The notes below the pieces were generated by a model. That model ran no database searches, was not told the origin of the DNA, and saw nothing but the letters and a program-made list of their open reading frames with translations. A stretch of 62,772 bases of DNA, counting the filler, from Sphacelaria rigidula (Eukaryota): the NCBI GenBank assembly GCA_964200075.2. It is 8 parts of 8 records of this genome, joined end to end, with 100 filler letters (N's around TTAATTAATTAA, not from the genome) between each part and the next. Parts side by side here need not be neighbours in the genome. Positions count along the whole stretch, not along the records: positions 15,721 to 23,480 come from CAXNAA020013545.1; 7 more parts are not named here. One strand, 5' to 3'. This document shows, in pieces, positions 1 through 62,772 of this stretch (the stretch's first letter is position 1; each line of letters opens with the position of its first letter). The translations under genes and the position numbers were made by a program.

Positions 1-350
1 CGGCTCTTCGCCTATTCCACTAGTGAGTTGTAGTAGCATCACTCAGTGGTGCACAATCTGATATAGTAGCACCTGCGTGTATGAAATTTGAGAACCTGCA
101 TGTATGAAACTTGTGACTGTACCTCGTGTCAATTTTCGGAAAAATTATATATTTATTGAACATATGGTACAGCAGCACCTGCGCGTATGACACTTGTGGA
201 TATACGATAATATCAACTTGCGGGAAAATCATGTGTGTTTGAGTATATGGTATACTAGCAGTTGCATGCGTATTTTTTTTCTCAGGTACACCACGAGCTG
301 GGCCAGCCTGGGGACGAATTTCCCATTTGCAGGCCCATTCGCCGGCCAAT
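1..350. repeat. Direct duplication, copy 1 (copy 2 at 919-1268)
   Basis: 1-~350 is nearly identical to 919-~1268 (offset 918 bp). The ORF track shows the same C-terminal peptide twice (20..586 and 938..1342). Confidence 0.9.
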
Positions 351-390
351 ATCAAGCGGTGGATCCTAGAACTCAGTATGAACAGGAGAA

Positions 391-785
391 GCATAAGGCT
401 CTGCAAGGACGAGAAGAAAAAAAAAGGACACCGACGTTTTTGATCGTTGTTGACAATTCTCATATATTGACATGACAACAACAACAATATTTGTGTTGGT
501 GCAATTTCCTTGGTCGTCGTTAGCATGTTAATTTCATGCAGGAGACGGGTTAACACATGTTTGTTCAAAATATGGATGATCAACACATGTTTCGTCCAAC
601 ATCAACTTTATCAAAATACACGAACCTCGCAGGGTGTTTCGTCGTTTTCGACGCCACGAATTTCCATCGGAGACCGGTAAAAATCATATGTGCACCGTGA
701 TGCATCCTTGGATGCCAGCATATACAAAAAGTGATTCACACTTGTATATTTTCCCTGTTCTCCTGGAGTTCGAGGATACCGATAA
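391..785. repeat. Dispersed repeat segment, second copy at ~3301-3850
   Basis: gcataaggctctgcaaggacgag...gttctcctggagttcgaggatacc at 391-780 recurs with indels at 3301-3847. Confidence 0.85.
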
Positions 786-1211
786 CGACCACGTAGCACC
801 TGTATGTATTCACTTTTTCGATGTGTCACATGTTTGTTACAAAAATAAATGCACCTGCATGTATGACATTTGGGATATATATCACACGTCGGATGACACA
901 ACTCAGGCTAACACGAGTCGGCTCTTCGCCTATTCCACTAGTGAGTTGTAGTAGCATCACTCAGTGGTGCACAATCTGATATAGTAGCACCTGCGTGTAT
1001 GAAATTTGAGAACCTGCATGTATGAAACTTGTGACTGTACCTCGTGTCAATTTTCGGAAAAATTATATATATATTGAACATATGGTACAGCAGCACCTGC
1101 GCGTATGACACTTGTGGATATACGATAATATCAACTTGCGGAAAAATCATGTATGTTTGAGTAGATGGTATACTAGCAGTTGCATGCGTATTTTTTTTCT
1201 CAGGTATACCA

Positions 1212-2210
1212 CGAGCTGGGCCAGCGTAGGGACGAATTTCCCGTTTGCAGGCCCATTCGCCGGCCAACATCAAGAGTTGGCCCCTAAATTTGGTGTGCAC
1301 AATGACCGGGGCATCATAGAAAATAATTACATGTGCACCCAAATATTTTCAGCTCATTAGCGGAATGTATTATCAGTTTTCGCGTTATTTTTTTCATCGT
1401 GCTTTTTTCATGATCCATACCAAATTTCAGGGTCCAACTCGGAATATTGGCCGGCGGATGGGCCGGTCAAACCGGGTCGGAAGAAATTTACAACAGTATA
1501 TCGCACGTCACTTACCGGCCGACGTTTGGTGGTGGTGCATTGAAAATTTGTGTGGGACCTTGCTAGGACCTATTAAGTGAAAAACCGTGCGTCAGCTTGT
1601 TAATTTTGTGCACTGGTTTGGTGCGTTCCAGTATGAGAACGACCATTTTTTGACGACAACACTCGAACATTTCGCGAAAAATAAACGAAGGCCCATTTCC
1701 TCAATTCAGCATACCTCTGTAGTTCTCCATGCCGAGTTTCAAATCACTATTACCCAAATTGGGGTGAAAAATTGAGACGAGATCCAACAGTGATGTACAT
1801 TTTTACTTGAAAATACCGAAAAATGAAACTCGTTACCTGAAATCATTATGCACTAGCGGTTTTTCATACAGTACGAAACTCCATAACACAACCTCCGGAA
1901 ACCGGGACACACTATCCAGATTCAGGGCATCTAGTGCCTCTGCTCATATTGTATTGATTTCAGTATGAAACCTCATGTGGACCATGTCTCGAGGAAAATG
2001 ACGAATTAGGTGAAGGTGAGGATATATATCGTCTCCCCGTGCACCACTGATCATCATCAACGAGAAAATATTGGCCCAGACTTCTGAGCAGATGGGCACC
2101 TTTCCCTTGGTAAGACGATTCAAACGATATGCGGATCACGGCCCAACTTGTCCTTGTCCATGAGATATTGCTTCGAGAGCTTCAACCTGTTTCTAGGCTG
2201 GTTCAGCTCG
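1212..2210. mobile_element. Putative non-autonomous Tc1/mariner-like element with CGAGCTG(GG)CCAGC termini
   Basis: Left end cgagctgggccagcgtagggac (1212) matches the reverse complement of the right end, cgagctgaaccagcctagaaac (ends 2210, followed by TA). The same end sequence, with ~90 bp of further similarity, recurs after TA at 23301. Related ends occur at 294, 2213 and 4609. Confidence 0.5.
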
Positions 2211-3839
2211 TACGACCTGGGCCAACCGTAAAACGTACAAACGCTCATCACACAACCACTCCTCAAGTTTCCCGAATCAGCCCGACTTGAGCATATCGTT
2301 GTGAACTGCACACCAACCTAGTAACGCACGGCACCACCGCTGAATGAAGGAAAAACACTACATCTACTGCATGATATATGACCTTCACGACGGAACGAGA
2401 AAAAAAGGATCCGTCGGGACAAATCCGCCTCGCTCGAACGAATTAAAGTAAAATAAAACAGCCAAAACACGGTGTCATAGACAGAAGATCGCCAGCCTCC
2501 TGTGGAATATGTTCTTACTCGGCGCTTGTCTCGGTTTCAGAGACTTACATACTGGTGAGGACTGTTCGCCTGTTGGACGACTCGCTACAATAAGGGGGGG
2601 GGGGGGGGAAAGGGGGGGGCGTCGTGCTCGCGTGTGTGTGTACTCGTGTTTGGATGGGCTTTCATCGTCAAAGTGTCTGAGTCTGATACCACTTGTGCTC
2701 CACAATCTCAGGCAGTGATTCTTTCCCCTGCCGATAACAGACTCAATTGCGACATCACTATCCTTCGATTCCGGCTTCGCCTGTTTGAACACGTCAAGAC
2801 ACGCCTTACCCGAACGCGCTGATCAACACACAAAAAGGCGTGGACATCGCCGCACAGTACACCAATGCGCCTCTCCTTGTCCGTACAACGAGAGCAACCC
2901 CATGACCAACATCGAACGCCTTGCCTCCGTTCTTTCCGAAAACAGTCCACCCATAACATTCCAACCCTTGTGAGGCGCTCTTTTCGCCAACAAACCTCAC
3001 AACTCATCATCACGATCCCCCCGACAGCACGACAGCACACAACAGCACACATGCACACCAACCAGACCACATATGTACAGCCCCTCCCTCTGTCGCACGT
3101 CGTCGCGTGCATGGTATCGTACAACAACAACTCACCACAAACATATGACGACACCATGCGTCCTCGGGACTCGACGTACTCGTTTCTTCTCTTGTCGTCC
3201 GACTTGTGGCAGATTCACTTGTGTAGTAAGGAAGAACAGCAGATGCAGTTGATGGGGATAGAAATGGAATGACCAAGGGGGGGGGGGGGGGGAGGGGCGA
3301 GCATGAGGCTCTGCAAGGACGAGGAAAAAAAAAAGCACACTGACGTTTTTGATCGTTGTTGACAATTCTCAGATATTGACATGGTAGACAACATAAAGTA
3401 CTGAGGGATATAATCATACCTTATTTAATTAATTGAAGATTTTTTGAGGATGGATGGTTGATTTCATTTTTTGAACAAGGGAAAGACAAGAATTAATTAA
3501 TTAAATTCAAGACTGTTCGAGGATGGATGGTTGGATGGTTGATTTCTTTTTTTGAGCAAGGGAAAGACAATATATATTTGTGTTGGTGCAATTTCCTTGG
3601 TCGTTGTTGTCTTGTTATATTCCTACAGGAGACGGGGTGACACATGTTTCGTCCAACATTAGCTTTATTCAAATACACGAACCCCGCAGGGTGTAGACGC
3701 TGCTTCGTCGTTTTTGACACAACGAATTTCCATCGGAGACCGGAAAAAATCATATGTGCACCGTGATGCATCCTTGTACGGCAGCATATACAACAAGCGA
3801 TATACGCTCAAATAATTTTTGCTGTTCTCCTGGAGTTCG

Positions 3840-4590
3840 AGGATACCTACATGTATGAAAATTTCAAAACATGAGCATTAATATTCGGGAATATTATCTC
3901 CTTATATTTCAAGATATGCTATAGCAGCACCTGCACGCATGGATATTTGAAAAATACCAAATATTAATTTCGTGAAGATGACATTTGGTATAGCAACACC
4001 TGCAAATATGATTTTTTTTGAGAATGTCGTATGTTAAGTTGAGACAAATGATATCTTCGAATATATGGTGGAGGAGCACGTGCATGTATGAAATTATCGA
4101 ACATTAAGATAGGCTCTTTCGAACGTATCATTTCCTAATACATCGCACAGCAGCAGCAACATGTACCAAGTTTGTGAACATGCCATATTGGAATATTCGC
4201 AAAAAATTACAAATGTCCAACATAGCACCTGGATGTATGAAATTTGTGAAGATACCATATGTTATTTCCGGAAGAAATGGTGAATACTTGACATAGTGAA
4301 GAAACACCTGCATATATAAAAGTATCGAATATCTACATGCAATTTTCTCATCATGGGTATACCATGGCATATACTTATTTCCGGAAAATAATATATTTTC
4401 CGTACATGTTATGGCAGCACCTGCATGCATGAAATTTTCGAATATTTACATGTTAACTTTTGGCAAAACAATATAATTGTTTTTGGTATTGATTGATCTT
4501 TTTTATTGATTGTCGCACTTTAACTATATATTTTTCAAACATCAATCTATGGTATTTCCAAATATTTCAGACATGCAGGTGCTGCTTGGT
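3840..4590. repeat. Degenerate ~75-bp tandem array with a conserved GCACCTGCATGTATGAAATT core
   Basis: Core variants at ~3845, 3927, 3995, 4076, 4224, 4304 and 4417, and inverted at ~4572. The same core occurs at ~69, 93, 175, 796, 851, 987, 1011 and 1093. Confidence 0.7.
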
Positions 4591-4838
4591 CGTCCTCGGT
4601 ATCGTCTACGAGCTGAGCCAGTCTAATAACATTCCACTTCTGGCTTATAATAACGTACGGCGTATTCACGTCTCGAGACCCTCGATGTAACGGCAGGTCC
4701 TCTCAGACTATTGTTCGGCAAAAAAAAAGCGGCGGAAGAAAAGCCATCTAATAGGTCACTCATCCAAATTATATTTCGATTGTCTTGTCTTATTACTTTT
4801 CGATAGAAAAAGTGCGGCGGCAAAAAAACTCCGACGCA

Positions 4839-5310
4839 AGGCTACTTCTTATGTATCAAGAAGTAAAACTTGTTGAAAAGTGCATTTTGGGCCCTTTTCC
4901 GTCGTTCATCCCCCGAACAGAGGGTTAGGCGGATGTTGACACCATGGAATGACTTGCTCTACTCGCTGTGACGGTTCCAGAGCACGTTTGCGTTTCCCGT
5001 AGGTCACGGTTTCGGTTATGGCCAAGCTTCCATTTCCAATAACAAACGGTCAAGTTACTAAAAAAATGTCAGTTTTCTCCCTGTTTTTAGATAACTTGAC
5101 CGTTTGTTATTGGAAATGCAAGCTTGGCCAAAACCGAAACCGTGACCTACGGGAAACGCAAACGTGCTCTGGAACCGTCACAGCGAGTAGAGCAAGTCAT
5201 TCCATGGCGTCAACACCCGCCTAGCCCTCTGTTCGGGGGATAAACGACGGAGAAGGGCCCAAAATGCACTTTTCAACAAGTTTTACTTTTTGATACATAA
5301 GAAGTAGCCT
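4839..5310. mobile_element. ~470-bp fold-back element (MITE-like), possibly PIF/Harbinger-type
   Basis: 4839-~5065 is a near-perfect reverse complement of ~5083-5310 (aggctacttcttatgtatcaa...ttgatacataagaagtagcct). The flanks read caa|GGCT...AGCC|taa, compatible with a mutated TAA target duplication. Confidence 0.8.
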
Positions 5311-7692
5311 AACAGCTCATATACTTGATCTCACTTTTTTTCGATAAAACAAGTGCGGCGAAAAGAAAAGCACGATCGCATAGGTCGTTATTTATTTTAA
5401 TCCATTATTTTTCGATTGAAAAATAATTTGATGAGACACGCCCTTCAGGGGTATGCAAAAAACAATCAGGCTCTTCTCCCTGAACGATTAGGGCGAATCA
5501 TCACGACTCAAAATCACCAAATCCACGATTTCTTCGGCCTGATTGCCCGAAAGGCAGAAGAAAGTTGACCGCTGGTCCAAGGGGTATGTATCCACGCAAC
5601 TTCTGCGCCATTCCACGTGTCGGGGCTGCGTGTACCTGGGTTACAACGCTGAAAACAAAATCTAGAGATTGATTCTTACAGTTCAAATCAATTAGACTAA
5701 AATCAAGTAGTTGCCAGACGAATCATTGATATGTCCGACCCTTGAACTCTTCGAGCTCATCGAGATGGGAGGCAAGTCAAAAGCAGCGGTCATTCTCGGA
5801 AATGCCGTGACACCAAGACTTGCTTACGCACACCCTACACAACAGTACATGACACTCGCTTCCAACGTAGTACTCTCTTCAACGGAATCAGTTTGTGTAG
5901 TCTAGGAGGGAAGCATGGGTTAAGGTACTCATGATATTGCATCCAATAGTCAAAAGAGGAGGGGGCGGGAAAGTCGGGTCGTGCGTTGTCTAGATTAAAG
6001 GAGCGTTCGCAACGTCGCTCGCTGCATCTCTCCGTCATCAGGCAGGGCATCGAATCATGAGACATTTGAGCGCTCCTACCCCCCACTCACTGTTATCAGT
6101 AATCCTGTTCACCATCGCAGCTGCGCTCGCTCTTTCCAAGTGTAGGGACCTTATTCCTTTTCCCTTAACTCCGAGGTGGCCGATAGTCATCGCTCCTCAG
6201 CTTGCATGATTCCCGCGTCGCTTGCTCACCCGCGTGACAGAGGTGGAGCCTTGTAGTATCAATATTACAGTATGCTCTTCAGATTCACGCCTTCGGTTCT
6301 TCTCGTGCATGTCGAGTTCTCGGCACTCGTCGGTTGGCTCGTCAACGAACGGCATGCATGACGCTTGGTTTGGGTGAGTTCTTTCACTCTTATTTGCCTC
6401 CCTTGCTCCTTCCAGATCACAGATGCCCGCTTCGTGTCCGTCATGCATGATTTGATGAGGTAGAAAACGGCTAGTACATGGTGGAGAACGGTACAGACAG
6501 TACCCCGTACATCGAACCACTCAACACTTCCTCCAGCTTCCTCTTGCTGTTGGTGGCCGTCCGTTGGAGATTCAGAATTCTAGGGGCTACTCTCTCACTG
6601 CTTTCCTAACGACCGGGACGTGACGCGTTTTTGCTCAAATCGGCACCGCTTCGTTCGGGCTCTACCAACAAAATCCATCCGTAAGGTGCTTCTGCACTCA
6701 TTCCCCCCGAGGATTGTGGTGGACCTGTGGTTAGATGAGAGTAAGGGTTTTTGGAACTGGTTTCGACAAAAAACAGCGCGTGTCTACCACCGAGCTACCA
6801 CCAAATATTCAAGAATTGACGAGTTGCGTCTTGGGAGATTGGTTCACTTCAGGAGTGCATAGAGTGAACCAATCTTCCAAGAGCAAGCTTTCAGAATACT
6901 TGTTTGGAGAACCGGTTCTACCGTATTACACAGTATCTCTGTGAAGACGATGCTGCACAAGCCCAGCGGGAGGGTGAGAGAGGTTGATGTTGGGTAGCCT
7001 CGTCGGCGCGTCGGCTCGAGACGGCGATCGAAACGCAAGTTTTTCGGTTAGGCCAGGTGAGGGTTATTGCGGCGGATGCCTTGACATGGATGGTTTGATG
7101 GATGAACCCGACAGTGGTGTTGGAAACTAGAATCCTATATTGGTACACCATCGCTATCCACCACCCTTGGCTCTGTCTGTTCATGTATGTGGAGTATCGT
7201 TTCTCGTTGCTCTGGCTCAAGTATGGCCGGCTGTCTGTATCTGCTCTACAGTTAGTACTTGTAGTGCAATGCGATCAGACTCTGGAATACAGTATGACTG
7301 GGCTGCACACGTATTGCAAACAGCTCGCAGACTGTCGGCATTTGGAGACGACCTTTACACATTTCGGGTCTCGACACCATTATAGAGTGCGGCAAGACTC
7401 TACTGCCACTGTCTGTTGTTCTGACTGTTGTTGTACGGTACAACCAGTCCGTCAGCACGCTGACCCTGCGCAGTCCAAGACGACCTTGACCCATCTCCAG
7501 TCTCTGCATCGGCTCTTCGAACCCCCACGTCATCAAAATGCTGTGCTATTGCTGACTACTGTAGTGTACTGCAGTCATGGTGCCTTATTCGGGCTACTCG
7601 AGGACCGTCAGATGCCATGCGACGAGGCGAACTAAAGTTTTGGTCGTATATTTATGGTTGATTTTCCAAAAAGACTAAAAATGACACTACAG

Positions 7693-7760
7693 GCCGGTCG
7701 CCCCGGTGGCTCAGTTGGTAACCTCGTAACCTTCTGATGGTTGAGTTGGGGGGGTCGATT
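7693..7760 (+). mobile_element. tRNA-derived SINE family 1, head only (cut by contig end)
   Basis: A-box-like tggctcagttgg and B-box-like gggtcgatt. The intervening aacctcgtaaccttctgatggttgag is shared with the copies at 9131 and 50838. Confidence 0.6.
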
Positions 7761-7860
7761 NNNNNNNNNNNNNNNNNNNNNNNNNNNNNNNNNNNNNNNN
7801 NNNNTTAATTAATTAANNNNNNNNNNNNNNNNNNNNNNNNNNNNNNNNNNNNNNNNNNNN
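7761..7860. other. Artificial 100-bp contig linker (N44-TTAATTAATTAA-N44)
   Basis: Identical linkers at 7761-7860, 15621-15720, 23481-23580, 31340-31439, 39199-39298, 47057-47156 and 54915-55014. TTAATTAATTAA places stops in all six frames. Confidence 0.97.
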
Positions 7861-8461
7861 CTTTTACACTGCCTCATGGGTGCATACCAGCAGGAGGGAA
7901 GGGGGGGGGGGGACATATGTATCTCATACCACTGCTTCCTGTTGCCCCTCTGCTTCACTTCGCCGGCAAACCTCATGCGTGTTTCTAGGTGTTCAAGAAG
8001 TGGTGCTGTTCTGCAACAGTTCAAGACTCGTACTACAGTACCTTGCATCATGTACAAAGCCGCTTTGAATAGTTGCAAAATCATGTGCTGGACCTGTGCG
8101 CTTTCGAGGCAAAGGAGACGGACGATGAGGCTGCGGCTATTTTACACTACTGCAAAGTGGTTGAATTGGCAAACTGTTTTCCGTACATGACCTTTTAGAT
8201 TTTATGTTTCGTGTTCCTTATTAGCCTAATTCTTGTTCCTCTGTGCAACTGTCTGCCATGTGGACTATTACAACACCAACTGCGTATTTTTACAAAGCAA
8301 TTGCTACCCGTATTTCGTTTCACACGAAAGCTAGGAGAAAGCTCAATAGTTATGTCCATAACGTACCGACATCTTCACGCACACGTTATTTCCTTACACA
8401 CACTCCACAAACCCCTCGCCCACGAGACTGTTATTTGAACCCTGCTTCGTGGCTTCTCCGC

Positions 8462-8770
8462 CGCGTCCCGGTGGTGTAATGGTCCGACCGTCGCCATAAG
8501 GGCGGAGAGAACGAGGGTTGGATTCCCGATGCTTTGGGTTTTTCTTCGTCATGTCTGATTTCCACGGTGGAAAGCGTGAGAACGTGAGTAAAACAAGTTG
8601 TCGACTTGGTTGTTTGACGTAACTTGACGCGGTGCGGCGGTGCTGACCCTATCCGCGAGACCAAAACGCAAGGCGTGTACCGAGGGAGAGATGGGTTGAT
8701 CCCTTGAGACCACGGACTCATCCCGAGGGGGGGGGGGTGAAAGTGCAACAAATAGAAAAACAAAATCGTG
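8462..8770 (+). mobile_element. tRNA-derived SINE-like family 2
   Basis: Head has A-box tggtgtaatgg and B-box-like ggttggattccc. The body (atccgcgagaccaaaa.gcaaggcgt.taccg.gggagagatgg) recurs at ~41195-41320 and, more diverged, at ~42360-42600. A-rich tail. Confidence 0.6.
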
Positions 8771-9130
8771 GCACTACATCGTGCCTAGCCCTTATCCTGG
8801 AGGGGACGAGGAGTGAGGAGGGGGGGCGACATAAGTGCAAAAACACGCAGGCCAGACACGACATTTTGAGCTGATTCTATTTCTGAATTGCAGTATACTC
8901 AGTGTTTAAACAACGTTCATTTTCTGGACGACATCTGATGATAAAAAAAAATACTGCGAGAGAGGCACGGGCAGGCGAGCGGGTGGGCGGGGGTGGTTCT
9001 CAAATGCTTAATTTCAATCGTCCCGATATCAAATACTTGAGTCGCTGGAGTACCGTAAAACGTTCACCGTACTTCGACAATCGTGCAGACAACTCCAGGT
9101 TTTGGGCAATTAGTTGAACACTGCACCCAG

Positions 9131-9500
9131 CCGCCGGTTACCCCGACGGATCCGTCGGTAACCTCGAAACCTTCTGACGGTTGGCACGTGGGTTTGATCC
9201 CGGGTGAAGTCACACGATCTGGACTTTTACTCACATCCTATCCAACAGTGGAGAGCGACCATGTCCTGGGTACACAAAAATTGACTTCACGGTCGACGAG
9301 GAAAAGAGACTGCCGAACCCTTCTCGGGATAAAAAAAGGTGAGCACCGCGGGAGGGAGGTTGAGTGCTGAAAACAAAAAACAAAAAAAGGAAAAAACTCG
9401 TGTGTTGACCTTCCTGTGTGACCCCGGCTGATGCGCCCACGTACACCGAAAGGTGTAGACCGGCGTCCAGAGTGGATGGGATGACAACACACACACACAG
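9131..9500 (+). mobile_element. tRNA-derived SINE family 1, near full length with (CA)n tail
   Basis: Degenerate A/B boxes (ggtttgatccc). The body gggtacacaaaaattgactt...gtgtgaccccggctgatgcgc...cgaaaggtg...atgacaacacacac is shared with 50838-51372 (+) and 31889-31990 (-). Confidence 0.7.
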
Positions 9501-9609
9501 CAACAACTGAGTCAGAAGTTAAGCGGGGAGGGGAAGGTAATTTGGACTATTTTTTTCTTCGCTACTCTCATAGCCATGCCAAGTTTTCCAGGGGGGGGAG
9601 GGAGATCCC

Positions 9610-10106
9610 GATATTGCACGCTGTAGTCGTGTGACTATTGGCCTCGCATCCCTTCAAAGCCGGGACGAAGCACGCCGGATTTTCGCCGGACCAGGCTCCC
9701 AACCAATCACCAAGTGCACCATGATGTGCGCGCCACCGTAATGTGTTCAGCGAGTCGCATGAAGGGTGAGCTGCGTCCTAAGGTTCTTCGTCCAGAAGCG
9801 TACTAATTATCTTCCATATGGATGACAACCTCAAATGAGTTACTTCATTTTCTGGTATCTTCACTTCCAGAGACTGCCACGGGCTAGACTGTTTCATAGA
9901 TGTCTCACCATTCAAACACTACGTAGTACGATCATCTCCTTTGCGCGGAGTTGAGGTTCTCCATCCCACACAACATGACCTAGCTCCATCACCATGGTAC
10001 CGCAAGTAAAGGAAAGCAAAAAAAAACTATAACCTCGTTGCCAAGCTTACGCAGTGAGCGGCGTGTATTACAGCTTCGTTACCTACCGACGCCATCCCTC
10101 ACGGGG
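9610..10106 (+). repeat. ~500-bp dispersed repeat family A, copy 1
   Basis: Similar to 10530-11045 (inverted), 13410-13920, 13955-14240 and 32060-32490 (inverted). Fragments at 7861, 23581, 31440, 39299, 44765 and 55040. Confidence 0.85.
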
Positions 10107-10529
10107 GTTCGAAATCTATGGCCAAGGCACGAGGGTGCTTTTACCTTGGACACCCTCAAAATCATATCTCCATGATTCAACGCATGTGCCGAGGAGGCTG
10201 AAGTTGATGCCACCAGTGGCATCAACTTCAGCGAGGCGGGTGATGGATCATCCGTGGGTTAGTCTCAGCGTGCAAGACCGAGTCGTGCTACGATAGGGGG
10301 GAAGGGGAGGGGGGGGGGTATTTCGGACCATTTCTTCTATAAAATTCCTCTTGAAGTTGTCGTTAAAAATAGCAACGGTTGTGAACGCGCTTCATACTGA
10401 TAGGTCACACTAATCCATCCTACTCGACACCCCTCGCTCGAATACAAGCACACCGCGAGTACTTTGGGGCGTCTGACAGGCCTATAAGCCGTTTCTCTCG
10501 GGGAATCAACCCCCCGCCCTCTATCGTAG

Positions 10530-11045
10530 CTCCCCTCTTGAGGGTTGGCGTCGATTGGCCACGACGCTGTGAAGCATGCCACTCACTGCGTTATTTAGGC
10601 AGCCATGATACCGTTATTTTTCGCTGGCGTTTTTTTTTGCGGTAACCATGATGATGGTCGCGCTAGATTATTATGTGCGGGATGGAGACCGTCAACTCCG
10701 CGCAAAGGGGTGATCGTACTAAAATACGTAGTGTTCAAATGGAAAGACATTCACGAGGCAGTGTAGCCCGTGGTTGTCCCTGGAAGTTGCGATACCAAAA
10801 AACAAGGCAACTCATTCAAGGCTGTCATCCACAGGTGAGATAATTAGTACGCTTCTGGCCGAACAATCCTGACAGGATGAAGCTCACCCCTCATGCGACT
10901 CGCCGAACACATCACGGCGCGTCGCGCTTGGTGATTGATCGCGAGCGTGGTCTAGCAAAACCCGGTGAGCTCCGTCCCGGCATTGTAGGGATGCGAGGTC
11001 AATGGTCATATGACTACGGCACGCAAGATCATGAGCACACCCTCC
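10530..11045 (-). repeat. Dispersed repeat family A, inverted copy
   Basis: The reverse complement aligns by eye to 9610-10106 (e.g. caactccgcgcaaagg.g.tgatcgtact; tcatgcgactcgccgaacac). Confidence 0.85.
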
Positions 11046-11269
11046 ATCGTAGCATGCATCAACAACAAACTCGCGTTCAGCATATGCAACAGCACGCATG
11101 GCCAGCAGCGACGCGGGGGAGAGCGCCCCCGCACCTAAGCCGCGTGCGCTGGGACGCTCGACAACAAACTCACGCACAAGAGCCGAGCGTAGTGGCACAA
11201 CTGACGGACCTGACTGGGAACATCTACTTCGCGAGCTCATCAGGACCTGTCATCGCCCAAGCAGTTGGT

Positions 11270-12892
11270 GTCGAAAGAGTGGATTTCAATGAGATTGAGT
11301 CGGCATCTAAAACGCGCCGTGAGACTTTTCGAATTGCAGGACAGAAAACTGTGGGAACAGGCTATGCGCAGTGAGTTAGTTCTCTGGGTTAATAGAGAAA
11401 GGAAAGTTCGAGGGAATAGATCAGCTCGAGGAGAGTCGAAACGCCAATGGCACCAAGATACTGCACGGTTGGAACACAGATCAGGATGGATTTTTGATCA
11501 ACTCCAAGGCGAGGTTCGTGTTTCTCGGAAATCTACAACAACCACGAGTCGGTTTCGAAACATACCTTCGCCCCGACCCCCACCGAGTCTCACATGAAAA
11601 GCGCTCACTGCGTATGCTTGCCAAAATAAGCTCGAGATGTAACGTTTGGACGTAAAGCAAGCGTTCATTGAGTCACCTCTAGAGCAGGGAGGTCTACGTG
11701 CGCGTCTCGATGGCCGTGGTGATTTGTCCGGACACTTTCTTCAGGGGGTGCGCTTTTCCGCCTCCGCTACCGAACACTTTGATCGGCGCATGAAGCGAGA
11801 GTCTTGAAATGTTGCTTTTCATGGGTTCAAGTAAGCAGAGAAGAGTTTGGAACGCAAAGCTTTGTGATGAAAATATGAGTTTGAGCAGTGGATGATCGAA
11901 CCGCGCATTTTCAGATTGGTAGAAGGGAGACAATGTGGAACCATTGCTGACAACAGCGTACACGTCGATGACCTTCTTGGCGCGTGTGACACGGATCAAG
12001 GAAGGTCTGGCAGTAAAGTTTCGCACACAGGATCTGGGGGAACTAGCAATCTACGGTGCTTGTGCAATCGAGCGAAACTGGGAAGACGGTACGGTCAAGA
12101 TTTCTCAGTCCGCGTTTGTCGACAAAATCATCGGTACATTTTAGATCGCGCGTACCGCCTCCACCCCCGCATCTGTATCAACTTCGAAGACAGAGGTGGA
12201 CGAGGAGGGGACCTGAGATGGATGTGCCGTATAGGCAGGCGGTGGGAGCGTTGACGTGGTTGTCCAATGACACACGCCCCGACATCGCGGACGCTGCGTA
12301 GGAAGTGTGCGAGACAGCGATACTTTTTCGCATCATCTCGGGCTGAGTTCGCATCCCGGAGTACCTAAACAACACGAGCGATTTAGGGTCATCCCTCATG
12401 ATCGTAGTTCTAGTGAGGGGCTGTTGGCATACGCCAGCGCTGACCCTGCCAATTCGGAGGGAAGACGTTTTGTGAAAGGAGATGTGTTGGATGTTTGGAG
12501 GTGAAACTGTGGTTGGTGTGTCGAGGACTCAGGGCAATGTATCATTGTCCAGTACTGAGGCAGAGTACGTAGCTGCTGGTGAGGTGGCCAAGGAGGTGCT
12601 GTTCGTGTGGGGAATCTCTAGTAGGTCGTTCAACCGAATGTCGAGCAGAAGTACACTACGATTTCTGAAGACGACTAGGGTGCCATTCAATCGACCGTCG
12701 ACTCGCTAAGTAGTCGTCGGAGCAAAGCAAATTCGAGTACGTCACCATTTATCTTCGTGAGCTAGATAATGATAAGATTCGGTTCGAGTGAATACACCCC
12801 GCAGAACAACACGTCGAGCTACTGACCAAGGCTCTGCCTAGAACCAGCTTCAGAAGCGAGTACCACAGGAATATCATGATGAACATAAGGTA
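11270..12892 (+). mobile_element. Decayed Ty1/copia reverse transcriptase-RNase H fragment
   Basis: Frameshifted motifs in the expected order: WEQAMRSEL, LDVKQAFI, HVDDLL (YVDD), DLGEL, ISQSAFVDKI, PYRQAVGAL, TRPDIA, and RNase H SLSSTEAEYVAAGEVAKE, LLTKAL. Many stops and frameshifts. Confidence 0.9.
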
Positions 12893-13409
12893 GGTTGAAT
12901 GATCTTCTGTGTGTTTGATGTTATGGTTTTCTTCTGCGTGTTTGTCGTATTAATTGGGTGGGATTGAGTTTGTGGTTTCTGGAAAAACATGTATTTAGGT
13001 GAGAAGCCGTAATATATCATGCGCGGGTGGACACGATGACTAAGTAGCAGCTCCGAGATAATGAGGAGGTTTGGATTCGCTCTGGATCGCAGTTGCAGAT
13101 TAGTTGATCCGTGATGGTACCAGTTACGAGCTAAGGTTGCCATCCATTGTCGACTGATCTTTTTTAGGGTACTGACTGGCCGAAAAAGTCATCTACGCAG
13201 AGGATAAATACGTGCGACGTGTTCAAGAGAGGATTCATGCCTTGAAGTTTCAATTGCTAAGTAGGTGAGTTTACAGCGTTTGTGCGCACCTGAAAGGTAT
13301 TTTGTTTTTACCCGGCGGGTCCGGGTTTTATTTCCCATTTTTTGGTAATGTAGAATTGTCGACGATTCGTCAGTTCGTTTGGGAGAGGGAGGGGGGGGGA
13401 GGGGGGGCG

Positions 13410-14240
13410 GGGGAATACTTATGATATTCGATGCCACGGTCATACGACCATTGACCTTGCATCCCTGCAAAGCCGGGATGGAGCACGCCAGATTTTCGCC
13501 GGACAAGGCTCGCGATCAATCACCAAGGGCGAAGCGCCGTGAGATGTTCGGCGAGTCGCATGAGGGATGCTGTGCATCCTTCTAAGACTGTTCGACCCGA
13601 AGCGCACTAAATAGATTGCGTATGGATGACAGCCTCGAATGAGCTGCTTCATTTCTGGTATCGCCAGTTCCAGTTACAACCAAGGGTTACATCATCACAT
13701 GGGCGTCTCACTATTCAAACACTTCGTCTTACGACCATTCCCTTTGCGCGGAGTTGAAGGTCTTCCATCCGGCACAATATGATCTGGTTCGACCACCATC
13801 ATGGTTACCGCAAAAAAAGAATGGAAGCGATAAGAAAACGGAAACCTGATTGCCTAGCTTACGCAATGAGTGGCATGTTTTACAGCGTCATTGCCAAGCG
13901 ACGCCAACCCTTCAAAGGCAAGGGAAGGGGGGGGGGGGGGGCGAGGGAAGGGGGATGTACTCATGATCATGCATGCCATAGCCATAAGACCATTGACCCC
14001 GCAACTCTACAAAGCCGGGACGAAGCACGCCGGGTTTTCGTCGGACCAGGCTTGCACTCAAACCAACAAGCGCCGTGGTGTGTTCGGCGAGGCGCATGAA
14101 GGGTGAGCTGCATCCTGCTAAGAGTGTTCGGCCCGAACCCCACTGATTATCTTGCATTTAGATGACAGCCCAAAATGAGTTGCTTTATCTTGTGGTATCG
14201 CCACTTTCAGAGACAGCCGCGGCTTTTACACTGCCTCATC
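13410..14240 (+). repeat. Dispersed repeat family A, ~1.5 tandem copies separated by a poly-G run
   Basis: 13410-13920 is followed by G-rich 13921-13955, then the same unit restarts at ~13955 (gatcatgcatgccatagccataagaccattgacc...). Confidence 0.85.
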
Positions 14241-14371
14241 GGTGTCTAACCAGGGAGGGGGGGGGGGGGGGGGGGCCCTTTTTGTGTGTTTCAGGGTGGA
14301 GGGGGGGGGCGCTGGAGGATAATGAGGNNNNNNNNNNTGTGGGCGTTGGGGGTGTCCTTGGGGTGCGCGGT

Positions 14372-14413
<42 letters not shown>

Positions 14414-15073
14414 GGGGGGGGGGACCTCTTTTTGCGTGTTTCACGCTAGAGTTGTGGTACGCTCGAGTGTAATATGAATGACTCCTGGATAACAAACTGA
14501 ATACAATATATATTGAAAAGGACGCATGCTGATCGACAACGTCAACGTAGGTGATGAAAACAAAAAAGTAGAATGATCAAGAGAGAATAGAGCGAGAGAC
14601 AAATGATGGTAAGGCGGCGATGGTGATGAGCGTGCAACTAGCAAGACGCGGTGGAGGTGGGTGACGCCGAGTCTTGAGATTGAAACCGTGCCCAGATTAA
14701 CGAAACGTCCAACCACATGTCAAGCGGTAGCTTCGGGACGAAGAATAGCAACAAATGGCACACCTACATGGGTAGGAACGTTAATTATTGAACATACAAC
14801 ATCTTGATTGCAGGACCGCAACGCACTGCCCTTGAGATAGCGTATGCGTGTGCACACGCCAGTATTAGCAAAACCTCCGGCGAGCTGAAGAAAATAGACT
14901 ACGATACACTTGGAAGAAAGAGGCCGACAGGAGGCCGACAGGAAGAAAGAGGGTAAAATCGGGTGCGTGTACAGAGCGTTCGTGGCGTCCTCACCCGCGC
15001 TAACGGCTGAACCACGGCACTTATGCATCAATCACGTGCGGAAGAAATAGCCTCGAAACACCAAAACTCTCAC

Positions 15074-15619
15074 CTGGCGAGCGTCACCCTTGATCCACGG
15101 AGACCCACCGAGCAAGCCCACTACCGGATTGGATGGAGCAGAAGATGAGCTCATGCTTCTGATCCAGGGTGCACTCCAGAGCATCCCCTCCATCGTGCGT
15201 GACCAAGTGCGGCTCTGGCCATCGCGCTCAGTGCTGCTGCGAATCCACGGCGCCCCCGACAGCAATCCAATCTCGACCGCCGGGCCCTCATCTTGAAAAA
15301 CGTCTGTCTCGAAACTTCGAGCCAGAGGAGCGCTTGACAACTTTCCCATGGGTTTGTGACCGCCGGATCGAGTCCACGGGGCGTCTGCCAGCATTCCCAT
15401 GTCGACAGTCGGCTTTTCGTAAGATACGGGCATCTCACCACTGCCAGTCGGGGGGACGCCGGAGAGCACGCTCTCGGTTGCGTCACGGACCCAAGGAGCG
15501 CTCAGTAGCACTCCGTCCCCCACGCCGCGAACCCACGGAGCACCCGTGAGCATGCCTCCGGCTACGTCACCGTCCGCACGAACCCACGGCGCCCCCGCCA
15601 GCATTCCCACGTCAACGGC
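15074..15619 (-). CDS. Internal exon of an unknown protein with eight GxLxxAPWxR motifs (5' end cut by contig end)
   Basis: The frame is open from the contig edge to a cag|gtgaga donor at 15074/15073. It encodes GMLAGAPWVR, GMLTGAPWVR, GVLLSAPWVR, GMLADAPWTR, GKLSSAPLAR, GLLSGAPWIR, GMLWSAPWIR and GLLGGSPWIK, with synonymous codon variation between copies. Confidence 0.7.
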
Positions 15620-16245
15620 CNNNNNNNNNNNNNNNNNNNNNNNNNNNNNNNNNNNNNNNNNNNNTTAATTAATTAANNNNNNNNNNNNNNNNNNNNNNNN
15701 NNNNNNNNNNNNNNNNNNNNTGGGGCGCTGGGACGTGTTTTCGAGGTGTTCAGCCAGCGTGCAGCGCCGCTCCCCAAAGCGAGAAATGCGCTACCCTTTT
15801 TTGCTCCAAAAACACCAGGGTATACCCCCTTTTGTATATTGCCCTTCGGATTTCCCCCGAGATGACTGGTCCAAGTCCTTTCCAAGCGGCCGCATTTGCG
15901 ATACGTCTTCCTTCGTGGACAAGATTTCGGAGAATGTTACAGTAATCCTCCACCATATAAATAACGCTAGTTACCAATCTTGGTATGGGTGTGCATTCGA
16001 TCGTCCGGAACCCTTGCTTCTTTCGAAAGGGCTCAATTGTCACAAGAAAAAACACCAACTGATGAAAGACACCCACATTGAGCGTACGATAGTCGAAGGT
16101 GCTTGACGAATTGCGGTATCTTCATCACCACGTACGATAGATGATGGATATAGATGAGTACACCACCATCCCGCCCCGGACGTTGGACCTTGTGAAGGCG
16201 TCATGAGGAACACAAGATACTCTCGTCGGCGGCATTTTCCCTTTG

Positions 16246-16360
16246 CTGTGCTGTGCTGTGCTGTGCTGTGCTGTGCTGTGCTGTGCTGTGCTGTGCTGTG
16301 CTGTGCTGTGCTGTGCTGTGCTGTGCTGTGCTGTGCTGTGCTGTGCTGTGCTGTGCTGTG
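16246..16360. repeat. (CTGTG)23 pentanucleotide microsatellite
   Basis: Perfect 115-bp run. Confidence 0.98.
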
Positions 16361-17009
16361 AAGTACCACGGGCTGAGCAAGTTGCGTGCTCCTGCCACTT
16401 GCATCTCTACTATCGACAGCCCTATCATTTGAATCAAGTCAATCCGACCTCTTTTACGGGGGCAACTGGAGCTTGGTCGCTCTTGTCCGTGTAAATGTTA
16501 CGTACTGTACTGTCAGTCCTGTATGGCTTGAAAGAAAGAAGATTTGAATACAGTACAGAAATGTGCACATGTTGATCCACATTTCGCAAAGCCGAAAATC
16601 AGGGCAGTACTGCTCTCAGGGTATTTTCTGGACTTTTCCCTATCTCAAATTCGGAAAATGGCGGTCTTGTGGTGAGTCTACACGGCGGGAAAAGGCTTGC
16701 TGCGTGACTTGCTCAGAGTCCTACTCGAGTGCACATTTGTGAGGGCGGTGCTCTATACTGAGTTTTGTTGTGCGATGCAGTGCTTGCTACTTGGCGAGCT
16801 TGACTCGCTGGCGTGAAGTTTTATGAGCGATGCATGAGGACCCGACCCGACCCGACCTGACCCCGTGTATCCGCCTTTGCCTTTGCCCTTGCCCTTGTAC
16901 AGGGCAGGGCGCACAAGCGCATGCCAACATGTTGGCACGTTCGACCAGAAAAGTCCGCTGACTGTGTGTTGCACCTCGTTGCACCGATCATTTTGCGCGC
17001 ATTTCGCAG

Positions 17010-20000
17010 AGAGAAGAAATGGGAGGGGCTGAAGGGATTGGATGCGCGCACGGCGGGGTCTCTTATCCCCGATACCCTTCAGAAGATGGAGAACGATCAG
17101 GAGTTCAAGCTCACAGGTGCAATGTTGGCCTACATGCACACCCTCTACTGCTGCATCGTTAGCAGCGTATGGTGTGACTTGAAACAAACGGCACGATCAG
17201 GTCTTATGAAACATTTGTGGGGCATGACCAGGTACAGGCCCAGTGACCCAAGTTGCAGGTTGGAGAGTTGCAGATTGGAGAGCAACGTGTTGCCAAAGCA
17301 ACAAAACGAAATAGTTGTGAAGTAGTTTCCAAGACAAGTCCTGTCTCCTCTCCCCTGTCTCCGGTCTCAAGGCAGATTTTTCGCATGTACGCTCCGCTGC
17401 CCGACACCAGGGTTTACTGGTTTGTTTGTCTTGACGTGACATATATCCCTAATTCTAGTGGTTGATTCGAATATTGAGGTAGAGGTAGGTTGCGTTGAGT
17501 CATGTCACTTTTCACGGCCGGTTCGTCTTGACTGGGATCGACTACCAGCCAAACAGCCAAATCCATGGTATTTCGGTGATGCAGGGTTGTGGCGTCGTCG
17601 CACTGCCACTGGTGATGGGCACCGCACCAAAGACCCAGAAAGGCTCCCAACGGTTTTCCTTGAATCTATCGGGGAGAAGCCCCGACCACCCTCAAAACTT
17701 GGCAGTTCTGGAGGCGTTGATGGTCCGAAGGAGAAGAATTGAACTATCGAAAAAATTGATCAGGTTCTCCGCCCGTTCCAGGCATCCAGTCATCCAGGCA
17801 TCCGGGGGTTCCCGTGTGAAGGTCCCCGAAGTGCGGTATTGTACAGAATAAATACCTAAAAGTAAAGAATCAACAAATTCTGCGTCCTAGCGTACTCCAA
17901 GGAACGTTTGCACGAATTGTCGTGGCGTAGCTCAAGAAAGTGATGCACTGAGGTCATTTAACGCCCAACTTACCCGAAAAAGCCGTTTCAAATTTCAAAC
18001 AGGGCTTTTGGAAAGTCTGTATCCATTCAAGTCCACTTTTTGCAAAAAATCACGAATGTTCATGCCGATTCTTGGAGTCGGGCTCTGAAAAATTGCACAC
18101 AAAAGATACTAGGAGGCGTTTCGGAACTTGTACGAATGGACTTGTCTTCTCTTTTTTCGCCAGAAATTCCTCATACACAGTACATGTGTGCAAACCTTCA
18201 GAGTCAGACTCCAAGAATCGGCGTGAACATTTGCGGATGGGTGGATTTTGGGTCGAAAGCGTGAACCAGCCTGTACACATGGCACCTTGATGAGGTTCAC
18301 CATGCATTTGATGACGCATGTGTCTTTCAATATTCTACAGCGCATCACACCCCTTGGGTTGTGGAACCGCTAGAATGGGTGCGCTGACAGAGGCTCGCTT
18401 CCCTCGTGGGCCGTGACGGTTTTGCTTACTCGTGCCGTTGTGCTCCATGCTAATGCTTCTCTTGCTCCCAGCTGCCAAGTTGAAGAAGTTGGGGCAAAAA
18501 AAGCTCACGATGGAAGAACGAAAGATTAGGCGAAGAGCGCTGACGGACCGTGGACTGCCAAGTTTCCAGGAATTCATCAAGGAAAAGTGAGTTGCATGAC
18601 ACCTCAGCGGCTTTTGTGAAATAGGGCGGACTGATGCCCTCCTGGCAAAGTGACTGTGCGAGGTATAATGCTGTCGGTAGTGTTTGACATCATACTCCTT
18701 AGCAGCGTTAGAGTCGTGGTGACGTGCCCTGAAAGCCGTTGTTGCACGCTTGGTGACAATGTCAATGACTAACTGCAATAGAGTTCGATCCGACGGTGTG
18801 AAGTGGCTGATATCAACTCTCGGAGGCTTTCGGTCACATGCCGCGGTTCAGCGTGCAGTACCCTAATATTGCCGAGGTTGGGTGTCGGCTGTTTTTTGCC
18901 TTTTGTTATATTTTTTGTCAACAAGAGGTGGCGGTGTGCAGCCAAAGCATAAAAACAAACCGACATCAGGTTTTTGAAGGTTTGATGGGTTTTCCTTGGT
19001 TTCCGTGCAGGCACAGATGATGGGCATAAAGGCATAACGGCATGTTCTCGTGGTGGCGAGGAATTGCATAATCTATTACTCGTGTTGACACGCGGTTTCA
19101 TCGAAATTCTTGATACCTTACCTTGCACTAGTATAGTAGAGTAGTACAGTAGGAACGCCGCCTGATCATTCAAGGTTCGAGGTATGTAAGCAAGAAGCAA
19201 CGCACAGAGAGAGAGGCCCGGTGATAGTCTTCGCTGATGATGTAACTGTAGCGGTTATGGGAAAATAACAGCCTGTACTTTGCTCATGTACTGTATACAC
19301 TGCTGGCCCGTTTATGCTGATTCGAATTTACTCGTGCTCGAGGAGTGAATGTCATGTTGTTATGTTGCGTTGTGTGGTTTGCTCTCGTGGTCGTACGCAT
19401 TGGTCGACGATTTTGACGGTTTTGCAGGAATATTGCCATCGAGCGCGACACGTCCACGATTTTCCAGCTCAACATCGGTCTCTACTGCAACCAGGTGAGG
19501 GTAAAATGTACGGCCTGTGCTGCTTCCGCTGCGCATTGTCGACAACGGTAAGTGTCTCACGATGATGAATAGCGTGTTCCCATTCTGAAGCTCCCGTATT
19601 CGGTGTTGAGTGCTGTTTGTGGTTCATCAGGGATATATTATAAGTCTTGAAGGCCAAAGCGCTGCGTGAAGAACTGCTCTATGTGTACAGTGCGGAGTGA
19701 GCAGTCGAATATGATGTTGGAGTCTATCAAAGATGCCAGGCCTTCCAATTCCGTGTACGTGCTCGCTATCGCTAGCAAAAATACTCCACAAGTCACATAT
19801 GTACTGAAATGATCAAACTTGATCGAATTGTACGAGCAAGTGGCAAAAATGATGTCAAACCGCAGCGGAATGACAGTTCTGGTGTGTTTACTAGCTTGGT
19901 TTGATATGTTTTTTATGAAGAGGACCAAACACGTTGACTGGCGCATGTGTTTGAACTGTACGTTGGTGTCCCAAACAACACTACATATGTTAGTTGGGTT

Positions 20001-23000
20001 CATCACACGCCCTTGTAACCGCGCATCGCATGCCATACATACCTATGGGCAGGCCTGTAGCCACTGCCACGTGGAGTCATCTCCTCAGCGGACGGAGATG
20101 GTGACCAAAGATGTTGCTGACCGCTGTCTCAAGGTATGAAAATGTGGAGTGCGGAGTGCGGAGTGTGTGCTAGACTCGTCGATTTTTTTTCAGAAGGGCG
20201 TCTGTTTAGTCTGTTTGGCGTGCCTTCGCGCCTCCATGGATTTCGCCAAGATGTTGCCTGTCTTCCATGTGGTTGAAGCTGTAGGCGGCTCGCGATGGGC
20301 CTGATGTGAATGAGTCTGGTCCAGCAGCAAAGAACAGCAAAGGAAATTGGTATGTATTGATGTGTATGGGCCTTTACTCGATAGAGTCGACGAAAGTCGT
20401 ATTTTTTAAGTCAAAGCCTCCTCGTTCATTTTACGTACTTTTCAAGGGCATGACGGATGTACAAGTGGAAACGGAGAAAATATTATCGATAGATGTGAGG
20501 ATATTTCTGTGGTGACACACACAGACATTTCGCCGCCACAAACTTCCAAATCATTTTCAGCTGGTGAGGGTGGCCTACAATAATTTTGCCGCTGCTCGCC
20601 CCCGCACTCATGCGCCATCCATGCTCCGCGCTGGTGATGTGGCGATGCTATGGTGAGTTTTAGAATTTATGGGACGATACGATCCTCAATAGTATTAACG
20701 ACTAAAAAGGTGACGGAATATTTCCATGGCGCGACCAGTTTGCACGATTTATCATGAGATCATATGAACCATCGGAAATGTCGAATGATGTGACGGATAA
20801 TTGCAGATGTACGACCGTGTGATCAAATATCATATATCCTGGAGAGTAAAGACCTACATGTTTGAGGTCGTTACACTATTCTATTAACCGCTGCCCGTTG
20901 CTCTAATAGGTGATCAGAAATAGCCCCAGCATCAAGACCTTGGATATCACAGGAGGAGCACCCGAACTAAATGCCCACTTCCGTTACATGGTGGAACAAG
21001 CTCGTGAGGCCGGCGTGGAAGTGATTGACAGGTGCGCGAATAATAAAATACTGTGGGCGATTACCGTTTGACATCCCAAAGTACTGTAACCCTGAATGAG
21101 AATCGGTCATGCACCGCCCTGTTTACGTCTTTGTATCTGATGGCTTGCCGGTGTGGTCGTGCTGAAGTGCTTGTCGGCAAGAAACTCTTGAAGACATTGC
21201 GATCATTTCGATCCAGAGTTGAACCCTAGCCAAGTGCAGTGCGGGAAGATCATGGAGTAGGACGTCATGTTGCCATATGCCTTCCTGAACGCTAACAGCC
21301 TCTCTTGGAAGTGGCACAGGCCTGAGCAACGTGCAGAATGCGCCATCAGTTGAACCTCGATTGTTGAATACACCCTCCCGTGTGGGTAACGCCACAGGTG
21401 CAACTTAACGGTGCTTCAGGAGCCAGGGCAAGAAGACTTGGCGGAATTCTTAGCGACGAACAAGGTGCGTCATCCGACGCGTGTGGCAAATCAAATCAAA
21501 CTGCTCGAGCTTGTTGCTCGCTTCCTGCGCTCTCGGCTCTTGAGTGAGATTTTGATATCTGTCAGACGAAGTATGATCCCACGTGGTGGTGATGCTGCTT
21601 CTGATGGTGTTTCTATTGTGTAGCTTCACTTCCAGACTTGAGAGCCACGTCCTTCTGCTTCTCTGGGTATCCTCTGGGTATCCCCACTTTTTTTTTGGAA
21701 TCTTGATTCGATTCAAATAGATTCGATTCGTGGGTTCTTGGGAACGGCTTGGTTTTGGTGAGCTGCAAAAAATATTTGAATACGCCACTGTACCTTGTTG
21801 CACGGCATTCCAAGTACTCGAGTCCGTCCAGTCAAGAACAAATCGATTCATATGTCGTGTTAACAGCAGGTCGATTGACTTTGAAGTTGATCATTGTGCG
21901 GTACGAAGAGCACCTAAAATTCAAATTCATTTTATGACCCGCTGGTTGGGGCCCAAAAACATGATGTGATGACAAATTGTCGCCGTGCTGTCATGACACA
22001 GTTCGACACCGGTGAGCAACTGGCCTGAAATTTGTTGGATCTTAGCGCAGCTGTGATGAGTACGCACCCACCACCGCTTCCGTGAAGCGAGCAAACTTCC
22101 CCTTGATGCTCACCGTTTATCGTACAATGCCATCCATGTGTGTACTTGATAGGTGCACGTAGTGGCATCCCTTCCGTGCTATTCGCCCAAGAATGTCAAT
22201 ACGCAGCGAGGCAGTGGCGTTTTTGATCGCAGTATCCAAGGTCTAATGAAGCTCAACGAGCTCGGATACGGCAAGGACGGCACAGGTCTCAAGTTGGACC
22301 TTGTATTCAACCCTGTGGGTGGATACTTGCCGCCGGAACAGGTGAATTTGGGTTATTGAAAGTCATCCCTCTTTCGCTCGTGTTCCTCGACAGAGTTTGA
22401 TTTCATTCTTCAATGATTTGAATAGTGTAGTTTTTTTAATGGAAACCTGACGTGACTGCGTCTGTTAAGAGTGCACCACGCATGCAGGCGAGCCCCCCGG
22501 CTGGTGATTGATCGCGATTATTCACTGTGTTGTCGATTATTTAGCGTTCATGTGTTGGAATAATGTGTTGCGTGTTGCGTGTTACGTGCGGCACTGTGCA
22601 GCAAACACGGGTGATTTACCGTCGTTCGTTTCAACTTGTAAGTTCTTCCGTTTTATTGCTGCCTGGATGTTGCCTTGCCTTGCGAAGGGAGCCTTGGAAG
22701 CGAAGTACAAGGAAGAACTGGACGAGACCTTCGGCATCGTGTTTAACAATCTTTTCACCATCACCAACATGCCTATCAAGGTGCAGTCAAACAGCAGTCA
22801 AACAGCAGTCAAACAGCCTGCACTTTTCTCACCACAAAAAATTCGCCGTCCGTGAAGGGTCATCGGTAGTTGTTGTGGGCCACTTGATGTTGTGCCGTAT
22901 TCGTCTTGTCCACTAACGAGATTACCGCTTCATGTCTTGCACATGCATTTTCACACTCGTTTTGACAATGACACAACGGCAGCGTTTTGCGGACTTCCTG

Positions 23001-23083
23001 TACCGTCGCAACGAGCTTCAGGAATACATGGAACTCTTGGTGCGCAACTTCAACCCCACGGCATGCAGTGGGCTTATGTGCAG
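17010..23083 (+). CDS. arsS: Radical SAM protein, ArsS (arsenosugar biosynthesis)/DUF3641 family; partial, N-terminus unresolved, C-terminal exons absent from contig
   Basis: Nine phase-compatible AG/GT-bounded exons: 17010-17116, 18472-18586, 19428-19494, 20053-20133, 20910-21031, 21398-21464, 22153-22341, 22688-22780, 22983-23083. The spliced product contains TIFQLNIGLYCNQACSHCHVESSP (CxxxCxxC), LDITGGAPELN, VIDRCNLTVL, VVASLPCY, QRGSGVF, LDLVFNP, FNNLFTITNMPIKRF and FNP....LMCR. These are the successive motifs I recognise from this family. Confidence 0.9.
18055..18231. repeat. Inverted repeat (47-bp arms) inside an intron of the radical SAM gene
   Basis: 18055-18101 is the reverse complement of 18185-18231 with about 6 mismatches. 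Confidence 0.8.
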
Positions 23084-23639
23084 GTGACCGTGCGTTGGTA
23101 TGTGTTTTGCACCTTGATCGACGGGTTTCGCTAATGTTGATTCGTGCTCTGAGAAGAGAACCCTCGACAGTTCTGCCGTGAAATAGAGAATGCTGAGACA
23201 CACCCAAGCTGGGTAGGTAAATTCACTGTGTGTGTCGCTCGCAAGGTCACGCCGATCAACAATGTGTAGGAGGCATGCAGGGATTGAATCGCCCCCCCTA
23301 CGAGCTGGGCCAGCTTAAAAACGGATTTACGCTCTCAAAGCGATATCTCAACGACACAGACAAGTTTGGCCGTGATCCGCATATCGTTTTAACCGTTTTG
23401 GGACTGAAGCTCACGAACACCACGTTCACGACGTGTTCGTAAAATAATAATTAACAAGTCTGGGAGCGACCTGTCCAATCNNNNNNNNNNNNNNNNNNNN
23501 NNNNNNNNNNNNNNNNNNNNNNNNTTAATTAATTAANNNNNNNNNNNNNNNNNNNNNNNNNNNNNNNNNNNNNNNNNNNNAGGGATGCGAGGTCAATGGT
23601 CTTATGGCTATGGCATGCACGATCATGAGTACGACTGCT

Positions 23640-26600
23640 GCCGAGATAGCCCCCCCCAAAACCGGCCAAAAACGTGCACGGAGGCGATGATCGGAACTGC
23701 GTTAAAGCTGGTTTCGTGCCGCACGACGCGACTGATTTGGGCGTTATAGCTGATTTCGGACTGCTACACGTCTTTTATGTGGGCGAAATAGCTGCAAACG
23801 AGCCCAATAGTGGAATCGCAGCCGGTTCGTTGGATGGTGCCGGTGCACGTTTTGTGGGGGGGCTATCTCGGCATTAGTCGTACACTCCGCCAATAGCGGG
23901 GATGTGTTGTGTGGCGTCTGCGTCTAGTTCGGTGGTGGGGAGCGAGAACGACACGCGACGTGAACCGCGGGATGGAGCACGCGCCACCGGGGTTTGCTCC
24001 GCGGACTCGCTGCCGGCCGGCCTTCCTTGGATCTTGTCATCCCTCGCTTCATCGGGCGTCGGGATCGCTTGCTGTGGGGCGGGGAGAGGAGAAGGGGGAA
24101 CATACGCCCATGTTACGAGCCTGGTCGAAATAGTTTGTCCTGTTTCCGTCATCACTCTCACAGCATCACGCGGGTATGCTGGGGCTGAGCTAAGGTACTA
24201 GCCCCTCTGAGCGTTTCGTCGTAACTTTTCTGTCCTCTGAACCCTACAAAACCCAGGTATTAGAAAAGGGAGAAGGTTGGTTTCGGGTGGTACTTCGTGC
24301 CACAATTCGGGTGGCGTCTTGTTGCCCGGGTTAGCCGAGGTCGCAGTACAGTTCAAAGCATGGCATGCTCAGTTAGCTTGTCCCGCCCACAGATTCTTGC
24401 TCGTTGGAATATTCTGGTTCGGGTATATCTGCGCTGCCTGAATTTTGACTGCAAGGCCGGCCGACTTATGATGCCAATGGCCCGTTCCGCTACGCCGTTG
24501 AACTGTGGGGAGGCAGCAGTTGTTTTCTCTTGCTTTATTTCCTCTCTATCACATAGTTCCTCGAACGCCCCCTCCGAGAATTCACCTCCACCATCACCGC
24601 GAACCTTCTCGATTTTCGCGGGTGAACTTCTGCGATGTACTTACTAAAGTACTGTTCAGCCTCGTCCTTTGTGCGCAGAAAAAACAATCCAGTATGCCGC
24701 GAGCAGTCATCACGTACCATCATCATGTATGACTTTCCTCCCCAAGATCTAATTGGTTTTGGACCTGTAAGATCGGCAAACACTCTGGATACGGGCTTAA
24801 CTGCTCATGTGTGAGTTGATCTTGGGATTGGCCGTCGCAATCCTTTTCCTTCCGAGCATGCTCGGCACAGTCTCAACTCACCGCGCAGCTCCACTCCGAG
24901 CTGCTTTGCTGTCTGCCGGAGCAGGTCCCTGTGGACATGCGCGTGTTTGCAGTGGAAGTCGTTGATATCATGAACGTGGGTCAGGTAGTTCCCCCGGGGC
25001 AATTACAGCGCATGCTGACGCACGCTTGTCATGACCGTTTGGATAGATGCGTTGGGCGTAAATTTTCAATTGTTTGTGCTGACCGGGGATTTTCAGGGTA
25101 TTTCCTGAATTCAACTCAACCCGGAAGCCGTTGCTAGACCCAATGTAGGTGTGACCTGCGTTTGACATCCTCCTGGTCAATGACACCAGATGGTAACAGA
25201 CGCAATGTGCCTGGTCTACATTTTTCAAATGCAAGACTACATCACGTCCGTCAGATCGTAAAGATAGAGTCAAATTACCTCTTCCCATGATCGGGTAGGT
25301 ACCACCGCCCGTACACCGTAGCACCCTACCAACGCACTTTCTATAATCCGTCATCTTACTCGAATCTGGAGAAAAGTGCCAAGTGGCCCCCGTATCAAGT
25401 ACCCACGGTTCGCCCCCATCAGACTGCTCTACACCCCCTTTCCCAGTTACAAACGCATACTCGCCTGTGTGGACCTCATCCACTGTCATGTCGATGCTGG
25501 TGAAAGTTTCTGCATCAGCATCGGAGCAAACGGAGTCGTCGTCCACAAAGTCTTCCACCACGCCCATTACAATCGCTGCGTCCTCTACAGTGCTTTGCCA
25601 GTCAATCAGTTGATGTCCTCTCTTCCCGCATCTACCGCAATATCTGTTTGGACAGTCTCTCGCTCGATGTGTAGACATCTTCTGACAAGCGTGGTATCTC
25701 CACGTCGTCGAAGCCCCCGACTGCTCGTTGACGATGGAGCCGGCTACTGGCTGTTTTTGCCCTGGCCCCCGTCACCTCCGCGATCTGGGTTCTGGATCTT
25801 CCCCGGTTTGTCATTCCGGTGTGAGCCGTTGGGTTTGCCGGGTTGACCCTTGACGGCAAGGGCCCGGTCACCTGAGAAAACATTCTTCCTCTTGACGAGT
25901 TCCTGCTTGAAAAGTGCCGATTCAAAACGCTTTCGAACCGACGTCACTACGACTTCCCTCGTGAGTGGCCCCTCGCGCTCCTCCAGCACCTGCTTTTGGT
26001 AGTTGTACTCACAGGGAGGCGCATTGGCAAATTTGAGGAGAGTGTGCGCCTCCGTCAGGATGATGTTGGTGTCGTATGATCGCAACTCTCTCGCCACCTC
26101 TTCCATCTCGATTACTTTTTGAACCGAATCGTCGCGAACTCCAACCTTCACGTGATCATACTTTTTCAAACGTGCTTACCTAGCCCCGTTGGTATTGGGG
26201 CTGTAAAATTCGTTCAACTCACACCACACAGCTGCTGGAGACGGAAGTCGGAACAGAATATCCCGGTCCCGCTTATGTTCGAGACTCGCCACCAACATTT
26301 TCCTCGCTCTGACGTTTGCGACTGCAGTGCCTTTTCCGTGCCTTGCCTCAAGATAACTCAAGGATACCGCCTTGTTCCCCTCCTCCACATCGAACGCACT
26401 ATCTTCCGACATAGTGAACACCCAGTCAATTGCTTCACTCCTAGCAAACATTATGAGCTCATGGCTGTAGTGGTTGAACTCTGAACGTTTTCCAGAGAAC
26501 TTGGGTACAATTGCCTTGAAAACTTGCACCCCATAAACATTTGGGACACTTGGTCTATCATGACCGAACACTGCAACGGACTCTCTTGCGGGGTCTGCAC

Positions 26601-27289
26601 CCCTTGCTCCGTCACTTGCTGTCCTGTGGTCGCTCCCGCTCGGAGCTCCCGCCCTCGCGGCTGCGTCTTCGGCCTCGAGGTGTGCTGTGGTTGGCTGAGC
26701 TGCCATCCTGGTGTTGTTGTGTTGCTTGGTCTTCTTCGCTTTCGACGACGCCACTCCACCGCGCGCCTCCGGACTCTTGGTCTTCTATGCCATCTACCCT
26801 ATCCTGTAGTACAGTTTGCTCAGACTGTACGTCTGTGACAAGATCGGTCAGTGTGCTGAACTGACCACTGAACACACTCATCATGTTCTCAATTAGTCCG
26901 TCTGATCTTTCTTCAGAAGACGAAACATCGTTCCTAGCCATACTTGCCCAATCGATTGATCACTACTGTTTTCCTTGGCTCAGGCACAGGGTAATGGTTT
27001 TCGTTCTTTTATTGGAAAGCACCCAAGTTCTACGGTAACTTGGGAGAGTGCTGAAGATGAGGGAAGGTGATGGCAGAGTGGGGACTTGGGCGTGCGGCTG
27101 AGCTCGCCGTCATCCGTACTTTACCACATTTGCACACACTCGACTGTCGGTACTCGTACGTCACGACGATCCCCTGTTCCACGTAGATCCAGCATTTCTG
27201 GGTATCTGAATCACTCGAATAGCCCTTCTCTATACTGTGGTATTGAGTAAACACCCCCCAGTAAATTTAGCTACCTGTGGTCAGTAACA
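23640..27289 (-). mobile_element. Decayed Ty1/copia LTR retrotransposon (5' LTR, gag, protease, integrase; RT missing)
   Basis: On the minus strand, in order: gag-like VPKFSGK...SPAAVW..L...Y; zinc knuckle CGRCGKRGH; protease WVLDTGATWH; pre-integrase H..HAHV...CRAC; integrase VFADLTGP...VRDDCSR and PQFNGVAERAI. Integrase directly after protease is the copia order. Several stops and frameshifts. Confidence 0.92.
26967..27289 (-). repeat. Probable 5' LTR (~323 bp) of the copia element
   Basis: The minus strand begins TGTT (27289) and ends AACA (26967), contains AATAAA, and lies 25 bp upstream of the first ATG (26941). The second LTR is not in the contig, so the boundaries are unconfirmed. Confidence 0.55.
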
Positions 27290-27629
27290 GTGCATGTATT
27301 GCAAAGCCTCTAATTTTGGTTTTCTCTATCATGTAGCTGTGTCATATGTGACATTTTTCCATCAGGTATATTTGCACTTAGGTGCTGGTTGCATCTGCTG
27401 GTATGCATGACTGGGCACTGGGAAACTGATCGGTCCATGGGCGCTGGGGTCATTCTTGCCCGGGTTCTGGGATGCCTTCGGTTCCGCTGGCACCGGAGTA
27501 GGATTATGTTCTCGGATTAGTAACAAGGCGTTGTTTAAGATATAACCTGTGAGCGTTGTGCTTTTTTGGCTAAACACCGTCAACATGACCCTTGTTTCTT
27601 GTCATTTTGTTTCATGTAGCTGTGTCACA

Positions 27630-29625
27630 CACACCCTGGACAGTAGAAGGCATCTATTGCGGTGGCAATATAATTCACCGTAGTTGTCGAGCATATTTCC
27701 GATCGTAATGACTATCAACGATGAAATTTCTCCGTTCATTGCCCTGACCGTGTGTATTGATACAAGAAATTAAAATCCATTGCTGTTGGCCATGTGTATT
27801 GATAAGAAACACTAAAATCCATCGTCACTGACCATTGATGTAATATTTCACACATTATTGCCAGTAAAGATGTGTATCGATGAGAACATCACCCAGTATA
27901 TCGTTACTAGCCATGGATATGGGTAGGGGTATTTTGGAGTCATTGTTCTCCGCAATGGATATCGATCTACCTTCTTGTGTACATTCTTCGGATGTGCAGT
28001 TGGCGCCCGACAGGGTGGGTGTCGATAATGTGTACATGTGCCCATCATTTCCCACAAGTCCACGGCAGAAATGCATATTTCTTCACAATCGATATCGGTT
28101 TTGGCCTCTCGTGTGCATTTCTTGGGTGGGCCATGTCAGGTCTAGCCAACACTGCATTCAGGAGCTTAAGACCTCATTCACCAGCATCATATGCCGTGAA
28201 CACGGAATAATATATATTGTTTTGTCAGCCCGCAGTAATCCATGGGTCAAGCCATGGCCGCATGATAGACGTACCCAAGAAAAGTAAAACTGCAACACAC
28301 GTTCAAGAAAACGAAGGAGCAAAAAAAGGCCCGAGATGCAGACTCATATCTGCATGTACAGATAGCGTCCGGCAGGGCGGGTGCCAATAGTATGCATATG
28401 TTCCAATCATTACCCATAGGTTCATGGCCCTAGATACATTTTCTCATCCTCTGCAGGTCAATGTCGGTATATACAAGGGCACGGGACGAAAACGATGGTG
28501 CACCCCGTCCTTCGTCCAGCGCATGTCGACACATCTTATGTTTGTAGGCAAAGCACGTTACATTTTTGACAACCTCCCGTCGACGGATGTGCAGTGTGCT
28601 ACCCCCCACCATGCACACAACGGAGCAGCACCGCAGTTTGACCACATTCCCATCCTCCCCATGAGCGACAACGGTGAGCAGAGACCGTCCTCGGCTTCAG
28701 GCGCAGCACCACCTGCCGCCCTTGCCCCCATATTTGATGTTAGGAACTCGGGCAGCGGAGGTCGTTCAAAAGGCAAGTCAAAATGGTTGAAGTTCCCAGA
28801 AAACGTACCGATCGCAGTGAAAGCGGCCATCAATAATTACATCCCGGAAGAAGGCCACTATGTCGCACGCCCAAACGCTCGAAGCCCTAGCGTCACTCAT
28901 TTTTGGGGCGTGCGGTTGGATACAAAACTGGAAGAGGAGTGAAGCTACGATGAGGAGGGGAAGCCGGTCGAGAGGGGGCAGTTTTTTTTCGTGCCAAGCA
29001 GATGAGGAGTGTCGCAACAAGAGAAGCATGATAAAAATAACAAGCAAACAGACATCCCAGTGCCACTACTCATCTGGACAAGCAGCGCAATATCAAAAGC
29101 TCGCGGACACAAGCTGCGGACGAAAAGTGAGTGTCACGCCATCTTCCTATTTGATTGTTTCTCGCGCCTAGCGGAAGGATCAGTGTGTCCTACTGTAGTT
29201 GTCCGTTTCCGTTCAGTTTGTGCCCACACCATACTAGCCTGGCTGAGGCCCATGTGCTTGCTCTGTTCTGATGGCTCGCTTTGTTGGGTTTGAATGACCT
29301 GGAGCATGCGGCAAGCGTCCGGTTCCATCGTTTATTGCATATCCTGCGATGTGTACGGCTCCCGACTAATGCAAACGTCACAGTTTCATCGTCTCGCTAT
29401 GTTCTGTGCTATGCGGGGCTATCGAAATACAAAATACTCTGAAAGCAGCACGGAGTAACCAAATATTTTGAACAAATCCTCAACGATACTTGGCGCTTAG
29501 TTTTGTGAAAGCATTTCCCATCCACGTGGCTGTCCCTTTTGACACCGGGGAGCACGCTGCCGTTCGTGACTTCCTCTCACTCATGCGGAAGAACTGCGAC
29601 GTTAGTGCTCTGAACAACAAAGCGG
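27630..29625 (+). mobile_element. Decayed hAT-like DNA transposon: left TIR plus transposase pseudogene 5' part
   Basis: Starts with CACACCCTGGACAGTA, the terminus shared with the MITEs at 42252 and 50874. The ORF from ATG 28661 with one stop and frameshifts gives a BED-finger-like C-x5-C...TSxATTHL followed by a GTGAGT donor at 29127. A later exon-like piece reads VPFDTGEHAAVRDFLSLM (~29500-29624), resembling the PF...E..F..L segment of hAT transposases. Confidence 0.55.
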
Positions 29626-29702
29626 TAATTCAGATATCGCTGGTAGTAATGTAGGCGTTCGATCGGTTTCCTCCATACATCTTCAAATCCTAGCACGTCA
29701 AC

Positions 29703-30106
29703 CATGGGATTTTACAAATTTAGGATGGATTTTGTTTTGGGTTGAGAACCCGTAGAATCAAAATATTCGTATCCGCACCAAATGTTCGGAATATGGTTTC
29801 ATTTCTCCACTTGCTGGCGGTTATTGACAACTACTACACGCTATACAAATTTGCACTACGATGGCCGAAATGCTGGGGTCCAAGTTCAAAAGCCAATTTC
29901 TGGGTCCGATCGGATTACCTAAATTCCCAAAAATCGGTTTTGGATCCAGGACCCCAACATTTCGGTCATCGCAGTGCAAATTTGTATGGCGTGTAGAAGT
30001 TGTCAATAGCTACCAGCAAGTGAAGATTTGGTGCGGATACGGACATTTTAATTGTCCGGGTTGTCATCCCCAATAAAAATCCATCCCCAATTCGTAAAAT
30101 CCTGTG
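29703..30106. mobile_element. ~400-bp imperfect fold-back element (MITE-like)
   Basis: ggattttac...cgtatccgcaccaaat...tattgacaact.ctacacgc.atacaaatttgcact on the left is mirrored by agtgcaaatttgtat.gcgtgtag.agttgtcaata...atttggtgcggatacg...gtaaaatcc on the right. No clear TSD. Confidence 0.8.
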
Positions 30107-31867
30107 TTGTTATCTCGGAACCACCTCTCGCAGACACACTCTGTGCTCAAACCATTTACGACGCCGGTGGCACCCATCGCAGCACACACCCCATCGGACG
30201 CAGCCGTCAACACTGGATCCACCTTGACACACTCTGTGTCCCACCCCCCAACCACGCTGGTTTCACCCGTGGCCCCACCTCCACCCCTTGCCTCTACCGC
30301 CGGCCCGGATCTCGTCGTCTAAGCTTCAGCCCAAGACCGTTCCGTCGTGCCGGTGGCACCCACGACGGAAAATCCGACTGCTGGCACTACTACTTGCGCT
30401 GCTTCACCGGTACACAATTTGTCAACACCCGCAGGTGCTTTTTCCACCTCGGCTAATCATAATTTGTTGGCAAATGTATAGTCCTCTGTTTTGCACAACT
30501 CAGGACACCCTTCCCCAGCGCCAGCAGCCGCTCCTGGTATGAATCTGAAGCAAGCCCCTGTACCGGACATTAGTGTAGCCACAACTCTACAAGTTATATG
30601 TAATACCCTGCTCCGCTATCCTCCGCCTTCTGCCAATTTACAAGCAGCCCCCAGCGCCCATTCCCGTCAGCCCGCGGTCACGGGCGCTGGACATCAGCTC
30701 CCACCTACACCCCCACGACCACCTTCCCCTCGGCACACCACCATCCGATCCCCTCGGCCAGTGCATCATCCTGACGGCACTTCGAGATAAACTTCTCGTT
30801 CCTCCCGTCTCTCCATGGCCTCGAAGACTTCTTCCCGTAGACGCCCCTCACGCCATGATATCACAGTACACGCTGACGATTTGCGAGACATTTTTTCTGA
30901 TCTTCCTTCAGCGCCGGCGGCTTTAAATGCCTCTTCTAGCGAGCGTTCGCCCCACCCTTCTCGACGTTATTGTCGACGCGTCCGATTTCATCGTGATGTA
31001 CTTTTCCATGCGGATGATGCACTTGTTCGTTCTATACAACGCCAAATCACAGATATACAACGCCCACTTCAATCCCCTTCAACGATGGCTGACACCAAGA
31101 CCTCCGTTTCACCAGCGGCAGCTGCTGCTCCTTCAACTTCCGCGACTACACGCGTCCCTTCCCCCCCTGCCACCGTCCACCCCAACTCCGGCCCCACCCG
31201 TGACAACCGCTCCGCCCCCGCTGCCCCCTCCCCCACGGCTCCAACGGATACCGACGCCGACAGCAGCGGCCGCCACCGCTCCGTGAGTTTTTCCCCCCTC
31301 CCGCCCCCCCCCCCCTCTGCCCCCACGGTGCCTTTACCANNNNNNNNNNNNNNNNNNNNNNNNNNNNNNNNNNNNNNNNNNNNTTAATTAATTAANNNNN
31401 NNNNNNNNNNNNNNNNNNNNNNNNNNNNNNNNNNNNNNNTGACAGCCAACAATGAGTTGCTTTATTCTGTCGTATCGCCACCTCCAGAGACAGCCACGAC
31501 TTTTACACTGCCCCCAAGTGTACACTCAGGGGGGGGAAAGGGGAGGGTTTCTCATTTGTTGCTTACATCAGTCGTTTGGACCATTGAACACACATTTTTT
31601 TCGAGGCGGAGCACTCAGGGTGGGACGTTCCAAGCGCGAAGACCCCTGGATACGGGTAATGAAGATAAAGATCAGAATCTTGGTCTCTGTTGATGACAGG
31701 GCGAGGATGTAAGCAGCTAGGGACAATCGACGAGAATTGACGCAGTGCGAGAGTGCTAATCCAATCCACGATGGCAACACGTGAGACAGGTACCAAGGGG
31801 GAGAGAGATTGCTCACACGCCTTCACGGACACTTCCCCCAAGGAGGGCCGCTTAGGGAACCAATATC

Positions 31868-31888
<21 letters not shown>

Positions 31889-31898
<10 letters not shown>

Positions 31899-31990
31899 CG
31901 TCATCATCCCATCTATTGTGGACATCAGTATGCACCTTTCGGTATATGTGCGCGCATCAGCCGGGATCACACAGGAGGAACGTCAACGCA
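31889..31990 (-). mobile_element. SINE family 1, 3' fragment
   Basis: Reverse complement of the family-1 tail (gtgtgatcccggctgatgcgcgcacatataccgaaaggtg...gggatgatgacgcacacac). Confidence 0.7.
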
Positions 31991-32059
31991 GGGGTTTTGT
32001 TCCTTCTTCCCTTTCTTGCTCTTGTACTCCACCTTCCTTCTGCGCTGTAAAAACACGCC

Positions 32060-32490
32060 AGTCACGCCGTAAGATAGGCAACCAGATTACCGTTATTTTT
32101 GTCGCTAGCGTTTTCTTTGTGGCGGTCATGATGGTGGTCGAGCTTCATCATATGCGCGGTGTAAACTCCGCGCAGGGGAAATGATCGTACTCCTCAGTAC
32201 TTGAATGGTGGGAATCCCACGAGGCGGTGTAAACCGTGGCTGTCTCTGGAGGTGGCGATTCCAGAGAATGAAGCAACTCATTGGAGACTGTCATCCAAAT
32301 GCAAGATCATCAGTAAGCATCGGGCCGAATAACCTTTACAGGATGGAGTTCACCCTTTACGTGACTCGCCGAGCACACCACAACGTTTTCGCGCTTGGTG
32401 ACTACGAGCCTGGTCCGGCGAAAACCCGGCGTGCTTCTGTCGTAATGCGAGGTCAACGGTTCCATGACTACGGCGTGCAAGATGATGCCT
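32060..32490 (-). repeat. Dispersed repeat family A, inverted copy
   Basis: Matches 10600-11030 in the same orientation. Confidence 0.8.
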
Positions 32491-35255
32491 TTTTTTTTGG
32501 CCAACACATCAGGGACAACTGACATGGTACATCGATGAGTTGCCATCATTGTCTATATCGCTGCAACGCAGCGCAGCAGCACAATATCTGCTCCTGCGTA
32601 GGCATCTAAAAGGACACGAAATACCCACGCACCGCGCATGCAATACCTCTCTTCATCCCTACAGACAACTGTTGCACGGTGTTGTGCTCCAGGGCACACG
32701 AAACCTGGGTTGAGATTTACTCACAGCGCAAGGAACGAGGAATGCAACATCCTTCTTCGTCCAAATGCTCGTACCTCTCCTCCTCTGACCTTCGCTATAA
32801 ATACGGGACCCGTCACATCCACGAATTTCGCAGCTACTCTTCATGATCAACCTACATGAGGCCTCGAACCCAGGATGTAAACAAAACAAAACAACGATGA
32901 GAAACGAGGATTGCTGATATTGGCTGTTGTACATGGGTTGAGTTTCCTTCGAATATCTTGGAGCAAACAATCAAATCTCCACTTGACGTGGAATTGTGAG
33001 GGCGGATCGGAGTACCGCATTGTCGACAGAGTGTCGGCTCCGTGTACGTCCGTCGAGAGCCTCGAGATTTTTTAGTATGACTTCTAGATCGAGAAAAAAA
33101 CGATGTATACGATTCCTGAGCGATGGGTTCCCGGGAGCGTGTGGGAGGTGTTGCACAAGCTACCCAGACACAGTTATCTAAGCACTGGTACTGGGCCAAA
33201 AATATCCAAGAAATCATACGCGGATGTTATCCGGGGGTTAATTACGGATCTCCCAGACCCTGTCGTCAGCTAAGGGCAGGCAAAATCCTCAATCACAGGT
33301 GTTCGGAAAATGATGACGCCTTGCTTTCCTCCCGTTGGGCGTTCAATTTGCGACGGTCCACCATCAGCGAGCGGTGAGTACGTGTATGGGGTGGGATCTA
33401 TATATGCTATGGCCCGAGTGCAACAGGCGGCAAAATGCCCGTGTACATTGAACACCTTTGCGTTGCACCGCACCGACATGCGGGACGAGTCAACGCGAAC
33501 TTTTCGAAGGAGTGTAGGTGTAAAAAGGTGAAAGAGTGGGCACATGACCCAGACATTGAGATGATTTTGTGGTGAAATAAACTATTTGCGCGAGGCGCGA
33601 TTATGATCGAGCGTTCAAGATCGGCACCCGGGAAACACGAAGGACCCGTTTGAAATCAGGCGGAGAACTATAACAATTGATACGCTCAGGTCCGTTCTCA
33701 TGTACTGTGGCTGCCACTTTTCTGTGGTGCGTCTACACCTTGCGAAGACGATTCGGTCTCCGCTGACATTGCCTGAGCTGCTGTATGGTCATGTTCGTCC
33801 CTCTGTGACATGAATTCAGCATCAGTCGGGCCGGAGTGCGGTCTATACACGTGACATATACACCTGATAATGTGTTACCGGATCCATCACTTGCGCGATG
33901 CCGAACATGGCTGGGTAAAGACAGACAACCAGCGCCCGAAAACACCGCTCGACCGGCTGGGTCAGACCCCATGCTTCGATGAAGGGAGCAACCCACGGCA
34001 CAGTGTGGATATACTCCACCGCCAGGGCACTGCTTGCACCCGCCAGTACGTACACTACAGGTGTGACTCGAGTCTGCGAGCCAATCACAAGCATTTTTCA
34101 CCACATAATGAACTGCGTCTCATGTCTTTAGTGCTAGATTCCGCCGATTTGTAACTGAATGGCCTCTGATTGGGTGAAATTTACCGTTCACTACAAAAAT
34201 CTACCGTCATGTATAGGAGTTGTGCCAAAGAGAGGTAGAACATGGCAAGTGGAGAAGGTTAGACTTGCATATGCACCCCTCCCGATGTCGAGAAATAAGG
34301 TGCGCTAGGGTGATGAACCGTCAAATGATCTCCACAAAAGAGGAGTGTGTGCATCTGCTCTGCAATTTCAAGGATAAACCTCACCATCCGAAGCCATAAA
34401 TACGGGACCGATCGTCGTCTCTCGAGTGGCGTGCTTTTGACGCACTTTCGGAACTTTTATAGAGGAGAGCACGTACGATACTCAGTATGCATTCACCTGT
34501 TGTACTGGACTGAGAACTGATAGCAGAACTATACGCAGGAAGCGCGGACCGTACAAAGATTGAGGGCAGCTTCATGCCGCAGCAGCAGCAGCAGATGCAG
34601 CTCACCATCCCACACCAAACTCGGCAGTCAGGATGAAGGGGTAGATATTACACCAGTAAGCCAATAGTGTCTGCGCGTTCCTGGCTGAAACCTCATGAGA
34701 CGGGCACCATCGCTTGATAGAGTGAGGACAGGTTCGCTCGTCACGCTCTCCCGTAAAGGGACAGGGGGGGGCTGCGCCTCGACGAACCTGATATGTATTC
34801 CATTCATCCATGCAGTTGTGCCACGCTATGCTGTACATAACGAAGCGTAAGCTACATTGCAATCCAGGTAAGGCAACAGTCCCGGACACAGGATAGCCAG
34901 GTTAACTCACAGCAGCTGGGAGTTCTCAATGCGTTGGGTCAAATCAAGTCTTGAAATGTATAGTAGCAGGTATCATTGCCAAAATAAACTGCAGCATGGT
35001 GAGCACAGCACAGACAGTACAGACAAGTACAATAGATAGTACAAAGCGTATAGAAACCACTGCTCTCTTTCAGGGCTCCTCGCAAAATACATCGCGCGTC
35101 GGTTCTCTCGAGAATTGTGAGCGCTAGGTACAGTGACAATGACATAGATAGAAAGGCCAGTCTAGGACAGGCCCATTGTTCATATGGACAAGAATGTAGA
35201 TTATGCGTGCATAGTTTGATTCGAATCCTATACATAAGCACACGGTACCGCTCAC

Positions 35256-35346
35256 CTCTTGGTGCGCTGACCGTGGTTGCTCCGGCTGCTCTCAAGGCGG
35301 CAGAAGCAGGCGAGGCAATCACCCTTCGTGCTGCGTGACGGAACAT
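35256..35346 (-). CDS. Probable first exon of a gene with a mitochondrial-type presequence; downstream exons unresolved
   Basis: gccATG at 35346 gives MFRHAARRVIASPASAALRAAGATTVSAPR (Arg/Ala/Ser-rich, no acidic residues), then a g|gtgagc donor. Candidate exons at ~34385-34690 and ~33880-34055 could not be joined in consistent phase. Confidence 0.55.
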
Positions 35347-35891
35347 GGCTGCTGCGCGAGCAATCGCCTGCCCGCTCTGGCTTGACAAACCGAGTGGAAC
35401 TAAGACAAGATGAGTGGAGTTTTTCAGATAAAATCTACTCTCGCTCGCCCGTCTCCCTTCTGTGTCTTCGTTTCTGCACGCTCCGACCTGGCTTTGGTTA
35501 GGTTGCTCAGTCAGCGCTTGCGAATCGAAACGCCAACAACCGAAAACATATTCCAAAATAAATAATCTTTGGTCATGTTCTATAATAACGCCTTTTTTTC
35601 GCTCCTTCCCGCTTTCTCCACAGAGCACCTGCTTGAGGGTTGCGCACTCATAGCACAGACGGTACAGTGCGCAACAATCGTCATTGCACAGTAGAACGCA
35701 TCACATTACAGCAGCACGCATCTGACTTGCCATCTAGTGGCGCTGTAATTGTGGTTCCTTTCAGTAGCTGGACCAATTTCGCCTCAGAGGGGTCAAGTAC
35801 GCGTGTGTCAACAACCCACAGCCTACAAAAGAAGCCAAGTTGAGGTGGTTTGTTCAAAGTCTGAACGCCGGGCCAGGCGAGGCGTGTGATC

Positions 35892-36006
35892 ATGTCGGGC
35901 GACCTATTGGGCAGTCGAATCAGCCTGATCTCGAGGAAAGACATCCGTTGGGAAGGGGTACTCGTGCAGGTGGACAGGGAGAACGCTTCGGTGACTCTCC
36001 AGAATG
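35892..36006 (+). CDS. LSM14: First exon of an LSM14/Scd6/RAP55-like protein (N-terminal LSm domain)
   Basis: MSGDLLGSRISLISRKDIRWEGVLVQVDRENASVTLQN, then a g|gtgagt donor. It matches the family pattern GS.ISLIS..DIRYEG.L..ID.....V.L.NV. Too short for the ORF track. Exon 2 was not found in the contig. Confidence 0.8.
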
Positions 36007-37409
36007 GTGAGTTTTGACTGGGCTTTCGCTTCTCCCTCGTCGTTTACAGGAACACGACAAGCAGGAAGCATCATATGGGAATTGGAACAAAGGTTGTTCG
36101 AGTCGTGGAACACGCGCTGTTGTTTATCTTCACAAGATACTCAACCAATACAAATGAAGAGGGCGCAGTACACAAACAGTACAGTGCGTTGATGTGGTCA
36201 CTCGTGCAGGACATTGGCAGTATCTGTGATCAAGAAGTCTCGGTGGCGTATGTGGCCTCTAGCTACCGGTGTCAATTCTGTACACAGTAGTAGCGTTCGC
36301 TATTTCCGTCTGTTTACAAGCGTGTATATTCGTCCGCAGCAGTAACAGAAGCAGCAGCAGCGCTATGATGCAGCAGCCAACGTAGCATCCGATTCCGTTT
36401 ACAATCGGCACCCTAAACCGAGGCGGTACAGTACCCCCTCCCCCGCCATCCTTCATCATTGTCTGAACAGAAAGTCAGAATTCGGTGCATGAACACCAAA
36501 GTGCGCGTGGCACTCACAGCAGGCGCAGACATGGGCAGATTTGTTTCTCTCACCTGAGGGACGGATGCGAAGAGGGGAGGAGGGAAGGAGGATGCGAGGT
36601 GGAGGAAAGTGTGTGAAGGAGTTTGTTCTCAATGTTCTCTGACTACAGCGTACCCATTACTCGCTTCATCTTCTGTTCGGCAACAAATTCACTTGTGCAT
36701 GAATCCAATCGCGGAGACAGTACGCGCACAGGAGTGCTGCACACTCTCTGTACCGTATAATATCTACTGTCTGTCAGTCAAACGCAGAAAGGTCAAGCTG
36801 ACTGAACTCTCCACACATGTAGTGATGTCACACCGCACTGAACTTGTACCCTCGAAACACGCCAGTGCAGGCCAAACGAGCGAAAAGTGAAATGAAATAC
36901 GTACTCTACTGGTACGATATACTCGTATCATGCTCAGTCCAATGCCCGTTTTCTGTCGGTGGATACAACCAGTCAAGGTACACAGTATGGCAACTCAGTA
37001 CAATAAAACATGCTGTCGCCTGCGTTTGCATCCCAGCACAGCACCACCTGCTCTCGGAGAACGGGGTGGATGTTTGGACGACGAGAAATGACGGTGGGGT
37101 GAGGGGTGGGTTTTGTGCTGCTGCAGACTCAAAACAGCCACACGTGGGAGGTGTATCTTTTCCCCAGTGTTACATAACCCTGACCTTGAACACAAGAAGA
37201 ACGGTCGTTTGTAAACAGCAGCGGGAAGGGGCGAGAGAGCAACCGACAAAACGACCGACTACCGTTGTACTGAACTATATTCCGTTCCCCGTACGTACCA
37301 CGATGCTACACACTCATCATCGTGACTACAAGTCTCCGCACCCTGGACAGTAGATTACGTCGTCAAAAAAATACTGTGTACAGGCTGGGCTGCCTAAGAC
37401 GCGGACAGG

Positions 37410-38045
37410 GATATGAAAACGCGATTTAGCAGCTGAATTTTAGGTCTTTTCCTATGAAATTTTGACACGATGTACAGAATGTATGTGCGAGGACGCCACC
37501 TTTTCCACCCTACATTTTTCCTTTTGGAGTTATTCACGATTTTGTTCCGAAAACACCTGTTCTGAAATATTTGGTCGCCGTTAACTCAGGAAGGAAGAAA
37601 CCAAAATGTAGGGTGGAAAAGGTGGCGTCTTTGCCATACATCCTGCACATCGTGTAAAAAATCGTAGAAAAAACGACCTGAAATTAAGTTACAAAATCGC
37701 ATGTTCGTGTTCAAGACGGGTCCTTGTGCGGAGATGAACCAGCCACGAAAGAATGAAACGCGGACAGTCTGTTCTTTCAAGTATGTTTTCACGAACTTCC
37801 GACACGATGCGCATGAGGTATGTTCTGAAGTCCCTATTGTCCCCCCTTGACATTTTTGTCTTTACTCAATGAGTTGTCGACGCTTTTGTACCCAGAAAAC
37901 TGTTGCGAAATTTAGATCACCAGTAACTCACGAAAGTAAAAAAATCAAAGAGGGGAAATGGTAGGGACTTGACATATACCTTGATGTAAATCGTGTCAAA
38001 ATTGCATGGAAAATGACTTAAAATTGAGCAGTGAAATCGCGTTTT
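37410..38045. repeat. Two adjacent imperfect inverted repeats (MITE-like)
   Basis: gacgccaccttttccaccctacatttt (37492) mirrors aaaatgtagggtggaaaaggtggcgtc (37603), with similarity extending to ~37410/37710. A second, related hairpin spans ~37785-38045. Confidence 0.7.
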
Positions 38046-39115
38046 TCTGTCGAGAACCGGTTCACTTGCTTTTAGACTACAACAACCTCAGCCCGAACTT
38101 TGACGTTTTCTACAAGCCCGACGCCTTGGGGCGCTGGACGTCTCGTCTGCGTGCCACCTCAGACCCTGCGCGCGTACAGTACGACAGAAAATGTTGTACA
38201 ACCACAACTAGTGCAGCACCATCACTTTGCGGCCGCGGCTCAACCCACTGTAACAGTAAATGCGATTTCAGCCGTTTTTTTCTCGAATTCCGCCGCACGT
38301 GCCATTTTCAACTCTGTACACTTCGCAGCTGACCACAGTTTGATATTTCGTTTGATGGGAACCTGTCAGATCGCAGTGCTACGTGAAGTAAAAGACGCGT
38401 TGATTTGCAGATTGCCACGATGTGTCATAGTAAGCACAACTCGCGATAGATCGTCAGTTAGACCCGGCTGAAGGAAAGTCTGCTTCTTGGACAGCCCAGC
38501 CTCTACAGTCTAATACTTTGTCTGTTGCCATAGACGCAGTAGTCGATACTCTACGCAGTACAATTTTGAACAACGTAATCCCTGTTCGGGGGGTGAAGTC
38601 TCAGTCTTCTCGCGTACAAAACTGCGGTATTATCATGTCTTGTAAGGAATAGCAGGGACGGTATTGGGAAGGCGAGCCTACGTCTGTGACAACGGGTTCG
38701 CGAGATCGGACCAACGTGCGCAAATAATAATAAAAATAATAATAATAATGTACCCCTGCGCGGCAACTTTCTTGGTACCTTCATTGTACAGTTGCGGTTA
38801 GACCCACTTTTCGGCCGCTTGTTGTAAACTGAGAAAAGTCGTTTTGGTCAATCTCCGGAGATTTTTTTCGAAGCGCCACCTTGTAAGGCCATTTTTCAAG
38901 AATAAAGTCTCTGACAACTGGCCACAATTAGCGGACAGCGGGAATTTGCCAAATCTCTCTGCGAAAAGTCATCGATTCGCCGAGGGGAACCCATATCGAG
39001 AGATGGCTGTACCACCGCCTATCCTAACTCTACGTAATCAAATGTAATTAACGTGATATTAGTAGACGTGCGGTGCAGTGCAGCAACTATCGCCATCATC
39101 CAGCGATCAGGAGGT

Positions 39116-39159
<44 letters not shown>

Positions 39160-39577
39160 AACAGGTGCTTGCCGCCCGGGGCGCCGGTCGCGACAGGTNN
39201 NNNNNNNNNNNNNNNNNNNNNNNNNNNNNNNNNNNNNNNNNNTTAATTAATTAANNNNNNNNNNNNNNNNNNNNNNNNNNNNNNNNNNNNNNNNNNNNTG
39301 GGGATACGAGGTCAATGGTCTGATGACTATGGCATGCATGATCATGAGTACACCCCCCTCCCCCCCCATCCCTCTATCATAGCATCGCTCAGTAGAACTG
39401 ACATTTGACGAGAGTCGACGTGATGCGGTAGTGTTGATCCAATACCCGAGACCAAAGTGATACAAGTACCCGGTGGAGACATGGGTTGATTGATCCTTTG
39501 AAATTGGTACATAATACTCCGGACTTGTCTCGAAAAAGTGAAAAAAAAAAAAAATGCGTCGTTCGCCGATCGCGCAG

Positions 39578-42500
39578 TTGCAAGTGGAGCTGTTGAAGTG
39601 CCTGAAGGCGTCCCTGAACAATCAACTGGGCATCGATTACTTGGCGGGGCGACCAGAGGTGGTGGGCATTCTGGCGCTCAACTTCGGCTCGGAAGATGTT
39701 TTTATCTGTACACAGGTGACGTTATTCGTGTTTTTTTTTTCATAATGTTGTTCACAGTAGCCCTTTTCCAGAAACGTCGCACCCGTCGTCACATGTGTGT
39801 GTGTGTGTGTGTGTATGTGTGTGTGCGTATTGTCAAAAGCAGTTGCGATGATGATATGTATATGTATGCAGTGGAATGAAATACGGAGAAAATTCGGCAA
39901 AATGCGGAGTTGTTGTCCTTTTTTGTACCCTTTTATTTTTTTCGTCATCTTTTGTTTTTCTCGTGCGTTTGGATATTTTCTTGCTCTTTTTGCTCTCGCC
40001 TTCTGTGCCATGCCTCTATTTCTCTGTCTAGGCATTGGAGCTGTTGGCGGTGCTCATGGTCGACGGGCCGGAAGGTTACCGCGCCGTACTGTCGGCTATG
40101 GACTATTTCAAGCTCGTGAAGGGAGAAAGAGTGCGCTTTTATTCGCTGCTGGACGCGCTCATGACGGATGAGTCGGATCTGGCCTTCAAGCGCGACGTCA
40201 TGCTGTTCATCAACACTCTCGTGAACAGGCATGATACTCGTACTGTGCAGTACCGATACTATGTATACACGGAATCGCCAGAAGACTATTTCGCAAAAAA
40301 AAAATGGCAACACCTGGCCCATGCAGTATTGCAGCGTAACATCCGAATTTTCACAGGGCTAACGTTGGGGTTTGATCAAAGCAAGAGTAAGGCCCTGTCT
40401 TGAATTGTTTTTCGGTCGAAAAGGTGCGGAGAAATATAGAATTTTTGACCTGACAGATCGTCAGTTTTACGTAGATGACGTGCACATGGATCACGACCTA
40501 TGCTGACCTATCGATCAGATTGGAATTTTTCCTCGTCTGCGGCACTGTCGATCGAAGAATGAAGTCCTAAGACACGGTCTACGTTCAACCGTGGTTTCGT
40601 GGGTGCACGCGTGCGACGCATGACACGCAACACAGGGGGGCTGGCTACTTTCCCGTGTGTATTTTCTTCCGATCGCCGACCTGAACAAAATTAAATCTTA
40701 TTCGACGGTTGGCGGTCGGAATATAGAAAAATCCAGGGCAAACATACGTAGCAAATGTCACCCCTCTTATGGATAGGGTATGCGACTACAGAAACAAACA
40801 GCAAATTGTATTGATCACACGCTGATTAGGGAAGTTCGCCATGAGCGTCGTGCTCCGGTAGGGGTGCACATAACGTTTCTGGGGTGGCGTACTGGAGTTG
40901 AGCATAGACTCTCGCGCACTGGCGCTACTGCAGTGAAGACGACGTGGGGTCTAAACGAGAAGCGGTTTCTCTCCCATGCAAACATCACAAGTTGTGAAAA
41001 AAGTCGTTGCGTATTTTTATTCCCAACGCGGAAATAAAAAAACATACGTGAACAAGTTTTGGCCTAAGAAAGCGCACCCCTACCGTAGGACGGCTCATCA
41101 AGCCGAAAGAGTTGAATGGGGAAGGCCACCGAGCAAACGCTTTATGAAAATAGGTTGCTGTAGTGGTCGCGTCCCGGTGATGTAAATTAAAATGGTTCAA
41201 AAGTAGTTGACTGAGTTTGTTGACTAGAACGTTGACAATCTGCGGGATGCTTGGTCATGGTCCGATCCGCGAGACCAAAATGCAAGGCGTCTACCGGGGA
41301 GAGATGGATGGGCTCAGACCGACTTTGATGGCAGTCACCGATCTCGATTTTTACGCAAATCGGGGGACAAAAAATCAGGAAAAGCATTCTATGGACCCCA
41401 ATCGGGGCCCTATCGTGGGAGCGAAATTCGGGGTGTCACGATTTCAGAGTGATTGTCCCAAATCGGAGGAAAGCTGAGCCCCCCCCGATGTTGAGGAAGG
41501 TGACGTACGTGCATTGACGTACGGTGGTAGGGTAAGAGGCGTCTGATATTTTGCAACCGTGGCGAGAAGACAGTCTCATGACTGCGCGGGACGTGCATGC
41601 CCGCGCCAGCTGCTGAAGCAGCTTCGCACGGAGTTTGACAAGTGGGTGAGAAGCGTTGACGCCGTACCCTGCGGCGATGGTAATATTTTATGCTGCGCTA
41701 CGCTGCCGTATGTATCACTTTAACGCACGGCACTACACTGTCCTTCTCTGTGCTGACCCTGTACTTGCAGGGTGATGTATGGCACTGCACTCCTGAACTC
41801 TTCTCGCACACTGTTTTCTCTTCTCGCAATGCCGCCTGTGCCACCATGTATTACCGCACGGCATTATCATGGACTGTAATGATGGAGTGTCGTGCACTGT
41901 AATATCCTAGGGTACCACGGTACGACACTGTTCTCGAAGGATAATTCACCGCCTGCCTGCTCTTCGGCTTGAAAAGTACGCGATACCTCACTCATGCAGA
42001 AAATGACCCTCCGTGTGGAGAACTATTTCACAAATCTCCGAGCCTCTAGAACGGTCCGCACGGGTTTGAGTTTCGCAAGTATGAGTTCCTCCGATTTCTC
42101 TTCACAGAACCGAGATTCGTCGCTGCAAAAGTCGGTCTTAGTGTGTAACCAAGAGAAGAAATAAAGAACTGACACACCATGAGGTCGGAATAACGCGAGT
42201 CTGATTCGTGGCAGATGCGTCCAGTACAGTACGACATTTTTCTGAAAAGTGCACACCCTGGACAATATATATATATATATGTTCACTATATGCAATATAC
42301 AAAAATATACTGGGTGATTGCATATATTGATCATATATTGTCCCGGGTGTGGAAAAGTGTCTGACTTTCCGTCGTTCAAAGCGTGAGGACGTACGTGTGT
42401 AGCATACAGAGCATGTACGCCTGAGTTTGTTGGACGATAGTCGACGCGGTGCGGGGGGACGGGTCATGATCCAATCCGTGATACTAAGCTGCAAGGCGTG

Positions 42501-45500
42501 TGGCGTGGATGATATGGCTTGAGCTCTTGAAACCTCGGGTTCATCTCGGAGAAGGGGAGGACCTGGTGGAAGTGGGAACAAGAACGAATGACAGGGTGGA
42601 AAATGACCAGGGGTGATGAGGAAACATCCGTTATGGGAAGGTCGTCCCCAAAACAAAGTGGACGGGATAATATCTCTATACATGTGTGTGGGCGTATTTA
42701 TAGGTGGTGGATATATCGTAGCGGTCAGCAGTTAAAGTGCGACAATCAATCAATGGATCAAATCATCTCAAGGGGTATTTACGGCATGTGTGTGTGTTTG
42801 TTGACGGTGGGTACTGGTGTAACCATAACCGCAGCGCAATGGATATCGAGGAACGAATTGAGATCCGAGCCGACTTGATCTACACTGGGATCTTGGATGC
42901 GGTGGAGCGACTCAAGAACCAGTCCGTTGACTGCTTCATGGAGCAGGTGCGAAACACGTCCGGTCATCATTTTTAATGTACAACTTCAAATTTCAATGAA
43001 AACGGTTGCGAAAGATGTTTTCGTTTTTGTCTTCGTTTTGCAAAGCTTGAAAAACAGGTACAGAAAGCGCTCGGTGTCTTTTGCTCTGTTTTTTTTTTTT
43101 TTTCACGTGCATGACTGTTCTCGACGACTCAATCATGTGCGTGGAATGCTTTTTGTCGAAACTCTCTGGTGAACGACTGGGTTGTGTTGACAGCATATAT
43201 CAACTTACCCAGAGGTCGGGTTAGATCGCCTGATCATAACATCATTTTTTGTTCAAAATGTTGTTCGAGTTTTTTCGCACTTGGGCTGTTTTCGACCTCG
43301 CATCCGTGTTACATTCTCTATTACACTAAGCGAATCACGTTTTTTTTTTTTCCTGTACAAATGACGTAATAGCATAGTGTGGTCAAGGCCAAAATTGTTT
43401 TTTCCCATCTGAACTGAGAGTCCCAGTATACTTCGGTCAAGACTAAATGTGTATTTTTTCCCTTTTCATTAGGGGTCCCAACATAGTGCGGTCAATCGGC
43501 AATGGTTACGAGCTAGACCGGCTAGGAGACCTTTTTTTTTCGGAAGATTGGTGACGCGGCGCTGAATTTGAGGAGTTGGGCGCTGAAAATTCGACACGAT
43601 ATTTTCATCGAGACGCGAAACATGGTGCGAGATACGAAAAATTATTTTTTCAAAGTAAACGTGAAGTTAGGGCGATTCGAATATGTAGCACAAAAGTAGA
43701 AAATGTGATCACTCCGCGAAGAGAACAAGAAATCGACCGTATGCCGCAACACGAATCTTTCGCTGGTGCACAGAAGATCCTGGTAAAATTTCGTCTGGAA
43801 AGTCCTAAAATTTCGTCGCGCGTGGAACTTTTGTGTGTGACACCGCTGCACCCCGGCGGTCCTACTTGAAGATGAGCTTCCAATTACACAGGTCACGAGT
43901 TCGAACCCCGACACAATCATTTCCCCCCCCCCCATAATCTTGTATACTTTTTTCCCTAACTCTGTAAAGAAGAACGACCACCGTCGGAGATTGGATCGAG
44001 GAGAAGCCTTACAGTCCAGTCCGAGTTGGATACCTTTGCCTGTGCTCGTTATACGTGACAATAGGCTCGGAGGTCCTCTCCCATGATGGAGCGGCTGACG
44101 AGCTTGATGCCATCTCGCAGCATTCCCAGTGCACTCTTGACTTTGCGTGTCAAAGTTGTCATACGTATTTCTGCCGGGTTTTTTTATAGAGAACACAGAA
44201 CACGCTATCATGCCACGATATGGGACGTACCCGGTACTCAATGCAGTAGGAAAACGTCATTGCCAAAACTGCGCCAGTCGAGCAGGGGCGGAGCCACCTG
44301 TTACCAGGTTGATGTGCAGTTCACCGTGATGTGCTCAAATCGGGCTGATTCGAGAAACTGAAGAAGTTGCGGTGTGCCCATGCATTCTATGTTTTACGGC
44401 CAGCCCAACTCGCGTTCTTTCCTGTACAGTGGGGATCCTAATATAGTGCGGAAGATCGCCAACCCGGTATGATCGCACTATGGTGGTACCAGCACTATAC
44501 TGCTATAGTGAAATTACTTGATGATAGTATAGCGGATGAGACTTATTACGAGCGAGGTCGACCGCACTGTGCTGGGACCCTGCGATATGCTGGTAAAGTA
44601 AAATCACTTGATACTACTATCGCGGATCAGGCTCGTAGTGAGGGATGTTGATCGCACTGTGCTGGGACCCTACTGTATGAAAGCTCCCCGATTGATGGGG
44701 CGACCCCTGTTTACAGGATGACGGGGGGCGGACCCATGGCGGACCCATTCGTTGCTTGCCTTAGTCGTTTGACCATTGACCACGCATCCCCTTCGAGACG
44801 GAGCTCATGTGGGGGAGGGCGTTGATGAGGACACGGCTACGTGCCCGGCAGGATAGAACGATACGAATACCGCGGCTACCGTTTTTCGTGCATCGGTGAC
44901 TGTTTACATTTTCTGCTTCTTGTTCCCATGCATTACTGTTTGAAATACAACCACATCCCATCAATACAACACTCGCATGTATCGCATGTCGGACAGATCA
45001 TCACTTAACTCAGTTACGTGGCATAGCTCATTCAGTGGAACTAGGTACCACTGATTTATACGATGTAGATATCATGTAGCCCAGCCAGTGGAAAAGGGCA
45101 CCGCTGAGTTGTGCAACTAACTCCGACAGTGGAAAATGGTACCGCTGATTTATACCGCATAACTTAGTACTGAGTTATGCGAAAACGAGTGAACTCGACG
45201 TGAGGTGGGTTGAGTTGCCCGACGCGTGATATGCATGGTTCTTAGCCTTCTTTTTTTTCAAAAAAGAGCAACACAAAACCAAACGCAAGAAAAAAGAAAC
45301 TTGTAAACACGAATAAACGAGTTTCACGACCCACTCTTAGCGAATTCCGAAGCTGGGTGGGTGCCTGTGAGGTCCTGCCTTAAACAGCCGATTTCGACGT
45401 TTTCTGTTGTGGAGCACTGTTTTTTCTTTCAGCCATACTACACACAACTCCACCGCTCAAGTAGAATGCCCCCCCCCTTGCGACCTTGACGTGCACAATT

Positions 45501-46923
45501 CAAAGCTGAGTCGTGGATCTTCCGGCCGTGGAAAAAATATTTTTTTTTCACTTTTTTTTTCTTGCTTCTACAAAGCGAAATATTTTTAGTCAAAGGAATA
45601 TGCGTTCTGTGGGAGCAAAAGAATTTCCAATCGCGTCATTGAAGTAAATTGAATCACACATGAATCGTGTTACATGTGTAATGATGAGTACCGAACAGAA
45701 ACAGAATGGATCAGGGCTCGAGACGTCTGTTTAGCTGATACCGAACATCGAAGCGATTGTCATTTAATACGCTGAGATAGTGCTAGGCAGACGTGGTAGC
45801 AGGCGTGTAGAACGGCGGCCTGAACATCCAGCCATCTTACTGTTCGATTGCAGGCAGTACGTGTGTTGAAGGTGGTACACCCGGAACACGTACTCTGCGC
45901 TGTGAGCAGTCGGAGAGAGGTCGCATCGTTTGTCTACGTTTATACTGTACTTTGTACTGGGACGTGACCGTTTCTCTTGTTTCTACCAAACGTGGTCTGA
46001 ATCAGATGCGTGTGTACCCGTTTTCGATTTCCTGTAATTAAATTATCCCTGCCATGCATGCAACATCGGAAAAAAAGTTTGCTGTCTGCATCATCGTTTC
46101 TCGCTGTCATTATCATTCTCATTGTCATTAGTGTTCCCCACATCCGGTGGGCATCTGTGTTGTCGTGTCGATGGCCTATGTTGTGCTTATCATGATCCAA
46201 AAGGGAGACGAAGCGCTGTCGGAAGACCGCATCGAGCTGGATAACCAACTGCACGTGTTCGAAGCTGTGATGAACAAGGACATCTCCGAAGTACAGCACA
46301 GCTACCGCGACGACCAGACCGTCAATCTCTCTGACCCCGAGCAACTGTACTCCACCATCTGCTCCTCCGTCGTGGAGTATGACTGCTTCGGAGTGTTTTT
46401 GTCGATCATGCAGCACCTCTTGGTCATTCCCAGCGCAGATCTAGCGGGAAAACAGCAGGTGATCGTCGCATTGCGTCAGCGGGTCTGAGAATTATGGCTA
46501 CGAATCATGTGATGTCATATGATGGTAATATCGATATTGAAATATAACAGTTTTCTTGTGTGTTTGGTACGTCTATCATGCAACCACGGCTCGATCCGTG
46601 GGAGGTCAGTTAAAATGCCACAATCAAATCAAACCAAACCAATGTCGATAGTGATGAAAATACTATTTGAGGTGCGGTGTGCCCTGGCGAATAAGCAGCG
46701 TTCGCTTTTTTTTCCTTCGCCGTGTATCCGTAGTGTATGTACTTCATTATGCAATTCAACAACATAATGTATAACCCGACGACAGTGGGAGGCGGCGGAG
46801 GAAGCGATTCATCAGATCGTGACCCATTCGGACGACGAGTATTCGTTGACGTACGAAGACTTAAAGAGGATGCTGGACTGGAAGGATCGGCTCGAGGAGC
46901 TCTCCATGAAGGTCAACACTCTG
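39578..46923 (+). CDS. Diaphanous-related formin, GBD/FH3 region; partial (no start, FH1 or FH2 in contig)
   Basis: Phase-compatible exons 39578-39715, 40032-40228 (GC donor), 42835-42946, 46204-46458, 46786-46923. They give LLKCLKASLNNQLG, ALELLAVL, GYRAVLSAM, RF, MLFINTLVNSAMDIEERIEIRADL, QLHVF, FLSIMQHLLVIP and WEAAEEAIHQIV, the series typical of Drf GBD/FH3. Confidence 0.88.
42252..42351. mobile_element. 100-bp hAT-type MITE with a perfect 8-bp TSD
   Basis: TIRs cacaccctggacaatatat / atatattgtcccgggtgtg, flanked on both sides by gaaaagtg (42244-42251 and 42352-42359). Confidence 0.88.
44427..44675. mobile_element. Tc1/pogo-like MITE with TA flanks and an internal ~90-bp tandem
   Basis: ta|cagtggggatcc...gggaccctactg|ta. 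The internal unit (cgcact.tg.tgg.acc...aaat.acttgat) occurs twice, with a third partial copy forming the right end. Related fragments at ~43370-43500. Confidence 0.65.
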
Positions 46924-47399
46924 GTGAGCATCGGAGTGATTCTACGATAGGGAGGGGGGGGGGGGGGGGGGGGGGTTGAGCCAGTTTTTTGCCGAAGCGG
47001 CCCCTTGAAAACGTCGCCGCCAGCAGAAATATTCAGGGCTGTACACGTTACACCTGNNNNNNNNNNNNNNNNNNNNNNNNNNNNNNNNNNNNNNNNNNNN
47101 TTAATTAATTAANNNNNNNNNNNNNNNNNNNNNNNNNNNNNNNNNNNNNNNNNNNNGGAAAAAATTAGTATCCCCCCCCCCCCCTCCCTCCCCCCAAGAG
47201 ACGGGGTTTCGGACACCATTATCCGTGACCACGGGTTCGACAGATGGGGTTCAAATGATTTGTCTTAACTTTCTTCATCGATCGCAGCAATTTCAACTGA
47301 TCCCTGAGGGATCTAGCCATGGTCACATGATGGGCCGATGCGCGAAAATAGTATCAAGAGCATCAAGGATGGGTTGGGCAGGGTAATCCCTACATTCGG

Positions 47400-48300
47400 G
47401 CATTTTGAAAAATCGAATTTGAAGTACCCAAAACTCGGATGAGAGTTTTGATTTTGTACTCCACAATACCGCGATTTTGGGTCAAGTATTGCTATCAGGA
47501 GATGTCGCCGAAAAGTTGGGAGCATGAATACCCGGGGATTCCAATTAGGCAACACACTGTTGAGAAACATCCTGCTGCCGAGAAAAAAGGGGGCCACAAA
47601 GCGACCCCAGAGGTAGCTGAACGCCATAATACTGTGAATGTCACCGGCTGATCTAGGAGGGAGGGAAGGGGGGGGGTTTAGAACACGGGGAGTTCATCTT
47701 CCACTCGCTTCATGAAGTAGGTCACCACGGCAACGCTGAAGATGTACCCTGCAAACGTGGAACAAAAGGCTTCAAAACAATCGAAGGACTAAAACAACAT
47801 TGAGGACAAAAAAATAGCGACTGCGGAAATGACGGTCTTTGAGGACCTTCTGGATGCTATCCTCCCATCACCAGTTCAGTGCCGACTCAACGCCCACATC
47901 CCGACCAAACCCACGGGGAGTGTGAGGCATCTCAGGGTGGGGGAAGGACTTAGAATATCCTCTACGTTTTTCGTCAACAGCGAGGTTCACGTTTAAAACA
48001 CCCACCGTCAAGTAGACATGATTCTTGGTTCATCTACTTGAGTTGTTGTGAAGCAAAAATTCGGATCTTGCATGCCATTGCTGTCAGTCCCGGACTGTTC
48101 ACCTCGACAAACTCCAAGACTAGACAAAAACACAGTGCTATTGCGGCACTCCCTCCAATAGTTGCTTGGCGGTAAACTCTTTAACAGCGCCGAGTTGGCG
48201 AAGTCGAAAACATCCACGTCCGCAATATCCCTGCTGACCAATCCTCTCACCACGAGAATAGGACAAATGTGTTGAATTTCATCGTCAGCCTTCGAACAAT
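47400..48300 (-). pseudogene. Possible highly decayed non-LTR retrotransposon RT fragment
   Basis: Weak motif-like peptides in plausible order: VFDFANSA, SSLGVCRGEQSG (cf. S..GVQQGDPLG), VEDIL (cf. YLDDI), LIGIPG (cf. LGVPIG). All are degenerate. Confidence 0.25.
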
Positions 48301-48869
48301 TACAGCATGACCAGGTGACCTACGCACCCTTCGCTGTTGAAGGGTAAAAGCTTGCTGGCTCTCAGAAGCGCGCGCCTATCTTGTATCTCGAGGACCATCT
48401 GGCAACTCCGCAGTTTCACACGTCGGCTACACGTCATCATTCAAACTGTCTCCCGACCGATCGTGCTGTGCTGTGACTGCCCGCGAGCGAGCCATATGTG
48501 GTCTGTGGGCGTTCCACAGAAAGTAAAACAGAGGGGGGGAAAGTGCTCCGATGGCTGGTCAGAACACAGATTGTACGGTCGCGCACACCGAGACGAAATC
48601 TACACAAAGATACGGTGAAGAATACTCCCACGTTCTTCACCCGCTCCTGAACAGGACCTTATCGGGTAGAAGGAGCTTTCGTCTATTCTTGGCAACACAC
48701 CGGTACGCCGAGGGAGGATCCCGATACAGTGCGATGGGTAGGCAGCCGGGCAAACGACGCCATCCTGGGGCCCCGCGTTCCACTCGTGTACTGATATCAT
48801 ACCGTACTAGTTTTCACTGAGGGAGAGATGATGTGTTAAATGTACATTCATGATGTTTGCGACATCCAT

Positions 48870-50100
48870 ACAAAATCATCCCCGAGTATCAATCCCGATA
48901 CCATATCTTCCCCCGCCTTGACTCCTCCATCGCGGATGATTTCGTGTGGATATCAAAACCAACAGAAAATTACAGAAGCGAATGGGAAAGACGCCAGAAT
49001 ACACTAGGAAATGGAGTGACGGCGAACGTGAACTAATGCGCGGTACTTGCATGTGACGAGGACGAGAACCCGGTGGGGATCAAATAGAAGTGGACGAGAG
49101 AGGACGATATTTATAATTGGGTACTTAGTGTTCGGTTGGGGTGAATCGTAAGGATGGATATTTTGTTTTGGGAGGTTTTGGATAATAGAAAGACAGAGTG
49201 ACCAATTTTGAGGTGAAATATCGGTCCTGACCAACACCGACCACAGCCTTCCCCCTGGTGTCATCTCCCACAGCGTCCCCTACCCTCCTTCGTTCGCCGC
49301 CGCGGCTTCCGACACCACAGCCGACCCCGACTACAAGGGCTCTCATAGGACGGAGCGTATGTCCCAAGCAGCTGCGGCTCCTACACACAACTTACGACAC
49401 ATGGGCCTACCATCCACTGATGTTGCTCCCCCGCGATATTCGCACACCGCCACCTTCCCACACAAGCCCTTTCCCCTGAGCGTTTGCCCAGATACTGGTC
49501 TACGATCGGTAGTTCCCGTTCTCCTCACTTTGGCTCGAACTTTACCGGGTTCTTCTCATCTCCGACAAAATGACCAGGCATTTGTTTACATTCGCCGTCA
49601 CTAGGTTTTTCTAGTGTATTCTAGAACGTCCTTCATTTGCCCCTGCAATTCTTCTGGTGTCTCCTATACCCCTACGAAATCATCCGCAAATTTCAATCCT
49701 GATACCATATTTCCCCGACCTGGAATGCTTACTATCCTGATTTCATTGCCATTGAACACAAGAGCAATGAAAGCAGGAAGAGAAGGAGTCAAGGTGGGGG
49801 AAGATACGGGTCAGGATTGATGTTCGCGGATCATCTCTTGAGGATTTTCAGAAACAACGGGAGGATCGCAGGAACAAATAAAGACGGCGCTAGAACACAC
49901 TAGCACAACAGAGTGACGGGATATGTAAACAAATGCGCGGCACTTGTCGTGTAACAAAGATGGGAACCCGGTGGATAAATATAAGTGGGAAGAGGAGCTG
50001 CCGATCGTAGACCAGTACATGGGGAAGCGCTCAAGAGAGAGGGTGACGATGAGCGAATAGAACGGGAGGCGGTGGGATCAGTGGATGATGATGAACCCGC
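48870..50100. repeat. Cluster of diverged direct and inverted copies of one repeat
   Basis: gagtgacgg...aatgcgcgg.acttg...gaacccggtgg at ~49014 and ~49911, with an inverted copy at ~49520-49605. tcaatcc.gataccatat.t.cccc at ~48889 and ~49693. Confidence 0.65.
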
Positions 50101-50837
50101 ATGGCGGGAGGCGTGTGTTAGAGCCGCAGCTGCGTAAGTGACACGCCGTCCAACGAGGAATCATGTAGTCCGGGTCTATCGGCTGTGGTGTTGGGAGCTG
50201 CGGCTGGAACCGAAGGAAGGAAGGTGATGCTATGGGAGATGGCACGAGGGGGGAGGCAGTGGTCGGCGTCGGTGAAGACCGATAATCACCGCGGAAAGGT
50301 GGCCATTTCGTCTTCCCCTCATCCAAAAACACCAAAAACAACAAGAAAAAAGCACCCCATCTTATCCCATCCCATCCCATCCGCCACAACCAAATACCGA
50401 ACACGCAATTATGTATATCGAAGGACGATGGGTGTACCTCGCAGTTTCCGGCATCACCCAAAATCGTTTTTCAAATCCATGTTTTTTGTGCCTAAATGCT
50501 TGTAGCGCGCCGATCGTGTCCTACCCCGCTGCGGCTCAGACACTCCTCCCGCCATACGGGCCCACCATCCGCAGCCCTTACGATTCCAGCCCCGCCCCCC
50601 GACACTTGCTTACCATCTATTCTCACCCATCCCCCTCCCCCCGGTCACCGCCGACGGTAGAGCCGGCAGCACTGCCGTCGACAGTCTTCAACACACGATT
50701 CATGGGGAGGGAGTAATAAACAGTACCGTACCGTTCTTTGGCCACGGTGACATGCTGTCTCATTCCGATTGTACCCGCAAGACTACTTCCGATGTTGTCC
50801 ACCGGGACCATCCCGTAGCAAAAGCGGGAGATGATTG

Positions 50838-51372
50838 ATCTCCGCTGGCTCAGTTTGGAACCTCGTAACATCCCATATCTTGGACAAAATGTCGTCAATA
50901 GTTGCAACAGATAAGAAAAGTACTGCATAAAGTATATGCCTATTGCGACTTTCGTCGGCCTGCAATAGTTGCAATAGACGTATACTTTCTGCAGTACATT
51001 TCTCGTCTATTGCATCTATTGACCATATACTGTCCAGGGTGTGAAACATGTTGGCGGTTGAGTCGTGTGTTCGAATCTCGGTGAAAGTCACACAATCTCC
51101 GATTTTTTCATCTCATACGATTCCCAAAAACGATGCCGTGGGTACACAAAATTTGACTTGCCGGTCGACTTCTAGAGGGGACCGCGAAAACCTTCTCTAC
51201 AGAAAAAAGATGAGGCAAGCACGGCAGGAGAAAGGTAGCAGACCAAAACAAAATTTGAATAAAAAATAAACACTTGTTGGCGTTCCTCCGGTGTGACCCC
51301 GGCTGATGCGCGCACACAGATCGAAAGGTGAAGACTGGCCTCCGGAATAGATGGCATGACAACACAACACAC
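50838..51372 (+). mobile_element. SINE family 1 copy interrupted by a MITE
   Basis: A-box tggctcagtttgg at 50846 and B-box gttcgaatc at ~51069. Body and tail match 9131-9500 once 50874-51043 is removed. Confidence 0.75.
50874..51043. mobile_element. 170-bp palindromic hAT-type MITE
   Basis: Ends catatcttggaca / tgtccagggtgtg, internally palindromic. Flanks taacatcc / aaacatgt (5 of 8 identical, decayed TSD). Confidence 0.75.
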
Positions 51373-53219
51373 GTTGTTCATGAACACTCATCGGATGGGG
51401 CACAGAGTGAAGCCAAAACATGTCTGGGCGGTTTGGAAACAGAGTGTGCTCGTGTAGCCGTCCGCGACAGGTGTCTCCGTCTTTCATCATGTCCGCATTT
51501 CCCGAGCAACATACGTGAAGAAGTGCAGACAGACAGTGTTTCTTGTACGAGCAGGACAGAAGGGATATCGGATCCCCACTTCCTTGCTTTGGCTATTTTG
51601 AGGTGCGAAGAGACTGCGTTGTTCATGATAAGAGGCCGCCTTGTTCATGCATCGTGTACTGCAAGCATGCTCCCTGGATATTCAAATCTGACTCACACCC
51701 ACTAGAGTACTTACTGTAGAGAGCTGTGCTCCGGTACGGGACTACAGGACTGCCGGCGGTCATACTACATGCTGGAATGATACAATAACCTGACGTTGTC
51801 TTCTCTCAAAAGAGGCCACCCCGAGAGATTCTACTTGAACGTGAACGGTGCTTCAGTTCATGATACGACCGTTGTTGCTGCAGCGGTTGTGTAGTTACTG
51901 CACTGTGTGCCAGGTGTATGGACGCCGCCGCTTTGATGACCTCGAGGGGGACACTGTGTGTCCACTGCATGCAGTGCGAGACCCAACATCCATCACGACA
52001 TGACAAGTCGAAGCATGTTTGATCGTAAAAACATTGAGCACCCCCAAAAAAAAGTGGAAAAAAAAGACTGAGAATGACACATCTCTCGAGCTCACAGTCG
52101 GGACCAGAGAACGCATGCCAGCCCGTCACCTCAAATTAACGCTCTGCGGAAACATCTACGATAAGCACGTCACATATGATCGCTGCACTCACTGTATCTG
52201 AACATGTGTCTATCCCGAGCGCAGAGTATGAACAACCACATACAAACCACAGCGCCAGCGCTCGTATGAGAGGTGGACGGAGCAAAATCGCTGACGTGAG
52301 TGTGTCGTGGTTTTGATTTCATTTTGTATTGGGTACTCAGTTCAACTCGGTCAGCTGCTTACGAAACGGGAGAGGTGAACCGAAGGGAAATAAGCGGTTT
52401 GAAGAATGGTCAACAACACAACAATTCCGTTCTGGTTGGGCCACAACACACACTCGAGACTCAGATGAAGAGCTGAGCATCTTCTGCAGTCATGAATCGA
52501 CATATACAGATCCATGACTTCATAGGATTCCAAGGTCTGAGGACCCAGGCATGATCATGTATGGAGACGGCGACCCTACCCCCCCGAAAAGGATGACAAC
52601 ATTGTTGTGAGTCGCAACCCCGACAAGCGAATACAGAATGTGTGTTCCATGATCAATCCCATTTCGAGGGCCATGGAAGACTACAATCCGCGTGCACACA
52701 ACACGGTGATGGTCAAGTAGTGCAGAATACATTGAAGAGTCCTTTGTACAACGACTCCTCTAATCCCAACTTCATCCGTGGTATAATGGCGTCCATCAGC
52801 ACCCTGCACGGTACGGTACCTGCTGACTGTTGTGGTGTTGACGTTGACGTATGAGGAATAGTATGATATAATAAACCCAAGTGGTTAGCAGACTGGTAGT
52901 CTAAACAAAAGTACTTTCCTCAAGGCGGAGGCCTCCGTGAGTGACACCCACCACGATTGCAGTTTTTATCCAAAACGATTGCCGTTTTCATTTCGTCTTC
53001 CCCCCCGAAAACACCGTGCATGAACAATGCAAGTTGTCGATGGAAACATCCGTGAGCCGATATCTAAAGCACACCAGCACGTCGGTCATGTCCTAGAGGC
53101 CAACTACATGCACGCGACACTGCATTAAAAGTAGTGTCGGGAGCGCAGCACCACATGCACGCGGCAGCCCCGGGCCTACAGATACTGGAGAGAAATGATG
53201 ATCCAAGATGAAAACTCAC

Positions 53220-53333
53220 CCGCGTGGCGACCGCGTTACCCTTGAACGCCGTGTTTGCGGCGAAGGGGGTCACAAATCCATCGGCCAACGGGGCCGCTGC
53301 CAGGGCAGTGATGGCGAGCGTCTTGAACAACAT
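53220..53333 (-). CDS. First exon of a probable plastid-targeted protein (bipartite leader); product unknown
   Basis: MLFKTLAITALAAAPLADG|FVTPFAANTAFKGNAVATR, then a cgg|gtgagt donor. This is a hydrophobic signal peptide, an ASAFAP-like cleavage site with Phe at +1, and an acid-free transit-peptide-like stretch. Confidence 0.7.
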
Positions 53334-55135
53334 ATCTCCTGTTCGTGTTCTTTCTCGCTCGGTCTTGCAAGCTTGGGTACTGTCTGTCCACTGTACCGTT
53401 CCGTTATTATGATGCTGGATTGTGGTTGAGTCGGCACATCGATCGTGCACCGAAAATAGAACCGGTAACGTCACTGCACAAACTATCGTTAGGTCATGTT
53501 CCATGGGTCGGCATGATCTGAAACAATAATAATTCCAGCCTGTTCCAGCGAATGGATCGTCAGTTTTTACTGAACTACTGGGGGTAGGTAGAACGCAAGT
53601 TGTATGAGAAAGTGAGCGCGCGTTCGTCTTGGAAGACATGACGACGCGATCCAAACTCAACTACAATGACGTATGTATATATCGTACGAGTAATGGTGAA
53701 CAATAAGGAAAACCCGGCAGAGAGCTTGCAGAGAATATCACTGTCAAAATAAAAATAATATATTTTCAGCATTCGTTCGTTTATGATGTGGCATCGTTAG
53801 TTACTGTATCTTTTATCCACCTGAACTTGATGAACACGCCTTACCCTCAGTAAAATTGAGATAAACCCAGCAAGTTGGATGATTCAGTCAAGTGGGCCAA
53901 CCACGGCAAAGAGCGACAGACAAATAATTTACTTCTCGAAAAAACGCTGAAAATCAGCTGCACTCACTCATTCACTGCTTGCCGCTGACGACGAATGCTG
54001 GCTTCCGGTGGTTGAGGGGTGTGCGTCCATCATATAGATCGGCACGTCGTGCCCACTTAGCACTTTTCAGCCCTTATTCGCTACTAATGTACTTTTCGGC
54101 GCTCACAACTATTATATTCGATCGATGTTGAAATCGGACCACCAGAAAATATCATCAACTAATTCATTTGATTACCGCCTGAGCCTCGCAGGAGGCAGGC
54201 GCTAGTTGTACCGAACAACAACACTTACATGTAGACTCTCGTTCACTCGCACTACTAGTAGTGCAATTAGGACGAAATTGCGTCCGAACGTGAGGGAGGC
54301 GGTCCTCTCCCGGGCAAACAGCACGAAAATTATTGTTTCACAAGGTCGAAATACCGCATCAGAATATGTAAGTTTTGGCGAAAAAGGTGCACCCCCAATC
54401 GAACCGTGGTAGCACGACTGAGGCCGTGTCTTATCAAATTGTTTTTGACTCGAAAACGTAATGTGGAGAATAAAACTTGCTCGTACCTGATACGTTCACG
54501 CCATTCATGTTCTCAACCATCTGAGAAAAATAGTAGCAGCGTAGACGAATCAGAAACGAGCGAATTCGATTCGACCGCACGTTTTCGACACCAAAACAAT
54601 TTGATAAGACACGGCCTGACTCAGGAATGGTGAAGAAGGTAAAACCGGAGCCAGTACGGTTCAGTTCGAGGTACCTGGAGGAACCGTCCGGGAACGAGTA
54701 CGGCAGTCCGTGTGTGATTCAGCCGAGCCTGCATGGTTCTGCAGCTTCATCTTGAAAGCGCTATGGTTGGAATTCAGGGCCAAGATTCAAAGAGGAAGTT
54801 CAGGCTATGAGTGACGTCGCGGTAGCACCCCCCCCCCCCCTCCCCCCCCTTAGACCGAGAAATGTGATGGTGACCGAGGCAAAATCCACATATTAGAGGT
54901 ATCTCAGAGTCTCGNNNNNNNNNNNNNNNNNNNNNNNNNNNNNNNNNNNNNNNNNNNNTTAATTAATTAANNNNNNNNNNNNNNNNNNNNNNNNNNNNNN
55001 NNNNNNNNNNNNNNCCCCCCCGCCCCTGCTCCGTCTCGAAGGGGATGCGTGGTCAATGGTCGAACGACTAAGGCAAGCAACAAATGAGTACCCCCCCCCC
55101 CCCCCTTCCCCCCCTTAATCCCCACAACAAATCCA

Positions 55136-58100
55136 ATGTCACAGGTTGAACAGGTACGACAACGAGCGCGGCCACTGACCGAGTCACCCTCGACGTCGCG
55201 ACCGCCGCCATCTTCTTCGATCCCCCTAGCGTCACCGTCAGTAGCGGCGGCAGCCCGCTCAGTTTCCCCCCGACGGCGGCCGCCATTGGTCACGGCGGCA
55301 CCCGTGAACGGCGCTGAACCCGGCGGCCGCGACATCTGTAGCCCTCCCAGTCTCGACCGCTGTGGCGCGCAAAGCAATGCGGAAAGAGCTGGGGCCGAGA
55401 GAGGTATCGACGAGGCGTTGCCACAAGGTGGCACAGGCGGCGCCGGCGTCGGTAGTAGTGTTGGTGGTCTTAACAGGGTTGATGTCACCACGGAAGACGG
55501 CAGCGGCGGCAGCGGCGCACGAGATGTGCCTAGTATGCCGCGGCCGACTGGGCGTACCATGGGGGTTAGTCACTCTCGTGGCCGACGGGAGGTCACGGCC
55601 GTTTCGGACAGGGGGTTGCTAGGGCTGATTGGCGGTAGTATCGGTAGAGAAGGGTCGGAAGAGACTGGACGCAAAGTTGACGCTGGTACTGACGTATGTG
55701 TTGGCGCTGGTGCTCCCAATGGCGCGGGCGTCGGAGAATCGGGTCAAAGGCATGTTGATGACGATCGTGGAGAAACGGGCGAAGATGGGCGAGCGACAGC
55801 GATGGGGGCAGCGAGGGTGACCAAGGTGTGTTGCGTTAATCCACGGGATCGTGTCGCTGGCGTGGTGGGCCTAGATTTTGGTGTATTTCTATCGATAGCT
55901 CGCGATTTGAAGCACGGCAGCAGTAGCAGACATTCCTCGCGCCCTTGGATTGTTTTGCCTAGCATTTTGTCTGGATCTTCGTGTCTAGGTGACGTAAAGA
56001 TCGCTCGTGGCGGTGAAGGTATTTTGTCACTTTTTGCTTTTCGTGAGCCCTCTGGGCCCGATGAAGTCGGCCCAACGTTTCGTTTCCTTGGTGGTTTTCG
56101 CTTCAGTAGTTCATATCCAATCAATACGTGTCTATTCTTCGACGGTAAAGAAGTTGAGAAGTTTATTTCCACTACGTTTGGGGCGAACGTTGCCTCACTG
56201 CTCTCATCGACTGGGACCGCGGCGCCGCTGCAGGATGAACAACATGACCGGCAAAATGAAAAGGAGGAGCAAGAGAGAGAAGAAGACGTGGTTGACTGCT
56301 CGATCTGCATGTGCCAGGTCACCGGGGAGAAGGATGCTGCATCTTTGGACGAATGCAGGCACTATTTTCACTTTCACTGTATCGTCAAGGTGAGCGAAGA
56401 TTCGAACCAGCAATCACACGCCCGCACTGGCTATATTTGTCTCCTTTACTTCCTTTTCCTGTCCTCTCTCTCTCTGTTTATCCATTTTCCTTCACCCCCA
56501 CCCTCCCCGAGATGTTTTTGAGTTTACTCTGTTGTGTTCATAATTCCCCCTTCTCGAGTTACCTTGGACATGTCTACATTGTATCTAATGACCGCGGCTA
56601 GAGTCTTGATGGATCGATTCGTATGCGACAATCAATCAATCGGGTTCGTGTATACTGCGGTGACCATATTGAAAAATCGAATATTTGGGGATGAGAAATC
56701 AAATACATACATGCAGCATAGAAATATGCACACGCTTGATGTTCCTCTTCACTGCACTTTGCATCATGGAGATCTGCAGGCCCTGTTGCTCGGTTTCCCA
56801 TTATATAAGGGAAAACACCTGCAAAATTTGTGGTGTTGAGTGACTCTTCGTGTACTGTTTTGTGCCTCCCGACACCATCAGCATGTTTTACCGCATCAAT
56901 GTGACCATTCACATATATTTCAAAATATGCTTTGTTGCCTCCCCCTCCCCCGCATTGGCACGCGTCGCTTTTTGTCGGACTTCATCGCTCGACGTCGTCA
57001 GTGGGGTGAGACTACCAACCAGTGTCCAATGTGTAAGGCTAGGTTTCACGTTGTAACGCGTTTGAGGGACAAGCACGTGAAAAGATTCAGGGGCATCAGA
57101 CAGCACCGGCCCGTCGCTGACCAGGCATTGGACGAGGACGTCGAAGAAGAAACCGTAGAAATTGCGACGGTGTGCATGCTGTGCGGTAACGGTGATCACG
57201 ACGACCAGCTGATGCTGTGTGACGGTGAAGACTGCGACAATGTGAGCATTCTATTTTTTCGGGTATGCGTTTTGCTGTTTTCATACAATTGGTGTTGGAC
57301 GTTCGATGCTGTAAGCACGAGAGTTACCCGTCCTCCCTCTGTTGCAGAAACTATGCGCCCAGCAAAAAATATCCTTCAAGCGCGCGTAAAAGCTACATCA
57401 TAGGTTCAATCGGTCATCCCAAACAACTTTGACGATGGCTTGGAGCAAGCAGTTCTTTGCTATTAATGAGAACATTTTCTGCAATTGAGGTTCAAATCCA
57501 CGGTCTCCGCCCCAGCCGGTGTTGGTAACCGGGATGCAGCGGTTACACTCAGACTGTATACTCAGCAATGCGGGCTTCGACATATTTTCAACGTCCCTGC
57601 TCCCTCCCCGCCTTGATCCTGCCTTGAAACATCCCGATCATCCCCAGGGCGCACACACGTTCTGTGTGGGGCTAGACGCCGTGCCCGCCGGTGACTGGTT
57701 CTGCTCCGACTGCGAGGCCCGACGAGAGATATCCAACCGTCAAGACGCTATACTACGCCGCGTGTGGTCGGTCGCGTCCTCCTCATCCGACACGGAGTCT
57801 GTCGACGATGACGAGGACTGGTCCATCGGGAATTCCCGAGAGGAAGACAGCCGAGGCGGCAGCAGCAACAGTGGTGGCGGCGGCGACGACGATGATGATG
57901 ATGATGATGACAATGTGACCATTATGGAGGTTGTTCGCCGTAGCCGTGCGTCGGGCGCCGTCGCGCCTCGAAATCCAAGCGTCCCTCATGCTAGCAGCGG
58001 TAACGATGTCCCGGCGGCGGAACGGGAGGTCACGCTGCTCTCATGTCGTGATTCCGGCGGTGATCGACGCGACAGAGGCAGGGGCGGGCGCAGCGTTGTG

Positions 58101-61100
58101 GGCGTAGCTGGTGGTGTTGCCGGCCCGAACTTGTGGCCTCGAGTGTTGGTGTCTGCTGCTGCCGTCGCAGCTCCCCGGTACAGTTTTTTTGAGACTGGAG
58201 AAGGTGAAGAGGGGAGAAGCAACGAGGAAAAAGACGATGGTGATGGCGAGGACAGCGGGAGGAGCGTTGTGGAGCAATCGTTCGCGGATGCCACGCTCGC
58301 TGCGGAGGTACGATGTTCACGTAGGTAGTTGGTCCGCTCTTGGTCAGGTGTATTTTCCTGAGAAATAAGAGGGTGTTGTGGACAAGAGACCTGGGTCGCC
58401 GCACTCTTTGGTACCATATTATTGATAAAGCGAATGCTTCGCTCACGTGTGCCTAGAACTCTTCCAATGGTGTTTCAACGTGACCCAACCTGAATTCGGC
58501 AACACATGACGGCATGATTCCTTCACAGCCATCCTCCGCCGGTTTATCTGAACGTACAATCAAACAGCGCACATTTCCCCCCTGTTTCTCCGCGCGCTGC
58601 GTGCCGTGATATGTGGTGATCAGTTGGCACGCGGAGGGTCAAAGAAGCGGAAAGTAGCGTCACCGAGATCTCGACTTCCACGAATTCGGACAGATATCGC
58701 GCGAACCGCCGGCGGCGGCCGAGGGCACGGCTCCGGCCTGACCAGCTCCAGGCGAGTGTTTTCTTCCCCATCCAGAGAGGCTTCCTCCTCCTCCGCTTCC
58801 CCATCTGTTGCTACAACGCTGCCTTCAGCAGCATCAAGAGCACCTGTATTCACCCCGTCACCACCGAGCAGATCATACAAGCGCCCGAGGATGCTGCGGA
58901 CGGCGCTGCCGCACGTGACAAATGAAGGCAGCGGGCACTCGGCAAGTAGAACCTCTACTCTTGGAACGATATCCGGAGTCGCTGCGGTAACAGGTCTTGG
59001 CTCCAGCTCTAGCTCCAGCTCCAGCTCCAGCTCTAGCTCCAGCTCTAGCTCCAGCTCTAGCTCCAGCGCCAGCTCTAGCTCCAGCGCCAGCTCTAGCTCC
59101 AGCGCCAGCGCCAGCTCTAGCTTCAGCGCCAGCGCCAGCTCTAGCTTCAGCGCCAGCGCCAGCCCCAGCCGGGCCTCGCCGCCGGTGCCCTCTATTCCGG
59201 CAGCGTCGGACGTTCGCATGGGGCAGCAGGAGATCCAGGCGCTCGTGCGGCGACTTCGCGAGGTGGAGAAGACGGAGCGGCAACGCCGGGCCGTCTCCGC
59301 TTCGTCTGGTGGTGTTATTAACGGTTGTAGCCGCGGCGATGTAGGTTCGTCTGGCGTTACTGGAATTGGGATTGGTCGGCGTGCAACGGGGCGGGAAGAG
59401 TTGGCGGAGGACAAGGTTTCCCCCGACGTTAGGGCGATGGTGTTGGAACTGCGGAAGGTGGCGATGCGTGGCGATGCCACGACGCTGGACATGCTGCTCT
59501 CCTCGCAGGTGCGGAGTGCCACGCGTTTTTGTCATGTATTGCCCCCAACCCCCCCCCCCCCCACCCTTCTCCGCCAGCTACATTAGTTTCCGCTACAAAC
59601 ATGAATATTATATACTGTGATCTAAGGAAGAAATCACCCGATATATTCTGGAGGTGTGCGAAGGGCGTTGATATTGCTGGCAAATCATGTTCACTGTCTG
59701 CGTTTTTGAGTAATGTGTGCAGTGTTCATGGGCGCTCTTTGATGTCGCGTGTGTATGACGGACACCCGTGGCCCCCTCGAACCCGTTCCCGCGTTGGACC
59801 CACAAACATACAACTGTCAGCTGCTGCCGGTGCTGCAGCTTTGGCTGGAACCCACCGCGGACGGCGTCGCCTTTCTGCCGTCTTCGCTGCGAAAGTCCCT
59901 GTTCAAGGTCTTAATGGCACTCCCGGTGCAAAAAGTGCATCTCAAGGAGACCGGCTTCGGGAGGTTTGCGGTGACCATGGCGGCCGACTCAAGGGAAACT
60001 AGGGAGAATAGGGAACTCTTGACCCAGGTACCACATTTGACGTGATACAGATATAAAACCGCTAATGCTGGTAACTCTCAACCCTACGCGGAAGCCCCAG
60101 GGTGTTTTTGAAATAAGCTCCTACGAAGAATCTGTCGATTTTCTTCTCGAGCGATGGCTCTGTGCCTTCAGGCTGGAGGCGCGGACGTCAAAGTGAAATG
60201 CGTGATACCTGGCGATGATGGGCGAAAACTTGATGCGATACTCAAGCTGTGCGCAGCAGTATGTCGTAGTTGTTGCTGTTTTTCTTCTTCTGCTCCTCCT
60301 CCTTACACTGGACACCAACGCAGCCAGTATTAGTGCCAATTCGCTGACTGCCATGCCGGCAAGCAGGTATGCATGAAACGTGTAACACGGCACTCAAGCG
60401 GTACTGATTAGTTGTACCGTCAAAGCTAAACCTTTCCCATGCAGTGTCATACAAGCCGCACCATCTATTACGCACTCGCCATCCCCCTGATTTTCGTTCT
60501 GTACGCGCTCCCTTTTCTCACGCGTCATCGCGTCTCTTACTATTCGTTGTCCTCAGATCGTCAAACGTTGGAGTCAGCTCGTGATCGCAAGTACACGACA
60601 GCTTCCCGTACCCCCCTTCTCGCCCAACAACCACATGTCGCCAGAAGGTCGACGCAGGGACGGGGGCGGGACCGGCAGCGGCAGCAGTAGCGGCCGCGGA
60701 AGCAACTTGTCCGGCTCCAGACCGTTCTCTTTGGAATTCGGGTCATCGCGATCAACATCGACAACATCAGCGGCGTCAGCAACGGCCGGGGGGGCAAGGA
60801 GGATGGGGACGGTGGTGCCTAGGATAGAATGGGCGGAAAATGGTCGAGGATGGACATCCACTGCAGGCCCAACCAACCGTTCACCATCAGTTGCAGCGCG
60901 TCCTCGCTCGCTGTCTTCCGGTCGCTCGAGAGTTGCCGGGGGCGATGCTGCGTCTATCGGCAGTAACTCGATGAGGCGAAGCGCGCCATCGTCATCAGCG
61001 CCAACAACGTCCTCGTCAACCACGTGCCGTTCACCGGAGAAAAGGGAAGGCGGGGTATCCAGGGTATCAGTGGCAGCGCGTCCTGTCTCACTGCCTTCCG

Positions 61101-62608
61101 GTCGCTCGAGAGTTGTCGGGGGCGATGCTGCGTCTATCGGCAGTAACTCGATGAGGCGAAGCGCGCCATCGTCATCAGCGCCAACACCATCCTCGTCAAC
61201 CACATGCCGGTCACCGGAGAAAAGGGAAGGCGGGGTATCCAGGGTACCGGTGGCAGCGCGTCCTCTCTCGCTGCCTTCCGGTCGCTCGAGAGTTGTCGGG
61301 GGCGATGCTGCGTCTATCGGCAGTAACTCGACAAGGCGAAGCACGCCATCATCATCAGCGCCAACACCATCCTCGTCAACCACATGCCGGTCACCGGAGA
61401 AAAGGGAAGGCGGGGTATCCAGGGTATCAGTGGCAGCGCGTCCTCTCTCGCTGCCTTCCGATCGCTCGAGAGTTGCCGGGGGCGATGCTGCGTCTGTCGG
61501 CAGTAACTCGATAAGGCGAAGCACGCCATCGTCATCAGCGTCAACAACGTTCTCGTCAACCACATGCCGGTCACCGGAGAAAAGAGCCGGCGGGGTATCC
61601 AGGGTATCAGTGGCAGCGCGTCCTCTCTCGCTGCCTTTCGGACGCTTGGGAGTTGTCGGGGGCGATGCTGCGTCTATCGGCAGTAACTCGACAAGGCGAA
61701 GCGCGCCATCGTCATCAGCGTCAACAACGTTCTCGTCAACCACATGCCGGTCACCGGAGAAAAGAGCAGGCGGGGTATCTAGGGTATCAGGCGTAGGTGA
61801 AGCATCCTCATCATCATCCTATCCTGTCGACCATCGTTCCAGTAGTAGCGTTGGCAGGATGCACCATAATAGTAGCACTGGTGCCACGTCTCACCAGCAC
61901 TCCGATCTTCGGAGGTGTGCCTCGGCACCGCTCAGTAGGGGAAGCGGAAGCACGGGGGCTGGACCCACAGCCGGGATGGCGACTGGTGTTGTTGCTTCAT
62001 CGGGCGCTTCTATTCCACGCAAAACGAAACCCGTTGGGGGAAGAGATACCAATACACCTCAACAGCAACAACACCACCGCCAGCAACACCAACGGGGCGA
62101 TTGGGGAATTCCGCGGCTGCCGGGGGCCGGGGCGGCGGGAGCTGGCGGCCGCGGCGGCGATATGGATGGCAGAAGCGTCATCTCTGTTGGCGGCGGCGCG
62201 GCGGCATCGCGCTTTGCTAGCGGCACCGCCGCGAGCGTCAGTGGTGGGGCGGCACACGCACGTGGCGGTAGTGCTGGTGGTCGAGTCGAAGGAAGCGGAG
62301 GAGGACAGGGCGTGCAGATGAGGAGTGGGGCGAGTAGCTTGCCGCGTCCGCCGCTGTCGCCGCCGCCTGTTATCTCGTCTTTTTCAGATACTGCTAGCTT
62401 CACGTCTTCTTCGTCATCGTCTGGGTCTCGCAAGTCAAGCGGCCACTGGCGATTTTTGTCTTCGGTGCGGAGCCCACGGAGTTCCACGGCGGCGGTCGGT
62501 GGAGGCAGTAGTACCAGTCGTGGTGACGCAGCTGGGAAAAATGGGGAAAAGAAGAAGCGCAAGCGCCCGGATTCATCTTCTTCGTCATTGCCGCCCGCGA
62601 AGCGGTAA
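55136..62608 (+). CDS. RING + PHD finger protein (PHRF1-like N-terminal pair) with an IWS1/TFIIS-N-like domain and long low-complexity regions; 5' end uncertain
   Basis: Phase-0 exons ~55136/55145-55825, 56234-56389 (or one continuous exon 55136-56389), 57002-57241, 57648-58307, 58624-59508, 59821-60027, 60557-62608 (stop). RING: CSIC...CRHYFHFHCIVKWGETTNQCPMCK. PHD: CMLC...LMLCDGEDC..GAHTFC...VPAGDWFCSDC. IWS1-like: LLPVLQLWLEPTADG...LP...LR..LFKVL..LPV...HLKETGFGR.......ETRENR......IVKRWS. Confidence 0.88.
59002..59166 (+). repeat. Coding hexanucleotide repeat (TCCAGC/TCTAGC/GCCAGC)n giving poly-Ser/Ser-Ala
   Basis: Visible directly. It also explains the (LE)n, (AP)n and (AG)n peptides in the other frames. 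Confidence 0.95.
60886..61790 (+). repeat. Five 180-bp tandem repeats encoding a 60-aa Ser/Arg-rich unit
   Basis: Units are in register at 60901, 61081, 61261, 61441 and 61621. Unit is approximately SVAARPLSLPSGRSRVVGGDAASIGSNSxRRSAPSSSAPTPSSSTTCRSPEKREGGVSRV. Confidence 0.97.
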
Positions 62609-62772
62609 CGGACAATTCATCATCGGTGGACTTGTACACACAGATGTACACTCGTTAATTTATAGAGTGAGGAAACCGTCCCTTGATTCGTGCTAATCTG
62701 TGGAATTTGTAAGTATGAATGTGGATACAGTAGTATAAAAGGCAGCTCGGGCGAAAGAGTCATCCTACGATA

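Follow-up and report, generated by a model that had tools for sequence, protein, structure and literature searches.

An intron-rich ArsS-family radical SAM gene of the brown alga Sphacelaria rigidula, a candidate for arsenosugar synthesis, belongs to a eukaryote-wide clade

The window, the whole stretch of Sphacelaria rigidula DNA that was analysed (62,772 nucleotides), strings together unrelated contigs of 7.76 kb, with N linkers between them. Nine plus-strand exons in it, spliced in silico and read from 17011, the first full codon, give 313 codons with no stop; read in any of the remaining five frames, the joined exons contain 5 to 23 stops. Donors are all GT and acceptors all AG. Because the window is made of unrelated contigs, the nine-exon model lacks two exons at its 5' end and two at its 3' end. 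These four are on two other contigs, for a total of 13 exons and 12 introns encoding a protein of 478 amino acids. The features are as follows.

17010..17116, plus strand: exon 3 of 13, first in the window; residues 82-118, which make up the first half of the N-terminal extension conserved in eukaryotes; AG acceptor, GT donor, RNA-like coverage
18472..18586, plus strand: exon 4; residues 118-156, second half of the extension, a basic helix; joints of introns 1355 and 841 in all three RNA-like runs; ortholog alignment
19428..19494, plus strand: exon 5; residues 156-178, start of the radical SAM core, with C176 as first Cys of CxxxCxxC; in frame, RNA joints
20053..20133, plus strand: exon 6; residues 179-205, C180 and C183 of CxxxCxxC; TIGR04167 positions 21-47, E 9e-7; RNA joints
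20910..21031, plus strand: exon 7; residues 206-246, GGAPE SAM-binding motif; TIGR04167 positions 51-86, E 2e-10; RNA joints
21398..21464, plus strand: exon 8; residues 246-268, radical SAM core; joints of introns 366 and 688; in frame
22153..22341, plus strand: exon 9; residues 269-331, which carry the SLPCY motif and complete the core; TIGR04167 positions 111-172, E 9e-24; RNA joints
22688..22780, plus strand: exon 10; residues 332-362, start of DUF3641; PF12345 over cut-off, TIGR04167 E 7e-10; RNA joints
22983..23083, plus strand: exon 11; residues 363-396, DUF3641 with C395; phase-2 donor leading to exon 12 on contig C23585
L001 295-418 (contig C23585): exon 12; the RNA loose end behind 23084 is the start of this exon in all three runs, and the phases match
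L001 1018-1143 (contig C23585): exon 13
23300..23373, no strand: within intron 11, one arm of a high-copy inverted repeat whose partner arm stands at the start of contig C23585; the arms are on opposite strands and 76% identical over 74 bases (E 8e-12)

All eight introns of the window appear as GT..AG joints in each of three runs from two studies, runs that we call RNA-like from a guess at their type together with the spliced joints, none being on record as RNA. Predicted and observed lengths are the same (1355, 841, 558, 776, 366, 688, 346 and 202), and the one DNA-like run has none of these joints. The nine in-phase exons proposed in the first-pass annotation are thus confirmed, as is its proposal that an intron splits the CxxxCxxC motif, the intron being the phase-0 intron at 19495-20052. 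The 3' exons that it listed as missing, with YDCDFN and a Cys-rich tail, were found on contig C23585 and are linked to the window by RNA. At the other end, the loose 5' end of the RNA-like contigs at exon 3 maps to contig C19310. An in-frame ATG at 16921 was considered as the start and ruled out, since the RNA-like contigs leave the window at 17008-17010 for that contig. Summed DNA depth at the inverted repeat of intron 11 is 131,838 versus about 70 elsewhere, and this repeat probably caused the assembly to break within the gene. The full model has no stop in its 478 codons and is 76% identical to a brown-algal orthologue along its entire length. The gene is single copy in a profile search of the assembly, in which TIGR04167 recovered seven of its exons. 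It is a real, spliced, nuclear gene of the brown alga. NCBI protein P0001 from Sphacelaria rigidula, encoded on a 7760-base contig, is identical to the window part over 315 of 315 residues, so an annotation of this part exists already, under a partial protein without a name.

The 315-residue window part scores 341.9 bits against TIGR04167/ArsS, over the curated cut-off of 300, with the next family at 37.8; full-length brown-algal and xanthophyte orthologues score 421-424, with the next family at 36-39. The core also matches PF04055 (41.8 bits, cut-off 29.5), and PF12345 (DUF3641) is over its cut-off on four exons. The radical SAM motif consists of C176, C180 and C183, and cysteines C395, C410, C462, C465 and C473 are present toward the C-terminus, along with the DCDFN and CxxCxAGxGSxC features of DUF3641. 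The full model retains 79 of the 86 columns that do not vary in cyanobacterial ArsS, within the range of 73-83 for six bacterial members, and it keeps all eight invariant cysteines. Judged by its sequence, the product is an ArsS-family radical SAM enzyme with intact cluster-binding and C-terminal cysteines. The family assignment of the first-pass annotation therefore stands, and neither of the signs it named against the assignment, placement in a different radical SAM clade or loss of C-terminal cysteines, was seen. Taken alone, such an assignment is routine.

The natural point of comparison is ArsS of Synechocystis sp. PCC 6803, the characterised cyanobacterial enzyme (Xue et al. 2019 and Cheng et al. 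2021, as cited in later papers). Both proteins combine a radical SAM core carrying CxxxCxxC with DUF3641, and the C-terminal CxxCxAGxGSxC is found in 30 of 30 cyanobacterial loci. Unlike cyanobacterial ArsS, to which its core is 43-49% identical, the Sphacelaria rigidula protein has about 150 extra N-terminal residues (leader plus extension), and its gene has 12 introns and no linked arsM. ArsL, the arsinothricin enzyme, is likewise a radical SAM protein; it uses SAM and As(III) to build a C-As bond, and its C-terminal cysteines are proposed to bind arsenic (10.1101/2024.02.01.577332); it differs in transferring a 3-amino-3-carboxypropyl group rather than adenosyl (10.1101/2024.02.01.577332, 10.64898/2026.04.29.721666). 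No ArsL model is among the family matches of the Sphacelaria rigidula protein. A sequence search found no solved ArsS structure (best E 0.0025). The predicted fold of an orthologue is closest to two SPASM/twitch radical SAM enzymes, SkfB (6EFN; Z 16.8, rmsd 3.3, 231 aligned) and BlsE (7VOB; Z 15.6, rmsd 4.4, 257 aligned), which differ in having unrelated substrates and only 15-17% identity. The spacing C395-x9-G-x4-C410 fits the auxiliary-cluster motif of SPASM/twitch enzymes, CX9-15GX4C. Fold model and spacing are compatible with an auxiliary [4Fe-4S] cluster on the C-terminal cysteines.

Ahead of the core, residues about 58-150 form a predicted helical extension. The first-pass annotation was right about its presence. 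The extension is common to the eukaryotic clade, from brown and other algae and a chlorarachniophyte to animals. The ORFs of 162 bacterial loci lack it. Used alone, it found no look-alike in an Atlas search (best score 0.75), and a word-based search brought up no more than 15 proteins. The leader before it has no acidic residue ahead of position 45 and an R-3-like motif at 39. Of 28 N-termini examined, all carry a net positive charge and 27 contain no more than a single acidic residue among their first 30, versus 4 of 89 mature windows. Given the rest of our reading, residues 1 to about 45 are rather probably a cleavable transit peptide, most likely mitochondrial; the mildly hydrophobic stretch that opens the brown-algal leader makes plastid or dual targeting possible as well. 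With a shared extension and a leader of transit-peptide type, the gene is not an algal speciality.

Phylogenetic analysis placed the Sphacelaria rigidula protein inside the brown algae, in an order that follows brown-algal relationships, so the gene is host-encoded; together with its spliced introns, this upholds the view that it is no contaminant. Eukaryotic members make up one clade of 26 rows (support 97/95), among them the Ectocarpus 'Fe-S oxidoreductase', Tribonema, Heterosigma, Amorphochlora, Closterium, bivalves, starfish, Sycon and Owenia. In a tree built without outgroup and with a weak backbone, this clade is nested among bacterial members, including cyanobacterial ones linked to arsM. 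The first-pass annotation had suggested a phylogeny with characterised ArsS; the trees lack Synechocystis ArsS, which was not among the 80 named loci.

Eleven named marine or freshwater animals belong to the clade, including seven bivalves, clams and scallops among them, starfish, a sponge and an annelid. Identity of the Sphacelaria rigidula protein to named full-length proteins is 72-76% for brown algae and 54-58% for animals. Retention of the gene by animals is not expected for a purely algal pathway. Nine of the 11 animal proteins stop just before the last Cys, the selenocysteine position of the family, whereas the Sphacelaria rigidula gene has TGC (Cys) rather than TGA at this codon (C473). 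The early stop suggests that the animal proteins carry selenocysteine there. A GxxU position is listed for TIGR04167 in PMC13188914, and the Sec position rests on that source, since none of 187 bacterial matches has TGA at the last Cys codon. PMC7539508 describes an 'FeS oxidoreductase' selenoprotein that may be of the TIGR04167 family. Our literature search found no paper on eukaryotic or animal ArsS. New here are the extension as the mark of a eukaryote-wide clade with 11 named animals, the mitochondrial-type presequence, and the end of nine of 11 animal proteins at the Sec position.

By analogy with the cyanobacterial enzyme, we consider it likely that the protein is an organelle enzyme, probably mitochondrial, that adenosylates dimethylarsenite in the first committed step toward arsenosugars. 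Once the transit peptide has been cleaved, a [4Fe-4S] cluster on C176, C180 and C183 would split SAM to give a 5'-deoxyadenosyl radical, which would add to dimethylarsenite supplied by a methyltransferase of ArsM/AS3MT type. The expected product is 5'-deoxy-5'-dimethylarsinoyladenosine (DDMAA), the first committed arsenosugar intermediate, from which other enzymes would go on by loss of adenine and glycosylation. C395, C410, C462, C465 and C473 probably bind an auxiliary cluster, the As(III) substrate, or both. The chemistry of ArsS is treated in PMC13598754, 10.1101/2022.09.23.509062 and 10.64898/2026.04.29.721666. Brown algae make arsenosugars directly, and a 2024 review calls the algal enzyme unidentified (PMC11228943). 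A wider proposal, which we hold only tentatively and rather doubt, is of an ArsS subfamily that is ancient, spread throughout eukaryotes and targeted to mitochondria, and that supplies the arsenosugar precursor in seaweeds and microalgae as well as in bivalves, starfish, sponges and annelids, mostly as a selenoenzyme in these animals.

Little weight attaches to the idea of an artefact, a pseudogene or bacterial contamination, which has a negligible probability: the assembly is fragmented (27,214 contigs), the gene runs across three contigs and RNA gave no direct view of the exon 1-2 and exon 12-13 joints, but splicing of the window introns in every RNA-like run refutes this reading for the window part, and the end-to-end open frame and brown-algal branching order speak against it for the whole. 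It is also quite improbable that the gene, though of ArsS activity, came from the cyanobacterial endosymbiont and that its product works in the plastid. The best tree does not join eukaryotes to cyanobacteria, and cyanobacterial cores show a median identity of 45%, below the median of 51% for a Bdellovibrionota/Deltaproteobacteria-like set; yet AU tests do not reject a tree in which the eukaryotes join the main cyanobacterial clade (p 0.36 for the careful tree; p 0.65 for the quick one, for which this joined tree had the higher score), and for this reason a first FastTree reading that excluded cyanobacterial origin was dropped. The leader of the green-alga-like member P0128 reads, by eye, like a chloroplast transit peptide, and the hydrophobic opening of the brown-algal leader points the same way. 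Against this, animals, which lack plastids, have proteins of this clade with a similar kind of leader, and no bipartite motif of ASAF type is visible in the leader.

More serious, though still unlikely, is that the eukaryotic clade kept the fold for another mitochondrial job, in which the adenosyl radical would be added to, or would take hydrogen from, a non-arsenic substrate such as a thiol, a selenol or a phosphorus compound, any arsenic activity being a side reaction. Retention both in algae and in several animals (sponge, annelid, starfish and seven bivalves) would fit such a job, as would the conserved extension that bacterial ORFs lack. The arsM homologue that the first-pass annotation had set out as something to find did not appear in the fragmented, intron-rich Sphacelaria rigidula assembly with eight queries (three NCBIfam profiles, two proteins, two DNA patterns and one Pfam search, with no brown-algal AS3MT query among them), although the same kind of profile search did recover seven exons of the ArsS gene; the 11 methyltransferase loci from the Pfam search reach at most 15 bits on an AS3MT-like profile. 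An AS3MT-like bacterial protein as query brought no named brown-algal protein among the best 120 of 7988 matches. AS3MT is, however, reported in animals, SAR, green and red algae, and in Ectocarpus (PMC5398495). Many bacterial members likewise have no arsM nearby: sampled DNA shows no ArsM at 62 of 80 loci of the closest bacterial set, or 19 of 30 among loci of at least 8 kb, so the family may have more than one substrate. On the other side, an ArsM-like gene is near 16 of 30 cyanobacterial loci and, in other bacterial loci, 16 of 80 and 18 of 80. Fusions to ArsM and ArsM neighbours are spread over the bacterial tree and extend to the groups that most resemble the eukaryotes; a scan of 30 distinct representatives, chosen from 150 and mostly long, turned up six ArsS-ArsM fusions. 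Compared with cyanobacterial ArsS, the family-defining residues show no change that exceeds the bacterial spread. We favour adenosylation of dimethylarsenite, with the gene as the best candidate for arsenic-sugar synthesis in seaweeds and perhaps in some animals.

In most algae, arsenic occurs mainly as arsenosugars, which reach human food through seaweed and shellfish. The Sphacelaria rigidula gene supplies a complete, expressed, single-copy candidate for the algal enzyme, and its orthologues in tractable models, Ectocarpus and other stramenopiles, make the arsenosugar question testable. The unexpected animal orthologues make arsenosugar synthesis by bivalves and other invertebrates a testable question as well. 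Shellfish arsenosugars are usually put down to diet or bacteria (vent mussels, PMC11228943); if the reading of animal ArsS is true, they would be made partly by the animals themselves.

Neighbouring content is uninformative about the ArsS-family gene, since the window is a chain of mutually unrelated contigs of about 7.76 kb with N linkers between. The gene piece lies on the third of these (window 15721-23480, G000:C13545), one of 27,214 contigs in a 244 Mb assembly. Nine exons on the plus strand (17010-23083) splice in phase, as the first-pass annotation had proposed; they give 313 stop-free codons with GT donors and AG acceptors, while the remaining five frames carry 5 to 23 stops, and a phase-0 intron splits the CxxxCxxC motif behind its first Cys. 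Ten exon pieces, eight of the nine window exons plus two from another contig, were scanned singly with TIGR04167; seven matched in collinear order, the others being two exons of the N-terminal extension and a 22-residue exon. Public runs contain this stretch; in four, 12-13% of its words are present, close to what the exons alone would give. Three runs of this kind, drawn from two studies, yield one contig each that skips 8 of 8 window introns at GT..AG ends, and a DNA-like run aligned to the same region has none of the eight joints, run type being a software guess. The joints show a spliced transcript whatever the label. An NCBI protein with source label Sphacelaria rigidula equals the window part at 315 of 315 residues; the gene is thus already annotated in databases, without a name.

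The 3' exons that had been expected, with YDCDFN and a Cys-rich tail, were found on contig C23585, where a DUF3641 search of the genome returned two exons; their phase fits, and in 3 of 3 runs the loose RNA end past 23084 matches the beginning of the first one. On the 5' side, the loose RNA end preceding 17008 has a single match in the genome, in contig C19310, where two more exons provide the gene start. The 13 joined exons encode 478 residues without a stop, and a Scytosiphon protein is 76% identical from residue 1 to 478; for the joints of exons 1-2 and 12-13 the grounds are homology, matching phase and canonical splice sites rather than direct RNA joints. All seven matches in a genome search with TIGR04167 are exons of this gene, which therefore appears to be single copy. 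Intron 2, of at least 5.7 kb, has a contig break inside it, and the break in intron 11 is spanned by a very high-copy inverted repeat, pieces of which turn up in RNA-like contigs too. The ORF at 24971-25771 is, by its domain match, a putative retrotransposon remnant.

Features of the introns and of other contigs in the window
16244-16360: microsatellite in intron 2, a 5-base unit repeated perfectly over 23.4 copies
23300-23373, with 1-74 of L001 (the locus retrieved from C23585): MITE-like inverted-repeat arms, very high copy, in intron 11
24971-25771, minus strand, on the unrelated contig that follows: ORF matching the Pol polyprotein beta-barrel domain (PF22936, 31.8 bits)
55088-56518 and 60491-62605, plus strand: two long ORFs at the end of the chain, on its last contig; a RING finger is present in one, and the other gives a weak LRRCT-like match that is repeated

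The window part is enough by itself for placement in the ArsS family, at 341.9 bits against a TIGR04167 cut-off of 300. Among full-length orthologues, those from stramenopiles reach 421-424 bits, and four animal orthologues 402-411, with other families at 39 bits or less in all eight eukaryotic proteins scored; 43 of 121 sampled cyanobacterial genomes exceed the cut-off. Defining as invariant the 86 columns with the same residue in at least 29 of 30 of these cyanobacterial loci, we find 79 retained in the 13-exon model, among them 8 of 8 invariant Cys, compared with 73-83 in six bacterial members and 78-82 in four other eukaryotes. For the Scytosiphon orthologue, structure prediction (mean pLDDT 76, pTM 0.77; residues 1-75 under 50) gives a radical SAM core together with a C-terminal domain and an extension made of helices. 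The best fold matches of this model are the SPASM/twitch enzymes SkfB and BlsE, at 16-17% identity, and a sequence search found no solved ArsS structure.

Among the best 120 of 211 matches to the largest exon, named proteins come from eight brown algae, Tribonema and 11 animals (seven bivalves, two starfish, a sponge and an annelid), seven of the animal proteins lying on scaffolds of at least 40 Mb. Other searches added Chrysoparadoxa, Heterosigma, the chlorarachniophyte Amorphochlora and the streptophyte Closterium; this taxon list records presences and does not imply that vertebrates, insects, fungi or land plants lack the protein. In two Atlas clusters the eukaryotic share is 81% and 96%. 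The N-terminal extension noted in this alga does precede the core, but is broader, being common to other eukaryotic ArsS proteins: a profile built from 24 carriers matches 78 of 277 retrieved proteins, all named ones eukaryotic, and no ORF of 162 bacterial loci. Two proteins of a divergent, probably eukaryotic group (P0133, P0144) have a different leader, a variant extension missed by the profile, and an end at GSS.

In a maximum-likelihood tree (66 rows, LG+G4, midpoint root, bootstrap not fully settled), the model joins the brown algae with support 100/98; it branches off later than Discosporangium and lies outside the group of Ectocarpus and Ascophyllum. Eight animal or animal-like rows form one clade (96/96), and a single clade of 26 (97/95) takes in all 25 rows labelled eukaryotic, some of which are unnamed and owe that label to the extension. 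The gene is thus host-encoded, as claimed at first pass: these clades exclude recent contamination and fit vertical inheritance.

Model residues 1-44 contain no acidic residue and what we take to be an R-3-like cleavage motif. All of 28 N-termini, hand-picked among apparently full-length extension carriers, are net positive, and in 27 no more than one of the first 30 residues is acidic, compared with 4 of 89 mature windows. Because animals have the same leader, a mitochondrial presequence would be its simplest reading; mitochondria are a source of Fe-S clusters, reductant and SAM. A second Met, model residue 49 (G000:C19310:4844-4680; 1963-1799 of retrieved locus L005; minus strand), lies right behind the putative leader, is common to other brown algae, Tribonema and Chrysoparadoxa, and starts several database entries; a leaderless, cytosolic isoform could begin there.

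The terminal motif occurs in 185 proteins, 30 of which, among them those of 9 of the 11 named animals, stop directly in front of the last Cys. With GxxU tabulated as the Sec motif of TIGR04167 (PMC13188914), these 30 are probably selenoproteins truncated at UGA; in the algal gene the codon is TGC. Bivalve, sponge and annelid orthologues (P0021, P0025, P0027, P0028, P0030, P0031, P0039, P0040, P0056) end at GSS, one residue short of the family's last Cys, which two starfish have, and are probable mis-annotated selenoproteins. Selenoproteins of unassigned function that are on record may already include the ArsS family; an oyster 'RSAM' would be one such entry. The 'FeS oxidoreductase' selenoprotein of PMC7539508 may be another.

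ArsS adenosylates dimethylarsenite to DDMAA (PMC13598754, 10.64898/2026.04.29.721666), and in Synechocystis arsS and arsM are co-transcribed (10.1101/2022.09.23.509062). Six of 30 distinct family representatives, chosen from 150 mainly by length, are ArsS-ArsM fusions (P0165, P0178, P0199, P0217, P0249 and P0255, in either domain order). Within 1.5 kb of ArsS, 16 of 30 cyanobacterial loci have an ArsM-like gene; the retrieved DNA includes one in 16 of the 80 loci that a cyanobacterial query gave, and in 18 of the 80 from a deltaproteobacterial query (11 of 30 among the latter that span 8 kb or more); a Burkholderia plasmid copy has none within 7 kb. The link to ArsM is therefore family-wide, yet not universal. 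Around the bacterial loci closest to eukaryotes (L088-L167; e.g. L152:3974-5128, L113:68-775), neighbour clusters recur in 53, 29 and 23 of 80; judged by eye, the second looks like a phosphate transporter, the third like a glycosyltransferase. Eight queries, all bacterial or generic, found no arsM/AS3MT in the fragmented Sphacelaria assembly; an Ectocarpus AS3MT is listed in PMC5398495.

We consider an organelle-imported enzyme making DDMAA for arsenosugar synthesis the likely role of this candidate, judging from sequence. The main rival, that the eukaryotic proteins act on a different substrate, seems to us rather unlikely. Cyanobacterial ArsS falls in more than one clade, and a tree joining eukaryotes with the main cyanobacterial clade is not rejected (AU test, p 0.36 on the careful tree; p 0.65 on the quick one), so cyanobacteria are one possible donor among the bacteria. 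A plastid-located version derived from cyanobacteria is more doubtful still: it is compatible with the tree but fits badly with the animal orthologues.

A 2024 review gives the algal enzymes joining ribose to DMA as unidentified and puts vent-mussel arsenosugars down to bacteria (PMC11228943). The literature searched, with few subscription papers in it, has no description of a eukaryotic or animal ArsS. Family and reaction were known already; a eukaryotic, leader-bearing ArsS subfamily is what the present analysis would add. In the role we favour, the protein would be imported into an organelle and bind a [4Fe-4S] cluster, the cluster-bearing enzyme would cleave SAM, and the adenosyl radical would be added to dimethylarsenite to give DDMAA, which would feed arsenosugar synthesis.
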